Shown: one piece after another, positions 1-64,000 of the stretch
Numbering within the stretch: the first letter of the stretch is position 1
How the letters are laid out: every line of letters starts with the position of its first letter
From: Vitrella brassicaformis CCMP3155
Taxonomy: Eukaryota; Protista; Chromerida
Assembly (NCBI GenBank): GCA_001179505.1
Contig: CDMY01000394.1
Span: 1 to 64,000, forward strand
DNA length: 64,000 nucleotides
Direction of reading: 5' to 3'
Program-made: the position numbers and the translations under genes
The notes under the pieces: generated by a model
Told to the model about the DNA's origin: nothing
Database searches by the model: none
Seen by the model: only the letters and a program-made list of their open reading frames with translations

Positions 1-975
1 CCCACCACACTCACCATCTGGTGGGCAGCACATCCATCCACAGACACATGCATGTGGATGTGTGTGTGTGTGTGTGTGCATATGACTGACAGGAGGGTGT
101 CGGGGAGCCGGGTTGAGATGGTTGGCGGGCAGTACCTGGCCGACAAGGTGCCCTGCTGCAGCATCAACATCAGGTACCTACGTCACCCACACAGTCACAC
201 ACACTCTCACTCAGCAAAACGATGTGGTTTGTTCGTGTTTGTCTGTATGTGTATCCCTCGCCCACTCACTCAGTGCTGACGGCAGGTCCGTCGCTCTAGG
301 CCTGACTGACGGTGGCGTGAGGCTCATCAACACACCTTTCCCGACGTACGCAGAGCACACAGCAAGGGGGGGAACGACCATATTTCTTTGTCATTTATGG
401 TGTGTGTGTGTGTGCGTGTGTATTGGCTCTCTCTCTCTCTCTCTGTGTGTGTGTGGGTTTAGTGGAAGTGGTTGGAGTCTGCAGTACAGCTACATGCCCC
501 ACGGCCTTCCCACAAAGGCCGTCTGCTTCGCACAGTAAGTATTAAAAACAGGGGAGGGAGGGTGGGAGGGAGGGAGGGACAGGGGGATGCTATGCGCGCC
601 TGTTGGTCGACTGGCCTGTGTGTGTGTGTGTAGACGTGGGCTGCTGGTCTCTGCTGGCGCCGATTACTCCCTCATGGTAGTCAAGCAACATGCGCAAATG
701 TGCGGGCGAGAGAGTAACGACATGCGTGTGTGTGTGTGTGTGTGTGCCTGCACCAGGTTGCCGACTCGACTAGAAAACGTCCATGTGCAGGTCGCGGCTG
801 CCGTGCGTATGTGTTCTGGGTGCTTCTATTGATGATGGTGGCTGTCGTGGTGGCTCTGGTGGTCAACGTGGGGCTGCTGCCCGACAGTGACAGCCATGTG
901 TCTGACAGTAGCAGAGCAGCAGAGAGCTCTGTCCACACAGCTGCCCCAGATCAGACCGTGCGGGACGAACTCTGA
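1..975 (+). CDS. Sec12/PREB-like WD40 membrane protein, copy 1 (3' part; 5' end outside window)
   Basis: Spliced exons give ...GPTTLTIW|RVSGSRVEMVGGQYLADKVPCCSINI|SADGRSVALGLTDGGVRLINTPFP|FSGSGWSLQYSYMPHGLPTKAVCF|GLLVSAGADYSLMVVK|... (WD40-like blades). These are followed by a hydrophobic helix YVFWVLLLMMVAVVVALVV and a C-terminal RDEL* (stop 973-975). The family call is by recognition of architecture. Confidence 0.62.
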
Positions 976-1933
976 GTGTGGATGGGGGGAGGAAGGCTTG
1001 CAAAGGCAGAGAGGGGAGTGAGGTGGGTGTGGGTGTGGTGGCTGGGGGGAAATAAACACGGGTGTGAGTGAATTATGGAGAAGAGACATGCAGTGTCTGT
1101 CAGCCATGCCCCACTCACCCACACATTTGTGCAATTGATCCGACCACCATCAAGCCAGCTGTACACACACACACACACACACACACACTCCCTCGCTCGC
1201 TCCCTCTCTGCACACACAGCCCACCCCTGCGCACATCCGTGTGTGGCAAGGTGCCTGCCTGTCTGTCACGCACTGCTGCACACGCGCATTCACAAAATTT
1301 GCAAACCCTACGCATAATTAGGCTTTACCTGAGCACCTCAGCCGCCGCCCCGACCCCCTGCAATGGGAAAAAGCCTTCAAATCAGAGAGAGTTTACAGCT
1401 GCGAGCTTGAGTGGTGCTAGGGCCCGCTAACGGCACATGCCCTCTCCAAAAACACAACAGCAGCAGAGAGGCGCACACACAGAGAGACCACACACGAAGC
1501 GAGAAGCAGCCAGAAGGCCCCCCACATGACACCTCTCTCTGTTTGTGCGCTTGTCGGCTCAGGAAAAGGGTGATCTATCTCAAGAAATCGGCAAGGACGT
1601 CAAGGGCCCTAGCAAAGCTTTTCTGACCTCTTGATGAAGGTGCGATTCTGAGCTGGAGAGGCCTATATGTTATTTACTTCAACTACTTTCGGGGTGGGAT
1701 ACCTTTTGAGCAACTTGGGATTCGCCTCATGACCCACACACACAACCTCATTCCCTCTGCTTGGTAAGGCCTCATAGCCCATAGTCACATTATTTTGGAA
1801 CACACGCCCTCAGCTTCTCCCCTGCACCTTCTCTGTACTTGGCTCCGTCTCACTGACGCACCGCCCCCAGTCCCCATGCGACTAGTTGTCGTGGGCTGTC
1901 TGTCTGTCTGTCTGTGTGTGTGTCTGCTATCAG

Positions 1934-3384
1934 GCCTGCCCGGCGCCGGCAAAGGCGCCAGCTGGAGCAAAGAGCCTCATGCCCAGATTCTGCAGGTGGG
2001 CGGGGCAGGCACAGAAGGCAGACACACATACACACACACGCATTCATCGATCGCCTGTGTGTAAGTGTATCAGGTTCTTTCCTGACGTGGGTGGGCCTGC
2101 GAGTCGGAAGTACGTCCTCGTGGGCGCACACGGCGTCAGGGGACCCACCACACTCACCATCTGGTGGGCAGCACATCCATCCACAGACACATGCATGTGG
2201 ATGTGTGTGTGTGTGTGTGTGCATATGACTGACAGGAGGGTGTCGGGGAGCCGGGTTGAGATGGTTGGCGGGCAGTACCTGGCCGACAAGGTGCCCTGCT
2301 GCAGCATCAACATCAGGTACCTACGTCACCCACACAGTCACACACACTCTCACTCAGCAAAACGATGTGGTTTGTTCGTGTTTGTCTGTGTGTGTATCCC
2401 TCGCCCACTCACTCAGTGCTGACGGCAGGTCCGTCGCTCTAGGCCTGACTGACGGTGGCGTGAGGCTCATCAACACACCTTTCCCGACGTACGCAGAGCA
2501 CACAGCAAGGGGGGGAACGACCATATTTCTTTGTCATTTATGNNNNNNNNNNNNNNNNNNNNNNNNNNNNNNNNNNNNNNNNNNNNNNNNNNNNNNNNNN
2601 NNNNNNNNNNNNNNNNNNNNNNNNNNNNNNNNNNNNNNNNNNNNNNNNNNNNNNNNNNNNNNNNNNNNNNNNNNNNNNNNNNNNNNNNNNNNNNNNNNNN
2701 NNNNNNNNNNNNNNNNNNNNNNNNNNNNNNNNNNNNNNNNNNNNNNNNNNNNNNNNNNNNNNNNNNNNNNNNNNNNNNNNNNNNNNNNNNNNNNNNNNNN
2801 NNNNNNNNNNNNNNNNNNNNNNNNNNNNNNNNNNNNNNNNNNGTGTGTGTGCGTGTGTATTGGCTCTCTCTCTCTCTCTCTGTGTGTGTGTGGGTTTAGT
2901 GGAAGTGGTTGGAGTCTGCAGTACAGCTACATGCCCCACGGCCTTCCCACAAAGGCCGTCTGCTTCGCACAGTAAGGGGATGCTATGCGCGCCTGTTGGT
3001 CGACTGGCCTGTGTGTGTGTGTGTGTGTGTAGACGTGGGCTGCTGGTCTCTGCTGGCGCCGATTACTCCCTCATGGTAGTCAAGCAACATGCGCAAATGT
3101 GCGGGCGAGAGAGTAACGACATGCGTGTGTGTGTGTGTGTCTGTGTGTCGCTGTGCCAGCACCAGGTTGCCGACTCGACTAGAAAACGTCCGTGTGCAGG
3201 TCGCGGCTGCCGTACGTGTGTGTTCTGGATGCTTCTATTGATGATCGTGGCTGTCGTGGTGGCTCAGGTGGTCAACGTGGGGCTGCTGCCCGACAGTGAC
3301 AGCCATGTGTCTGACACTAGCAGAGCAGCAGAAAGTTCTGTCCACACAGCTGCCCCAGATCAGACCGTGCGGGACGAACTCTGA
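1934..3384 (+). CDS. Sec12/PREB-like WD40 membrane protein, copy 2 (apparently 5'-truncated tandem paralog; spans an N gap)
   Basis: Same exons as copy 1, plus upstream exons ACPAPAKAPAGAKSLMPRFC|RFFPDVGGPASRKYVLVGAHG. It ends ...PDQTVRDEL*. I see no exons for an N-terminal half between 1210 and 1930. Confidence 0.55.
2543..2842. other. Assembly gap (300 N)
   Basis: Run of exactly 300 N. Confidence 1.
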
Positions 3385-4086
3385 GTGTGGATGGGGGGAG
3401 GAAGGCTTGCAAAGGCAGAGAGGGGAGTGAGGTGGGTGTGGGTGTGGTGGCTGGGGGGAAATAAACACGGGTGTGAGTGAAATATGGAGAAAAGACATGC
3501 AGTGTCTGTCAGCCATGCCGCACTCACCCACACATTTGTACAAGTGATCCGACCACCGTCAAGCCAGCTGTACACACACACACACTCGCTCCCTCGCTCC
3601 CTCCCTCTCCACCTCACTTATGCATCATCCATCTGAACCTTTCTACGGGTCGTCGCGTGGCCTTCGCCACTGTTGTTGAACCCCTTGCTCAGTAGCAAGC
3701 ATGGCAAACCAGACAATCAACAATGGCACCGACCCCGCAACGACACGTCTGCCTGTCTGTCGATGAAGGATCGATCACAGAGAGCCGCATCCGCACTCCA
3801 TCCACACCACACACACACTCGACCACCACCACAAGCATCCATCCATCCATCCACTGCCCTCTGTCTGCATCGTGTGGTTGTCGACTTGGCGCCACACACG
3901 TGCCGGTAAGATAGCTTTCGTCCCATCTCACCAGGGCGTCTGTCTCGCCAGTCTAAAGCCCAGCGATGCAGAAGCGGAAGAGGGCAGAGAGAGAGAGAGA
4001 GAGAGAGGGAGAGACAGGAAGGTACGCAGGGGTTGCCTTGGTCGATTGCTTCAGCCCTCCACCCCCTCGCCATACATGAATTCCTC

Positions 4087-5265
4087 CTACATGAATTCCT
4101 CCTCATTGAACTGCTCACCATCTGCGTGACACACACACACACACACACACACACACATCTCCCCATATCCGTGGGTGGTCAGTGTGCGTGTCTGTGTTCG
4201 CCATTCACTCACCATCCTCCTGTCCATCACCAGCAGAAGCAGAAGCACCAGCAGCGGCAGCAGCAGCGGCAGGAGCAGCAGCGGCAGCAGCGGCAGCAGC
4301 GGCGGGCTGTGCCTCCGGTGCCTCGCGTGTCGGCGCACCCAGTTGAGGAACCACCTCGTCCATGTCGCCGTCGCCCGATGCAGACATGTTCTCACCACCG
4401 CCGCCGCCGCCGTCGGGAGATGCCAGCTTGGCCTCCTTGGCTGCACGCGCCTCGGCGGCATGGGCGGCCTTCCGCTTGCCCTGGTTCTCCTGCTGAACTG
4501 AATGGACGGATTGATCAAAGGAGGGATGACACAAACAGCAGGGGTGTCATGGGTAGATATGTGTGTGTAGAGGGTGGAGGGTGGAGGGGGCGGATGGGAT
4601 GTCTTACTTTCGTTGTGTAGTTGCTCGAGTTCGGGGACGAACTCTTCAAAGTCGAGATCCTTAAGCGCCTCGAAAATGTCCTCCTCACGGATCGTCGTCC
4701 TGCATCACATCCACGGATCGATGGACCACACACAGACACAGACACACACAGACATATAGAACCATATATATGGTGACACCGAGACAGACACGAACAAATC
4801 GCATTCACTCACGCACACAGCCACATGTGTCACCCAGATCTCTCATCTGTCCCCCTGGCTGTCCAGATCCCTCACTGACCGTTTCCTGCTCTTGGCCACC
4901 TCGTTGCTGGCTGCGGTGAGGTAGAGAATGAACACCGCGGCGCTCCTGTTGAACGCCTGCAGCGCCTCCTTGGACACCTTGACGCTACCGTCCAACATGC
5001 TCTTCACCACTCGCTGAACAAACACATGCATGTGAATGACACACAGGTAAAGTACCCATGACAAACGCATCTTGGTGCGCTCTACCTGCACATTCGCCGC
5101 CGGTAGGTCCAGCGGGTGCATGGAAGCGGCCGCAGCCCTCTTCGCACCTCCTCCACCCTCCTCGGCTGCCGCTGCTGCAGCAGCTGCTGGCTGAGCTGGT
5201 GCAGGAGCCTCATCTACAGCTGCACCCTCAATCACAGGCGGCTCAATGCCGCTCCCTGACGCCAT
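4087..5265 (-). CDS. POLE3: DNA polymerase epsilon subunit 3 / CHRAC17 (DPB4), H2B-like histone fold
   Basis: Spliced: LDLPAANVQ|RVVKSMLDGSVKVSKEALQAFNRSAAVFILYLTAASNEVAKSRK|RTTIREEDIFEALKDLDFEEFVPELEQLHNE|...QENQGKRKA...|DGEQFNEEEFM*. This matches the POLE3/DPB4 histone-fold pattern, with GT-AG introns in phase. Confidence 0.88.
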
Positions 5266-5460
5266 TCTCTGCCCCTTCAATTGCAAGCTCAAAGATGAAG
5301 CCGAAAAGCTCGCTTTCCCAGGAAAAGCCGCTTTGCCTGTTGGCGCTGGTTGGCCGCCTCAGCTTGAGTTTTGCCACTCATTTTTGTAGCTGACGCGTCC
5401 CGGACTACCCTGGTTGGTTTGGCGGTTGGCAGTGGCAGTAAGTGTTTGTGGCGAGTGAGG

Positions 5461-7419
5461 ATGTATGGTCAGCACGGAGGGCACAACGGCCCGTCACGGG
5501 CGCAGCCGTCCCAGGTGAGTGCAGTGCGCAGGAACAGACAGACAGAGAGGGCGGGGAGGGAGGGCTTAAGTATATGATCTCTCTCTGTGTGGCTGGGTGA
5601 TGGACATGAGTGACACAGCCTGGATGAGAGCGTGGTGTGTGGGAGACGGCGTGTGTGGTGTCGTGTGGTGTGTGTCGGTTGCATGTCATGTGTCACTCAG
5701 GGCAACTGGACGAAGGACTGGAACTTCTACGTAGCCTTCAACAAGGAGAACGAGCTCACCGTCTACGTGAGTGGGAGTGGATGCCTGTCCATCTGTCCAT
5801 CTGTCTGTCTCTGCGTGTGTGTGTGTGTGTGGTGTGATCGATCAGCTGGACCCCGAAACCAACAAGAGGGAGGGACATGACCACTTCACCATGGGTGGGC
5901 TGAGCCAACCACAGGAATGTGATGTGTGTGATGTGTGTGATGCATGGCATGCAGACGACAATGCGTGTGTGGAGTTCTGCACGTGGCTCAGAATGAACCT
6001 GCCCCAAGTGCGGCCAAAGGGAGGTCAGTCGACTCACTCGGGGCACTAGGGCACTGGTGTCAATGCCGATCGACGCATGGATGGATGGATGGATCGATGT
6101 ACCTGCGTGTGTGTGTGTCTACGTGCGTGCAGGTGCGCCGCTGACAGCGGTGGTCAACATGGCCAACAACAGGATTGGCGACAGGGGAGTCAAGGCGCTG
6201 ACAGTAAGCACACACACACATGTTTGTCTGTGGAGGTGTGCATTTCCACACCACTCGCCACATACACATCTGTCTGCGTGTGTGCGTGCGTGCGTGTGTG
6301 TGTAGGAGTGCTTCCTGGCCACCGACGTGCAGCCGCGCATTCTGAAGCTGTACAAGAACCAAATCGCTGGGGACGGTGCGCAGACACACACATGGACCAT
6401 ACCGGTTTGTTGACATGTGTGTGTGGGGGTGTGTGTGGGGGGGTGTAGGTATGAAGGCGTTGGCTCAGATGGTGCACGACCTCAAGGGGCCCATCAGCGA
6501 AATACACCTCTCGCACAACAAAATCGACGGTGGGTACACACATGGACATACACCCTTGCCATGCCATCCCATCACACATGTCGCCCGGTGTGGCGTGTGC
6601 GCAGAGATGGGTGCGACTGCGCTTGTGGCGGCCATCGCCAACCACCCCAAGAAGGTCTACCCCCGGCGCATGCCCAACGGCAAGTACTGCCCCGTCTGGC
6701 TGCGACTCGAGTACAACCTCATCAGCAACCACGACAAACGTACACACACACACAAGGAATGCAACAAACCGAAGACAACACAAGAGCTCTCGCGTCATTT
6801 CTGGTGTGGTGTGGTGTTGTGTGTGGTGGGTCGGGGGGTGTGCAGTGCTCCGTTTCGTGCAGCAGAAGGGCATCAGCATCTGCACCGAGACCAAGCGAGC
6901 CTTCTGCGGCCCCACCTTCTGCAAAGTGGCCGAAAGTGGCAAAGATTGTACGCACACACCACACACCACACGACAACACACACACACCAATGGCCCATAT
7001 GTGTGTGTGTGTGTTTCTTGTCTGTCTTGTCTTGTCTTGTCCCAGGTCCGCTGCTGCACCTGTATGCCCTCAACCACCAGGGGGAGGGTCGTGCCCCCAA
7101 CGGCTCCATGGCCCTCACCAACGGCAGCTACCCCGCACCAGGACGCGCTACACAACACACCACGCCCCGTGGCCCTCCGCCACACCACCACCAGCAGCAG
7201 CCGCCCTCCACCCACAGGCCCGCACTACCCCCGCCGCAGCGACCACTGGGTGGTGGTCCCGCCACGAGGCCCAACATGGCGCCCAACGTCGGCGGCAAGA
7301 CGCCCCCCGGTGGCCAGATGCCGCCAGCACGGGGACCAGCTGCACAACAGGTGAGCGAGCGAGTTGAGAGAAGGGGGAATGCATTGATTGGTGTGCCTGC
7401 TCACTGTGCCTCTCCTTCC

Positions 7420-7454
<35 letters not shown>

Positions 7455-8157
7455 TGTAGTCTGTGTGGCAGCCGCGCCCCACACCAGCAGCAACAGCAGC
7501 CGCAGCCGCAGTAGCAGCGGCAGCACCGGTGCCCGTGCCGGCCCCAGCAGCTCCGGCCGCCCCATCAGCCCGGCCGGCAGCCTCGCCGCCCGAGGCCAAG
7601 AACCCACCACCGACCACCACCACCACCACCACCACTACACACACCACGAGCGCCACCACCAGCAAGAAGGACACCAACAGGAAGCCCCCCTCCGACGATG
7701 GCTTCGGCAACTTCGGCGACGATGATGACGACGGCGAGGAGGACTGGGCCACCCCCCCGCCGCCCACCAAACCCCCTCAGAAGCAGCAACAGCAGCAGCA
7801 GCAGCAGGGAGGGGGTGCGTTCAGTGGGGGCAGCACGGCGGCCAGCGCGTCGGCGAGTGCGTCGGCCAGTGGTGGTGGTGGTGTTGGTGTTGGTGAGGGT
7901 CCTCTGCCGTGGGTGGATGTGGACCAGGGGGGTATGAGCGTCAGTGAGATCAAGCAGGCTTACCGGGACCTGCACCGCGCGTAAGGCTGGGAAGGAGGGA
8001 GGGGAGCAGACAGGCAGAGAGAAGGGGGACGTGGTGTATGTAACGTGTTGTGTTGGATTCTCCTCTGTGTGTGTGTGTGTGTGTGTGGTGCAGTGCTACG
8101 CAGGAGGTGGACCGGCTGACGAGAGAGCTGCGGGCGGCCAAGGGCGGCCGACCCTGA
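5461..8157 (+). CDS. RNI-like leucine-rich-repeat protein with Pro/Gln-rich tail and short C-terminal coiled coil
   Basis: Multi-exon, with LRR units VNMANNRIGDRGVKAL, ILKLYKNQIAGDGMKALA, ISEIHLSHNKIDEMGATALV and VWLRLEYNLI, then a CGPTFC...PLLHLYALNHQ cap. The last intron starts at 7981 and the exon reads ...HRAATQEVDRLTRELRAAKGGRP*. Confidence 0.72.
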
Positions 8158-8203
8158 CCACAGACATACGCGATGAGTGAAGCGGAGCACGCCACTGGCT
8201 TGG

Positions 8204-8503
8204 NNNNNNNNNNNNNNNNNNNNNNNNNNNNNNNNNNNNNNNNNNNNNNNNNNNNNNNNNNNNNNNNNNNNNNNNNNNNNNNNNNNNNNNNNNNNNNNNN
8301 NNNNNNNNNNNNNNNNNNNNNNNNNNNNNNNNNNNNNNNNNNNNNNNNNNNNNNNNNNNNNNNNNNNNNNNNNNNNNNNNNNNNNNNNNNNNNNNNNNNN
8401 NNNNNNNNNNNNNNNNNNNNNNNNNNNNNNNNNNNNNNNNNNNNNNNNNNNNNNNNNNNNNNNNNNNNNNNNNNNNNNNNNNNNNNNNNNNNNNNNNNNN
8501 NNN
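8204..8503. other. Assembly gap (300 N)
   Basis: Run of exactly 300 N. Confidence 1.
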
Positions 8504-9560
8504 AGGGGAGGGTGGGTCTGGGGGATTGGGTGATTTTGTGATGATGATGCGGTGCGTGTGAGGAAGCTGGGGTACATCTCATGCTGCCTTCATGTGAGAG
8601 CGATCGAGTGCGTGTGTGAGGTGGCGCTTTGAATGAAGGGATGGATGGATGACGAACCAGGCTCACCCCTCACTGGCTGCCTGCCTGCCTCCCTCCCTCC
8701 CTGAATGCCTGCCGGCATGCAGACGGCCTGCGTGTGTTATCTATCCATCTTTTTTCAGCCCTCCTCTCTCCCTCTCTAATGTCTGTGTCGATCTCTGATG
8801 TCTGTGTTGCTCTGCCTCCCTCCGTGTATTCGAGAGCGGTCGACGGTATGATTCATTGCTCCTCTGCATATGGTATGTCTGTAGCCATACGGGCGTTTGT
8901 TAGCCAGCCATACAGCCATGGAGCATGCAGCGTGCCGTGCCGCGCCACACACCGGCCCCCTCTATATCCATGTCTCACTGACCACTTCCCTCTCTATCTC
9001 TGTGGATTTTCTGTCTGTCTGTCTGTGTCTGTGTGTGTATGTAACTCTACGGAACGAAGCGAACGAGGCGACCGATTGAGAGGTTTTAAGCGCACCCGTA
9101 CACGTGTTGACGCACGTGGGGCGGGTGCTCCTCTTATTGCCTACCTGCCTGGCTGGATGGATGACGGATCCATCCCTCCCCTCTCCCTCTCCCTCTCTCT
9201 CTCTGAAGGACTCATAGGCAGAGACAGACCACGTCTCTAGACAGAACTTCTGCGTCTCTATAATTGCGTAGCGGATCGAACGGAAAAACGAGCAGGCAGA
9301 CAGACACAGGAAGGAAAACTTGTGCGCGGTTTCCACAGCACGGCACGGACGCAGAGGCCTCACTCAACGTCACATCACACATCACATCACATCACATCAG
9401 CACCCTCCCTACCCATATCAACAACGCAGCCTCCCACACCCAACTCCCCCACCAACCATCCGATCCACCCCGCCGAAATATCACCCGGGCCGCCGCGCGT
9501 AGATAGATAATTCGACAGCAACTTCGCACGTGCCCCGTCACTCCACTCGCTGCCATCACA

Positions 9561-11125
9561 TCACTGGCCCCCCGTCCACCGGCCCTTGCTGGCCTTCCTG
9601 TCGAGGTATGCCCTGGTGTGTCGGTTCTCGTGCGTCACGCGCCACCTCTCCATCCACGGCCCGCCATTCGTCGTGTCGAACTCGCTGTCGTCACCATCCC
9701 CACCGGCCACCTCAGTCTCGCCCTTGCCGCCTCCCTGTGTGGTGTGTCGGTCGGTCTCGGTGCTGGACCAGTCAATGGACAGTCCCGGCCGGCTCGCGTC
9801 GCGCATCATGACGGGCGGCACCAGACCTGCATGGCATGAAGGACACACACACATGTGTTCGTTCGTTGATAGGGTGTGAGGGTGGGGGAGGGGGTGGTGT
9901 GTGTGTGTGTGTGTATGTACCCCAGAAGCCGGTGGGTTGAGTGGGGTTGAACCAGCGAAGGTCGAGGCTCCATCGGATGCCGTCCGATCGGTTCTGCAGA
10001 CTGCGGTGAGGGATGAGATTGTTGAAGAGCAGCACGCCGCCCACACCGAACTCACAGGTCACCACATCTCGTGAGAGATCCACACCTGCCCACCAGAGAG
10101 AGAGCCTCAGTGTGCTGTGGTGGGTGTGTTGGCTGCTCTCGCTCTGTCTGTCTGTCTGTCCATGTGGCTACCGAGAGTGCGCTGCATTTCGTCTTCAGGG
10201 AGGTCGACGTACCAGGTGTTGCCCGCGCAGCAGACGTGCTCAGCCACCTTCTCCCTCCTGTGACCGCCACGCACCATCTGACCACACACATACACACACA
10301 TTGCCCAGCACACACGCGGCTGTCTGCTGCTGCCGTGGGCTGGCTACCCTACCTGCAGGCAACCGTTGGTCAGGTTGGCGTCAACGAGGGGCACCCATGC
10401 AGTGACGGTGAGGGTGCGGTCCGCCTCTGGTGAAAGATAAGCAGCATCTTGGTGCCACGGCACCGTCAGTTGCTGCACACACACCACGAACGACACCACG
10501 AGAGGTGCGTCACGTCACTCCCGTGACGCATTGACGCACCTCGTTTTGGGGAATCTTTGAGCGGAGGTTCCACACGGGATGGCCGGCGATGTTGGGGCCG
10601 ATCAGCTGCTCCACGACATTCAACAGACGCTCGTCGCACCTGACACACAACACAACACCCAGATAGATGGGCTGGTTGGCCCTTCCTGCACTGGCTGTCC
10701 CCAACCATATGGCCTTGAAGGCGTCGGGGCATCTGGTGGCCTTGTGGATGAGCACCGCCGCTCCGGGGAATGCCTTGTCGAGGTGTATGAGTCGGTCGCG
10801 GAAGCCGTACCCCTCGCACCTGTCCGATATCTTGCCTGCACAAATAACACACAGCACACGCACCTTACACACCACACCCGGCTGGGCTGTCCCTCCCTCT
10901 CTCTCTTGCTGCTGTACGGACCGTACCAGCTTTGTAGAGTTTGTCTGCGAGTGTGTCGACCATGGCGTCCATGGCGCCCCTGCAGGCCTCCAGCTTCTCA
11001 TGGGTGATGTAGTCAGGGAGGATGACGAAGCCGTCTGTGAAGAACTGTTCGAGCTGCTGCTGAGTGAGCTGCCCGTCCTTCTTGTGCGCCACGGGCGGCG
11101 GGATGGTCGTGAACAGATTCTCCAT
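9561..11125 (-). CDS. Phytanoyl-CoA dioxygenase (PhyH) family Fe(II)/2-oxoglutarate oxygenase
   Basis: LTQQQLEQFFTDGFVILP; NLRSKIP; TVPWHQDAAYL (HxD); TAWVPLVDANLTNGCLQV; GGVLLFNNLIPHRSLQNRSDGIRWSLDLRW (distal His and 2OG-binding Arg). Confidence 0.9.
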
Positions 11126-11166
11126 CTTTCAACCCGAAGTCTCTCTCCTTCCAGCGGTTTCAGAGA

Positions 11167-11192
11167 GCAGCGGTTTCAGGGAGCACCCTAGG
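11167..11192 (+). promoter_or_regulatory. Conserved divergent-promoter element, copy A: GCAGCGGTTTCAGGGAGCACCCTAGG
   Basis: The 21-bp core at 11172-11192 is identical to 43569-43589 and matches the reverse complement at 63783-63803 at 19/21. It lies in the 103-bp gap between two divergent ATGs. A regulatory function is inferred. Confidence 0.6.
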
Positions 11193-11228
11193 AAGCAATC
11201 AGCCACTTTGTAGGTATTCATTTCGGCG

Positions 11229-11610
11229 ATGGAGAAGGTGTATGACTCGTTCGGCAACCAGGGACTGCAGGACTTCAAGAAGCCGCCGGCCGAGGCGCCC
11301 ACACGCCGCGCTCACTCACTCTCGGACATGTTCCACGCAATTCATCTGCCGCCGCTGCCGTCATTCCTGACCCATCTCGGCCATGATGTGCATTCCAAGA
11401 AGCAGGCCGTCTTCGTCAAGCCGCTGAGTGAAGCTGAGGCCAAGAAGCAACGGGAGGAGGACACAAAGATGCCGAACAAGATATTCAGGCAGGCACACGC
11501 ATCAGTGTGGTCCATACCTGAATGTGTGTGTGTGTGCTTTCAGTGATGTCGGCAACGTGCCGCTTCAATCCTTCAAGAAGGCTGCATCCTTCGGCGGCGA
11601 ACGAACATAG
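11229..11610 (+). CDS. Small hypothetical protein (~108 aa) with a repeated GNxxLQxFKK motif; GC-AG intron 11489-11543
   Basis: ATG at 11229. Removing gcaggc...gtgctttcag joins KIFS-DVGNVPLQSFKKAASFGGERT*, which echoes the N-terminal YDSFGNQGLQDFKKP. Confidence 0.7.
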
Positions 11611-12442
11611 CCCTACTGGCAAGTACGGAGCACCAAACCGCCCTTCATGGCATGGCAAGCCCACCACACGACACGACACCCGATCTCTTGTTTGGCCTGT
11701 CTGCTGCACGCCTCAGACAGAAACGCTGCCTTGATGTGATGGACCGTCAGGTGGTTCGCGTGATTTGTGTTTCATTCACCGTGCTGAGTTTGCCTGAACG
11801 TCGCCTGTCTGCCTGCCTGTCTGTCTGTCTGTCTGCGGACTGTGTTAAGTTGTCTCGGATGCCTGAGTGGGTGGGCTGGCGTAAGGTGTGGGCAGCAGCG
11901 AGGGGCGTGTTTGGGATGAGAGGTATGGTTTTTTCGTTTCGGGCTTGTGTAGAGTGAGTGAGGCGTTGATTGAGGGATTCCACTATGCATCGCACTAGCT
12001 AGCTGCGTCATGTATCGTTTCTGTGCTGTATTTTTCCTTGTGTGTGCGCTTGACTGTCTGCCGTTTTTTTTCTAACTGACTGAATGCTGACTGTTGATTG
12101 CAATGCATCCACATGTTGTATATAGCAAGCCCATTGATGAGTGGCTCTGCCTTCCTGTCACGCGACTGACCTGGCTGGCGTCACATGTTCGTGCAGATCC
12201 ACGGGCGTGGCTGCCGGCCAGCTGAGCTGCGGTGCAGGGGACAGGGGGCGAGTTTGTCGTCACTATGCAGACAGACACGGGCCGCACTTGATGGATGGAT
12301 GAACGAATGCCTGACTCATAGCTAACACCACGAAATGAGCTCATGTGCACACACATCAACAGCCATCAGGTAAGGTAAGTCAGTGCACCACTAGCGGCAT
12401 GCACACACAACGTTCGTGGAAAAGGTACGCATTGCATCCACG

Positions 12443-15400
12443 TCACGTCGCAGAGCAGCAGACGATCCTCTGACACGAGACAGCCGGACTCTCCTCCAGT
12501 AACACTCTCGGCCGGCCCATACCGACTGTCTGCACGACTCCTTCCTCACACACAGGCAGGCTCGGCCGAGGTGAGGCGAAGCCGACGGCATTCAGCCGGG
12601 CGATGTTCGGTCTCGGCGAGGCTAGTGGCGGGAATGGCGAGGGTAGAGGGGCGTGTGGACAGAATGGGTGGACGGGGAGGGGCCTCGTCTGAATGCGCGG
12701 CGTCGGCGGGAGAGACACCAGCCGCACGGGCGGCGGACGGGGGCTGGCGTGACTCACGACGCACACGCGGGCAGAGCGAGATGTCTGAAGCCGCAAGGTG
12801 AGACGAGACATATCACATACATCACCAACATGTACACATACATACGTGAATTGGCATCGCTGACCTGATAGCCCTCGTCGGTGTCACGTCTGCACACCGC
12901 AAGGTTCGGGCGGGCAGGATGTGAGCCATCCATCGGTGGGACGGGGAAGGGAGAGAACGGGTCCTGTGGGCACAAGTCACACACAATGCACTTGCAGACA
13001 CCATTGATGCACACGCACGAGTCCCATTGACATACCTGTAGCCTCCCGTTGACAATGCGTCTCATGCCGCGCGTCGGCGAATCAAACAAAGGCCGCTGGA
13101 ACCATGGCTTTGATGTGGGGCATACCGGCCCATTAGGGGATGCAGGGGGTGGACTCCAGGTTATCGCTTCGGCAGCCTGGGGTTGGTACACCAGGGCAGC
13201 GTGTCGTTCGGCAGGCGACGAGGGATCTGCATCTTCTTGGCCCATTCCCTGTCGCCGCTTTCGCCCCTTGGCTGCCCAGTGAGGGACGCCCGGCTCGGAT
13301 GGCGGCGAGGCCTTGGGAAGAGCACCCGGTGCGCTCACCTTTGCGCCACTCACGGACCGTCTTCGCCGTCTGGGGTCGCTCCCAAGCGACTCAGTGCGGG
13401 TGTTCCTCCTCTTTGGTGCATTGCACCCTCGCGACACCAGCCTGGGCGGTGGGGCCTTGATGGCAACAGCAACAGCGGCTGTTGCGGCAGCGGATTGGTG
13501 TCGTGTGGCTGGGTCCGGCATTTGGGGGTCTGCTGGTGCGAGCATCCGCTGTGCCTGAAGGCTGAGGGCATCCACCAAAGGCCCATTGCTCGATATGCCA
13601 TCTGATTGATAAAACAAGACGAAGGCAGCAAGGCTGGTCGTCGGATTCAAACAGTGTGGCATGCGCGGCTTAGTTGTGGTCCGCACCTGTCCCGCCGGGC
13701 CGCGCTGCTCTTTTCGGTGGAGGTGGCGTGTGCAGAATGGGAGACTGTTAGAGGGACAGAGAGGGGGAGACATGAGGGTGTTCATGTCCCTCTCTCATTT
13801 CCCTCCCACCTCAGGTTGGGCATATGCCTTCTCCAGCTCGGCTCTCATCTGTCACGCACACACATACACCAAGTGAATGAGTGGAAGCATAGCATCTGTG
13901 TGATTCTACGAATAGGGCACACCCACTTGGTTGTTCTCGGCTTCCAGTTTGTCCACCATCAGCCTCAGGTCGACCTCAGTCTTTCTTGCGTGAGCTATTT
14001 CTTCCACCTTGCCCTGGCCAGCAGCGCCTCCAGGTCGATCTGGCGAGACGTCGGCAGCGGGTCGGACGGAGAAGCGGCGTCACTCTCCCTCTGTTCCTCA
14101 GTGGCCGCTGCTATGCCACCGGATGGCGCACTCTCGCGATTACCGTATGTGTCAGTGTTGCTGCGCCTGAAGAGGCGAGCAGCACAGTGCGTGGTGATCT
14201 GCTTGTGGTGTTTTGTGTTACTGGTAGTGTTGTCTCCGTTTGCTGTCTTGCGAGCCGTGGCGGTCAGATGGGGGGTCTGAGTCATCGTCGCTCTCATCGA
14301 CACTGCTGAGGGACCGCTGGCCCCCGCCAAATGGTCCCTCAGCACCGGTGGTGTGTGAGCGGACCACACGACGCCTGGCGGCGTTGTGGAGCTCCGACTG
14401 GAAGAGCTCGTCTGCGAGTGAGACTCGCTTGGTGAGGTTGGCGGCCTGGATGCGGGACCTGTGGCCCAGCTCTTCATCCAACTCTTGCACCTATGTATGC
14501 ATGGACACATCCACAGATACACAGACACTCATCTGAGACACGAAACTTCAATGAGCCAAGATCTGGCTTCCTTACCCTCTGTCTCATGTTATCCAGGTCT
14601 TGCTGGAGGTAGCCGATGCGCGCCAAGTGGTCCCTCTGCTCGCCCTCCAGTCGGTCCTTCTCCACCCTCTCTGTGTCCAGCTGCCTCTCCAACTCATGAA
14701 TCCGGTCCAGCAACTCATGACGCTCCCTAACAGCAACCGCACACAACACAGGTCATTCAGTCGACGAGAGGTGCCAGACTGACAGCGCAGACAGACAGCA
14801 GGCACCACATACTTACTTTTCCAATGATTTGCATGTGCGTCTGAGGGCCTCCTGGCTTCTCTTGTGCGATTCCATCACTGCCGTCAGTTCCTGCTGGGCG
14901 TCTGTATCCTGCAAAGACTCCGATGACCCCTGTGGGCTGTGCTGGCGGTCGCCAAGAAGTTCCAGACTCTGACGCATGGCGTCCATCTGACGCAAGGAGA
15001 GGAAAGGCAGGGCGTGCCTCATTCCTCAGATGAACGAATGGATCGGTTCCATTCGTCCATGCATTTCACCTCTCTGCGATGTTCGAGTGTCTGCGCCTCC
15101 AGCAACTGGCGGCCCTCCTCAACCTCAGCCTCCAATGCTGTCTCCCTCTCGCGCAGACTCTCAATCCTCCTCCCCTGGTGGGCATTCGTCTCCCGCAGCG
15201 CCTCCACCTCCCTCTCAGCTGCCGCCAGTGAGCTCATGATCTCATCGCTCCACTCCATGTGCCGTCTCTCCACGTCAGCATCAGCAGCCGTCCTTCGCCT
15301 CGCCCGTCTCTCCAGCTCACGCACACGCCCCTCCCTCTCCTCCAGCTCCTGCATGCGGCAGCTGACCGCCGATGCCTTGGCCTTGGCGCGCCAGTACTTG

Positions 15401-15924
15401 GCGTATGACCGCACTCGCATGAGTGTCGAGAGGCTGACTGGGGAGGCCTGTGGGCGAGATGGGGGGACGGGTGTGGTTGGGGGAGGGTTGCGGCCCTCAT
15501 TTGCTGAACGGCGTGAAGGCGAGTGGACGGACGGCTGTGTTGCAGTGGGCGGTTTGGGGCTGAGCTGACGGGAGAGTCTCTGGCCGGGTGGTGAGCTGAT
15601 CTTCTCGTCCGAAGGTATCGAGAACCGCCTGCCTTTCCTCGTGACGCTATCCTGTTTATTGTCTGCGTTTGCTTCAGGTGCAAGGGCGGACTTGCGCTGA
15701 GTCGGCGGGCTCTGAGGCACGCTGCTCCGTCTGCGGCCTTCATGGCGGATGGCCTGGGAAGTTTGCTGCTGCTCGAACGAGCGGGATGCGGGCACCCACG
15801 TTCGCAGAGATTTGTTGGTCTTGCCCATTGCAAGTCGCATCGGCGTTGGTACCGAGGCATGATGGCTGGTCGGGCTTGTACCCCCCTCTGCACTGTGGCG
15901 TCGTTGAGGCGGAGGAGGCTGCAT
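12443..15924 (-). CDS. Hypothetical coiled-coil / low-complexity protein (multi-exon; apparent 1-nt frameshift near 14010)
   Basis: In-phase coiled-coil exons include ...ELEEREGRVRELERR..., MDAMRQSLELL..., ERHELLDRIHELERQLD..., VQELDEELGHR... and DLRLMVDKLEAENNQ|MRAELEKAYAQPE. The C-terminus is Pro/Ser-rich. Start and end are approximate. Confidence 0.65.
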
Positions 15925-16181
15925 CTGATCTGTCACAAATGGGGGGCGAGCCGCGAGTGGGGGGCAAGATCGGAATCTCTGCGGGGGTTGCACTCATTGC
16001 TTTCGCTGTACATGCTGCATTTCTAGCCACTACATTCGCCTCTGCACTTCGGTTTGCCTCGCGTGAGTGCAAAATCAAGCATTGTAAGATGCATCTGGCC
16101 GGCACTCGAGCTGTTCGCAGCTCCCAATCCGCCCATCCATGGGATCCATCCATCCCCATCGATCGCATCCCACGTATCACA

Positions 16182-17640
16182 TCACTCTTGGACGGGCTCG
16201 AGTGTGTCGAGCGCCCGCTGCAGGTCGGGGGCCAGGCCGCAGTCCACCTCAGTCGGCTCCTTGGACAGATCCTCAAACCTCAACCGATGGCAGTGCAGAA
16301 ACACACGGGGACACCTGTACGTACACAGATACACAGACAGACAGACGCACAGCCAGAACACCCAACCAATCAGCATATTGTGTGGACTGACTGACTGGAC
16401 TTGTGTGCAATTTCATTTGGCCGACCGACCGACTGACCATTGTCTGTCGGTGTTGCCGAGGCCCGTGCCGGCGAGGTACTTGGCGTCGGCAACCAGGGGA
16501 TGGCCAGCATGCTTCAGATGCACCCTGTCAGAAGCACGTGGCCCTCACAGACACACGCCCACATGGATGAGCAGCATGACAACCATGGTATGATGATAAC
16601 TCACCCCACCTGATTTGGTGTGTCCGTCCAGTGACGAGCTTGACGCGGCACAGTGAGAGCACCTCGCCAGTGTCGGGGTGGCGGTAGCCCCTTTGCCCCT
16701 CGAAGAAGGTCAGCGCCGTCTATATCAGGCACACACAGGCCACGTCGAGGAACTGTGTGTGGCTCCCTTTGCCCGCTTACCCTTCCAGCGTCGGACACTT
16801 CGGTGAAGAGGCTGTTTTGGGGGCCACGGCTGGTGCGGAGCTTCGCGTCAACTGCAGACGGACAGCCACGTGGTGGCACGCGGAAGTTCTGGCACTGTGT
16901 GACTACATTGTGTGTACCTTTGTGTTCTCCGGGCGCGACGTCGCCGTGCACAAGGCACATGTACTCCTGACCGAATGAATGACGATACGACACGTCGAGT
17001 TTGCCATCAACCGGTGAGTGAGGTGACGCGTTGCAAGGCCTCCCACCCCACTGGCCACTGGCTGGCTGACCTTGTGCACATATCTAGCTTCGAACAGCAG
17101 CCGGCTGTAGTAGAAACCCTTGTACGTCTTGGCTACGAGAATCGGACCTGATATACACACAGACAGAGACCACCGGGACGAACATACATATTCGTCACAC
17201 AGCGAGCGGCTCGCCCTGCCCCTTTTTCCCTTCATTCTCACTCACCGCTGGTGTGTATGTCGAGTCTGTGTGTAAAGCCGAATGACACGAGTGGGTCGTT
17301 GGACACCTCACTGGGAAAGTGGTCGCGCACCCACTGCTGCAGCAGCATCGACGAGCCGACACAGCCGGCCTTCGCACCAGGGCCATCATCACCACCACCA
17401 CCAGGGGCGTCGGATGTGTCGTCGGCTTGGTCGTCAGCTGCCTCATCCGATTCGTCCCTCTTCATCCCTGACCCACCGTGTGAGAGATTCACGTGTGCAC
17501 ATACATTTGGGAATGCATGCACACGTGTGTGTGTGTGAGCGTGTGTGACGTGACTGACCTCGTTGGTTGTGGAGGCCGCCCAGTATGCCATCTGACGGGG
17601 TGTAGGGATTCACTATCCACCCTGGCGGCTTGTAGAAGAC
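16182..17640 (-). CDS. RluA-family pseudouridine synthase domain (probably the C-terminal part of the upstream helical-repeat gene)
   Basis: Motif I VFYKPPGW; catalytic motif GFTHRLDIHTSG|PILVAKT; EYMCLVHG; LVTGRTHQIR; GHPLVADAKY; PRVFLHCHRLRF...APDLQRALDTL; stop at 16182. Confidence 0.92.
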
Positions 17641-17756
17641 CTGCACACAGACATGATACACACCACACACACACAGAGAGGAAGAAACAGTGAGTCCTTC
17701 GGCTCCCTCGTGGATGGGTGCACACACACAGGCATACAGATCACGCACAAAGGCTC

Positions 17757-20700
17757 TCACCCCCTGGCCACCACCACATGACACTCAGACAGAGAAGCAT
17801 CGGGCAGCAGAGAGAAGAGCGAGTCATGCAGGCGGTCTCGCTGTGCAAGATGCAGGCTAGAGGTACTGTACTGGCCACCACTCCCCACCACACGGCTGAC
17901 TCTCCCCGCCAGCTCATGCAAGTACTCTGTATCGAGAACACGCGCACATCTCAGCGCATCCACGCACACATGGAAACACCCCCACTCCAGCTGGAACCGC
18001 CGTCGCCACGCATCCATAATCGCGTCGTGTGATAGGGGGAATGATGAGCCACGGAGGAACTTCTGCAGCCGGTGTTGGTGCACCACGGCCTCCGGATACT
18101 CACGCCGATAAAGCGACGGCTCCTTCCACGGCAGAAGGGCCGATCGGCTCAGCAGCTCTCCTCTTAGCAAAGACCACACCCCAGTGAACACGACCTCGTC
18201 GGCGCACAGTCCGGCCATCTTGGCGTGTGATTGCGCGAGGCTCGCCAGGTGGGTCCATGACAGCAGCAGCGCCTTTTGGTGCGACATGCGCTCGGACGCT
18301 CTCACGAACCGCGCGAAAGAGGTGGAAGGGGCAGCTGATGGGGTGGTGAGGAGCCGCTCGATGAACGTGGTAAGCCGGCAGAGGGCATCCAGGCTCACAG
18401 CCGACCTCTCCAGCTCATCGGCCACCCGCGATGCAACCGTGTCACCGATCTCATGTGCCGTGTTGACGTCGATCAGTTCATCAACTGGCTTGCCGCTCGC
18501 CATGGCAGCCCCAGCGACCTCATCCAGATCCTTCCATCCATAGTGCCGAGCATTTGCCGACACGTGACGCAGCGCACCCTTCAGCAACGGCTCATGGTCG
18601 ATAGCCGCCCGCCGGCAGCTGCCCACAAGGTTGCTGACGTCTTGCGCTCGGTAAGGCCGGATATCACCACTCAGCAGCCTCGACGCTTCCTTGGTTGCTA
18701 TCGACTCGAGAGCGGTGCGGCAAGGGACTCGCGAGGTGGAGAGAGCCCAAGCGGCTGCGGCTGCATCTGAGGACGAGAAGTCAGTCACGTGCTGGTGGAT
18801 GTGGAGGGCTGCCGCAGCGAACAGCTGCTGGACTGTGGCGTGTCTGCAGCTGCCTGCGACCGCAAAGGCCCAGAGGAGCTTGGACAGCTGTGGGGGCGAG
18901 ATGGAGGAGCGCCGCAGACGGGCCAGAACCTCATTCGCCGCTCTCTCATGGAAAGCCGTGAGGGGATCAGATGGGTGTGCTGAGCCGGCTGCCTCGCTCC
19001 CGCCACCATCACGATCACCAGCTGCCGACCGCCCGTCGATGCTGGCTACGAAATTGGCCATGGAGACCATGAAGACAGTCAGCTCGTGAGGTGACAAGGA
19101 CTCGAGCCGCTGGCCGAGCTCATTCGCGAGCTTCTCCACCACATGGCTGGGACACATGCGCACCGACGAGAAGGCCCAGAGGATGTTGGCAACGTGCTGG
19201 GCCGAAAAGGATGACAGAGGGGGAATGCCGCACTCCTCTGACAGCCCCTTGCTGATGTGCTCAAAGGCCTCGTATAGGCGGGGGCTGCGGTGTCCGTGCC
19301 GGTGAAGGATGGCCAGCGACCACAAGGCATTGGACACACCCTGGGAGCTGCACTCATGAAGGGTCGACACGAACCGGCCCACAATGCTCTCGATGCGGCT
19401 GCTGCTGAGCGGGTTGGCTGGCTGCAGGACTTTTTTCTGCGTCATAGTGGCAACGGCCCACAGCAGGTTGACCGTCTCGATGGGGATGAAGCGATGAAGC
19501 TCCCTTGCGACGATGGGATCCATGCGCACCATAATGCTGTCAGTCAGCTCGTGCAATGCTGAACTATCCGATGACGGCTCGGTGAACACTGCCAGTGCCC
19601 ATGAGAGGTTGCCCACGTCGCGGCTCCGCCACTTGCCCGGCTGGCTGTCGAGGGCCGCACTCAGCAGCTGCAGCACCCTCATCTCGTGTGGACCACTGAC
19701 AGAGCTCCCCTTGCCACCTTTCTTGAGCTTGGCCAGCCGATGGGCCGCTGTGACCAGATTGATGCGGTCGAAGTCGGCAGCATGCCGGTCGATCAGCCGT
19801 GTCAAGGCCTCCAGAGTGTGAGCATCCCTAAGCCTGTTGTTGAGCATGAGCTGCAGGGAGCTGATGGACGCCAGTGTGTCGGGCATGTCCTCAAGGGGGC
19901 GGGGTGGTTCACGAGTCGTGACGGTGGAGGGGTCCCTCTTGTGTGAGTGGATGTAAGAGAAGAAGCGGCACTGCTGCTGGAAGGACGGCCGGATGAGAGC
20001 TGGCCCGGTTGTTGTGAGGGCAGGGGTCGTTGCCTGGTTGGCAGCACAGCACACAAAGCCACCCTCGCGAGCAACACAATGGATAGATACGGGCATCCAT
20101 GCATCAATAATGAATGCAGCAGGGGGTGAGAGCACCACACCACACACGCACCCCGCCCCACCCACTCCCTCTTCCCCCCACTCCACTCACCATCAGATTC
20201 TCCGTCTCGGCCAGTACGCGAGGAGGGTCGCCGCTCAACAAGTCCACCTTCCTCGGCTGCTTCGGCACCGCAGCGCCCCTCCCGCCGTTGGCATCCCTCA
20301 GCGCCGCATCGAGGAACCTCGTGACCTGTTTGGCGAGGAAGTCGAAGTCGGATCGGTCCAGCTGCTGGCTGTATGCGAGCGACCAGACGACCGTCTTGAC
20401 CATCTCGATGTCGTACGTCTTGACAACCATCTCGCTGTTCTCTCCAAGTGACCGTAGGTGCCGGAGCAACGCATTGAGGAAGTCGCCATCCAGCCGACCC
20501 GCCTCAGCAAGTGCCCATGTGACGTGGGAAAGGCCCGTTTTGCTGAAGTCATAAAGACGGGGGATGGCCGCTCGTGCGACGGCGTCGAAGAAGGCCGGGT
20601 GCGGCACGGTGACCTGCCCCATCGCCCAAGCCGTGTGGGCCATGTCCTGTGTCGAGAAGTCTTCTGGCTTGGTGGTGAGGAGGTGGGTGAACCGGTCGGC

Positions 20701-22690
20701 CAGCCGGACAAACAGCTGCGGGTGACGCTCGGTGGCTCCGTCACGCCCGCCTGCAGAGGCAAAGGATTTGACCAGAGATGAGACCACGATTGTGAGGGCA
20801 CTGGCAGGGAAGGCATCTATCACACGCCCCGCGCCCAACAAAGCCGCAAAGGCATCACACAGCCGAGCCGACTCGTCTGCCGACGGTGGTGGGGTGGCCC
20901 ACTCGCTGCTGTTGGTGTTGGTGTTGGTGTTCTTGTCAGTGGCCGTTCTCCATTTCCGGTATTCCCAGAAGAGGGAGCCGATGCCGGCCGACCAGAGCAC
21001 TGCTGCCGCCTCCCCCGGCTTGAAGTGCTCAGCTGACCCTGCCGCCCGCCGCATCAGCAACGTCATGGCCGCCCCCCACTCTGGCCGTGCAACCTCTGCC
21101 GGCAAATCGACGTCAGTCAGCTCCCACTCGCTCGCACGCCGTCTGTCGGGGACAGTAGCAGTCTCTTCGCCGAGTGTGGCTGCTGTGGCTGCTGTGGCCG
21201 GGTGGGGGGTCATGTTGAGGGCCAGTGCCTTGGCCGATGGGTCCTCCAGCCGCTGCTTCACTTCCCGTGTCTGTATCTGCATACCTTCCACAGTGACGGT
21301 CGCGAACGCCCACATCGTGTTGGAAATCCCCTGCGGATGGAACTGCTCCACGCGGCCCTCACGCAGGATCTCTCGCGCCACCTCGCGAAACAGACGGACG
21401 TGCGGCGCGCCGTCGAGGCCCAGAGTTGCGTAAGACCACACGAGGTTCGACAGGCCTTGGACAGGAAAGCTCTTAAGCTTGCGGGGGGCTCGCTCAGCGA
21501 TGGCCAGCAGCATCTCTCGGATGGCGATAGCCAGGCTGGGGTACTTGTCCTCGAGCATCTCCCTGTCGAAGCCGAGGGTGGCGAGCGACCATGCCGTGTT
21601 GGTCATGACCTGGTTGACGGCCGAGTGGTGCACTCTGCCGCCCTGCAGGTCCTTCTGGATGCGCCGCAGCACCGTCACGAACAGCGAGGCCTTCTCGAGA
21701 ATCAGCTGATGGACGGGCGTGGGCGACTCGCCGCCCGTCGAGCGACGGTACTCCCGCACCAGACTCTGGTGCTTGCCTTGCTTGTAGAACTGCGCGCGAG
21801 CCTGCTTGCCCCCACTGAACTTGGCTAGCCGATGGACGCCCGTCACCAAATTCACCTGACACCCCCCCCCCCCCAACACACACATCCAACCATGGAGGCC
21901 CTCGTTTTCTGTGTGAGTATCTATCTGGTTCTCTTACTGTGTCCATGTTCCGTCCCTCATCCTCAAGCAGCTTCACGACCTCCTCTGGCGTCTGTGTGGC
22001 CCCGAGCATCTTATTGAGCTCCACATTCCGATGGAAACCGTCCTGGTCGCTCCTGCGAGACCCCTGTGTCCGCCTCAACTGTCCCTCTCCGGACGCAGCC
22101 GCAACCTCCCGGCTGTCACCTTGTGTTGCGGCCGATTCCGAGCTGAACGGCCGTCGTGCAGTCACGCGGGAGAGAGGCCAGGCCGGCTGCCGCATGCCGC
22201 AGGGTACCCCACCCCACCCGACAACAAAGTCCAAGGCAGAGGCGCACATCACACAGATGGAATGAACGCATCAGGACAGGCACAGCATGGCATGGCATGG
22301 CACGCATCGTGTGCAAGAAGCCACAGCACCCATAGGCATCAGCCATGCACCCCAATCTGATCTGATTTGATCTTCCCCCCGTCTGCCTTCCCACTAACTT
22401 ACCCTTTGGTGCTGATTCTCCTTCAGAAGCCGCGGCGGATCCGCATCGGCTGCAGTACGAGTCATGGAAAACCACCGCCTCGACCGCCATGAAGGGTAAG
22501 GGATAAGAGGAGGCTCAACTGCTCCTCTGCTGCTCACAGGCAAGCCCCGTCTTCCGCACAGAGACCTCTCGTCATCAGCAGATCTGCGTGGGCAGGGCGG
22601 CCTCGCGGGCTGCAGAGAGGGACCGTCGCACGGCCTTGCTGCTGTGGCCCTCCTCGCAGGGAGCCGCAGATGTCGCTCCAGAAGACCCAT
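17757..22690 (-). CDS. Organelle-targeted helical-repeat RNA-binding protein (HPR/OPR/FASTK-like) with two tandem repeat modules
   Basis: Repeats of the type FPVQGLSNLVWSYATLG, FHPQGISNTMWAFAT, FSTQDMAHTAWAMGQ, WRSRDVGNLSWALAV, FIPIETVNLLWAVAT, FSAQHVANILWAFSS and ISPPQLSKLLWAFAVAG. In-phase introns at 21856-21937 and 20034-20190. The 5' exons and start codon (~22690) are tentative. Confidence 0.8.
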
Positions 22691-22916
22691 TGTGGATGAT
22701 TGAAAGAGGTCGTTTGTGGATGGCGATCGGCTTGCTGCGTGCCCTGGTGCCTATCCATATAGCGAAACGGCGCTAGATCTTCCCTCTTCCATCAGCTAAG
22801 CTCGCACAAAGCTCGCAGAGAGGGATGAGCGAGGCGGCCAATCTGCGCGTCGAGTACGGCACTGAAGAGGCAGATCTGTTCGTTTGATTGATCCTCCCGC
22901 TGAGATCTCATTCATC

Positions 22917-23473
22917 ATGAGCAAGCGTGAGGGTCAGAAGACCATCTTTGAGTTCAACCGCTACCTCAACAAGAGGGTCAGAGTCAAATTCAACGGAGGC
23001 AGAGAAGGTGAGTGCGTCAGCACCAACACCCACTCACTGACGGCACCAGCTTGAGGGAAAACTGTGCGTGTGTGTGTCGGATGCTTGTGATGCATGTCCC
23101 GTCAGTGACGGGCATCCTGAAGGGCCATGACCAGGTGTGCAACCTCGTCCTCGATGACACAGAGGAGTACCGCAGAGGTGCACCGCACTCGCACAACAGT
23201 CTGGTACTCGGTGGATCTGTCTGTTGGTCATCTTGTCAACTGGCCTGTGTTTCCCTGGAGCAGATCCCGATGATCCGTTCAAGCTGCTCAACGAAACACG
23301 CCAGCTCGGCCTGGTGGTCGCCAGAGGCACTGCGGTAAGCACATAGACACACAGCGACCGCACTGATTCTGCGTTGCGTGGATGCGTGTGTGTGAGTTCA
23401 GGTGATGTTGGTGTCGCCAGTTGAGGGGATGGAGGAGATATCCAACCCCTTCGTCAATGTGGCCGAGTCATGA
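22917..23473 (+). CDS. LSM7: U6 snRNA-associated Sm-like protein LSm7
   Basis: Four exons give MSKREGQKTIFEFNRYLNKRVRVKFNGGREVTGILKGHDQVCNLVLDDTEEYRRDPDDPFKLLNETRQLGLVVARGTAVMLVSPVEGMEEISNPFVNVAES*. Confidence 0.96.
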
Positions 23474-23895
23474 CGGAATGCACGGCGATGACACACTAGT
23501 GGTGGTGCCTTTGCCTTTTCTACCGCCCTCCTGTGTTCGTTGCGCTGTGATTTGTGTACACATGGATGGATGGATGGATGGATGCGTAGAGGAGAGAGTG
23601 AGCTGACTTGTGTTTGCCCCGCCTGCTCGTTCTCTTCGGTGGCTTCTCGGGGTCATTCTGGCCTCTGCACATGCCGATCTCTTCATCCAAGCAGGGGAAA
23701 GCCGCGTACAGAGTGGGAAGGATCTACAGAAGCTGCTGAAGTAAGACAACAGGAGAGCGACTTGAGCTGCGTGTCTCCGTTGAATGAACCTCAAGATTTG
23801 ACTTCTCATCACGCAACCAAGTGAACGGAACACTCGTGTGCCCGAGCCGTGCGCACTCCTGGCCGCGGCGAGGAAACGATCGACGACACCTAGAA

Positions 23896-25954
23896 ATGTC
23901 TGTGGAGAGGTGCCTTTTCCTCTCTCGGCTGCCGCCATCCGAGAGCCCAGTTGCGGCAGTCAGCCCTCGTGGCGCCCTCAACGGCCAGGCGAGAGGCACC
24001 AAAAGGGCGGCAGACGGGGAGGGTGGCTGCCGGTCCGAGGACTTCTGTGTCCATGGGATGCTTGAGGTGGGTGGGTGAATTCACAGATCTTCGCGAATAT
24101 TGAGGGATCTGACGTGTGTTCTCTTCTGTCTGTCTGTGGTGTCTGTCAGGGTCGTGAGCTGGAGGTGTGTCTGCACCTTCGTGCTGCAGATGGGATGCGT
24201 GGAGGCGGCGTCCGGTGTGTGGGAGTGTATGGCGATGAGCGGCTGGCCGACATCCTCAAAGACCGTGAAGAGGATCTCGAACAGGTAGGCCGGGCCACGT
24301 CCATTCAGCCAGAGGCAGAAAAAGAAGAAGGTCATCTGTTGCGCTGTTGGTCGGTGTCACCTGTCAGCGTCTGCGGGGCCGCGATGGTCTTGACAACATC
24401 CTGCACGAGCTGGAGTCCACACTGGACAGGATCTCCCCGCCCAACCCTCCGGCGTCCGTACGCTGAAACTGCAACATTACATCGCCAATCTCATGGATGG
24501 ATAGTGTCCATTCTGCATCTGTCTGTGCAGGCCGGAGCGGTCTCCTGTGCTGCTGATGAGCCGCATTCTCAGCGATTTGGAGTCCCTCGGGCAGCACCGA
24601 CTGGTCAGCGTCACGCCAGGATGGGACAAGCTACAGGTAGGGTGCGCCTTCATTCCATCCATTCGTTAACCCTTTTGCATTCATTTCATCTGTGTGGTGT
24701 CTTGCCTGAAGGTGTTGGTAGAGGACAGCAGTGGCCGCTCCCATGAACTGCGTGTCCAGTATTCGCCGCAGTTCATCCAGGCCATCGAGGAGGAGCAGCA
24801 GCCATCTGCTGGTGGAGTGTCGCGGACGTGGACCCGTGCCATCGCTGCTGAGATCAGCGGCGACCTGCCGATACTCCCCAACCCCATCACCGTCACAGCA
24901 AAACCGTACGCACGCAGAGAATGCAAAAGGGGTGTGCCTGACATGTATCGGGTGTGTGTGTGTGTGTGTGTGTGTGTGCGCAGTGACGTGTGTGTCCACC
25001 CCCTGGCGTGTGTGTACCGACATGCTGTGGGGTTCGTCGATGGCCTCAGCGGTTGGTTTGACGTCTGCGACGACATACACAGACACGCGCGGGTGATCGA
25101 GCCAAAAAAGGTCCGACAGACAAGAAAACGACGATGGGAAGTACACACAACACACACCAACCACCCGTGCTGCCTCCTGTGTGTGTGGCGTGTGTGGTCA
25201 CCTCACATATCACATCAGGCCTCATATGCGCCCCTCAGGCGGCGACTGGGTGAGTGAGCAAACAAGTGGAAGAGAAACAACCACACGAAGCCGCAATCTA
25301 CAGTAGGTATCCGTGTGTGTCCATCCATCAGGTTTGACCTCGGAAGTGTCGCTAATGCTCACCCTCGACCCGCGCAACCCAAAGTACATAACCCGGCCAG
25401 CCAAACCACACAGCCACGAGCAGCACCTACATTTGCCTCTTTCTTTCGTCCTTTCCAGGTCGGTGAATGGACAGCACGTGGGGTTCATGGGTTCCGAAGC
25501 TGCAAGGAAGCCCTTCGAAAGGGCGTATGAGAGTGCGCACCGCGACAGATGGGACCCCCAGATCGGCCCGAGACGCAACCTGGAGGCCATCCTGCAGCAT
25601 CACTTCATGCCACCCGACACACACACGGTCAGCCGAGCCAACAACACAACCAACACAACACACCGTTTCACACACCTTCACGGCGTTTCCTTTCTTGCTT
25701 ATTGACTGCAGGGTGAGCAGGGGATGGATGTATCCGATGGGCCAAAGGAGGTGACATGCGGCATCTGCTACGGCAGCCAGCTGGAGGGCGAGGCCCAACC
25801 GTCGGCCGTGTGCCGGTCGTGTGGGGGTGCGTTCCACCACAAGTGTCTGGAGGAGTGGCTCAACAGTTTCGTCAATGTGGACGCGATTGACGGCCGTTTG
25901 GAGGGGCCGTGCCCTGTGTGCGAGCAGCCAGTGACGTGTCTCGCCAGATCGTAG
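23896..25954 (+). CDS. FANCL: E3 ubiquitin ligase FANCL
   Basis: C-terminal FANCL-type RING CGICY...PSAVCRSCGGAFHHKCLEEWLNS...LEGPCPVCEQPVT. Upstream segments LMLTLDPRNPK, FMGSEAA, WDPQIGPRRNLEAILQHHF and CLKVLVEDSSGRSHEL resemble the DRWD/ELF regions. Confidence 0.85.
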
Positions 25955-26394
25955 ACAGACCGAGGGGACCGACCGATGGACGGCTCCCATGTCTTTTGGT
26001 TGCATCGATGGCATGGGATCTCAATCAAAGATTAGGTGCGTCTCTCAAGAGTCTCAATGTCATCTCATGCAGCCAGTCACCATTCGTGCAGTGCATCCGT
26101 CAAAGCATTCATCAGACAAACAACAAACAGCATGTCCGATTCACGTAGATGGTGTATGCTGCGGGTCCAATGATGAAACTGCCCAACGAATATATAAAAT
26201 GTAGGCGGCGATCTGAGCAGAGAGGACGACCAATGAAATGATGTCAAATCGGTAGGCTGAGACATCCTCGTTTTGCACTTGTTGTGTGCTTCGATGGTTG
26301 TCCAGCATGCTGTTTCCTTGCCGCAGCTGGTATATGGTGGCCGCCTGGCTGTGGCAAATGCTCGATTTCTCGTATGCAGCGCACCACGAGCAAT

Positions 26395-29165
26395 CTATGT
26401 GTATCCCATCAGCTCCTCTACCATAAGTGTCGTGTCCGACAGCTTGAGGCGGCCCAGCCCCATCCTTAGCCTGTACGTACGGCAGGTCTCGATGGCATGT
26501 TCCAGCAGGTCGTCGCCCGGTTGGAGCGGGTGTGCTGCCAGCAGGCTGATCGAGGAATGAATTCATCACATGCAGATGCCTGGTGCATGGTTGGTGGGTG
26601 TGATTGGTGTGCTGCGTGGTTTACTTGGCGAGGATGTGCTGCAGCTCCTGGTCGGTGAAGTCGTATGGCACCGTGATGACGATGGCGGCCGTCCGCAGCC
26701 CGAAGAGAGCGCACGAGGCCCATGCAGTGCTGCGGGTGGCTGTACAGGTAGGCCTCGGACTGCACCAGAAAACACGTCTGGCGCCTGCATTCACATCGCA
26801 CACCACACACACATACACATTCGTGTCGTGTCTCGTGAGCTCACGGGTGGCAGGCGGCACCGATCCAGGGAGAAAGTCGTCCACCTTCTTGCCGTCAGCC
26901 ACTGGGACTTTCGACAAGTACGTGTTGTAATGGCGTTCGCATGTGTACCAACGACCCTGCTCGGCCATGACGATACACCTGTGCCTGATGAAAACCAACA
27001 CAACACAACGAATGAAAATGAGTGCACGAGCACATGAGGGCATGAACCTGGGCGACATATTCGGCGTCGGCAGTGCTGTGGTTGATCAGTGCGTGACTGA
27101 TCTGGCTGCGCGCTGGTGTGACGGCGCTTGAGATGCCCATGCCCATGCCCTTGGCCACACCGACCATATCACAAACAAGTATGGGAGCCTTAGCTATTCG
27201 CCCGCCCATGGCCGCCTTATGGGAACGGATGCGACAGGCGACTCCACAGAACCAACTAAACACACACACGACCCACACAACACACAACACCTCACACAGC
27301 GGCCAGCCACCCAACCGATACTAAAGCTACACATGGGTGGGTGGGTCGTCGGTGTATCTGCCCCGCTGTCTGTCTGTCATGTGGGTGTGCTGGGCGCCTC
27401 CCCAGGATGCAGGTGCACCTGCACACGAACGAGTGCAAATGAACCAACAAAACACAACACACCACATCCATCGAACGAGTAGCTGCTCCCTGCCCACAGA
27501 CACGTACCTGGTTCTGTATGGCCTTGAGCCGCTCGATGGCCGCCCGCCGGCCGTCCTCCTCGGCCACCAACACCGGACTTTCCATCAGACTACCCAAATA
27601 CCCTACTAGCTGCAGCCACACACACACACACACACATTAACATGGACCATCTGCCACCCCTATCTTTCGTCTTTTGCGGCGCACCTGCGTCTTGTTGGCA
27701 TATTTGTAGAGGTTGAAGAAGCCCACCGGCTCCTCGGGCTCGTCCTCCGAAATGGTCGAGTCGGCCAGGTAGTCGCCCAGCAGCCGCAGCCACACCTCGT
27801 GCGCCTGCCGGGCGGCGTACTGGCAGCGGGCGCGCATCTCGCTGGGTCGCATGGCGTTGTGGTGTGAGCGGTGGTGGTGGGCATGGTTGTGTGGCGGTGT
27901 GTCGATGTCCATGTGGTGGAGGTCGTCGGGCAGAGGGAGCAGGTTGAGGCGGTCGAGCAGCGTGGGCATGATGTAGGTCAGCCAGAAGGAGAAGCGCTCC
28001 TGCACCTTGCCCACCTCGGCAAACACCGCTCTGCAAACCCAGAGAGAGAGGGAGATACGGAGGACGGTATGACCATCCTGTGTGTCTGTCTGTGCGTCTG
28101 TGCGTACTTACTTGTCTTGCCGGAACTGTTCCGTAAGGACGAACTGGGTGGTGAGCACCGTGTAGACCAACTGAGCACACACACGACATACAACACACAA
28201 CATCTGACACAACCATCCACCACATCCACTTCACCGCTTCTTACCTCGTTGATGTCGTCCCCCTGGTGCTTATTGCCGTCACGCAGGATCTCAACCCACT
28301 TGTCCAGCTACACTCACCAACATGCGACACACCACAACACAGTACATCTAGATAAGGAAGATACACACAGCTGGCCATACCTTGTCTAAGATGGTGTTGA
28401 CATAGTGTCGAACGGGGCGGACACGGAGTGGGTTGTCTGCCGTCCTGTTGTTGAACCTGACCTCCTCCTCGACAGTGATGCTGTCGTTCAAAGATCTGTA
28501 GACACACGCGCAAAAAAGACACACGGCCTTACAAACAGTCAGTCTTCTTACTCGACGACTTCGATGCCAGGCTCTCCCTCGACAAATGTAAGGGCGGGCG
28601 ACCGACACACGGATAGCCAGAGGCACACGAACCACGAAATCGATGTCGGTGTCCCGCCTCCCTCTCATGGCCACCCTTTGAGAACACCGACGAGGACGCA
28701 GATGAAAACGAAGGCGAAGAACATACAAACGAAGGCGTGACTAACTGCAAAAGGGAGAGGGAAAACAAGGAAAAGGCAACACACAGAAAACAGCAAGAAA
28801 ACAGTGCACATGACAGCCCAGCCCACTACTTGGGCTACATACTTGAAGCCGGCCGGTGATGCGAACTTGTCCATTGGGGATGTTTAGGTACTGTATTGTG
28901 AAGACGAGGTAGTATTCGAACAGGATGGTGATGTGGCTGTTTGTGTAGTGGTTCCGGGCCTAAAAATTCAAGCAATACCCGTATATCTCCCGGTGGTCTA
29001 TCAATGGGATGATGTGCTGATGCGCGGGCGGCATCACAAAAAACCAGTTGGCAGTGGCATCACGTCCGACATGCGGATGCCATCGCGAGGCGGCATGGCG
29101 GTGGCGCTGGCGCTGGCAGCCGAGAGGACGAGGGCGACAAGGGATGCGAGGCGGATGGCGGTCAT
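26395..29165 (-). CDS. Hypothetical multi-exon protein with probable N-terminal signal peptide; 5' exon structure uncertain
   Basis: In-phase exons: SLNDSITVEEEVRF...ILDK|LDKWVEILRDG...|LVYTVLTTQF...|AVFAEVGKVQERFSFWLTYIMPTLLDRL...|...|DDLLEHAIETCRTYRLRMGLGRLKLSDTTLMVEELMGYT*. The ATG at 29165 starts MTAIRLASLVALVLSAASASATA. No family recognised. Confidence 0.55.
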
Positions 29166-29375
29166 GTAAAACAAGGCAACAAATTCGCCAAAGGACGAAA
29201 AAGGAGAGAGGAAAAAAGAAAAAAGGGAAGGAGGGGGCGTCTCAGATTCTCGCGTCTCGAATTCTCGACGGCAGCCAACCGGGAAGTCCACAACAACAGG
29301 ATCCCTCCGGGGTTACAGACACGAGTCTCGTTAAACACACTAACCAACCAACCACGAGAGTCGACGGGTGATATC

Positions 29376-31719
29376 ATGCTGCAAGACCAGTTCGGCTATA
29401 CGCTGGACACGTCGAACGAAGCAGCAGCAAGTGCCTATCGCAATTACATCGACTGCGTCCTCACCTACGGCACAGAGTGGCATGCGGGCGAGGAGGCTCA
29501 CTCGAAAGATCCCGGCAGCTGGTTCGCCCGCATCGCAGAGGCCGACGGCACCATCTGCTCGTATGACATACCTGCGGCGGCATCTCTCATTGCAGCCATG
29601 ACCAGGGACAGCCAGGGAGTGTCGGACATTGATCCGCGGGCGCAGCTGTATATGAAGGCGATGGATGCGTGGATCTGCCAGGGCGACCCCGACAAGGCCG
29701 CACAGACGTACCAGGTGAGATGAGACCGTTCAAAGATGATCTGTCTGTTTTGTACGTGTTTCCATTTTGTGTGTCAGGAAGTGCTCCGACACTACCCAAA
29801 GGACCTGTTCGCTCTCAAGCGGTCTCAGCTGCTCTATTTCGCCGCAGGCAGTGTGCCCGAGATGCTCTCCGTCTGCCAGCTTGACCAGGTGGCGAGCAGC
29901 CATGAGTCGAGCCCCTACTACCACGCCATGCTCAGCTTCGGCCTCGAGCAGAACGGGCAAGCAGATGCCGCACACGAGGCCGCAAAGAGGGGTGTGGTGC
30001 TGAAGCAGGATGACGCATGGGCGCACCACGGCCTGGCGCACGCCGACTACAACGCGGGCAGGCTGGCGGAGGGCGCGCGCACTTTGCTCTCGTATGCGCA
30101 TTACTGGGACGATCGGCCGCTGTGCTCGTTCCTGTACACCCACAACTGGTGGCACGTGGCGCTGTTCCATCTCGACATGAACCGGTATGGGGACGCGTGG
30201 CGGCTGTACAAGGAGCGGGTGTGGGAGGGGCGCGGCAAGTGCGACCCCACCAACATACAGGACCAGATGGGAGCGCTGGGACTGCTCGTCAAACTCTACA
30301 TTCGGCTGGTGAGGGAGGGGGAGGGGTGCAACATTACCGTGGTTGGAATTTGTGCGTTGTGCTGTCAGGTGTTCATCGAGCATTACAGACAGGAATGGCT
30401 CGGTGGCGGTGCTCGGAGTGTGTCTGAGCCTTCGGTGGAGGACATCAAAGCCGCCATGAAGGTACCTACCGTACCTACACGACGCAACGCCCATATGTCT
30501 TGAGACTGCTATCTATCTGGATCGGCCGACTTGTCTATCCGGGCGGGCATGCAGGTTGTGTTGGGTCGCGCGTCGGCGACCAATCTCCAGTCGCACTACG
30601 AGCCGCTCTTCGACGTCCTTTCTGTGGCCGCATTCACCATCACTGGTCAGTGAGTCAGAACGGCAGAGCACACAGGCACTCATTATGAGATCAGATCCAC
30701 GCACGATGTCTGTGTGCCTCTCTCTGTTAACTAACGTAGGTAACGATGAGACTGCAACCAAGATGATCTCTGAGGTTGAGTCGATTGCCAAGGGCATGCC
30801 AGCCAAGAGGAAGACAGCCGGTCGGCCAGAAAGACAGCATATATATGTTGATCCATGAGAGAGAGGATGTGCTGTGTGTTTCTGTGTAGGTGATGCATGG
30901 CTGGGGGCAATGAGGGGCAGCCGCGCGTGGGCGCAACAAGACTTCATTGCAACGGTGAGTGCGCCCAGCAGCCATTCGTCCATCCATCCATCTGTGCATG
31001 ATGCACGACTGGAAGGGGTGTGTGTGTGTGTGTGCAGGTGAGTGAGCTGGCTGCCGTCCTTGATGACCTCAAGTACCTGTTCGCATCATACGAGCAATGT
31101 GGTAGGCACGCCACACAGTCAGTCGCACAGACAGGCAGACCAATAGATAGCCCTTGCTTGATGTGCATCCAACGGTGGGTGTCTGCTGGCTGCATGCTGT
31201 CTATCCGTCGGTCGGTCGGGCAGATGTTATAAGGGAGATGTTTCTGCACGCCGGTGTGCTGGCGCTGGCCGAGGGGGCATCGCCGCCCTCACCCGACATG
31301 GCGAAAGTGTCCTCACTCATCGACAGCCGAATGAACGAGCCGCGTGCAGCACACGTGCCGGTGGGTGCGGTATATGCGTCAAATCCACCACCACACCCAC
31401 CCACAACCTCCCACAACCCCCTCCCCAATGATTGATTGTGTGTGTGTGTGTGTGTGTTGCAGTGCTACGCGATACTGAAAGCGCTGTATCTTCACGCAGC
31501 CAAGGGGTGAGAACGAACAAGATAATCCACCCCGACAGACAGAGACGCAGACGAGTCGCCTGCACACACATCACATACATGTGTGTATGTTTGTGTCTGT
31601 TCTGTCACGGATTGATGCTGTGCTGCAGAGATGGAGACGGAGCCACGGCAAAGGCCGAGCTGGTCAGGCAGGCTGGTCAAGTGGAGACCAAATACGCCAG
31701 CGAACAGATCGACGTATGA
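29376..31719 (+). CDS. TTC38: Tetratricopeptide repeat protein 38
   Basis: YPKDLFALKRSQLLYF, YYHAMLSFGLEQNG...DAWAHHGLAHA and FLYTHNWWHVALFHL are characteristic TTC38 segments. Multi-exon, ending EQIDV*. Confidence 0.88.
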
Positions 31720-33755
31720 GAGATACGGTGCACATGCGTGCACAGATGGACACTTCCATGCTGCAGCCAGGCAGGCAGCCATCGTGTCTGTCGCGTCCCA
31801 TCAGTGCCTCTTTTGCCTAGCTTCCTGCCTGCCTGCCTGCCTGCCTGCCCGTACCTATGTTTTTATATATCGGCCCTTTTGGTCAAGAGGGGTGGGTGTT
31901 TCTCTGTCGCCGTCCTTTGGCAGTGGGTCGGTCCTTCAGTGTCGTGTGTGCTGTTGTTTGGCAATCGCACGAGAGAGAGGGATGAGGTGATTTTGAATGC
32001 CCTTGAGTACGCGCACCACATGCAGGCATCGTTAGGCAACCGCCCAAAACGGAACACCGGTCCACGACGCTGCACAACAACATGGTTGACCATGGCATGA
32101 GTGGTCATTTCTCCATCACATTCGCCGCGTAGGTACATGGCTGTCTGTCTGTCTGTCTGTCATGACCCCGTCCACCCATCTTAATGCATCTCCTCGACAC
32201 GCACAAGCATTGCAAACAAAACGAATCACGTGGGAGACATGTAGCCGGCCAGGAAGATCTAAGATGTAGGGTTGGGCACACGAGCGAGCCTATCGACACC
32301 CTGACTGCACAACCACCGCCCCTCAATGCTGGCCGTGCCCTCGCTGGCAAATGGGCGGTGCACCCACCCCACCCGCACACGCATATATCCCCCGAGTGAG
32401 TGAGGCAAGAAAGAGTGACCGCACAGTCTGTCTATCAGACACGTTGCCGCCACCTTTTCCCTCTCACTCAGCGAGACACAGACGGAGTGCAGGCGAGATC
32501 GATGCGGCACACCATTCATTCGCCAATCAGTACATGTTGTAGGTTCCTGCCAGCAGAGAGGGGCCGTGTATCCACACACACACACAACGGATGGACACCT
32601 CCGTCCATCCAGCACACATGACATGCACACACGCGGATCAATGAACAGTACTCGCTTCGCTTGCGGGAGCTTTCCCCGTTCATTGCTCAACGCGCACAGG
32701 CATGGCATGCACTCCATTGGATTGCATCTCGTTTAACGCATCATCAGTCACTAGGCTAGACAAGACAGCACCGCACCCATCCAGGCAGCCATGAGAAAAA
32801 GCATGCAGCCGGAGAGAGAGAGAGCTCAGACATGACGCAGGGAGGCAGGCAGGCAGGCAGACAGAGAGAGAGGTCATGCACAGGGCTCACTCAGTGGCTC
32901 GCCCGTTATGTGCATTCGCCAGACAGGGATGATCGCAGTTGTTATAACACTTCATACAGACAGACAAGAGAGGGATTAGACCATCAACACCCACCCACCC
33001 ACACCCACACCTGTTCACCCATCCATCCATCCATCCATCCACACAACACATACATACACACATACATACATGCAGTGGCGGCTGGCGGAGAACAAACAGT
33101 GCACACACATGACACACACCACACACAGATGACATGAATGACATCACACGCACACCACACCCATCCCATATGCCCATCAATCCGGCCATTGTCGTTTGCG
33201 CACTAAACTAGCTTGCCAGGCTAGCTTTACAAGTCAGTCAGTCAGTGAGAGTGAGTGAGTGAGATCAACCTCAGCTATAGATACAAGGCAGGCGGGCAGC
33301 CTGAACCGACAGGCAAGCCGGACAGCCACGCCACGCCACGCCACGCCACGCCACAACACAACACACCGCACCAAACAGCGGCAGACAGACAGGTCGGGGG
33401 GAACGGGAGAGAGAGAGAGAGTATGCACCAATCTGACCAACCAACCAAGACGCCCATGGGGTGCCCTACGCACTTGAGCTAATTGCCAGGCAGGAGTGAG
33501 TATGTATGTTGTGTAAGTATGTACGCATGTGATTGTATGTATGTGTGTATGTGTGAATGTATGTGTGCCTCCCTGCCTGCCTGCCTTCAGCAAATACCTC
33601 ACTCACCACGGTATGTATGCCATAGTGCCGGTCGGTGTGTATGAAGACACGGTAGGTAGCAGCTCCGCCCGCCTTACACACGCATCGCACGCAGCGCAGC
33701 ACACTCACGTCATTGTGTCGCACATCAGCTGGGTGGGCTGGGGGGGAGGGAGGGA

Positions 33756-34055
33756 NNNNNNNNNNNNNNNNNNNNNNNNNNNNNNNNNNNNNNNNNNNNN
33801 NNNNNNNNNNNNNNNNNNNNNNNNNNNNNNNNNNNNNNNNNNNNNNNNNNNNNNNNNNNNNNNNNNNNNNNNNNNNNNNNNNNNNNNNNNNNNNNNNNNN
33901 NNNNNNNNNNNNNNNNNNNNNNNNNNNNNNNNNNNNNNNNNNNNNNNNNNNNNNNNNNNNNNNNNNNNNNNNNNNNNNNNNNNNNNNNNNNNNNNNNNNN
34001 NNNNNNNNNNNNNNNNNNNNNNNNNNNNNNNNNNNNNNNNNNNNNNNNNNNNNNN
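33756..34055. other. Assembly gap (300 N)
   Basis: Run of exactly 300 N. Confidence 1.
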
Positions 34056-35176
34056 GGGAGGGAGGGGGGGAGCATCAGTCAACGGGACAGACAGCACAGA
34101 TATAGACCTAGAGAACGAACATCGCTCTCTTTGCTCGCGATCTGTCTCTGTGCGTGTGGTTTGGCCTTCTTGAACCGTCTTTGCTGCGACAGCGATACAC
34201 GGCCGATGCAAGAAAGCCGGAGACACCACACACACCAGCGCAAGCGACAGACTCACTGCACGGGAAAAGAGACTTCTCATTAGGTCAACTTGTCCTCTCT
34301 GCCATGCCAAGCCGTCTCGGGGCCTGCCTTCACCCGTCTTGATGAAGGCAGGCCAGGAAACGGCTGGGCACGATAGAGCAAACAAGGACGCATTTGCGGC
34401 CGTGGCCCGCAAAATGGACAGACGCACACGGTGGTCGTGTCTGTACGTGACTACGTATGAGTGCGATATATGTGTGTGTCAGGCAGGCAGGCAGGCAGGC
34501 AGGCCGGCAAGGAGAGAGAAGGAGAGAGGGAGACAATGTGTGCAAAAAGATGCAGCTGAGCTGCCGGGCAGACGACAGACGGACGGACAGGGAATGAAAG
34601 TCACTCGCTCTGCGGGACACACAGGTCGGTGGGCGGGTGCGGTGCATGCCTTGCGCCAATCTCGCATTGCATCAGCAAGCAAGGCGGCTCGCAAGGATGC
34701 ACACCAGCACACCACACCATCGCACCCACCGTGCAGGCGTGTCTGTCTGAGTGGGGTATCTATCAACAGGGTGCTATACTACACGGTCAACACAACACAC
34801 GAGATGAAGGAGGACAGGACAGAGACACGACTTGAGAAGGCTGGCTTGGCTGCTTCTTATCTCGTGGACACAAGAAGCCAGTGTTTAATTCCTAGGCCCA
34901 GTCCCCCATCCCCCACCCCCACCAGCGTCAAGACAAGACAATACAATCATCCCCTCCCCCCCACTGAGCACTAGCAGGTCACATCACATACACACCAGCA
35001 TGACATGCACACAAGCCAGCCGCCACGCACCACCACCACACCACAACCCAACAATGCAGGCCACGTCATTCAGTCACACAACGCACACGGCAACACAAGC
35101 AAGAGTTAGGGGAATGTTGGTCGGGGTAAAAATGACAGCGTCTCTGTCGCCATGTCGAGTTAGTCACCATGCGAAT

Positions 35177-37243
35177 CTACTGGGTGCCGCCGCCGCTGCT
35201 GCCAGTGCTGGAGGGGGTGCTGGGCATGTAGGTGTACCACCTGGCACGCTCCTCGGCCGACACGACCCGCATACCGCCCACCCAGCCACCGCTGATGCCG
35301 TTGCGAGTCGGCTCGTCCGCACCTGGACGCAGCTCAATCGTATACCTGACCATCACACCCACACCACATTTGCCACAGCCACACGTGTGTATGTGCCTTC
35401 GTGTGTACCATCTGGAGTTGGCAGGGAAGTGCTTGAAAGCGACGGTGACGACAGTGGTGGTGTTGGTCTTGACGGAGAGGACCTCGCCGAACCACCAGCC
35501 GAAGGGGCTGTCGCGACGCATCTTCCACTGGATCTCAACAGGGGTGCCCTTCTGCACGCACACACACATCAACATGGCCAACACACCACACCACATGCAG
35601 TCAGTGACCACCACTAGTCCATAGTGTCAAGGGCAGTGTGTTGACCTTGAGGTTGCGGAGCGTGTCTGCGATGCCTGGTGGCCTGAAGTAATCGTGCGGG
35701 GTTGGCCGGTGCCGCCGCACCTCGGGAGAAACCAACCGCTGAAAACAGATAGATCGACACATACACCACCAACACGCACATACATAAGATACATCCTCCG
35801 TGTGTGTGGATGGGTGGCACGAACCAGTCGTGACTCGTCGACGAACTCTGCGACGTTGTCGACCGACACGTACGACACTCTGTACTTGCGGCAGGGGGCC
35901 GACCACCGCACGCTGGCCGGCATGCATGACATGGCAAAACCAGGCTTCCGCTCACTGCAGTGCACCACATCAACACATCAACACATTCATAGACAGAGAG
36001 AAGCGGATGGATGGATGGATGTACTCCTGTGTCGGAGGTAGGTAGGCTCTTCTCTTCTCTCGTGCTTCACTCACTCACCGTTCAAAGACCTCGACGTCAA
36101 ATGAGATATTGCCCTTGACCATCTCGCGAGTGCGGCGCTTCCACGTCGGGCAAGCGCACGACCTGCACCGCACCAGCCACCGAACAACACAACACACCAC
36201 ACCACACCACACACTGCACTCACGCCCACAGTCTGTCTCTTGTTCCTCCCTTATTCCCTGCTTACACGTGCCCTTCTGCCCGCCCCTGCTCCGCTGACAC
36301 GGCCGCTGGCTGGTGTGCCCTCTCCCTCTCCCTCTCCCGTGTGAGCAGCAGTGGATCGTTGGCCATCTTGTCCTCCACCTCACCATCCACACCCTCGCTG
36401 CTGTGCCTGACCTTCGTCGCGGCACACTGCTTGAGGGCAGGTGACGGTGACCCGCTGATGGGGGAGATGGCGTGTGAGGGATCCGTCGGCTGCTGGGTGG
36501 CGGGGGTGGGCGAGGGGTTGGGGCTGGTGGTGGATGGGGAGGAGGTGTCGGTGACGAGGCCCTGCTCGAAGGCCGAGTAAGCCAGCGGCCACATCCGCTG
36601 GAAACTCTGCGTGAGGACGAAAACGCCCACAATAAATAAAGAGACTCTCGCGTGTGGGCGGGCCCACCGACCCACCCAGTACCCAATGTGTTGTCGCACC
36701 TGTTGCCAGTAGAAGTCCTGGCTGTTGATTTCGTTCCACAGGGTGCGACAGGTGAGCGAGAGGGCGTTGAAGGGAATGCCCTTCTCGCCCGCCACACCCC
36801 CCATCCACTCGCTTATGTCGCGCACAATCGGCAGACTGCGCTGCACCGCCCACACCAGGACGCAGGGCGGCTCCCGGCCATACGAGTTCGCACACCCGCC
36901 GTAACGCTCCAGCAACGAAGGCAGAGATGCGTGGCTCTGATGCAGGCAGGATGAACACAGAAAGAACACGAGACAGTCATGATCGTCTTTGTGTGTGTGT
37001 TGAGGCGCTCACTCACGCACTCACCCCTTCTATAGCACAGTCGACGGGCGTGTATCCTCGCTGGTTGCGCCTGTTGACGTAGGCGAGATCATGGCCCTGA
37101 CGGCTGAGCAACGCCGCGGCCGCCTCAGTGCGGCCATACGACGCCGCAATGTGCAGAGGTCCGTTGCCCTCGCTGTCAGTCGCATGAATCTCGGTATTGG
37201 TGTCAATCTGATTGACGCCCAAGCACACCACACACACACACAC

Positions 37244-37282
<39 letters not shown>

Positions 37283-37808
37283 ATGAAGGCACGTGCAGGT
37301 ATCCAGCCCACGCACTGTCTGTGTTTGCTGACCAGGCAGGTGTAGAGGAGGTGGTTGCCCTCCCTGAGTGCGTCGTGCAGCGTGAGCTGATGCTCGGGGC
37401 CTTCGCTGAACCTGAGCGACAGGCGGCTGAAGGTGGCGCAGAGGGCCTGCTCCAGGCTGACCCGCTCGCCGCCCTCCTCACTGCTGCTCGTGCCGCTATC
37501 CCTGGTGGTGGTCGACTGGTCGCCGAATACCACTGTCACGCCCTCGCTGCCCTCCAGGACACTCTCGACGGAGTGGCTGGGAAAGAAGAGCACACTCAGC
37601 AGCTGCGCCAACACCTCTTTGGCTGCAAAAGACACACAGCACAAACGCACACAACACCGACACAAAGATATGTGGCAGATCCGCGATAGAGACCCCCGTG
37701 TTTGTGCTTGCCAGTGGTGGGCGAGTGCCTGGGCAGTGCGCCTGACAGGTGCAGGCTACGGCCACTGCTGAGGCCCGGCTCGGCTGAGCTGTGGCAAGCC
37801 AGAGCCAT
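35177..37808 (-). CDS. Ankyrin-repeat + F-box-like protein with an At2g32560/At2g26850-type C-terminal domain
   Basis: Ankyrin GNGPLHIAASYGRTEAAAALL...NQRGYTPVDCA; F-box-like ALSLTCRTLWNEINSQDFYW; C-terminal FER..PGFAMSC, GTPVEIQWK...PFGWWFGEV, TVAFKHFPANSRW and GGWVGGMRVVSAEERARW, recalling plant F-box proteins of that family. Start approximate. Confidence 0.72.
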
Positions 37809-37942
37809 CCTCGGCTGCGGCAGAGTACAGATCAGCCCTCTGTCTTCAAGATCCGGTATGCAATTGGACGAGTAAACACGCACAACACACAGAAAGGTGC
37901 AATTGGGGAAAGCTGCGCCACGCAGTCTAAGCTCGCAAGAGG

Positions 37943-39100
37943 ATGCCGTTCGTTTCACCCTTTTCCCCGACTACTGGAATGGACGCCATCACTGCAGCGG
38001 TGATGAAGCCCCCGAACCCTTTGATGAAGCCATACGATGGAGTGGGCACTGCAACAACTCCCTTGTTAATTTGCACTGACGTGACTGTCGTCGATGTGTG
38101 TCTGTCTGTCTGTTTTTTGCCTGCAGGTGCAGAATGACAGGTTCTGGCGCTACCTCTGCCGGCGCGAGAGGGCCACCCTCCGCATCCCATCGTCGCGCCT
38201 CTCGCCACCACCCCCACCAGACAATACTACTGGACCGTCGCTCTCCCATTCCAATAGCCTCGCTGACCTGCGCCACGGGCCGTCGCAGCCTGCTGTCCCG
38301 GTCAAGCGGCTGGAACTCGAGACCCACATGCAGCAGTGGAACGGGCACTTCTTCGCCGGGCCCCTCCATCGGCCCGGCCTGGCAAGAAGCCAATTATCAT
38401 GAAGGCTGAAGGGAGTTGTCGGCTGAGACACGACAGAGAAAGCAAGGAGGCGTCTGCCCGTCGTCGGGAAGACGATGACGCGTCGTCGGTGCTGTCGAGC
38501 ATCAGTCTGTCGTTTGATTCAAAGTCGGTCTACACGGGGAAGACGGGCAGGTCGTCCACGGCCGACAAGAAAACAGACAAGAGCCATCGCAGCAACAACA
38601 ACAACAGAGCACCAGACAAGCAGAAGGAGAAGGAGTTCACGAGACTCTCAGAGCGGAAACAGCAGCCCCCCAGACCATACCGGCCGATGGATCACCACAA
38701 TGTGCTGTCGTGCCTCCCTCCCGTCCTCCTTGATCGCAATCACCGCCACCAGGGGGCCAACCTGAGCTATTCGACGCTCCTGGCTCTCATCTCTGAGCCC
38801 AAAAATGCTGACGAGGCGCGGCGGCAGGCCTTTCTGAAAAGCATTCTGCGGATGCAGGTCAGCCGTGAGATGACTGACGGAGGGGGTGGGGGGGTGAGGT
38901 AACTGTGGTGAGTGGTTGGGGGGACTGTGGTCAAGGACGTATACTGAATTACAGAGGTACACAGACGCACAGTCTTCACGCACACAAATTGGCCACACAA
39001 CACGTACACACACACACGAGACGCGCCACACGCTCACACACACCTACAGTCTGGCTACAGATAAAGGCGTTCGGCTACCTGTACCTATCCTTCCCAAGAA
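37943..39100 (+). CDS. Hypothetical protein (apparent 1-nt frameshift near 38373; 3' end uncertain)
   Basis: Exon 1 ...LLICTD| joins in phase to VQNDRFWRYLCRRER..., then the coding-like frame switches to PGKKPIIMKAEG...RRQAFLKSILRMQ| (donor ~38858). Confidence 0.5.
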
Positions 39101-39193
39101 GCGCGAGCATCAGCACGCAATTGCTACCTCAGACACTGCCCCCTCACACACACACACATTGCATTGCAAGGGGCTTTCCTTCACACCACCACA

Positions 39194-42100
39194 TCAACCC
39201 GACGTCACGTCACTTGTTGCTATTTGCGGCCCCCTGCGTGAAGGCGTTCCACAGTGTCTGGAAGTCGAGGATATCGGTGAGCGCTGTGTGCGGCGGGGCG
39301 TCCAGCAGTTTGAGTGCTGGCGACGCCCACTTGTCGGGGAGCAGCGTCGTCACGAAGTGACGCAGCAGCCTCTTCCTGCATTCCATTCACCACACGCATA
39401 GCGCACACACCAGCAACACAGTTGAGTGGACGCATCCTTGTCTCTGCTCCTTCCTCCCTCCCTCACTTTTTCTCGTTGTGTCGGATGCAGTGCCGCTGTG
39501 TGGGGAAGAGCATCAGGTCGAATGAGAATCCCACGTCGTTCATACGCTGTGCAGCACACACCCATCATGCCCATCATGCCATGCCACACACAACACACAA
39601 CACACACCTTACTGCATAAATGGATCTTCCCCTTGCTTGACATGTACTATATGCCCGCCCACCTCGATGAGTGCGGCCGAGTGTCTGAAGTGGACGTTCT
39701 CGTCCAGGAGGCCGTGGATGAGCAGCAGCCGGTGCTCTCTGGGGTTGAGGTACCGCACCTGCGGCAGCACGCTCGACTCGTGGTAGGCCTCGGGCTGCTC
39801 ACTGGGCAGCGACAGATACCTCTCCGTCCAGTGCGTAGAGTAGCCCTCCCTGCACACACGCACCCATCCATCCATCCATCCATCTGCATGTGTGTGGGTG
39901 TGTGTGCCTACAGGAATGTGACAGGCGAGACGGCGACGGCGCTGCGGAACACCTCGGGGAAGCGGAAGATGGCCATCGCGCTCATATACCCACCTGCACA
40001 CACACATACGTATGGGCACACAGACGCCATAATTGACTGACTGCCCCTCTGGATGGACACACAAACACCTGAGCACCCACCTACCGTATGAAGCCCCGAA
40101 GATGCCGACGCCCCTGTATTCACTGTCGTTGGGGTCGGCCTTGGCCAGTCCGATTGCCGTGAGGTGCCGTACGCCGTCGATCTGGTCCTCCAGCTCGATG
40201 CGTCCCATGTTGAGGTGCACAGCCTTCTCGAAGTCGCGGTCTCTGTTCTTGCTGCCCCTGTTGTCGATCTTCATCACCAGGAAGCCAAGCGTCCGCAGCA
40301 GCTGGCTCTGGTAGTCGAACACCTGGACAGCATACAGGGGGGATGTGAGTGAGAGTCGTGTGTGTGTGTGTGTGTGTGTTTGGTGTGTCCAGGCCAGGAG
40401 GGGGAGGGGGGGGCCTAGGTTACCTGGTCGATGGTGTTGGTCACATACTGCACCCCTGGCCCGCCGTAGAGAGAGACGATGCACGGGTAGGGGCCCTCGC
40501 CATAGACACGCTTGTCGGGCAGGAAATACAGGCCGTTCAGACGCGTACCTGGTTCACCCACACACAGATATACAAGGTTCCATAACACACAAACAACGCA
40601 AGGCGACCAGTGTGTGTATGGTATGTGGCCCGGCAGGCAGTGTGGCAGTGGACGAGCTCAGCCCACCTGTGCGGTTGTGGCAGGTGAACAAGTGTGGCTT
40701 CCCGTAGAACATGTCCATCAGCCCGCCGTGGACCGCCTGCACCTTCGGCACCGTTATCACGACCGCACCCAGACCCGCATCGCTCGGCGCCACCTTGGGC
40801 CTCTCTCCCCCCTCCCTTTTGCCGTCCTCCTTCTCGCCCACACGCGGCCGCTGCGTCGACGGCTCGCTCGAGGATGCAGGCGGCCGCCTGCCCTTGGCCC
40901 CACCACCATCCTCACCCACACCGCCATTGCCATCGCCATCAGCCATCGACGCGTCCCCCTGGGTGCCGCTGCTGCCGGCTGTCGGCACACCACCAGCAGC
41001 CGGCCCCCCGTTGAGATTGGGAAGCATGCCTGAGTCGCGCAACACCGATGTGGGGTCGAATTTGCGAAGCCAGATGCCGCGGTAGAAGTTGATGGATGAG
41101 AACTGGTGGATCCACATGGACTTGTCGGGCGAGATGATCGCCTGATGCACACCTGGGGCGAGGGAGAGGGGGACGGGGGGAGGGGGCGTGGGAGGGGTGG
41201 TGGTGATGGGCGGTATGGGTGAGAGGTAGATGTGGTGGTTGCAGGGGTCGGTGTTGTCGCACCCCTGCCAGCAGACGTAGGACGTGTCGTGCGCCACCAG
41301 CGATATCACCTTGTGCGTCGGCGGGGTCAGGGGGATCGCCATCGAGCTGATCAGAAAATACGACCGACACACGACAGACACGCGACACAGTCTATACTCT
41401 TCACAAAGGGTCTGCATGCCTATCCCTTTTCCCTCCCTCCCTGACTCACCCACCCACCGGTCATAGAGGCTTCTGAGGAAGAGTGTGGTGATGCCTGGCG
41501 AGTCCGAGCCCCACAGGTAGAGACCCTCCTTGCCCACCAAAGTGAACAAGTCCTTCAAATCAACCCACTTCTCGTCCTTCTCTGTGTGCACCTGATGCAC
41601 ACACAAGACACAGCACACAGCACAGCACAGCACAACGCACAACGCACACAATGCCGGAGTGCCATGTTGTGCTGTAAGCACGTGTGTGGTGTGGTGTGGT
41701 GTCACCTGAGTGGGTTTGCCTGTGGCCGTGTCGAACAGCATCAGGTGCAGCTCTGTTTGCGGCCGGTTCTGCAGCTGCACGAGGAGGGAAGGCCGTCCGC
41801 TCGCCGTGGGCAGGCTGACGCACACACACAAGACACCACCACACAACCACACAGGTACACACAAGACGCACGTGTGCATGTGGTGTACCTCGGTGTGTGT
41901 GGTGTGCGATGTGTGCTTACTCGACCCAGTCGACACGCGCGACATAGACCTCGTCATCGGGCCCTAAGTCCATCCACACCACTGAAGGGTCCTTGAACAC
42001 GTCGCGAGCCAGACAATCTGACAACCATCAACCACACACACAACCCACATGTGCGCACGTAGGATAGACACCAGCCGGGCGGCCTACCTGGTTGCTTGCT

Positions 42101-43453
42101 GCCCTGTCGGACGTCCTTGGCCGCTTTCTCCCTCTCATCTTTGCCAGGCACCTTGATGACGCCCAACCTCATTTTCGCATTGGGGTAGCCCGCTACCGCC
42201 ATCCATCCATCCATGCAGAGAGTGTCTGGTCTGTGTGGGTGCGTTCATCAAGGAGGTGTGATTGGTGCGGTGTGTGTGGTGTGTACCGAAGGCGAAGTGG
42301 TGGCTCTCCTTTGGAACGCCCTCGGCCGCCGGGTTGCTCTTGACGACGTGCTGGTGCACTATGTCGTATGCTGCATGCCATCCATCCATCCAGCCAGCCA
42401 TCTCATGAAAGATACACACACATTGTGTATGTATGCGGTGGGGGGTGGGTGTATGTGAGTAATGTGGTGCTTGTCTTGTGCCATCCCATGCCATGCCATG
42501 ACCCACCGGGGATGTGCGACTCGTCGAATGAGCAGAAGGCGATGTAGGATGAATCAGGCGACCACCAGTAGCCTTCAGACACACACACACACACACACAC
42601 ACACATCCATCCATCCACCGATCCATCCATCCATCGTAGCCGTCCGTCCTCCCTCACCCCCACCTCGCAATCGATGCATCTCCTCCTGTGCCATATATTC
42701 TGCCAGCCCGGTAGTCCATCCGCCATTGCCTCTCGCCCCACTGGTCAGCTGCAGCGCCACGCCAGGCTCCCCCTCGCCCTCCACCCCCACCACATACACC
42801 TCCTTGTCCCTCACCAACGACACCATCTGCCCGTCCGGCGACCACAGGGCATCCAGCATCGGGTGGGGGTCGTCAGGCGGCGCGTCCAGGAGGCAGTACG
42901 GCTCGGTGGGTTCTTCGTCTGTGCTGGACGACGGGAGTGACTTGATCCAGAGTGCCTTGCCGAAGGGGAGGAGGATGCTGTTGTGCGCCGTGCTCCAGTG
43001 GTACTTGGTCACACCCAGGCCCGACGAACGCGCCCGCTCACGCTGCAGCTTCTCCTCCAACCTGCACATGACGTCACACACGCACCCACACGTGTGCAGT
43101 GAGTGCACCGGAACGCATTGATTCGTTCGATTCATGTGTGTCTGTCTGTCTGTCTGTCTGGCTGCAGCTCACGAGAGATCTTCGTCTCTGAGTGCCGTGT
43201 TGGTCAGCCTGAGAGGGTCCACAATCCGCCTGGGCACGCCCTCGTCCACATGGATGGCATACAGGTGCCGCACACTGGCGCCATGCACAGCCAGGTAGGT
43301 CACCCACTTGTTGTCTGGGGAGAAGGAGAACGTGTTGATGTAGCTGCCGTTGGCTGGGCGGGTCATAAAGGTCTGCCATAGGAGCGGCTGGCTGGCCGGG
43401 TGAGAATGGCTGCCAGGAACTTCGGGATTCAGCGGCACCGAGGGAGCTGACAT
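39194..43453 (-). CDS. Dipeptidyl peptidase IV family (S9B), DPP8/9-like
   Basis: Propeller motifs EGYWWSPDSSYIAF and YPNAKMRLGV; hydrolase motifs KIDNRGS, MGRIELEDQIDGV, GIFGASYG|GY (Ser), IHGLLDENVHFRHS (Asp) and FPTQRHCIR (His). The final exon ends ...ATSDVTSG* at 39194. Confidence 0.93.
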
Positions 43454-43563
43454 GGCTCAAGCGACAAGATCTGCACAGCTACTCGCAGACTTTGATACTC
43501 AATGGACGTGTGAGCGGTGTGGAGCACGTCAAACTCACAGACATCAGCTGCGCGCGACCTTGG

Positions 43564-43589
43564 GCAGTGGTTTCAGGGAGCACCCTAGG
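43564..43589 (+). promoter_or_regulatory. Conserved divergent-promoter element, copy B: GCAGTGGTTTCAGGGAGCACCCTAGG
   Basis: 25/26 identical to 11167-11192. It lies in the 189-bp gap between the DPP ATG (43453, -) and the ATG at 43643 (+). Confidence 0.6.
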
Positions 43590-43642
43590 CCACAGGCGAG
43601 CTAGGGGCAACTCCCGATTCGTTTTTTTTGTCGGCAAACAGG

Positions 43643-44469
43643 ATGGCGTTGGCAGTGCGCAGCAGCCGTGCCTTTCTGCAGGGCAGGCTGACGGTCGCCC
43701 CTCTGTCGCAGCGGATCTCCGCCCGATGGTTCGGTGCGTATGACGGTCAGCCTGTGACGGACGCGCAGCTGGTCAAGAAGGACCCCGACTGGGTGATAGA
43801 GGAGACCAACTTCTGCATCGGTCGCATCGGCTTCGTGCGCCACAAGGAGACCGACGACATGGCCCGCCGCACGCTGCGCATCTTCGACACGCAGCTGCCG
43901 CGGATGCAGACCCGGCTGCGGGACGGCACCGTCATCCCCGCCATGGGCTTCTACATGGACCACATCGTCGACCGCCCCGCGCCGCTCCACAACTTCGTGG
44001 AGAAGCCAGTCCTCAAGTACACGTGGGACGAGACGTACGACGAGGCGTGGGAGGATGTGGAGGGGCCGGTGGGGGGCACCAAGGACCCCACTGAGTGGCC
44101 CAAGGCCAAGCCGCCCAAGCGCACCTACCCGCCCGAGATGAACAGGGCCTCCAAGCCACCCCCACCCGGGCAGGGACGGATGGCCTCAGCCAGCAAACCC
44201 ACGGTAGGTCAAGGTCAGGAGTGAAAGGGGTGGCTACACAACACAATACAACACGACACAAGACTAGACGCTATCTGTGCAGCACAGCACAGCGTGTGGT
44301 CAGCGATGGATGGATTTGGCACATGTCATGTGTGCAGGCGCACGACGTGGGTGAGAGCAAGAGGACGGGCATCAAGTCCACCGCGGAGCAAACCAGGGAG
44401 GCCATCAAGAAAGCTGCTGCTGAGGCCAGGGAGGCTGTGGCTGAGGCAATGCCGTCCTCGAAGAAGTGA
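43643..44469 (+). CDS. Hypothetical protein with mitochondrial-type presequence
   Basis: The N-terminus MALAVRSSRAFLQGRLTVAPLSQRISARWF is Arg/Ser-rich and lacks acidic residues. One in-phase intron (KPT|AHDVG); ends MPSSKK*. Confidence 0.75.
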
Positions 44470-45873
44470 CACACATGTACGCGAAATGGATCGCTGGATG
44501 GAGGGAGGGAAGGGGCGGGGGCCACGTGAGAGAGGGGGATAATCCTCAAGTGGGATGGATGGATGGATGGGTGCGTGTGCGGGACGGGCATGAAGTGCAC
44601 TTCTGTGTAGCATATTGAGTCAGTCGGGTCGTTTCAACGGCAGTCTCTCCGATCCATGTGTCGCCTCTCTGCCTGCCTGCCTGCCTGCCTGCCTTGCCAA
44701 CTTTTTGCTCACACACAACAGCAGTGATCTGTCGTGACGGGAGTTGTTCTTTGGCTGTCACCTTGGTCGTTGCCACGCAGCACAGGTACTGCTGCCGTTG
44801 TGAGGCGGCGAGAGAGGGACGCCGTTGACACTCCTGCACGACTGGTCGGTGTGATGTGGTGCACCGGCTGTGTGCATGACGACGGGTGAGTGAACGTAGT
44901 CTTGTCTGTGTGTGGTGTGACGGTCTGTGAGTCGTTCATTCGTCATGGGCACGCTGAATGATCGATCAAGGCATCATTTACTTATTCCTTGAGGCACACC
45001 CATCCACTCACTCCACAGTCACACGTATCAAAGACACGTGCATTCATTCGCTGTGTCTGTCTTTCACGCCCATTCATCCGTCCATCCATCCATCCATCAT
45101 GTACACGTCGGCCAGCTGGATTTGTACACGATGTGTGGTGTGTGTATGTGGTGCGTGGGTCACTCAAGCACTCACTCGTCCCCTCGCTCAACTCACCCGA
45201 CGTTGGCCGACGAGGTCGGTCTGCACTTCCCTTCCCGCACTGAACATGACCCCCAACAGGGACAGCCAAGCGTTGGCATTAATGAATACCCACACATCGA
45301 CTGAACCTGTCCAGTGCCATGCCCAGCGTCAGGTATGCGACGGACGGGATGCATTTATCCGTTGGTTGGTAGGAAGGTACCTACCTACCTACCTATCTAG
45401 GCACTCTCTGTCTGTCCCGCCCCCTCTCACACTCTCTCTGGATCGTTGGCTATGTGCATTGTTTGTCAGGTAGGTGCACTCTCCTAGGACCCCACAGCAC
45501 CCCTCCCTCCCTCCCAGGCACCACACCACCATCATGCACAGCACCGCACCGACCCACACACACACAACACCCGCTCGTCAGTCAATGATAAATCGAAAAC
45601 AGCCGCCATCTCGTGATGGGCCCATACCGCTCGCACCGCACCGCCCCGCATTGCATTGCCTCTCTCTGTGAGCGATGGCCGCTCAGTCTTGTCCCTCATT
45701 CATTCTCTATCGTCAAAAACTACCCAGGCAGGCATTGCATCCCCCTCAACTCACCTCCAACCATCCATTAATGCATCACTCTAGCTATCTGCCTGCCAGC
45801 ACACCACGCACCCACCCCCCATCCAGCACGCATCCGCACCGCCCACCAAATGCACCCCCTTGGTGGCCCCTCG

Positions 45874-47322
45874 TCATTGTGGCATGGATCGCGTCTTCAA
45901 GTAGGCGGGGACGAGCATCGTCAGCTTCTTGAGCTTGGACACATAGGCGCGCTTCCTCAGGTTGTCGTAGTCGTTGCGCTCGATGACCGTCAGGATGCCC
46001 CTGTAGACGTCCAAAGCCGTCTGCACGGCCAGCCGTGCGCTGGGGTGCAGCAGCGCCACCCCCCTCTCGGCACTCTCATAGTAGAGCTGGGCCTTCTGGA
46101 TGTAGTACTTGACCAGCTCCTTGTATTGGTCCGTCACCCGGTGCTGAAAAATATCCCTCTCGCTCACGCCGAACTTCTGCAGGTCCTCCTGGGGGAGGTA
46201 GATGCGGCCCCGGTCTGCATCCTCACCCACGTCACGCAGGATGTTGGTGATCTGGAAGGCGATCCCCAGGTCGACGGCGTGTGGCGCCGCGTCGATGGCT
46301 CGCGCGCCTCGTGAGGTGCCGAGGATGGGGAGGGTCATGAGGCCGACCGTGCCAGCGACTCGGTAGCAGTAGAGGTACAGCTCGTTCCAGTCGCGGTATT
46401 TCTGCTGGTCGAGGTCCATGAGCATGCCCTTGATCATGTCCTGGAAGGGCTCGATCGCCAGAGAGGGGTACATGTCCCTCGTGTCCGCCAGGGCGCTGTC
46501 CAGCACATCCACGCACCGTCCCCGCCATATGTTGGCCAGCCGCTGCTCCCACAAGACGATCTGATTCGCCAACGTCTGGCGGTCAGTGATGAGCGCCCGC
46601 GGTGAGTCGACGAGGTCGTCGGTGCGCCGGCACCACACGTAGACGGCCCAGAGGTTCTTGGCCTTCTCGGGTGAGATCATCTGTGTGCCGAGGTAGAAGG
46701 TCTTGCTGTAGATGGCCGTGATGCGCTTGCACGCCTCGTAGCCGAGCTCGATGGCCTTGGCGCGCCGCGTCTCGTCGCGCAGCACGTCCCTGTGGCTGAA
46801 GGCCTGATCGCTGCCCACATCCAGGGGCGGAGAAAACCACAACAGGTCCGAGTAATCCTGGTGGTACAAGCGGGGGGTGGGGGGCGGAGGGGGAGGGGCC
46901 ACACGGGGGGCGTGGCTGGTGTGGGGAGGTGACACCAGGCCGGAAAGGGTGTCGTTTGCCGGCAGTGGGTCCATGGTGAGGCCCGGAGAAATGCCGACAG
47001 CCGAGGGGATGGAGCGATAGATGTGAGCAGGGTAGTCGGCCGTGGCGAACCCATCAGCCGTCGCCGTTGCCGTCGCACTGGCGGCCCTCACGGTAGTGGC
47101 GGCAGACAGCTGGGAAGGCGAGGCCGAAGGGGCTTTCCTGTCTGCTCCGCCCCTGTGCCGTGCCCGCCGCTTGTTCGCCCGGATGGACTTGTTTGACATG
47201 CTGCAACACGCAAACGCCGACCGCTGATCAGCGCGGAGAAAAGACCAAGGACGGGGAGAGGGGCGAGAGACTGCAAGCAGCACCCACACAATACATACAC
47301 GCAGAGAAATGCGTCCACTCAT
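45874..47322 (-). CDS. PSY: Phytoene synthase with bipartite (signal + transit) plastid-targeting N-terminus, single exon
   Basis: YSKTFYLGT, WAVYVWCRRTDDLVD, ELYLYCYRVAGTVGLM, LGIAFQITNILRDVGEDADRGRIYLPQEDL, IERNDYDNLRKRAYV; hydrophobic N-terminus VCIVWVLLAVS. Confidence 0.97.
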   Translation of the reverse strand: MSGRISLRVCIVWVLLAVSRPSPRPWSFLRADQRSAFACCSMSNKSIRANKRRARHRGGADRKAPSASPSQLSAATTVRAASATATATADGFATADYPAHIYRSIPSAVGISPGLTMDPLPANDTLSGLVSPPHTSHAPRVAPPPPPPTPRLYHQDYSDLLWFSPPLDVGSDQAFSHRDVLRDETRRAKAIELGYEACKRITAIYSKTFYLGTQMISPEKAKNLWAVYVWCRRTDDLVDSPRALITDRQTLANQIVLWEQRLANIWRGRCVDVLDSALADTRDMYPSLAIEPFQDMIKGMLMDLDQQKYRDWNELYLYCYRVAGTVGLMTLPILGTSRGARAIDAAPHAVDLGIAFQITNILRDVGEDADRGRIYLPQEDLQKFGVSERDIFQHRVTDQYKELVKYYIQKAQLYYESAERGVALLHPSARLAVQTALDVYRGILTVIERNDYDNLRKRAYVSKLKKLTMLVPAYLKTRSMPQ

Positions 47323-47887
47323 TTGCGATCAGGCACACAGGTGGGTAGATCTCCATGTGATGTGTGTGCCGTCTTATCTTACCTGGGTCGTTGAAAGGGA
47401 AGCAGTGTGGTGGATGGTGTCGCATCTCCGTCGCTCCGGGAGGTAACGACTTTGTCCTGGTCCGGAGCGCACTCAGCCGAGATGGGGGGGACCTCGCGCA
47501 GACCCACGTTGATAAATCCGCGGCCACCCCAAGCGCCAGAAGGTGCACCCACCGCAATCCCATCTGCGAGCGCCAGCGCGATACCTGCGGCCTCGGCGGC
47601 GGACGTGATTGTGATGCTGCGACTGCTGGTGCAGATGAGCTGGACGTGGCAGGCGGATCTCCGACGAGCTTCATTAGCATACCACTGCGGAAAATGTCAG
47701 TCGACGGGCTTCAAAGTGACAAGGTGACGTGCCCATCGACGGACAGATGCAGAGCACAGCGGAGGGAGGGGAAGGTGGGGAGGCTGCGTGTGAGTTAGGG
47801 TAGATCCGTTTGCGCAACAAGCCGCGAGCTCAACCCTGCAAAGCTGGCGATGAGAGAACTGCCGGTAGATGAGATGAGTGAGTGAGA

Positions 47888-49313
47888 ATGAAGGTGCGCG
47901 TCGAGGTGCCAAACCCAGAGGAGGAGCGAGGGAGCGACCTCGGCCTCAGGAACAAGGCCATGGAAGATGATGAGATCATTGAGCACATTGAGCCGCCCAT
48001 GTCGCGCGGCAAGCTGCTAGAGAAGGTGTGCTTCACACAGCGATGCCTCATCTTCCAAATCGCACTCAACATCCTCCTCGCAGGTAGGTAGGGAGGACCG
48101 GGTGATGTATGGACAAGAAGACAACCGCGCGAACGTCATGTATGGTGTTTGCTTGTGTGTTGGCTGCTCGCAGTGCTGAACACGGCGATGGTGTTTATCG
48201 ACATCATTTTGATCCAGCGGGAGAACCGACACAACCTCAACCAAGTGTGTGAAAGCGTGTCGACAATGCACTCAGCGAAGGGATATATATGGCCGCATGT
48301 CTGTCTGTGTGTGGTTGTTTCTGTCTGTCTGTCTGTCTGTCTGTCTATCCGTCAGCCATCGACGCGTCTGATTGAGGACATCCTTTGTGTCGGTGACATC
48401 ACTATCACGTCTGTGATACTGGTCGAGTTCGTGTTGAAGCTCCAGATGGCCGACTGGGGCGCCCGGCAGTTCTTCAAGTCATGGGAGCACATCTTGGACG
48501 CCCTCGTGCTGGTAGGTATGGCGTGGCGACCGACAGCCATTGAATGAATCATTGCAGACAGACGGGACACGACTCACTCACTCGAAGGCAACCTAACCTG
48601 TCTGTATCTTGTTTCCTTCTTCTGTCATTCGTCTCCCCTGTTTGTATCTCTCTCCTGTCTCACTCAGCTCATCTCATTCGTCTGTATCGGCCTGGCGTAC
48701 GTGCAGATCAAGAAGGGGGCAGGTAATTAAGCTGAGTGAGAAGGGAAAACAAGACAGACAGGGGGGGAGGGAGAAGCGCATGGTATGTATGTGTTCCGGT
48801 TGGTGCGGTGCAGACGTCTCTGAAGCAGAGCTTGCCCTCGCCCTGCGCGTCATCACAGTCCGCGACATTATGCGCATCGTCCGGACGGTCTATTTCCTCA
48901 TCGAGATCAACACTCTCGTCACCACTTACCGCGGCCAGCACTCGCCGAGGAGCCAGCTCATCAACCAGCCACTCATCGAAGCATACCAGCAGCCAAATCA
49001 CCGCGACTTCTGTGTCCCCGAGCCACCAGAGCAGAAAGGCACCCTGCTCACAGCTGAGCCTCCAGGACCGCTGAGGGAGCTGTCGAGCAACAACCGGGGT
49101 GTCTCGGCGGTCTCGGCATTCTCTGAAGTCCCGGAGGTGCCGCCTGAGCATGACGACGAGGTGCCTGCAGTGCCCAGCGCGCCGACCAAGCCCCTGTATC
49201 AGCCAGGGTTGCCGCGCACACTGGATCAGAAGGGCGGCGGGGGTGGTGGTGGGTCGCTGCTGGCCGGGGCAGGCAAGAGGGATCAGTGGCACACGCCTGA
49301 GAGTTCTGTGTAG
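47888..49313 (+). CDS. Stand-alone voltage-sensor-domain protein (Hv1/TMEM266-like S1-S4)
   Basis: Spliced S1 FQIALNILLA|VLNTAMVFIDIIL; S2 ITITSVILVEFVLKL; S3 FFKSWEHILDALVL|LISFVCIGL; S4 LRVITVRDIMRIVRTVYFLI. A low-complexity tail follows, with no pore domain. Confidence 0.75.
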
Positions 49314-49921
49314 GTAGGGAGGGGTGACAAACATGACAGGTCGATTTATCCGTAGCTAGTGGGGTTTCTCTACAGTAGGTTTCTATGGGCAAGGGGCCGA
49401 TGCGTGTCCGTCTGTGTCAATATATACTCTGGTCACACCAGGGAGGGGGCTCACTCATTCTGCGAGCGGCATTTTCTCGTTTCGTACATCCACACACACG
49501 TGCATGCCATGTGGGATATGTCTGTGTTTGTGTGTGTGCGGGGGGGGTGGGGGAGGCGGGGGGTCTCGCGATGCGAAGCATCCCTTCAATGCGGTGCAGC
49601 ATGGATCATGTACTAGTCTTGACACTGCCTGTTGCTGAGTGGTCGCACCGATGAGACAATGTCATGACTCGTGATGTGAATGCACAGACAGACATACAGA
49701 CAGACAGACAGGCAGAGAGCGCCCGTCAACCCGCTCCTTACCGACATTTTCGGCTGGATGCACGTGTGACCACTTGCAGCACTGCATGGCTATGCCGTCT
49801 GCGTGGATGGATGGATGGATGGATGGAGAAACTTCCAGGCCGCGTAAGGGTGGCATACAAAACCGATCATCTGATCTTCCCCGCAACCCCCAAAGGAACT
49901 TTGAATCATGATTTGATTGTC

Positions 49922-52751
49922 ATGAGCTCCTCTCCACATCTAACGGCCCGTCAGCTGGCCCTTCAGGCCCGCGCCAGCGTGGCCCTCCATCGCACCGGCT
50001 CACCCCTCAGCACATCATCACAGCCGCACCTCCGGCGCAGCAGCACCCAGGAGACTGATGACAGCACATCCGGCCGCAGAAGAGGCGCCCCGGAGCGGGA
50101 ATACCTCACCAGAGCCATGCGGGTCAGTCCCTTACACACGTGCCCTTCAATATATCTGCCCTACATGTTGTCTGCAGAAGGAGCGCATGTCGTTCTTCCA
50201 GGACGCCGGGTGCAAGCGAGACATTGAGTTGGTGGGTCTGGAGACGCTGGAGGCTAAAGTCAAGGAGGAGCCGGAGTCTAGCAGCCAAGATGATGATGAA
50301 TCCGAGGACGACGAAGATGATGAGGAATCGGAGGAGGAGGAGGAGGAGGAGGAGGAGGACAACGATGAGGAGAAGAGCGATAATAATGGGGCTGACGGTG
50401 GTGGAAACAACCAGAAGGGCGGGAAGGGGGATGGGGATGGGAAGGGAGAGAAGGAGCTGCCCCTGGTCATGAGGCTGCGGGACAGAGGGAGGCGCGGGGG
50501 AGTGGACAAGGGAGACAAGGACAAGGACAAGGACAAACGTCAACCGCAACCACCAGAGAGAGACACACCCATGACTCGGAGGAGAAGCCTCAGCCCCAAG
50601 AAGACATTCAAGCAGCCGCAGCCGCCCCGTCTGGAGCTCCGGTTCGGCTTCGTCAGCGAGGGCCGCCACCTCAAGGCCAAGGGCAGATCACCACACAGGA
50701 AAAAGAAGGCGACCCCACGGCTGACCAACGCCGCACCGGTGGTGGCCAACCTGTCACAGGCTCAGCAGCCGTGGAGGACCGAGTCGGGCCGGTTTGCGTC
50801 GATGCAGGGCATCGATGCGGGTGTGGGTGCGCCGCGGCCGCCGGTGGCGTGGCTGCCCACCCTGACGCTGCCTATCGAAAACAAGAGGGACCCAAAGCCC
50901 CCGGTGTCTATTGTATGGTCACATGAGGGAGGGAGGGAGGGAGGAAGGAAGGGATGCGCCTTGTGTCTCTGTGTGCAGGTTGGTGATCGTACTGTCAACC
51001 CGATTCCACCCCAGTATGCGCCGGTGCCTTTCAAGCAGCAGCAGCCGTCGCCTGAGAGGCCGCGGATCCCCTCTCCATCATTCTTGCAGCAGGAATCGCA
51101 CCAGCACCAGCAGCAGCAGCAGCACCAGCAAAGGCACTCGCCGCAGCAGCAGCGCAGGAAGGACAGGGAAAGAGAGAGGAGAGATGAGGGCTCAGAGGGG
51201 GAGAGGAGGGAGAGGGAGCCGCAGTCCAAGGTGCACAAGGGATCGCCTGGCGGCCGTCGGCCTTCGTCGCCCTTCCGCCGCGCCATGATGGCCGAGACCA
51301 ACCTGCCTAGAGTCACAGGCGCAGATATTGAGGACAAAATCAAACAATACGAGGTCACTTTTCCCTGTTCCATCCATCCATCCATCCATGTGTGGCTGGC
51401 TGTTCAGGTGGAGCGCATCTTCAGTGAGGTGCCGGACGACTGGGGTCTGCTGGCTTTGGTGCTGGGGTTCTGTAAGTTGGGCGTGATAGGGGGGCCGGGT
51501 GGTGGGGGCACGATGAAGCAGCAGAAGGCCGAGCAGCAGGTGACCGAGTGGATTGAGGAGAGAAGGCGGCAGGGCATGGAGGACACCGCCAGAGACAGAT
51601 TCCTTAACGTATGTGTGGTGTGCATGCGTGTGTGGGACGACATGGCCATGGCCTTAAGGGACCTCTCGCTCCATGTGATGTGTGTTGGTTGCCTTGCCGT
51701 GTGTCGGTCGGTCGGTCTGTCAGGCGATGGAGAGTGCCGCTTTGAGGGAGTTCCAGAGCGCCTATCTCGAACTCAGGTGAGACAGAGAGACGGACAGGGA
51801 TAATGCAAAGCAGAGGCGTCTTCGTGCATCTTGGATCGTGTCTCTGGCTGGGCTGCTTGCAGGAATTTCGATGACGAGGTAGCGTAGCGGCATTTGTCTG
51901 AGAGATGAAGAGGCGCCACAATCTCACGCTCTCCCCGTCATCCGTCTGTATGCTGTCCTGTCGTATCTGTCATGCGTGTCATATATTCTTGATGGCTGCA
52001 GTTTTTCCGTGTGGTTCGTCAGTGTGCGGATCAGTTTGTGTCTCGCAACGAGGAGTACACCAACCCCCTATGGTCGCACTACTATCGCACCAACCCCAAC
52101 ATTATGTACGCCAGAAAGGAGGTACGCACCACATCCACACCCTCCCCAGCCCTCCCACACCCACACCACACCACACCACACCCACACACGCGCACACGCA
52201 CAGCTGGACAAGTGTGTGTCTCTGTCTGTGTGTAGGATACATTGCGTCGTGAGCGTGAGTGGCTGGAGGGAGGGTGGATGGACCTGGAGGAGAAGGTGGC
52301 CCTGTACGACAACCAAAACGGGGTGGCGCAGACACGCGGCGGCCAGCGGGAGGACAGATACAGATTCCCCTCACTCCTCACACCGTACACACACACACAC
52401 ACACACACACATACACACAAACAAACGAGGCCGGCCGGCGACACATATCTGCGTCTGTGCAGGCGAGAGCAGCGGGATCGCGCCATCGACAGCAAGATCA
52501 GACACATGGCGGAGATACAGGTAGGTACACATGCGCGGAGAACAACGTTCACACGTCCCCCCACCCCACACACCATGCCATGCACCACCCAACATTTGTG
52601 TGTGCAGAGTCGTTTGAAGTACCAGTTGGAGAGTCAGTTTGCCTATATGGAGCAGCTGTTGAAGAGCGGGAGCGTGCCGTTCATCGAGTTTGACGACACA
52701 CACATGGAGCAGATGCTCCTCGACACAGACGTAGATGTTGAGATGAGTTGA
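49922..52751 (+). CDS. Hypothetical protein with acidic/low-complexity N-terminal half and helical C-terminal region
   Basis: In-phase exons: ...YLTRAMR|KERMSFFQDAG..., IEDKIKQYE|VERIF..., YTNPLWSHYY...|DTLRREREWL...|SRLKYQLESQFAYMEQLL...DVEMS*. Confidence 0.7.
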
Positions 52752-53077
52752 CGAATGGGCGAGTGGGGGGGCTGATTCGGGGGTATGGGTGGGCGACAGA
52801 AGTGCGTGTGCCATGTGTGTATGGAGCGATGCGCACACCCCGTTGAGCGATGAGAGATTAGCTTGGTCGGTCACTCTCGCGTCTGTCTGTTGCTCTACAC
52901 AATCACTAACTGCAGTCACGCACAAAACGGCAAAAGCGATCCAGATCAAATACGGCGCACAAAGACAAGATTGAGATCCGTTCTCTCTATACACACGCAC
53001 GCAAGTCCGCCGCCTGTCTGTCTGCTCTACCACATACATACAGAGATCACGCACCGCACAGACACCAATCCATTCAC

Positions 53078-54818
53078 TCAGCCCACCGCAGCGCCCGCAG
53101 TTCTCTCCCCGTCTTGCATGTCTCCAGCCCGGCCACCCCTGTCACTCTCTTGGCCGCTCTGACCATCTTTCCCCCTTTCCGATGCCGGTCGGTCTTTCTT
53201 CTCGTCGTCATAGTAGTGCGACGGGAACTCGCCGTCAAGTGGGGCCGCTGGCCGGTCGTCAGAATCGCCACTCTCTGGCAATCGCCCCCGCAGCCTTTTG
53301 CCATACCTCTTGTCCCCGCCTAGCAGCCCCGGCTGCCACCCCTGCTTGGTGGGGTCGTCGGCATAGAGCATGGCAGTCTCCTCAGGGCAGGCGTCGGGGA
53401 CGATGAGCTCCTCGCCCGGCTCGAGCGTGACGAAGGCCTCAGGCTCCACTTGATGCTTCTCGAGGGCAATCTGCAGGTCCCTCCGCGCCTGGCCGAATTC
53501 CTCAGCGGCGAGAGGGAAGCAGTCGAAGTGAATGGCCACACTTTGACGCGATCCCAGGTCCAGATGAGCCTGCACACATGACATGACATACAGCACACGA
53601 AGAGATGTGCCCATCCATCTATCTGTAGGTCTGCACTGCGCTATGCTATGCTGACCCGTACGGCTTCTTCCGGGTTCATGTGGAGTGTCTTCATGAACCA
53701 TCGTGGCTCGTAGCTGCCGATGGGCAACAGAGCCAAGTCCACTCCGTCGTCTCCCCACTCCTCCAGGAGCGCCCGCGCTTCTTTGAAGTGCGGACCGTAG
53801 GCCGTGTCGCCGGCAAAGTAGATCGTGTGCGACGGCGTGCGCACCAGGAAGGACCCCCACAACGTCCAATTCGCATCCAACAGATACCTGCATCGCATCC
53901 ATCGATCCATCATCAACACGGCTGGCTGCTTCTGCGCACATACATCCACTGACTGCCTCGGTTTGCTTGCTTACCTTCCGGACCAGTGCTGTGCAGGAAG
54001 GAATGTGACGTCGATGGAGTCGAAGCGGATGGTGTCGTACCACTTCATTGTCTGCACGTCGCGAATGCGATCCATATCCTTGCCGAACAGCATCGGCAGG
54101 AAATACCATATCGGATTGAGGTGGTGCGTCATCCCTGCAGCCACACAGACCCTGAGTGCGTGTGCGTGAGTGGGTCTGCATGTGTGTGTGATTGGCGTAC
54201 CTGTGCCCGTGTATACGACGGATCTGTCCCTCATGTGAAAGTTGGTGATGGTCTCGGTGTCGAAGTGGTCCCAGTGGTCGTGTGACAGCAGGATCAGGTG
54301 CACCTGTGGCATGTCGTCATACTTGACGCCTGGCTCGTGCACACGCTCAGCTGAATACCCACAAAACACACAGATGATAGATCCATCCATCCATCCGTTG
54401 GAACATCCATCCATCAGTCTGGCTATGACGGCCACCCCCTCTTCTCTGCCTCCTTACATCCCAGCACCCCTCCCGGCCCAGCATTCCTTGAGAAGTGGGG
54501 ATCCGTCACGATGTTGAGCGAATGGCTCTGCAGCAGCACTGTCGAGTGCCCCACAAACGTCACTCTCAGATCTCCCGTTTCCTCGGTCAGCACAGGGGGA
54601 GGGAACTTGGTGGTGTTGACTTGACTTGGCCACGGCTTCGGTGGGAACTTGTCAGGACTCGCGACGAACCGGAGGATGTCGAGCCACCGCGGGTGGCCGG
54701 GGCTGTGGAGGTTCTGGTTGGGCTTCAGGATGCGGTTGTACGCCTGCACGCTCGATGTCAGCAGGCGGGAGCTGGCGGAGCTCAGCCGCGATACCACGCC
54801 GTCCATGGCAGTCTGCAT
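53078..54818 (-). CDS. NAPE-hydrolysing phospholipase D-like metallo-beta-lactamase-fold hydrolase
   Basis: VTFVGHSTVLL, IVTDPHFS, LLSHDHWDHFD (HxHxDH), LPAQHWSGR, LWGSF..., IYFAGDTAYGPHF, LALLPIGSYEPRWFM..HMNPEEAV, AIHFDCF. Confidence 0.92.
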
Positions 54819-55108
54819 GATCGATCGGCGGCCAGATCGATGAGTGCTACGGGAGATATCTAGAGCAGCACAGTAGCCTTTTCAGCGGAGGCTTGCTGCG
54901 AGATCGGAAAGCCCCCACACCTCGCCCCCCGTCTCAAGTAGAGAAGAAGACGGTGTTTGAGGTTTTTCCGAGATTCTATCCTGATCCTTAGATCCCTACC
55001 AGTGCAGAAGCTGCTGACAAAAGGCTTCAGACGAGGTCCATCAGCAAGACTTCACGCAGCTCTTCTCTCCCAAGCTTCTGGGGTATGTTCTTGTTGCAGT
55101 ACGGTGGG

Positions 55109-58100
55109 ATGGGCATGGACACTGCTGGCGAGTTCGGGAGTCAACTGAGGCACCAGGCAAGACAAGACAAAACCCAAGACAAATGGCACCCACCGCATTG
55201 CAATGAATGCAGCCACCCACATTGAAGATACTGATGCCATGTGTAGCACCTTGGTTGCCTTGTGTGCAGGAGCAGATGTCGAGTTTGAAGCGGCTGTACG
55301 ACGAGCGAGTCCGCCACCTGCGGGAGCGCATCAAATCAACATATCACGACCTCAAAGATGACGATACCATCAGTAAGGCAGCCGGCTACACAAGCCGTAT
55401 GTATGATAGCCATGGAAGCGGCATGCTGCTCTGTGTTGCTTTCTCCGTCCGTCCGTCCGTCCGTCCGTCTGTCTGCCTGTCTGCCGCCAGATGCGCTGAA
55501 GCGTGATCCTGACAATGCCGAGTTTGTGCAGCAGGTAGAATGGACGGCAATATATTCACCGCATCAGGCATCTCTGTCTGTATGTGTATCCGCGTGTGTG
55601 TGTGTGCAGAGGATGAAGGAGATGGTCGAGGACTCGCTCGCAAACGAGAGGGAGGCGCAGGTCGAAGGCCTCATGCAGGTACAAACACACAGACAAGAAA
55701 GAGATGGGGTTTTACCAACCGACTTGCTGTCCATTCATGCATGGCCTTCATCAATGCAATGCAGAAAGTAGCTTCTTTGGAGGCCCGGGAGCATGACGTA
55801 AGCCAAGGACCATCAACAAACACACACTGACTTGAACATTTGGCTGTCTGGGTGGCTGACCTTTTTATGACCGATCAGCTGGTTCGTGCTCTTGAGGCGA
55901 AGGAGTCCAGCTTCTCTCAGTCGCTGCAGGCCCTCAGATCGCAGCTCGCCACTGGGGGTACTCCCCAGCCACACCAGTACCCACAAAGCCCGCCCAGAGG
56001 AGCCACACTCACCAGAACACCCGTGAGTGAAGTGGAGAACACAGACCTGTCCGCGCGACTGTGGTACCTACCTGTTCATCATTGTGTGCTGTGCGTCCAT
56101 TAGGGTGGTACAGTGAGTCCCGGTGCTCGACCCGCCCCACCGGCAGAGCAGTTCCAGGAGCTCGTGACTGAGTTGCAGTCACTGCAGCAAGTCTGCGCTG
56201 CTCAGGTTCTCAGGCGCCACCGCGGCCATGCCATGCACAACAATCACGGCATCTGTCCTGTCGCCTTGCTGTGTGTCAGCGTGCGGATCTCGAGAACCTT
56301 CAGAGCGAGTGTGAAGACTACAAGAGAAGGTGAATGAGGATGACCTACCTGCAAATACGTGGGTCCTGATGCGATGCGTGTCCTGTCTCGGCCCCTCAGG
56401 TATGAGATGAAGGTCCGCGAGCGTGGCGCCACCCAGGATGAGATGCTCGCATCCGCTCAACGAGAACAGGAGCTGCAGACCAACGTATGTACGTGCACAC
56501 AAATGTATGTATCCCTGAAGCCATCCATTAGAGACACATCCTCTTCTCATCACCAATCAGATTCGCGACAAGACTCGGGAGCTGGGTGAGTGTCAGCAGC
56601 GACTGCGGCACGTGCAGGGCGCCCTCGAGCAGTCGGAGAAGGACAGGCTGGAAATCAGACAGAAATACGTCGAGGTCGGGGAGAAATTCGAGAGGTAAGT
56701 CACTCATCCAATCCACACCTAAGGCGGGGCGCCTCACCGTCCAAGCGGGTGGGTTTATGTGTGCAGGTTCATCCAGCAGGAGGAGCGTGAGAACAGCGAG
56801 ACCGTGCAGCTGCTCGTCAAGAAAGTCAAGGCCGCTAAGGTATTTACCTACCATACACACACACACACAAAGCCACAGGTGGATGTGTGGAATGTGGATG
56901 GCTGCGTTTGTGCAGACTCGGCTTGCCCAATACAAGAAGGACAGGATCAAGTCCATGGTCAGTCAGGTGCATGGCATGAATGGATGAGTGAAGTTGAACC
57001 ACCTGCATGGTATGCTGACGGCCTACGGCTATCGTGTCCCATGCAGACGGAGATCAGCACGCTCAAGAACCAGTTGATCGTCAGTGAACAGGAGCGGGAG
57101 AATCTACTCATACAAATCAAGGTGGGTCGGGTCAGTCAGACACACCGATGCACCGATGATGCACAGATTTCTCGCCTTTGCTCTGTGTCGGCATCAGAGC
57201 AAGATCGAGCTCGAGCGCCGCGTTCATGTGTTGGAGGCCGATAACCAGGCCAAGGCTCGCGAGCAGGAGCATCTGATGAAGCAGCTGGCGCTCGCCGAGG
57301 CGCGCAAGGACCAAATCCCGCTCGAAAAACACCAATCCATCCTGCAGGCAAGACATATATATGAGCAGCTTCCAGAGACAGAGGCGTGGATGTCATGTCT
57401 GTGTATGTGCGGTATATATTGTCTTCGCGACTGTAACAGGACCGCTTGACGACTCTCGACTCTCAGCATCAGTCTGCGGTTCGCATGCTCCAGGACCGAT
57501 TCGACCTCCAAGTCAAGGAGAAGGTACGTTGTGAGCGTGTAACTGCTGAAAGCACACATGGGCACACACATCCATGGACGTGACGGTGTGTGCCCCGATG
57601 GATGCCAGATCCGTGAGGCTGAGGAGCGGAAGCAGTCTGAGTTCTCGGCCACGCTGAGCCAGATTCGCCGTGGTGTGCAGGCGCTTGAGGCGGCACGCGA
57701 CGAGGAAATACGACAGCGCAAGACGGCGCAGGAGGAGGCCGATCGGTGCATAAGCATCCGTGTCATGTCATCCACACACATCATGTGCATGGTTGCATGG
57801 TGTGGTGTCTATCTGTTTGTGCATGGGCTGGGCAGCATGCGTGCCGCCATTACGAAGCTCGAGGGACAGAACCTCGAGAACATCAGGCAAAGGAAGGTAC
57901 GTAGGTGGGCAAAGAACTAAAGCACAGAGAGACCCAACGACCAGCGGTGCACATCACATGGACGCCCACATGCTGTCAGGCGCTGGCGTCCAATCTTGAG
58001 GAGGCCTCGGCCAACCTGACCAAAGTCCGCAACATCCTGCAGGACGAGAGGGCCAGGAGGGAGGTAATATCTTGAATGAATATGCCTCTACATGCAGCAC

Positions 58101-61100
58101 AGCGGCAGACGCCTGTTTGTCTGTCCTTTGGTTCAGCAATGTGAGGAGCGACTGAAGCGTGCCGACATGGAGTGCACGTCCTCGAGCTTCCAAATACAAC
58201 ACGTAGAGGAGACCGCAAAGTCAGCCACACGAACACTCACACTCAATCCATTCGCGCGTCATCATGCCTACCTTTCAATGATGTCGATGTCGTTGGTTCA
58301 GGCGTCGCGAGGGCGATCTCGAGCGCCTTCGCGGGGACTACGATGCGCTCCGCACTGACCACCAGCGGTTGCAGGGCGAGACGTCCAGACTCGTCCGCGA
58401 GCTCCACGTCAAGGAGGCCGCTGAGGTCCGGGTCGCTGCACTCGAGACAGAGGTAAGTACTTACTGGCGAGACGAGACACAACGGGAGAAGGCGGTCCGT
58501 ACACCTCTGCTGTTTGTTCTTTCTGTGTGCAGCTTGAGCAGTACAAGCATCAGGCCAACACGATCCGAAGGTGAGCAAGCAGGCTGCTTCATTCCGTCCG
58601 TTAGTGTGGTTTATCCGTCTCCATCCATAGCCTTCGCCGCGTCGTGGCTCAGATGTCGCGCCTCACACAAGGTAGGTCAGCGCGGAAGACACAGACCGAA
58701 ACAACGGCGAAAACCCCGCTGTCTTTCTGTCAATCTCTTTCGCAGTGCTAAGCCACGAGTTGCGTAAGGAGCTGGTGCAGCTCAAGTCGACAGCCATGCA
58801 GCAGATCAGCGGACTCGAGACATTCTGCGACGCTGCCATCAACAGACTCATCGCATGGTGAGTCAGTCAGTCAGCCCACCACACGCTCAGCCCGTGAATG
58901 CGATGCGTACATAAAGACGCACACACTCTTTTGCATTGCACGCCCTTCCTTCTCTGCAGTCACCGTGAGCGCGTCTCGCTTCAAAGCGTAGGCAGACAAG
59001 AGAACAATTCCTGCACACAGATTCCTGTGTCTGGATGGGATGCCCCTCTCTGTATGTCTCTGTGTGTGCAGGCTGAGCATCGTCTCGAGGCGGACACCCT
59101 GTCGCGCAACAACCAGCAGCTGGAGCAGCAGCTGGCCGAGTCACAGTAAGGGCCAGGCACTGCCAACGCCTTTACGTATGCGGTCATTGTCCATCCTTGC
59201 TTCCTACAGGTCTCGTGAGAAGGAGCTGACGCAGCAGTGCGCTCTTGACCGCGAGGACGCCGACAACACCCGGCTGCACCTCGACAGAGTCCTCACGGCC
59301 GTCTCACAATACATACCCGTGTCGGAGAACATCAAAGAGGTACCTCACTCACAGCACTCACTGGTTTGCCACAATCGACGCTGAACCGTGGCTGTGCGGA
59401 CCTCGCAAATCAATCAGGGGATGGTGTCGCCTCGTCGCTGTTCCCATCCTGAGTCGATCCTGCCATTCAAGGTGAGTCATTGATTCATCTATCCACTCAC
59501 CGCCCTGACATCAATCTCTGGGGGGTATTCGTGCTGGTGTGGCGTCCTTGACTGACAGGAGGAGGTAGCTCGGTGTGTCAGTGAGATGCGGGAGAAGGTC
59601 CAGACACAGTAAGACACAACCCATAAGGACGAGAGATTAAGTGGTCAGTGCCTTTGCCGTCTTCTCATGTCTGTATGTCTCAGCTACGAGGAGATAGTGG
59701 CGCAGAAGGAATCGTATGCGACACATTAACACACAAACAGTGTAATGTGAGTTGGAATGCTCCTGTGCATGTATGTATTTCATTCATTCAGTGAGCGTGC
59801 CAGGCTCGACGAGTCTCTGAAAGAGGAACAGCTGCAGGTAAGTAGCACACGAGCATCCACCATGCAGTCAATGCACGTCGGCCGCCCGTCTACCATCAGA
59901 TTGCCAACCAGGAGGGCGCCATCCAGCAGCTCCAGCAGCAGACACAGGTCACATAGACCGACACACCCAGTAGGAGGCCTTCTCTCCCACAATGTGTGTG
60001 TATGTGCGGTGTGTGTTCAGGCGCTTGAGAGTCGCATCGAAGAGTTGAATGAGGTGGAGCAGAAGGCCAGTCGGCTGCAGGAGAGGCTCGAGGAGACCGA
60101 GAACGAGCTGCGCTCCGAAAGAGACAAGATGGCCGAATCCCAAAAGACATTTGAGAGGAGATCGGTCAGTCAGTCAGCAGGGAGCAGACGGGCGAAGGGC
60201 AATCTACTCTGATGCACGTCTTGTGTCCCCCACTCCCTCACATGCAGCAAGAGGCTCAGATGTTGGCTGAGATGAACCAGGCGGACGCACAGTCAAGCAT
60301 CAAGGAACAACTCAGACAGGTAACTAACCAGCCCGACCACGAACACACATACGTACGGCCGACCGTGCGCTTCTTTGTCTGCTCAGCTCAACAAGGAGCT
60401 TGGCCAGCTGCAGACACAACACCACGTGAGTCTAGGAGACACAGCGACCTCATGCACTGTCGGCTCTTGCCCACATGGGCATGCAGGAGGAGTTGGCTCG
60501 CCGCGACAAGGAGCTGAGTGACGTCATGACCCACAGACTCAACGAACAGAGACGGGACGCCGAACAGAGAGAGCAACAGCTGCAGGCAAGATTACATATA
60601 CGTGGCAAGGATACCGACAGACAGGCAGGTAGCTGGTCCCTTGTGTGCCCGTGTGTGTGTCCACTTCAGTCTACCGTGGATCAGCTCACACACAGACTCA
60701 AGGACAGCGACCAAAACCAAAAGTGACCAACGACACACACACAGACACACACGCTCATGTGGATGGAGTCATGTGTGTCAGGGCCACACGGAGTACCACA
60801 GACGCCTCCATCAAAGAACTCAAGGACAAACTTGCCGTGAGTTACCCACCCACCCACCCTTAACACGCACCGCGCCCATCTATCCATTCCATCGATCCCC
60901 TGTCTGTCTGTTGCCTCCAGGCCACGACGCGCGAGCTGGACAGCGTCAAGCGCGACAAACGTGCCCTGGAGGTGCAGCTGGAGCGTCACGCCCAGGACCG
61001 TGCCGGCGACGTCTCCATGGTCGCTCAGCTCAAGCGGCAGGTCGACGAGCTCAAGCAGACACACAGAGAGGAGCTGGACCAGCTAGACCAGGCCAGACGC

Positions 61101-61545
61101 AAGGCCGTCAAGGAGCGGGAGGACGAGATGAAGAAGGTCCACGAGGCCAAGAGACACCAGCTGCGGACAGGGGCCGCCACAGATGAAGGGCGGGGCGGCT
61201 CACTCGTTCCCAGTGAGGGCTCGGCCGCAGGGTAACCTCACACACATGTCCGTCTCTCCAGGCATCACCCCGTGTGCCTTTCCTCTGATTTCTTTCAGTG
61301 GGCGGCAGGGCAGTGCCGCCATGGCCCGTGTTGATGCGGCCATCGAGCGCAGCAGTCTGCGACGGGCCGATTCGAAAGGCTCGGCGCTCTCGGCGGTGCA
61401 GAATGTGCTGCAGCTAGCACGGCAAGCCACGTTGAAGGCTGAAGAGGCCAGGCCTTCAGGCAGGCCGCCCCTGTCTCGCCCGACGTCGCCTCTGCCGCCT
61501 GCTAGGGGGGAGAGGGCTCCGATGAGTCCGCAGAGCGCTATGTAG
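55109..61545 (+). CDS. Long coiled-coil protein (many short exons, at least three GC-AG introns)
   Basis: Consecutive in-phase heptad-rich exons: QEQMSSLKRLYDERVRHLRERIK, RMKEMVEDSL, LIVSEQERENLL, LEERLEETENELRSE, LKRQVDELKQ...; ends MSPQSAM*. Confidence 0.75.
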
Positions 61546-61700
61546 CGAAGAATATGGGTGGCTGGGTGTCTCTGTCTGGTTGCTGGGGCGGGGTGTGTGT
61601 GTGTGTGTGTGTGTATGATGCGAGTGGACGACCAAAGAACAGAACACACACACGTCGATCGATGGTTTTCCCGTTGATGTCTACAGCAAACTTCGATCAT

Positions 61701-63710
61701 TCATCCACTTTTCTTCTCATAGATGACGAAATGTGAATCCAGCACCACCTCCCCACGCACCCCCTCTGTCCAGAAGCTGTCGAAATGCCTTATGGTCTCT
61801 GTGTAGCCATGCGTTCGCAGCCACTCCCCCACACGCCCCTGAGCAAAGCTGCCCCTCAGCAGCACATCCCACACCACAAAATGGGTAATCGGCAGCTGAG
61901 GCACTGCTGCTACTGTCCCGCTCGATGTGTGTGGAAACCGCCCAGCCAGACACTCAGCCCACTCTGACCTTCCCTCACACGTTGCTACGGCGCCGTGGTG
62001 CGCATCTGTTGTCATATTCATGGCGCCATTGACGATGTGCTCGAGGGTCTCAATGGGGTGGGTGTAGAAGGTATCTCTCCAGTTGGCAGGGAGGCACTGT
62101 GGGTCGACGCGCGACGAGCAGTCGAGTAGGTGCATGGCGATGTCGGGCCGATGGACGAATGAGTTGAAGGGTGTGGCGTGGCAGGGCGTGAGGAACAACA
62201 CCGACGGCCGGGGGGAGGGCGGCAGAGAGCGGATGTATCCCATGACCTTCTCGGCGCCCTGCATAACATGACAGCACACGAATAAATAAAACAAACAGCA
62301 CATGAGATAGATAAGCCGTGTTTGTTATTGTGTCTGTCCGTTTGATTAGTTAGTCACCTGTTGGTGGACGAACGAGAAGAAGGCCGCGGCAATGATCTGG
62401 ACCGCAAAGATCACTGAGAGAGCCACACGCACCACCACCTTTCGCCACGATCGCCCTCGCATGACGGTCTGCGCCACATGGGAAGTGTTCTTGTTTTCTT
62501 TGCCGTTGGCCTGAGAGCCCCTCTGCCGCTGCCTGATGGATGTTGCATCGCCCCCACCAGCGACGGCCCTTGTGCCAGCGACGGCCCTTGTGGCAATATC
62601 AGTATCTCCCGACGCCGCCACAGTAGCATCAGCACGTGACCCTGGCTCCTCTGCCCATTCCTCCAGCCGCACCATGCTGATTGCTGACCACATGTAGAGG
62701 TACGGCAGGTAAGGCATCAGGAAGCGAAACTCCTTGTGAGATGCTGTCGACAATGCGCCGATGCTCAGCAATACACCCAACACGATGTCCCTCGAGAAGG
62801 ACGATGCTCCTTCGGCAGTAACGGCAAGCCAGGCGCCCACGATGCAGAGCGGATAGTAGGTCAGCAGCACCGCCCCTAGCCCATCAGCGAGATACCAGTA
62901 GGGTGGATGCGTGCCATAGAATCGGCCTCCATCCAGCTGCACATTGAAGCGCCAGAAGTTGAGCATTGGGAAGGTCAGTCGCCCGTATAGCCTCGAGTCA
63001 ACATAGACCGACACACAGAGTCCACACACGCCCACCAGCAGCCCCTGGCCTATGAACACAGCGAGGTCAGCAAAAGACCGCCACTTATCCCTCTTGTCTG
63101 TAACCATTTGGCTCCCCAGTCGCAGGGCGTGCGCACCATAAATGACCACCCACATGACGGCTGCCGTCGGCCGAATCACCACAGCCACAGCCGCACACAA
63201 CAGACTCCCCAACAACGACACCTGTTTCCTCATGCCAGCGGTGGCATTGGCCGCCCTCAGCCACATGTGCATAGCAGCCGTCATCAGAAAGACCTCCAGA
63301 CAGTTTGAGAACGGCCGGGGGCCGCAGAAGAAATCAAACCACCCCAGAGCACAGCACCAGAAGCACCAATCGCCGACTCTCCGACCAAACAGCTGTTCAC
63401 AAATCCCCACAGTGAGGCAGTTGGTGACAGCGGCGAGGGCGCCCTGCATGAGTCTTGGTGAGTAAGCCACGATAAAGGGAGTGTCCAATTGCAGCAGCTT
63501 GAGTGCGGCGAAGAGCATGCTGATGAGCAGCGGGTGCAGATGGGATCTGAGTGCGATGCACGGCTCCCACTCCCATGTGGTGTAGCCGTAGCCGAATGTG
63601 AGGCGATGGGCGACCTCAGGGCCCTGCCAGTGCTCATCGGGGTTGAAGGACGTGCGCAGAACCAACGCATTCACCACCCGTAGCGCCAGAAAGAATGGCA
63701 AGGATTGCAT
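61701..63710 (-). CDS. PIGB: GPI mannosyltransferase 3 (PIG-B/Gpi10)
   Basis: FLALRVVNALVLRTSFNPDEHWQGPEVAH...YGYTTWEW...LRSHLHP; IRPTAA; NFWRFNV...FYGTHPPYWY; SHKEFRFLMP; LTPCHATPFNSFVH...LLDCS. Confidence 0.96.
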
Positions 63711-63782
63711 CAATCGGATCTACGCAAGATCAGCATCGCATCGCTACATCCCATCGCATGCGATGCTTGAGCCGTGCAGGCC

Positions 63783-63803
63783 GCTAGGGTGCTGCCTGAA
63801 ACC
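63783..63803 (-). promoter_or_regulatory. Conserved divergent-promoter element, copy C (reverse): GGTTTCAGGCAGCACCCTAGC
   Basis: The + strand gctagggtgctgcctgaaacc reverse-complements to a 19/21 match of the copy A/B core. It lies in the 163-bp gap between the PIGB ATG (63710, -) and the ATG at 63874 (+). Confidence 0.55.
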
Positions 63804-63873
63804 GATCGCTTCTGCGCCGAGAGAGAAGGGAGTGGATCGTTGGGGGGTACTGCTGCCATAATTGATCTGCCCA

Positions 63874-64000
63874 ATGGCATCTGAGTTTGCCCAGATCCGC
63901 GCCTCCGAACAGTACAGGCTGCTGCTGCAGTGGATAGCCTTCTCATTGAATGAGCCCGTGGAGTCACCCAACTTCCAGCAGACCGTCAAATTCGCATACC
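63874..64000 (+). CDS. 5' end of a hypothetical protein running off the window
   Basis: ATG followed by an open frame MASEFAQIRASEQYRLLLQWIAFSLNEPVESPNFQQTVKFAY to the window end, divergent from PIGB. Confidence 0.55.
   Translation, partial: MASEFAQIRASEQYRLLLQWIAFSLNEPVESPNFQQTVKFAY

Follow-up and report, generated by a model that had tools for sequence, protein, structure and literature searches.

The ZNF143/Staf site (SBS) of vertebrate promoters is a word of ~18 to 21 bp, oriented and near the transcription start site (TSS), that is confined to a minority of promoters, many of which are bidirectional, and has a multi-finger protein as its reader. The oomycete INR+FPR core promoter is another long word (~19 nt) that sits at the TSS, is degenerate and is common to many genes. 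The plant telo-box, AAACCCTAA, is a short promoter-proximal word to which telomere-repeat-binding Myb factors bind, and relict spliced leaders occur upstream of retroposed dinoflagellate genes. We know of no trans-splicing in chromerids and of no established specificity for any Vitrella AP2 protein. Chromerids have many ApiAP2 proteins (PMC4501334), and some AP2 domains can read CTAG words, such as CTAGAA (PF13_0267) and GCTAGC (PF11_0442) (PMC2965767). The telomeres of Chromera velia are made of TTTAGGG (PMC3622300). In Vitrella, the median intergenic distance is 92 bp and there is an excess of head-to-head gene pairs (PMC4501334), so that very compact shared promoters are to be expected. Given this compactness, and since the related Toxoplasma makes little use of canonical core elements (PMC7854901), lineage-specific words at start sites seem plausible. 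Our literature search found no paper describing the 21-mer reported here or any Vitrella promoter motif, and the genome paper has no treatment of promoters.

The window, i.e., the whole 64-kb stretch of Vitrella brassicaformis DNA that was analysed (GC content, 57.7%), holds three copies of a 21-nt core. The earlier note on this DNA, made from the sequence, had reported two exact copies and one of 19/21 on the reverse strand, and we recovered them at the same positions and strands. The copies, and a partial one next to the first, are as follows.

11172-11192, plus strand: copy 1 of the core GGTTTCAGGGAGCACCCTAGG, exact match
43569-43589, plus strand: copy 2 of the core, exact match, in the 189-nt gap between a DPPIV-like gene and a 193-aa ORF
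63783-63803, minus strand: copy 3, GGTTTCAGGCAGCACCCTAGC, 19/21 (two mismatches), in the 163-nt gap between PIGB and the next gene
11154-11169, plus strand: half copy GCGGTTTCAGAGAGCA, truncated at its 3' end, which duplicates 11170-11185 in tandem over 16 nt with one mismatch

The element is real and not an artefact. None of 100 dinucleotide-preserving shuffles matched the 21-mer at up to 3 mismatches, which upholds the claim that its repetition goes beyond chance. When every position of the window was scored on both strands, the values were 21, 21, and 19, and all others were 14 or less of 21. The distribution is thus bimodal, and the element appears to be all-or-none, with no degenerate tail. 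The half copy before copy 1, without the CCCTAGG end, scores 14/21 (at 11156). Over 11167-11192, copies 1 and 2 have the same letter in 25 of 26 places, in agreement with the length of 21 to 26 bp first given, and they represent the sole exact complex dispersed repeat of at least 21 nt in the 64 kb, a count that leaves out CA-rich low-complexity runs and a segmental duplication at the window start. The latter (1-1176 and 2144-3585, ~1.2 kb), with long shared 21-mer runs on both sides of the 300 N at 2543-2842, represents a tandem duplication or else an artefact of the assembly.

Contigs from a DNA run allowed us to extend the unit. Copy 1 in its extended form, AGCAGCGG plus the core, from ~11166, is common to other genomic copies, and several DNA-run contigs start their match at 11166, giving a unit of ~27 nt. 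The consensus of this 21- to 27-bp unit is approximately RGCAGYGGTTTCAGGSAGCACCCTAGS. An alignment of the three copies with 150 nt on either side confined the identity to the core and ~6 upstream bases, within a loosely conserved RGCAGYGG. The longer shared flanks that would mark a transposon fragment, named in the earlier note as grounds for refutation, were therefore not found in this alignment. Neither target-site duplications nor terminal inverted repeats were seen by eye around the three copies. Single-strand folding, as a sign of a hairpin or cruciform, was no better than that of shuffles (z-scores of -0.1 to -1.4). The AGGG-CCCT dyad formerly proposed for the core gave no fold signal and is broken in copy 3, which reads AGGC. 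CTAG itself is strongly under-represented in the window (53 observed versus ~235 expected from base composition), and there are nine CCCTAG words, three of which are those of the element copies.

All three copies are located between divergent ATGs. The gaps, and the first coding exons on both sides of copy 1, are the following.

11126-11228: copy 1 gap, 103 nt from ATG to ATG
43454-43642: copy 2 gap, 189 nt from ATG to ATG
63711-63873: copy 3 gap, 163 nt from ATG to ATG
10926-11125, minus strand: first coding exon of the divergent minus gene at copy 1, spliced, with the spliced joints found in contigs
11229-11488, plus strand: first coding exon of the small plus gene at copy 1, from contigs, followed by a 55-nt GC-AG intron (11489-11543)

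The measured lengths of 103, 189, and 163 nt agree with the head-to-head gaps of 103 to 189 bp originally described. A rough codon-bias gene map gave an approximate count of ~9 head-to-head gaps in the window, with a total of ~3.45 kb (~5.4%), and 3 of these ~9 hold the element. On this approximate map, the probability of three random positions all falling in head-to-head gaps is ~1.6e-4. From the CCCTAGG end, the next ATG is 36, 53, and 72 nt away (copies 1, 2, and 3), and from the GGTTTC end, the other ATG is at 46, 115, and 70 nt. The observation that the CCCTAG end points to a nearby ATG is uninformative, because in head-to-head gaps there is an ATG 46 to 115 nt from the opposite end too. 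The 55-nt intron of the small plus gene fits GC..AG only, and its joint (11483/11539) slides by 5.

The genes at both sides of copy 2 are a DPPIV-like one (ATG at 43453, minus strand) and a 193-aa single-exon ORF (ATG at 43643, plus strand). Copy 3 is flanked by PIGB (ATG at 63710, minus strand) and the next gene (ATG at 63874, plus strand). Pfam confirmed the PIGB and DPP neighbours previously named, with Glyco_transf_22 (an Alg9-like mannosyltransferase whose relatives mark it as PIGB-like) and DPPIV_N, respectively, and gave no matches for the small flanking proteins. The PhyH label of the earlier note, for the spliced minus gene at copy 1, and its label of a mitochondrial protein are putative. 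ATP synthase 24-kDa was considered as the identity of a neighbour (Atlas 0.79) and rejected, being below the Atlas noise level. An exact look-up of the 193-aa ORF retrieved one contig of 1200 nt that spans copy 2. This contig is DNA, and silent on transcription, since its run holds unspliced contigs of 3.8 to 8 kb colinear with the genome. Exact look-ups of three possible edge-cut products gave no match, and PIGB exon 1, used in a word search, retrieved no Vitrella or Chromera entry. At copy 2, the TAG of the element itself (43586-43588) is in frame with the 193-aa gene and, as a stop, closes its reading frame 18 codons before the ATG. Directly 3' of this copy there is a further feature.

43595-43606, no strand assigned: GGCGAGCTAGGG, which holds GCGAGCT and a CTAGGG inverted with respect to the CCCTAG of the element

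Over 43583-43606, CCCTAGG, 11 nt, and CTAGGG hence form an inverted CCCTAG pair that flanks the GCGAGCT word. This word is a partial version, without the first base, of the 8-nt AGCTCGCA, which is found in the window at 1400 and also at 22799, 22810, and 37930, three positions that fall in other predicted head-to-head gaps. AGCTCGCA and TGCGAGCT are absent from the 21- to 27-mer, no AGCTCGCA occurs in the element-bearing gaps, and the copy 2 gap alone holds the partial GCGAGCT beside the element. The two sequences are unrelated, one being 8 nt long and common, whereas the other has 21 to 27 nt and is rare. Since they are found in separate gaps, the 21-mer seems to mark a different promoter subset. 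The copies at 22799-22817 are a pair of AGCTCGCA words offset by 11 nt (AGCTAAGCTCGCACAAAGCTCGCAG); the pair lies in another head-to-head gap, where the ATG at 22917 follows ~100 nt downstream.

For the copy 1 locus, we compared several contig runs over positions 9500-13500; all of them consist of assembled contigs. Runs X1, X2, and X8 are RNA-like, as indicated by their spliced joints and by the lack of depth over 12314-12581. The contig of the plus gene begins, with its own first letter, at 11193 in both X1 (record 4) and X2 (record 10), and the contig of the minus gene ends at 11154 in X1 (record 3, last letter), 11129 in X8, and 11105 in X2. Between them lies the following stretch.

11155-11192, no strand assigned: 38 nt between the divergent RNA-like contigs at copy 1, uncovered, equal to 1.5 element copies

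This suggests that at copy 1 the element lies between the RNAs of both genes, bearing in mind that contigs show presence, not absence, and cannot show where an RNA starts or ends. The contig start is an A at 11193 after a G, i.e., it is no pyrimidine-purine start, and a T/A step (in CTAG) is found 3 nt upstream, inside the element. Around this locus, the microsatellites (CTGT)n, (CA)n, and (TG)n at 10143-10163, 10283-10303, and 11519-11536 are common to dozens of contigs in every run, and they appear to split public assemblies into contigs of 1 to 13 kb.

Depth over the bin 11108-11241 differs strongly between the DNA run and two of the RNA-like runs. In the DNA run X3 it reaches 957 versus a flat baseline of 22, with 336 contigs matched. 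Using two routes, one dividing the excess depth by the single-copy depth and the match length (~26 nt) and the other subtracting the microsatellite-borne and resident contigs from the 336, we infer ~200 further near-identical genomic copies, within a plausible range of ~150 to 270. One X3 contig from elsewhere is identical over 11164-11193 (30/30), and a second one matches 11169-11198 with one mismatch (29/30). In X1 and X2 the bin has depths of 29.2 and 14.6, which is the contribution of the local contigs alone, so that no other contig of these 25- to 27-Mb assemblies carries the element. Short microsatellite matches were placed in X1 and X2 too, and thus short matches to the element would have shown. 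Random placement predicts dozens of copies in RNA contigs, if ~1/3 of the 72.7-Mb genome is represented. With ~200 copies in the DNA run and none in X1 or X2, the element seems to be a feature of the DNA that is excluded from mature poly(A) RNA. The exception is X8, whose summed depth over the bin is 548 though the local X8 contigs fall short of the element, indicating that ~10 to 25 other contigs of this run carry it, unlike those of X1 and X2. Outside this genome, GGTTTCAGGNAGCACCCTAG had no matches in JGI metagenome contigs or IMG/VR, which points to no outside relatives and no viral source.

We consider, with moderate confidence, that the element serves the compact bidirectional promoters of Vitrella brassicaformis as a binding site or core element that is long and rich in information. 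The suggestion of a transcription factor site or core element of divergent promoters had already been made in the earlier note, and it is strengthened by the short head-to-head gaps, by the lack of transposon flanks and by the way in which the element fills the gap between RNA contigs at copy 1. A promoter role is likely; its basis consists of three copies, the contig ends at a single locus and a copy number estimated indirectly. In mechanistic terms, the element is most likely a protein docking site, previously undescribed, that would help to start transcription, acting at the DNA level as a cis-element of RNA polymerase II promoters that are compact and bidirectional. A site of 21 to 27 bp calls for a reader with several DNA-binding modules, and the putative reader would be a sequence-specific protein of this kind, e.g., a multi-AP2 or multi-zinc-finger factor. 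Copy 1 would fill the untranscribed sliver between two divergent transcripts, and the mRNA on the CCCTAGG side may begin at, or a few bases from, the 3' edge of the element. The bound factor might fix the position of initiation, keep the tiny shared promoter open, or both. If the estimate of ~200 copies is right, the element would serve ~1% of the genes, as a promoter class separate from that of the AGCTCGCA word. Against this reading, near-invariance over more than 20 positions (21+) is unusual for transcription factor sites and would fit a recently spread repeat too. The X8 contigs that carry the element and the G/A step at the contig start also count against it.

Such a repeat is the main rival. 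According to it, the element would be a dispersed micro-repeat that plays no part in regulation by itself, a mobile or gene-conversion-spread remnant that favours open promoter DNA and whose copies are nearly identical because they are young. We regard this as possible, though rather unlikely. A co-opted repeat remnant had been put forward before as an alternative, and the all-or-none conservation (21, 21, 19, and then 14 or less of 21) does fit it, as do the 30/30 and 29/30 matches in other genomic contigs and the 16-nt local tandem duplication at copy 1. Besides, three copies in 64 kb, compared to the ~0.18 expected from ~200 in 72.7 Mb, hint at local spread. However, the copies share no flanks: homology does not go past ~27 nt, and there are no target-site duplications or terminal inverted repeats. 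A length of 21 to 27 nt is also below the size of any known mobile unit, and transposable-element DNA is very scarce in Vitrella (1.5 Mb) (PMC4501334). The exact fit in the 38-nt gap between RNA contigs speaks against it as well, because a neutral insertion in a shared promoter of 103 nt would be poorly tolerated. A fragment of a mobile element proper (MITE, SINE, or solo terminal repeat) is not supported, with no flank homology in the 150 nt aligned on either side, no target-site duplications by eye and no inverted-repeat fold signal.

Function and spread could also go together, in that the 27-nt unit might be a self-contained, portable bidirectional promoter module that moves between gene pairs by conversion or other copying, with a single factor setting both starts. 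We give this little probability. It would explain the near-identical copies, their local clustering and the tandem half copy, and under it starts less than 40 bp apart would be too tight for two independent pre-initiation complexes. Another improbable reading is a DNA signal of nucleosome-free gaps that is unrelated to promoters, either a chromatin boundary or insulator, with a CTCF-like logic, or a sequence-defined replication origin. A long invariant site with a few hundred copies, absent from the X1 and X2 RNA assemblies and spaced 20 to 32 kb apart in the window, would suit this role. Yet the RNA contig start that abuts copy 1 is more simply explained by a promoter, and approximately one copy per 360 kb genome-wide, as estimated, is sparse for origins.

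An element acting at the RNA level, i.e., a signal in the 5' UTR or a relict sequence resembling a spliced leader, seems very improbable. Read on the minus strand, copy 1 looks like one complete unit and then a second one cut off just after CCTAG, as in relict leaders, the half copy lacking precisely the CCTAG end on this strand, and some X8 contigs carry the element. Nevertheless, the contigs (not raw reads) of both neighbours stop at the element borders with no extra 5' letters, and the element is absent from the contigs of X1 and X2. Rfam 15 gave no match at the gathering score in the window, nor any at E<=1 over 11100-11260, and the papers retrieved on Vitrella and spliced leaders include, by title and abstract, none about trans-splicing in Vitrella. 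Chance recurrence, finally, has practically no probability left and is refuted by the shuffles (0 of 100 matched) and by the ~200 further copies in the DNA run.

Returning to the promoter element that we favour, a nearly invariant word of 21 to 27 bp with a few hundred copies would be a handle for the isolation of its binding protein by DNA affinity, and it is long enough for a regulon to be defined by a simple genome scan. It could also serve to test how the starts of two divergent transcripts can be less than 40 bp from each other where the median intergenic distance is 92 bp (PMC4501334).

Compared with the systems described in other organisms, the oomycete INR+FPR is similar in being a core element that is long, specific to its lineage and adjacent to the start site, again in the compact genome of a protist, but the Vitrella element is rare, nearly invariant and unrelated in sequence. 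Relict leaders of dinoflagellates are alike in the ~21-nt unit upstream of genes and in the truncated unit that adjoins copy 1, but the RNA contigs (the neighbours of copy 1, X1, X2) lack the element at their 5' ends. As for the telo-box, all three copies have an ACCCTA core and are promoter-proximal, at 36 to 115 nt from the flanking ATGs. However, the plant AAACCCTA(A) is absent, the element having CACCCTAGG instead, with ACCCTA alone in common; its TTTCAGGG half has an inserted C, and its conserved unit is three times longer. There is not a single TTTAGGG or CCCTAAA in the 64-kb window, and the resemblance to telomere and telo-box words once claimed for this element therefore comes down to the match of the ACCCTA core and is weak.

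ApiAP2 proteins are the obvious candidate readers, and the match in CTAG words is a lead towards them and nothing more. A long composite site could suit those of them that have domains in tandem, although known AP2 motifs have 6 to 10 nt versus the 21 to 27 nt of the element. If the reader turned out to be an ApiAP2 protein, it would provide a link between gene regulation in chromerids and in parasites. The ZNF143 SBS has no real sequence relation to the element (~11/18 by eye), and ZNF143 is an animal protein, but in logic this is the closest analogy, both sites being long, information-rich and oriented. Observations on the Vitrella element that bear on this logic are its length and invariance, the ~200 copies in DNA with none in X1 or X2, and, at copy 1, contig ends that suggest proximity to the TSS. 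As an analogy, and not as a sign of kinship, the ZNF143 SBS is the best functional counterpart of the Vitrella element.

Follow-up and report, generated by a model that had tools for sequence, protein, structure and literature searches.

A predicted fusion of a helical-repeat array to an RluA-family pseudouridine synthase, probably spliced across a long intron, in the chromerid Vitrella brassicaformis

Known pseudouridine synthases either work alone, with a small domain for RNA binding (S4, PUA or THUMP), or are guided by H/ACA RNAs. A locus on the minus strand of the Vitrella brassicaformis contig CDMY01000394.1 raises the question of whether such an enzyme may also be joined to a long RNA-binding repeat array and, if so, to which one. 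The window analysed here is a stretch of 64,000 nucleotides, positions 1 to 64,000 of this contig. A first-pass annotation, made from the letters alone, described a single array of about 1300 aa that ran into an RluA domain across positions 17757-17640. As described below, the repeats in fact belong to two separate open reading frames (ORFs), designated A (555 aa) and B (779 or 809 aa), which are 24% identical over 241 aa. ORF B, the one adjacent to the synthase, ends in a TGA, and the only donor-like sequence there, GTGAGA, is out of frame with 17640. The fusion itself stands, on the evidence of a split hairpin and of relatives with the same architecture, but the partner of the RluA domain appears to be A, which ends at 20191, and not the adjacent B. 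We consider it probable that the locus is one gene in which A is spliced to the RluA exons, B is left in the intron, and a fusion protein of about 935 aa is made.

The features of this gene, which is nuclear and has nine introns, are collected in Table 1. Exon 1 terminates in ...EDEGRNMDT at the phase-0 donor ACA/GTAAGA (a slash marks the splice site here and below), and X1 RNA contigs 5 and 6 define both its end at 21938 and the following 82-nt intron (21937-21856). The first ATG in the frame of exon 1 lies at 22249 and a second Met follows 19 codons in, and the start codon is a candidate. The 25 residues after this second Met hold four K/R and one D/E, a composition that makes the leader only loosely mitochondrial-like. 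At the other end of the gene, the 3' UTR runs on from exon h to at least 16050. Word searches with A and B found no annotated product of 326-1415 aa that contains either of them, and exact look-ups of eight ORFs together with a contig walk returned, in place of a public gene model of the locus, only ORF-type calls on a Logan contig.

Table 1. Positions of the predicted exons, the long intron and ORF B in the window
Feature	Positions	Strand	Remarks
Exon 1, N-terminal leader	21938..22249	(-)	104 aa from ATG at 22249; RNA contigs X1 records 5, 6
Exon 2, helical-repeat array A	20191..21855	(-)	555 aa, single exon; X1 records 2-5 map onto it
Long intron	17641..20190	(-)	2550 nt; separates array A from RluA exon a; holds ORF B
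ORF B, second divergent helical-repeat ORF	17757..20096	(-)	779 aa from first ATG; open from 20186 (809 aa); TGA 17759-17757
RluA exon a (VFYKPPGW...)	17559..17640	(-)	second half of hairpin with KPxGW motif; acceptor score 11.5
RluA exon b	17246..17467	(-)	acidic low-complexity insert, then catalytic HRLD 17270-17259; X1 record 1 covers 17363-17244
RluA exon c	17071..17147	(-)	length sum agrees with X1 record 1
RluA exon d	16918..16966	(-)	exon chain and X1 record 1
RluA exon e	16781..16851	(-)	exon chain and X1 record 1
RluA exon f	16610..16719	(-)	ends ...TGRTHQI R; X1 record 1 piece 16609-16719
RluA exon g	16438..16524	(-)	X8 record 23 piece 16436-16527
RluA exon h	16182..16314	(-)	stop TGA 16184-16182; X1 record 1 and X8 record 23

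The RluA part consists of eight GT-AG exons (17640-16182) that remain in frame over 831 nt and encode 276 aa. An RNA-derived contig, X1 record 1, reproduces the exon chain b-c-d-e-f-g-h to the base, and exons c, d and e together are predicted to be 197 nt, against 195 nt plus 2 ambiguous positions in this contig; the listed RNA contig pieces include none that confirms the a/b junction. Both the catalytic Asp motif HRLD (residues 753-756 of the model) and motif III, TGRTHQIR (16632-16524), which is split by an intron across exons f and g, are invariant in the family alignment, and 38 of the 41 family-invariant residues are kept. The 276-aa model finds five database proteins by phmmer (E 2e-25 to 2e-31), and each of them scores 58-74 bits for Pfam PF00849 (PseudoU_synth_2), whose cut-off is 26.8 bits; the membership of the model itself is indirect, through these five proteins. 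The ORFs of single RluA exons gave no Pfam matches, owing to the shortness of the exons and to the translated intron sequence around them. Judged by its sequence, then, the domain is an RluA-family pseudouridine synthase with intact catalytic motifs and, as the first-pass annotation had stated, it starts at the acceptor 17640 without a start codon.

That acceptor is a good one (cag/GTC TTC TAC AAG, read as VFYK...). In a rival reading, the RluA exons have their own transcription start downstream of 17757 and form a gene apart or a remnant that is not translated, with A and B standing alone. We regard this as highly improbable. The stop codon of B does lie 117 nt upstream of exon a, and the depth of X1 RNA is higher on the RluA exons (18.8) than on A (4.6-9.2), but higher depth towards the 3' end is explicable by 3' bias. 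Moreover, exon a has neither an ATG nor an upstream Met in its frame, and a start at the first Met, which lies in exon b, would cost the protein its KPxGW strand; the eight exons keep both their frame and their conserved residues, and the missing half of a hairpin is encoded at the end of A.

The two repeat ORFs were judged against a definition of HPR/OPR/FASTK-like repeats as tandem helix-hairpins of about 37-38 aa with an xxLSNxxWAxA-type motif. Motifs of this kind are found in both, spaced by 37 in places and elsewhere irregularly (93-122) in A, and mostly by 41-48 in B. Array A matches HPR arrays many times (whole-protein E 1e-74), and its score for FAST_1 (PF06743), 22.7 bits, is under the Pfam cut-off of 27.4. 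An AF2 model of A is all-helical with moderate confidence (pLDDT 61, and 70-90 in two blocks), and Foldseek ranks highest, with E 2e-6 to 7e-4 and TM 0.25-0.57, RESC6 and OPR/HPR repeat proteins from the mitoribosomes of Polytomella, Chlamydomonas and Toxoplasma. The model of A is in keeping with the helical, HPR/OPR-like nature proposed at first reading, and A is predicted to be a FASTK/HPR/OPR-like alpha-solenoid. The Logan ORF call for A also carries a faint RESC6 match.

ORF B scores 32.9 bits for FAST_1, over the same cut-off, has 646 relatives in a large search, and shows coding-type GC1/2/3; the probability that it is open by chance is 7e-11. Like A and a Vitrella paralog, it carries an N-terminal head motif of its own (...DFDRINLVTAAHRLAKL), and it is without an RluA-like tail. 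A RAP domain, which the earlier reading had not seen either, was not found: at E <= 1, Pfam gave no RAP or FAST_2 match in either A or B, and for that reason we do not class them as FASTK/RAP proteins. The C-terminus of B was also considered as a concealed RAP or nuclease domain, an idea that was rejected, there being no Pfam match; the Atlas features of its last 250 aa are of the helical-repeat kind only. The AF2 single-sequence model of this C-terminus was uninformative (pLDDT 38), and none of the fetched proteins is a relative of the last 250 aa. ORF B looks like an anciently diverged second helical-repeat ORF, nested in the 2550-nt intron and with its own TGA. That intron stands apart from the other introns of the gene, which measure 61-123 nt. 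As a side observation, introns of this genome are roughly 60-120 nt, against the 2.5 kb seen here.

One line of evidence on whether A or B is the partner of the synthase comes from the N-terminal beta hairpin of the RluA domain. Array A terminates in ...PPRVLAETENLM (last residues ...DPPRVLAETENLM) at a strong phase-0 donor, ATG/GTGAGT, and these last residues are the first half of the hairpin, which is absent from exon a. In other words, the end of exon 2 supplies RVLAETENLM and exon a supplies VFYKPPGW, the two parts of the hairpin that ends in K-P-x-G. Joined in this way, PPRVLAETENLM/VFYKPPGW aligns with APLVLHETEDVM/VLYKPPRW of the Vitrella paralog, and the same alignment takes in DPRVVLDLSDRL VVEKPAGW of Polarella and ADVILYEDDHILVLNKPS of RluC. 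In the family HMM, the tail of A plus RluA scores 219.9 bits against 202.6 for RluA alone, a gain of 17 bits, whereas 100 shuffled A tails plus RluA gave 205.1 +/- 1.9 bits (maximum 211.1), a gain of 2.5 bits. Tails of B plus RluA score 203-206 bits in this hairpin HMM, which is inside the shuffled range and is noise. The paralog gene has an intron at the identical site and in the identical phase. With a position weight matrix built from 17 splice sites, in which the lowest reference donor scores 3.1, the A donor and the acceptor at 17640 both score 11.5; the in-frame donors at the tail of B score -0.6 to -1.4, under all 17 reference donors, and lack the +5 G that is present in 15 of the 17.

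The RNA data point in the same direction. X1 record 2, an RNA contig, tracks A to 20189/20190 and then departs from the genome with two extra nucleotides, 'GT', which are the start of exon a. The remaining 183 nt of this record equal exon a (82 nt) plus 101 nt of exon b, and end 3 nt from the start of X1 record 1; the support of this record for the A-to-a junction consists of the 2 nt, the coincidence of lengths and coarse depth bins. The AG/GT alternatives that are in frame inside B all fall in bins with zero X1 depth, and the exon c acceptor at 17147, although AG/GT, is out of frame, and the depth of its bin is already accounted for by X1 record 1. X1 depth is zero over 17850-20049, within ORF B, whereas both A and the RluA exons are covered. 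None of the reads or contigs seen visibly spans 20191 to 17640, and the metagenome contigs gave 0 matches to the spliced A-to-a junction.

Because A encodes the hairpin half, the paralog has the same intron, X1 record 2 leaves A with the first letters of exon a, and B carries no RNA, while B has a tail that scores like shuffled sequence and in-frame donors below every reference donor, the RluA exons are most likely spliced to A at 20191, across the 2550-nt intron, and not to B. This splice would presumably give the main isoform. The product would therefore be a repeat-RluA fusion of about 935 aa, in which the fused array is about 555 aa rather than 1300, and B is most likely not part of that protein.

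Several observations would nevertheless suit a locus with a variable head and a constant tail, in which transcripts with A and transcripts with B both splice to the same RluA exons and two RNA sites are targeted. ORF B is intact over 779-809 codons, of coding-type composition and directly before the RluA exons; it has a head motif of its own, as do A and the paralog; B plus RluA would come to about 1050 aa, close to the 1047 aa of the paralog; all exon phases are 0, so that the frame would be retained; and one confirmed donor of the gene is also weak (CAG/GTGGGG). Such transcripts would start before B, or pass from exon 1 to B, and use a weak in-frame donor, GTG/GTGGTG or GTG/GTGGCC, at 17774/17771. 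Against this stand the same three results that favoured A, namely the sub-minimal in-frame donors without a +5 G, the tail of B that adds nothing in the hairpin HMM, and the absence of X1 RNA coverage on B, and we consider dual use of the RluA exons unlikely. If it were true, one locus would yield two enzymes for different organellar RNA sites, a natural swapping of guides on a protein-only RNA-modifying enzyme. That the locus is a variable-exon/constant-exon arrangement comparable to UGT1A or the clustered protocadherins, with heads A and B alternatively spliced to a shared synthase, seems to us a shade less likely again.

We think it very unlikely that A, B and RluA are strung together in one protein of about 1700 aa, with 17640 joined to a donor immediately ahead of the TGA at 17757. 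All three are on the same strand, all candidate junctions can be phase 0, and the fact that no annotated 326-1415 aa product was found would suit a longer model. However, GT opens the exon after the A donor, whereas CAG follows the best candidate acceptor at the head of B; the 5' acceptors of B are weak (best 6.6) and its 3' in-frame donors score below 0; half of an RluA hairpin, from the tail of A, would end up mid-protein; B has an X1 depth of zero; and the large search with B gave no B-containing Vitrella protein from a library that includes Vitrella proteins.

Other ways of connecting B to exon a were also tried and rejected. The donor GG/GTGAGA at the TGA is in phase 2 and yields 9 codons and then a stop, the T/G-rich sequence ahead of 17640 offers no other acceptor, and donors in phase 0 have scores below 0. 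We also dismissed an assembly error of one base in the G5 run at 17760, as the contigs of two DNA runs align to the window gap-free. A hypothetical ...VVVARG/VFYK junction scores 203.0 bits in the hairpin HMM, which is noise. The idea that B is a former RluA partner was likewise rejected, since its tail has no hairpin signal and the fetched proteins include no relative of its last 250 aa.

The same architecture, which the first-pass annotation had proposed to look for in related organisms, was found in the Vitrella paralog CEM18906.1 (A0A0G4FW72; 1047 aa), in four Polarella glacialis proteins (CAE8626030.1, CAE8668292.1, CAE8670102.1 and CAE8625477.1), in an Alexandrium monilatum MMETSP transcript and in one metagenomic protein. 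In the relatives from Vitrella, Polarella and Alexandrium, FAST_1-type repeats precede PseudoU_synth_2, the hairpin junction is the same, and the RluA part has the 41 invariant residues. In Polarella the repeats and RluA lie within one exon, whereas at the present locus they are split by the 2550-nt intron; in the Vitrella paralog the junction intron is 56 nt, whereas its homologue here holds another repeat ORF. By sequence comparison, the repeat-RluA family is spread over chromerids and dinoflagellates. A literature search found no publications on fusions of repeat arrays to pseudouridine synthases.

We therefore favor a single minus-strand gene whose product of about 935 aa would carry a short N-terminal leader, the 555-aa array A and a complete RluC/RluD-like domain, with the array exon spliced from 20191 to exon a at 17640 and the 2550-nt intron removed together with ORF B. 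In such a protein, array A would bind one particular single-stranded segment of an organellar RNA (an rRNA, most plausibly), and the bound array would bring a uridine close by into the active site of RluA, at the Asp of HRLD; each paralog would modify its own site. RNA binding, activity, target and compartment are here deduced from the domains and their relatives, and site-specific organellar pseudouridylation by the predicted protein is a reasonable inference. A link to the fragmented mitochondrial rRNAs is speculation.

A long PPR-like array covalently attached to an RluC/RluD-type domain would be a third solution beside stand-alone and RNA-guided synthases, namely protein-programmed site-specific pseudouridylation. 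Should the repeats obey a recognition code, the family might also serve as a template for engineered site-directed pseudouridylation; to our knowledge, no such code is known for FASTK/HPR/OPR-like repeats. The locus is also a warning for annotation: the ORF next to the synthase is most likely not its partner, and a putative second repeat gene lies concealed in a 2.5-kb intron.

How does the predicted protein compare with known systems? RluC and RluD are RluA-family 23S rRNA pseudouridine synthases, and they are the closest solved structures to the domain of the Vitrella paralog (PDB 1xpi, 1v9k, 1prz and 1v9f; E 2e-18). The likeness lies in the N-terminal hairpin (...ILYEDDHILVLNKPSG), the catalytic Asp of HRLD and the GRTHQIR motif. 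The bacterial enzymes have a small N-terminal S4 RNA-binding domain where the Vitrella protein would have a 555-aa solenoid, and they differ from it in its extra acidic low-complexity insert between KPxGW and HRLD and in its nuclear gene with nine introns. The PPR-DYW editing factors of plant organelles, a multi-paralog family, combine a modular RNA-reading repeat array with a C-terminal base-modifying domain. By analogy, the Vitrella protein would follow the same logic of a repeat array fused to a base-modifying enzyme, but in another lineage and with other parts: PPR and a cytidine deaminase in the plant factors, FASTK/HPR/OPR-like repeats and a pseudouridine synthase here.

The repeat motif of A, xxLSNxxWAxA, is of the kind seen in apicomplexan HPR/RAP proteins and in mitoribosomal HPR/OPR proteins (PMC6212722; PMC11652630), and the model of A matches best the mitoribosomal HPR/OPR proteins (PDB 9i05, 9g6k, 7pkt and 8a22) and trypanosome RESC6 (8fni). 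All of these are repeat-only or RAP-ended, whereas the Vitrella array would precede RluA, and in the literature examined, including PMC6212722 and PMC11652630, we found no mention of a pseudouridine synthase domain on HPR/OPR/RAP proteins. The human mitochondrial pseudouridylation module, in which FASTKD2 acts on 16S rRNA with RPUSD3, RPUSD4, TRUB2, NGRN and WBSCR16 (PMC5737537), likewise combines a FASTK-type helical-repeat RNA binder with RluA-family synthases, and a review speculates that FASTKD2 provides the RNA-binding specificity (PMC5737537). The human components are separate polypeptides acting in trans, and FASTKD2 carries FAST_2 and RAP, whereas the Vitrella protein would be one chain with no RAP. 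The predicted fusion would thus be a cis version of the module of FASTKD2, RPUSD3, RPUSD4 and TRUB2 and, as a cis counterpart of FASTKD2-RPUSD4, would make the old idea that FASTK-type repeats give synthases their specificity directly testable.

The repeat-RluA gene lies on the minus strand of nuclear DNA of the chromerid alga Vitrella brassicaformis, and three-frame translation together with a reading of the splice sites resolves its RluA part into eight GT-AG exons (exons a to h), which give 831 nt in frame and 276 aa. A contig (record 1) of sequencing run X1, which behaves as RNA, aligns as pieces that are exactly exons b to h, allowing one or two ambiguous bases per joint, and the g-h joint is also visible in a second run, X8. 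The 276-aa model matches five database proteins with E values of 2e-25 to 2e-31, all of which pass PseudoU_synth_2 (Pfam). Of the 41 residues that are invariant when the RluA parts of eight family proteins are aligned, it retains 38. For the RluA domain of CEM18906.1, a paralogous Vitrella fusion protein, the nearest solved structures are RluC and RluD. The first-pass annotation had described an intact RluA domain with HRLD and TGRTHQIR, beginning at the acceptor 17640 without a start codon. The eight in-frame exons bear out the former claim, and the latter is confirmed: exon a contains no ATG and there is no Met upstream in its frame, so the RluA domain cannot start on its own.

Features of the repeat-RluA locus
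Feature	Position	Strand	Remark
Exon 1 (leader)	22249-21938	-	from putative start ATG
ORF A	21885-20104	-	exon proper (exon 2) 21855-20191, 555 aa
ORF B	20186-17757	-	779 aa from first ATG (20096); same strand, inside 2550-nt intron
RluA exon a	17640-17559	-	
RluA exon b	17467-17246	-	
RluA exon c	17147-17071	-	
RluA exon d	16966-16918	-	
RluA exon e	16851-16781	-	
RluA exon f	16719-16610	-	
RluA exon g	16524-16438	-	
RluA exon h	16314-16182	-	stop at 16184-16182
KPPGW		-	motif in RluA product
HRLD	17270-17259	-	motif in RluA product
TGRTHQIR	16632-16524	-	motif in RluA product

The helical repeats upstream had been read as a single array of about 1300 aa. The repeats are indeed present, but they belong to two ORFs, A and B, with just 24% identity across 241 aa and with separate N-terminal head motifs (...NLVTGVHRLAKF in A and ...DFDRINLVTAAHRLAKL in B; that of the paralog, ...DFDSLNLITA, is similar). 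The FAST_1 score is above the cut-off in ORF B (32.9 bits) and below it in ORF A (22.7 bits). Array A gives many repeated matches to HPR arrays, and its AF2 model (10-sequence alignment, pLDDT 61) is all-helical, with trypanosome RESC6 and mitoribosome repeat proteins of Polytomella, Chlamydomonas, and Toxoplasma as top structural matches. In agreement with the initial reading, a Pfam search detected no RAP domain in A or B.

In our gene model, exon 1 is followed by exon 2 (array A), the 2550-nt intron, and exons a to h, and the predicted product is 935 aa without an internal stop. The remaining eight introns are 61-123 nt long, and the one after exon 1 (82 nt) is confirmed by X1 records 5 and 6. 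A run of about 14 G (21856-21880, minus strand) sits immediately 5' of the exon 2 acceptor (tgtgttggggggggggggggtgtcag|GTG), a place normally taken by a pyrimidine tract, which is unusual; the intron is nonetheless confirmed by RNA contigs. After its second Met, the leader is basic and hydroxylated (four K/R and one D/E in 25 residues), and by its composition it would fit a mitochondrial presequence only loosely. It should be mentioned that CA/TG-rich low-complexity intron stretches (16323-16364, 17513-17552, and 17639-17675) attract many contigs from other places in the genome, producing false "joints" and depth peaks in the read alignment.

As the partner of RluA, the adjacent ORF B had been proposed, and its TGA is only 117 nt from exon a, yet no good splice is available. 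The donor overlapping this TGA (GG|GTGAGA) is phase 2 whereas the acceptor 17640 is phase 0, leading to a stop after nine codons, and the T/G-rich stretch preceding 17640 holds no alternative AG. Scored with a matrix derived from 17 splice sites in this gene and the paralogous one, the phase-0 GT sites near the end of B reach -0.6 to -1.4, lower than every reference donor. With an HMM of five fused homologs, all B-tail variants plus RluA give 203-206 bits. The phase clash, the weak donors, and these noise-level scores argue against B as the partner.

Array A ends in ...DPPRVLAETENLM at ATG|GTGAGT, a phase-0 donor scoring 11.5. Spliced to exon a, it reads RVLAETENLM|VFYKPPGW; the matching sequences are LVLHETEDVM|VLYKPPRW in the paralog, RVVLDLSDRL VVEKPAGW in Polarella, and DVILYEDDHILVLNKPS in E. 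coli RluC, and this alignment indicates that the RluA N-terminal hairpin gets its otherwise missing first strand from the tail of A. The same HMM gives 219.9 bits for the A tail plus RluA and 202.6 for RluA alone, with 205.1 +/- 1.9 (maximum 211.1) for 100 shuffles of the last 20 residues of A. The paralog gene has a 56-nt intron at the identical position and phase (M|V). X1 depth is present on A and the RluA exons and absent over 17850-20049 (B). Another RNA contig, X1 record 2, tracks A to 20189 and then departs from the genome, and exon a begins with the two bases (GT) that this record shares with the intron. Among downstream AG|GT candidates, the in-frame ones within B lie in bins with zero X1 depth, and the exon c acceptor (17147) is out of frame, its bin depth being already explained by record 1; 17640 is therefore left as the acceptor. 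The leftover 183 nt of record 2 correspond in length to the 82 nt of exon a and a further 101 nt of exon b; so placed, record 2 would stop 3 nt from the start of record 1. Because no read is visible across the A-to-a joint in the contigs examined, we consider direct splicing of the A exon to exon a, without B, very probable but short of certain. The proposed fusion stands, most likely with a different junction, the hairpin HMM, the paralog intron, and X1 all pointing to A as the partner.

The open frame of ORF B spans 809 codons (probability 7e-11 by chance at this base composition), and its GC1/2/3 (0.635/0.497/0.725) resembles that of A and the RluA exons (RluA introns, GC 0.546). This openness and composition argue that B codes for protein or did so until very recently. 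The final 250 aa of B, with zero relatives among about 300 fetched proteins, have Atlas features resembling RESC6/FAST_1 helices; the AF2 model of B (pLDDT 38) is too poor for use. B could be a nested gene with its own promoter, or exon 1 could be spliced to it via a weak phase-0 acceptor at 19973. A third possibility, of low probability, is that B joins the RluA exons through a weak in-frame splice. The stop codon of B overlaps the donor-like GGTGAGA.

PseudoU_synth_2 stands behind FAST_1-type repeats in five among the 150 best relatives of B. Fused relatives are CEM18906.1 of V. brassicaformis CCMP3155 (1047 aa), Polarella glacialis proteins of 1076-1305 aa, a 926-aa MMETSP transcript of Alexandrium monilatum, and a protein from a metagenome that has an extra SAP domain; the search for this architecture in dinoflagellates was successful in Polarella and Alexandrium. 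Residues 293-1076 of Polarella CAE8670102.1, a stretch that takes in repeats and the complete RluA domain, come from one exon, so that the fusion there needs no splicing assumption. No such fusion is described in the papers examined, among them those on HPR, RAP, and the Toxoplasma mitoribosome, and the database entries have automatic names only. The Vitrella gene belongs to a family of repeat-array/RluA fusions that is undescribed but visible in databases, and its locus structure is unusual. The first-pass observation is partly confirmed and its interpretation partly supported.

Other relatives of B carry different enzyme domains on an array of the same kind, namely Chrysophaeum taylorii KAJ8601617.1 (P0101; Peptidase_U32, collagenase-like DUF3656, repeats, and RAP) and P0121 (repeats with REase_MTES_1575/DUF559 nuclease-like domains). 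The repeat array looks like an aiming module of general use. Among the best relatives (E 1e-21) are also WP_432390255.1 and WP_163371605.1 (P0005 / P0153) of the coral-associated bacterium Endozoicomonas acroporae, which has a 915-aa DUF1601/RAP-domain protein with a eukaryote-type organellar RNA-binding architecture.

As for the neighborhood, the downstream neighbor is a multi-exon coiled-coil protein gene (14218-15993, minus strand) that begins roughly 250 nt past the RluA stop, and the upstream neighbor is an LSm-like exon (23012-23338, plus strand; weak PF01423 match on a Logan ORF call). The window also contains a single-exon 15-cis-phytoene synthase gene (45874-47199, minus strand; 441 aa), whose closest named relative is from Chromera velia (59% identity), and an assembly gap (N run, about 7950-8580) that gives X in translations.

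With regard to mechanism, the array would dock on a defined single-stranded segment of an organellar RNA and would offer a U close by to the HRLD Asp, and paralogs bearing different arrays would serve different sites. RluC and RluD have an S4 domain at the position held by array A in the Vitrella protein. FASTKD2 has been suggested as the specificity factor of the human mitochondrial pseudouridylation module (PMC5737537). Human FASTKD2, RPUSD3, RPUSD4, and TRUB2 show the same pairing on mitochondrial 16S rRNA, in trans.
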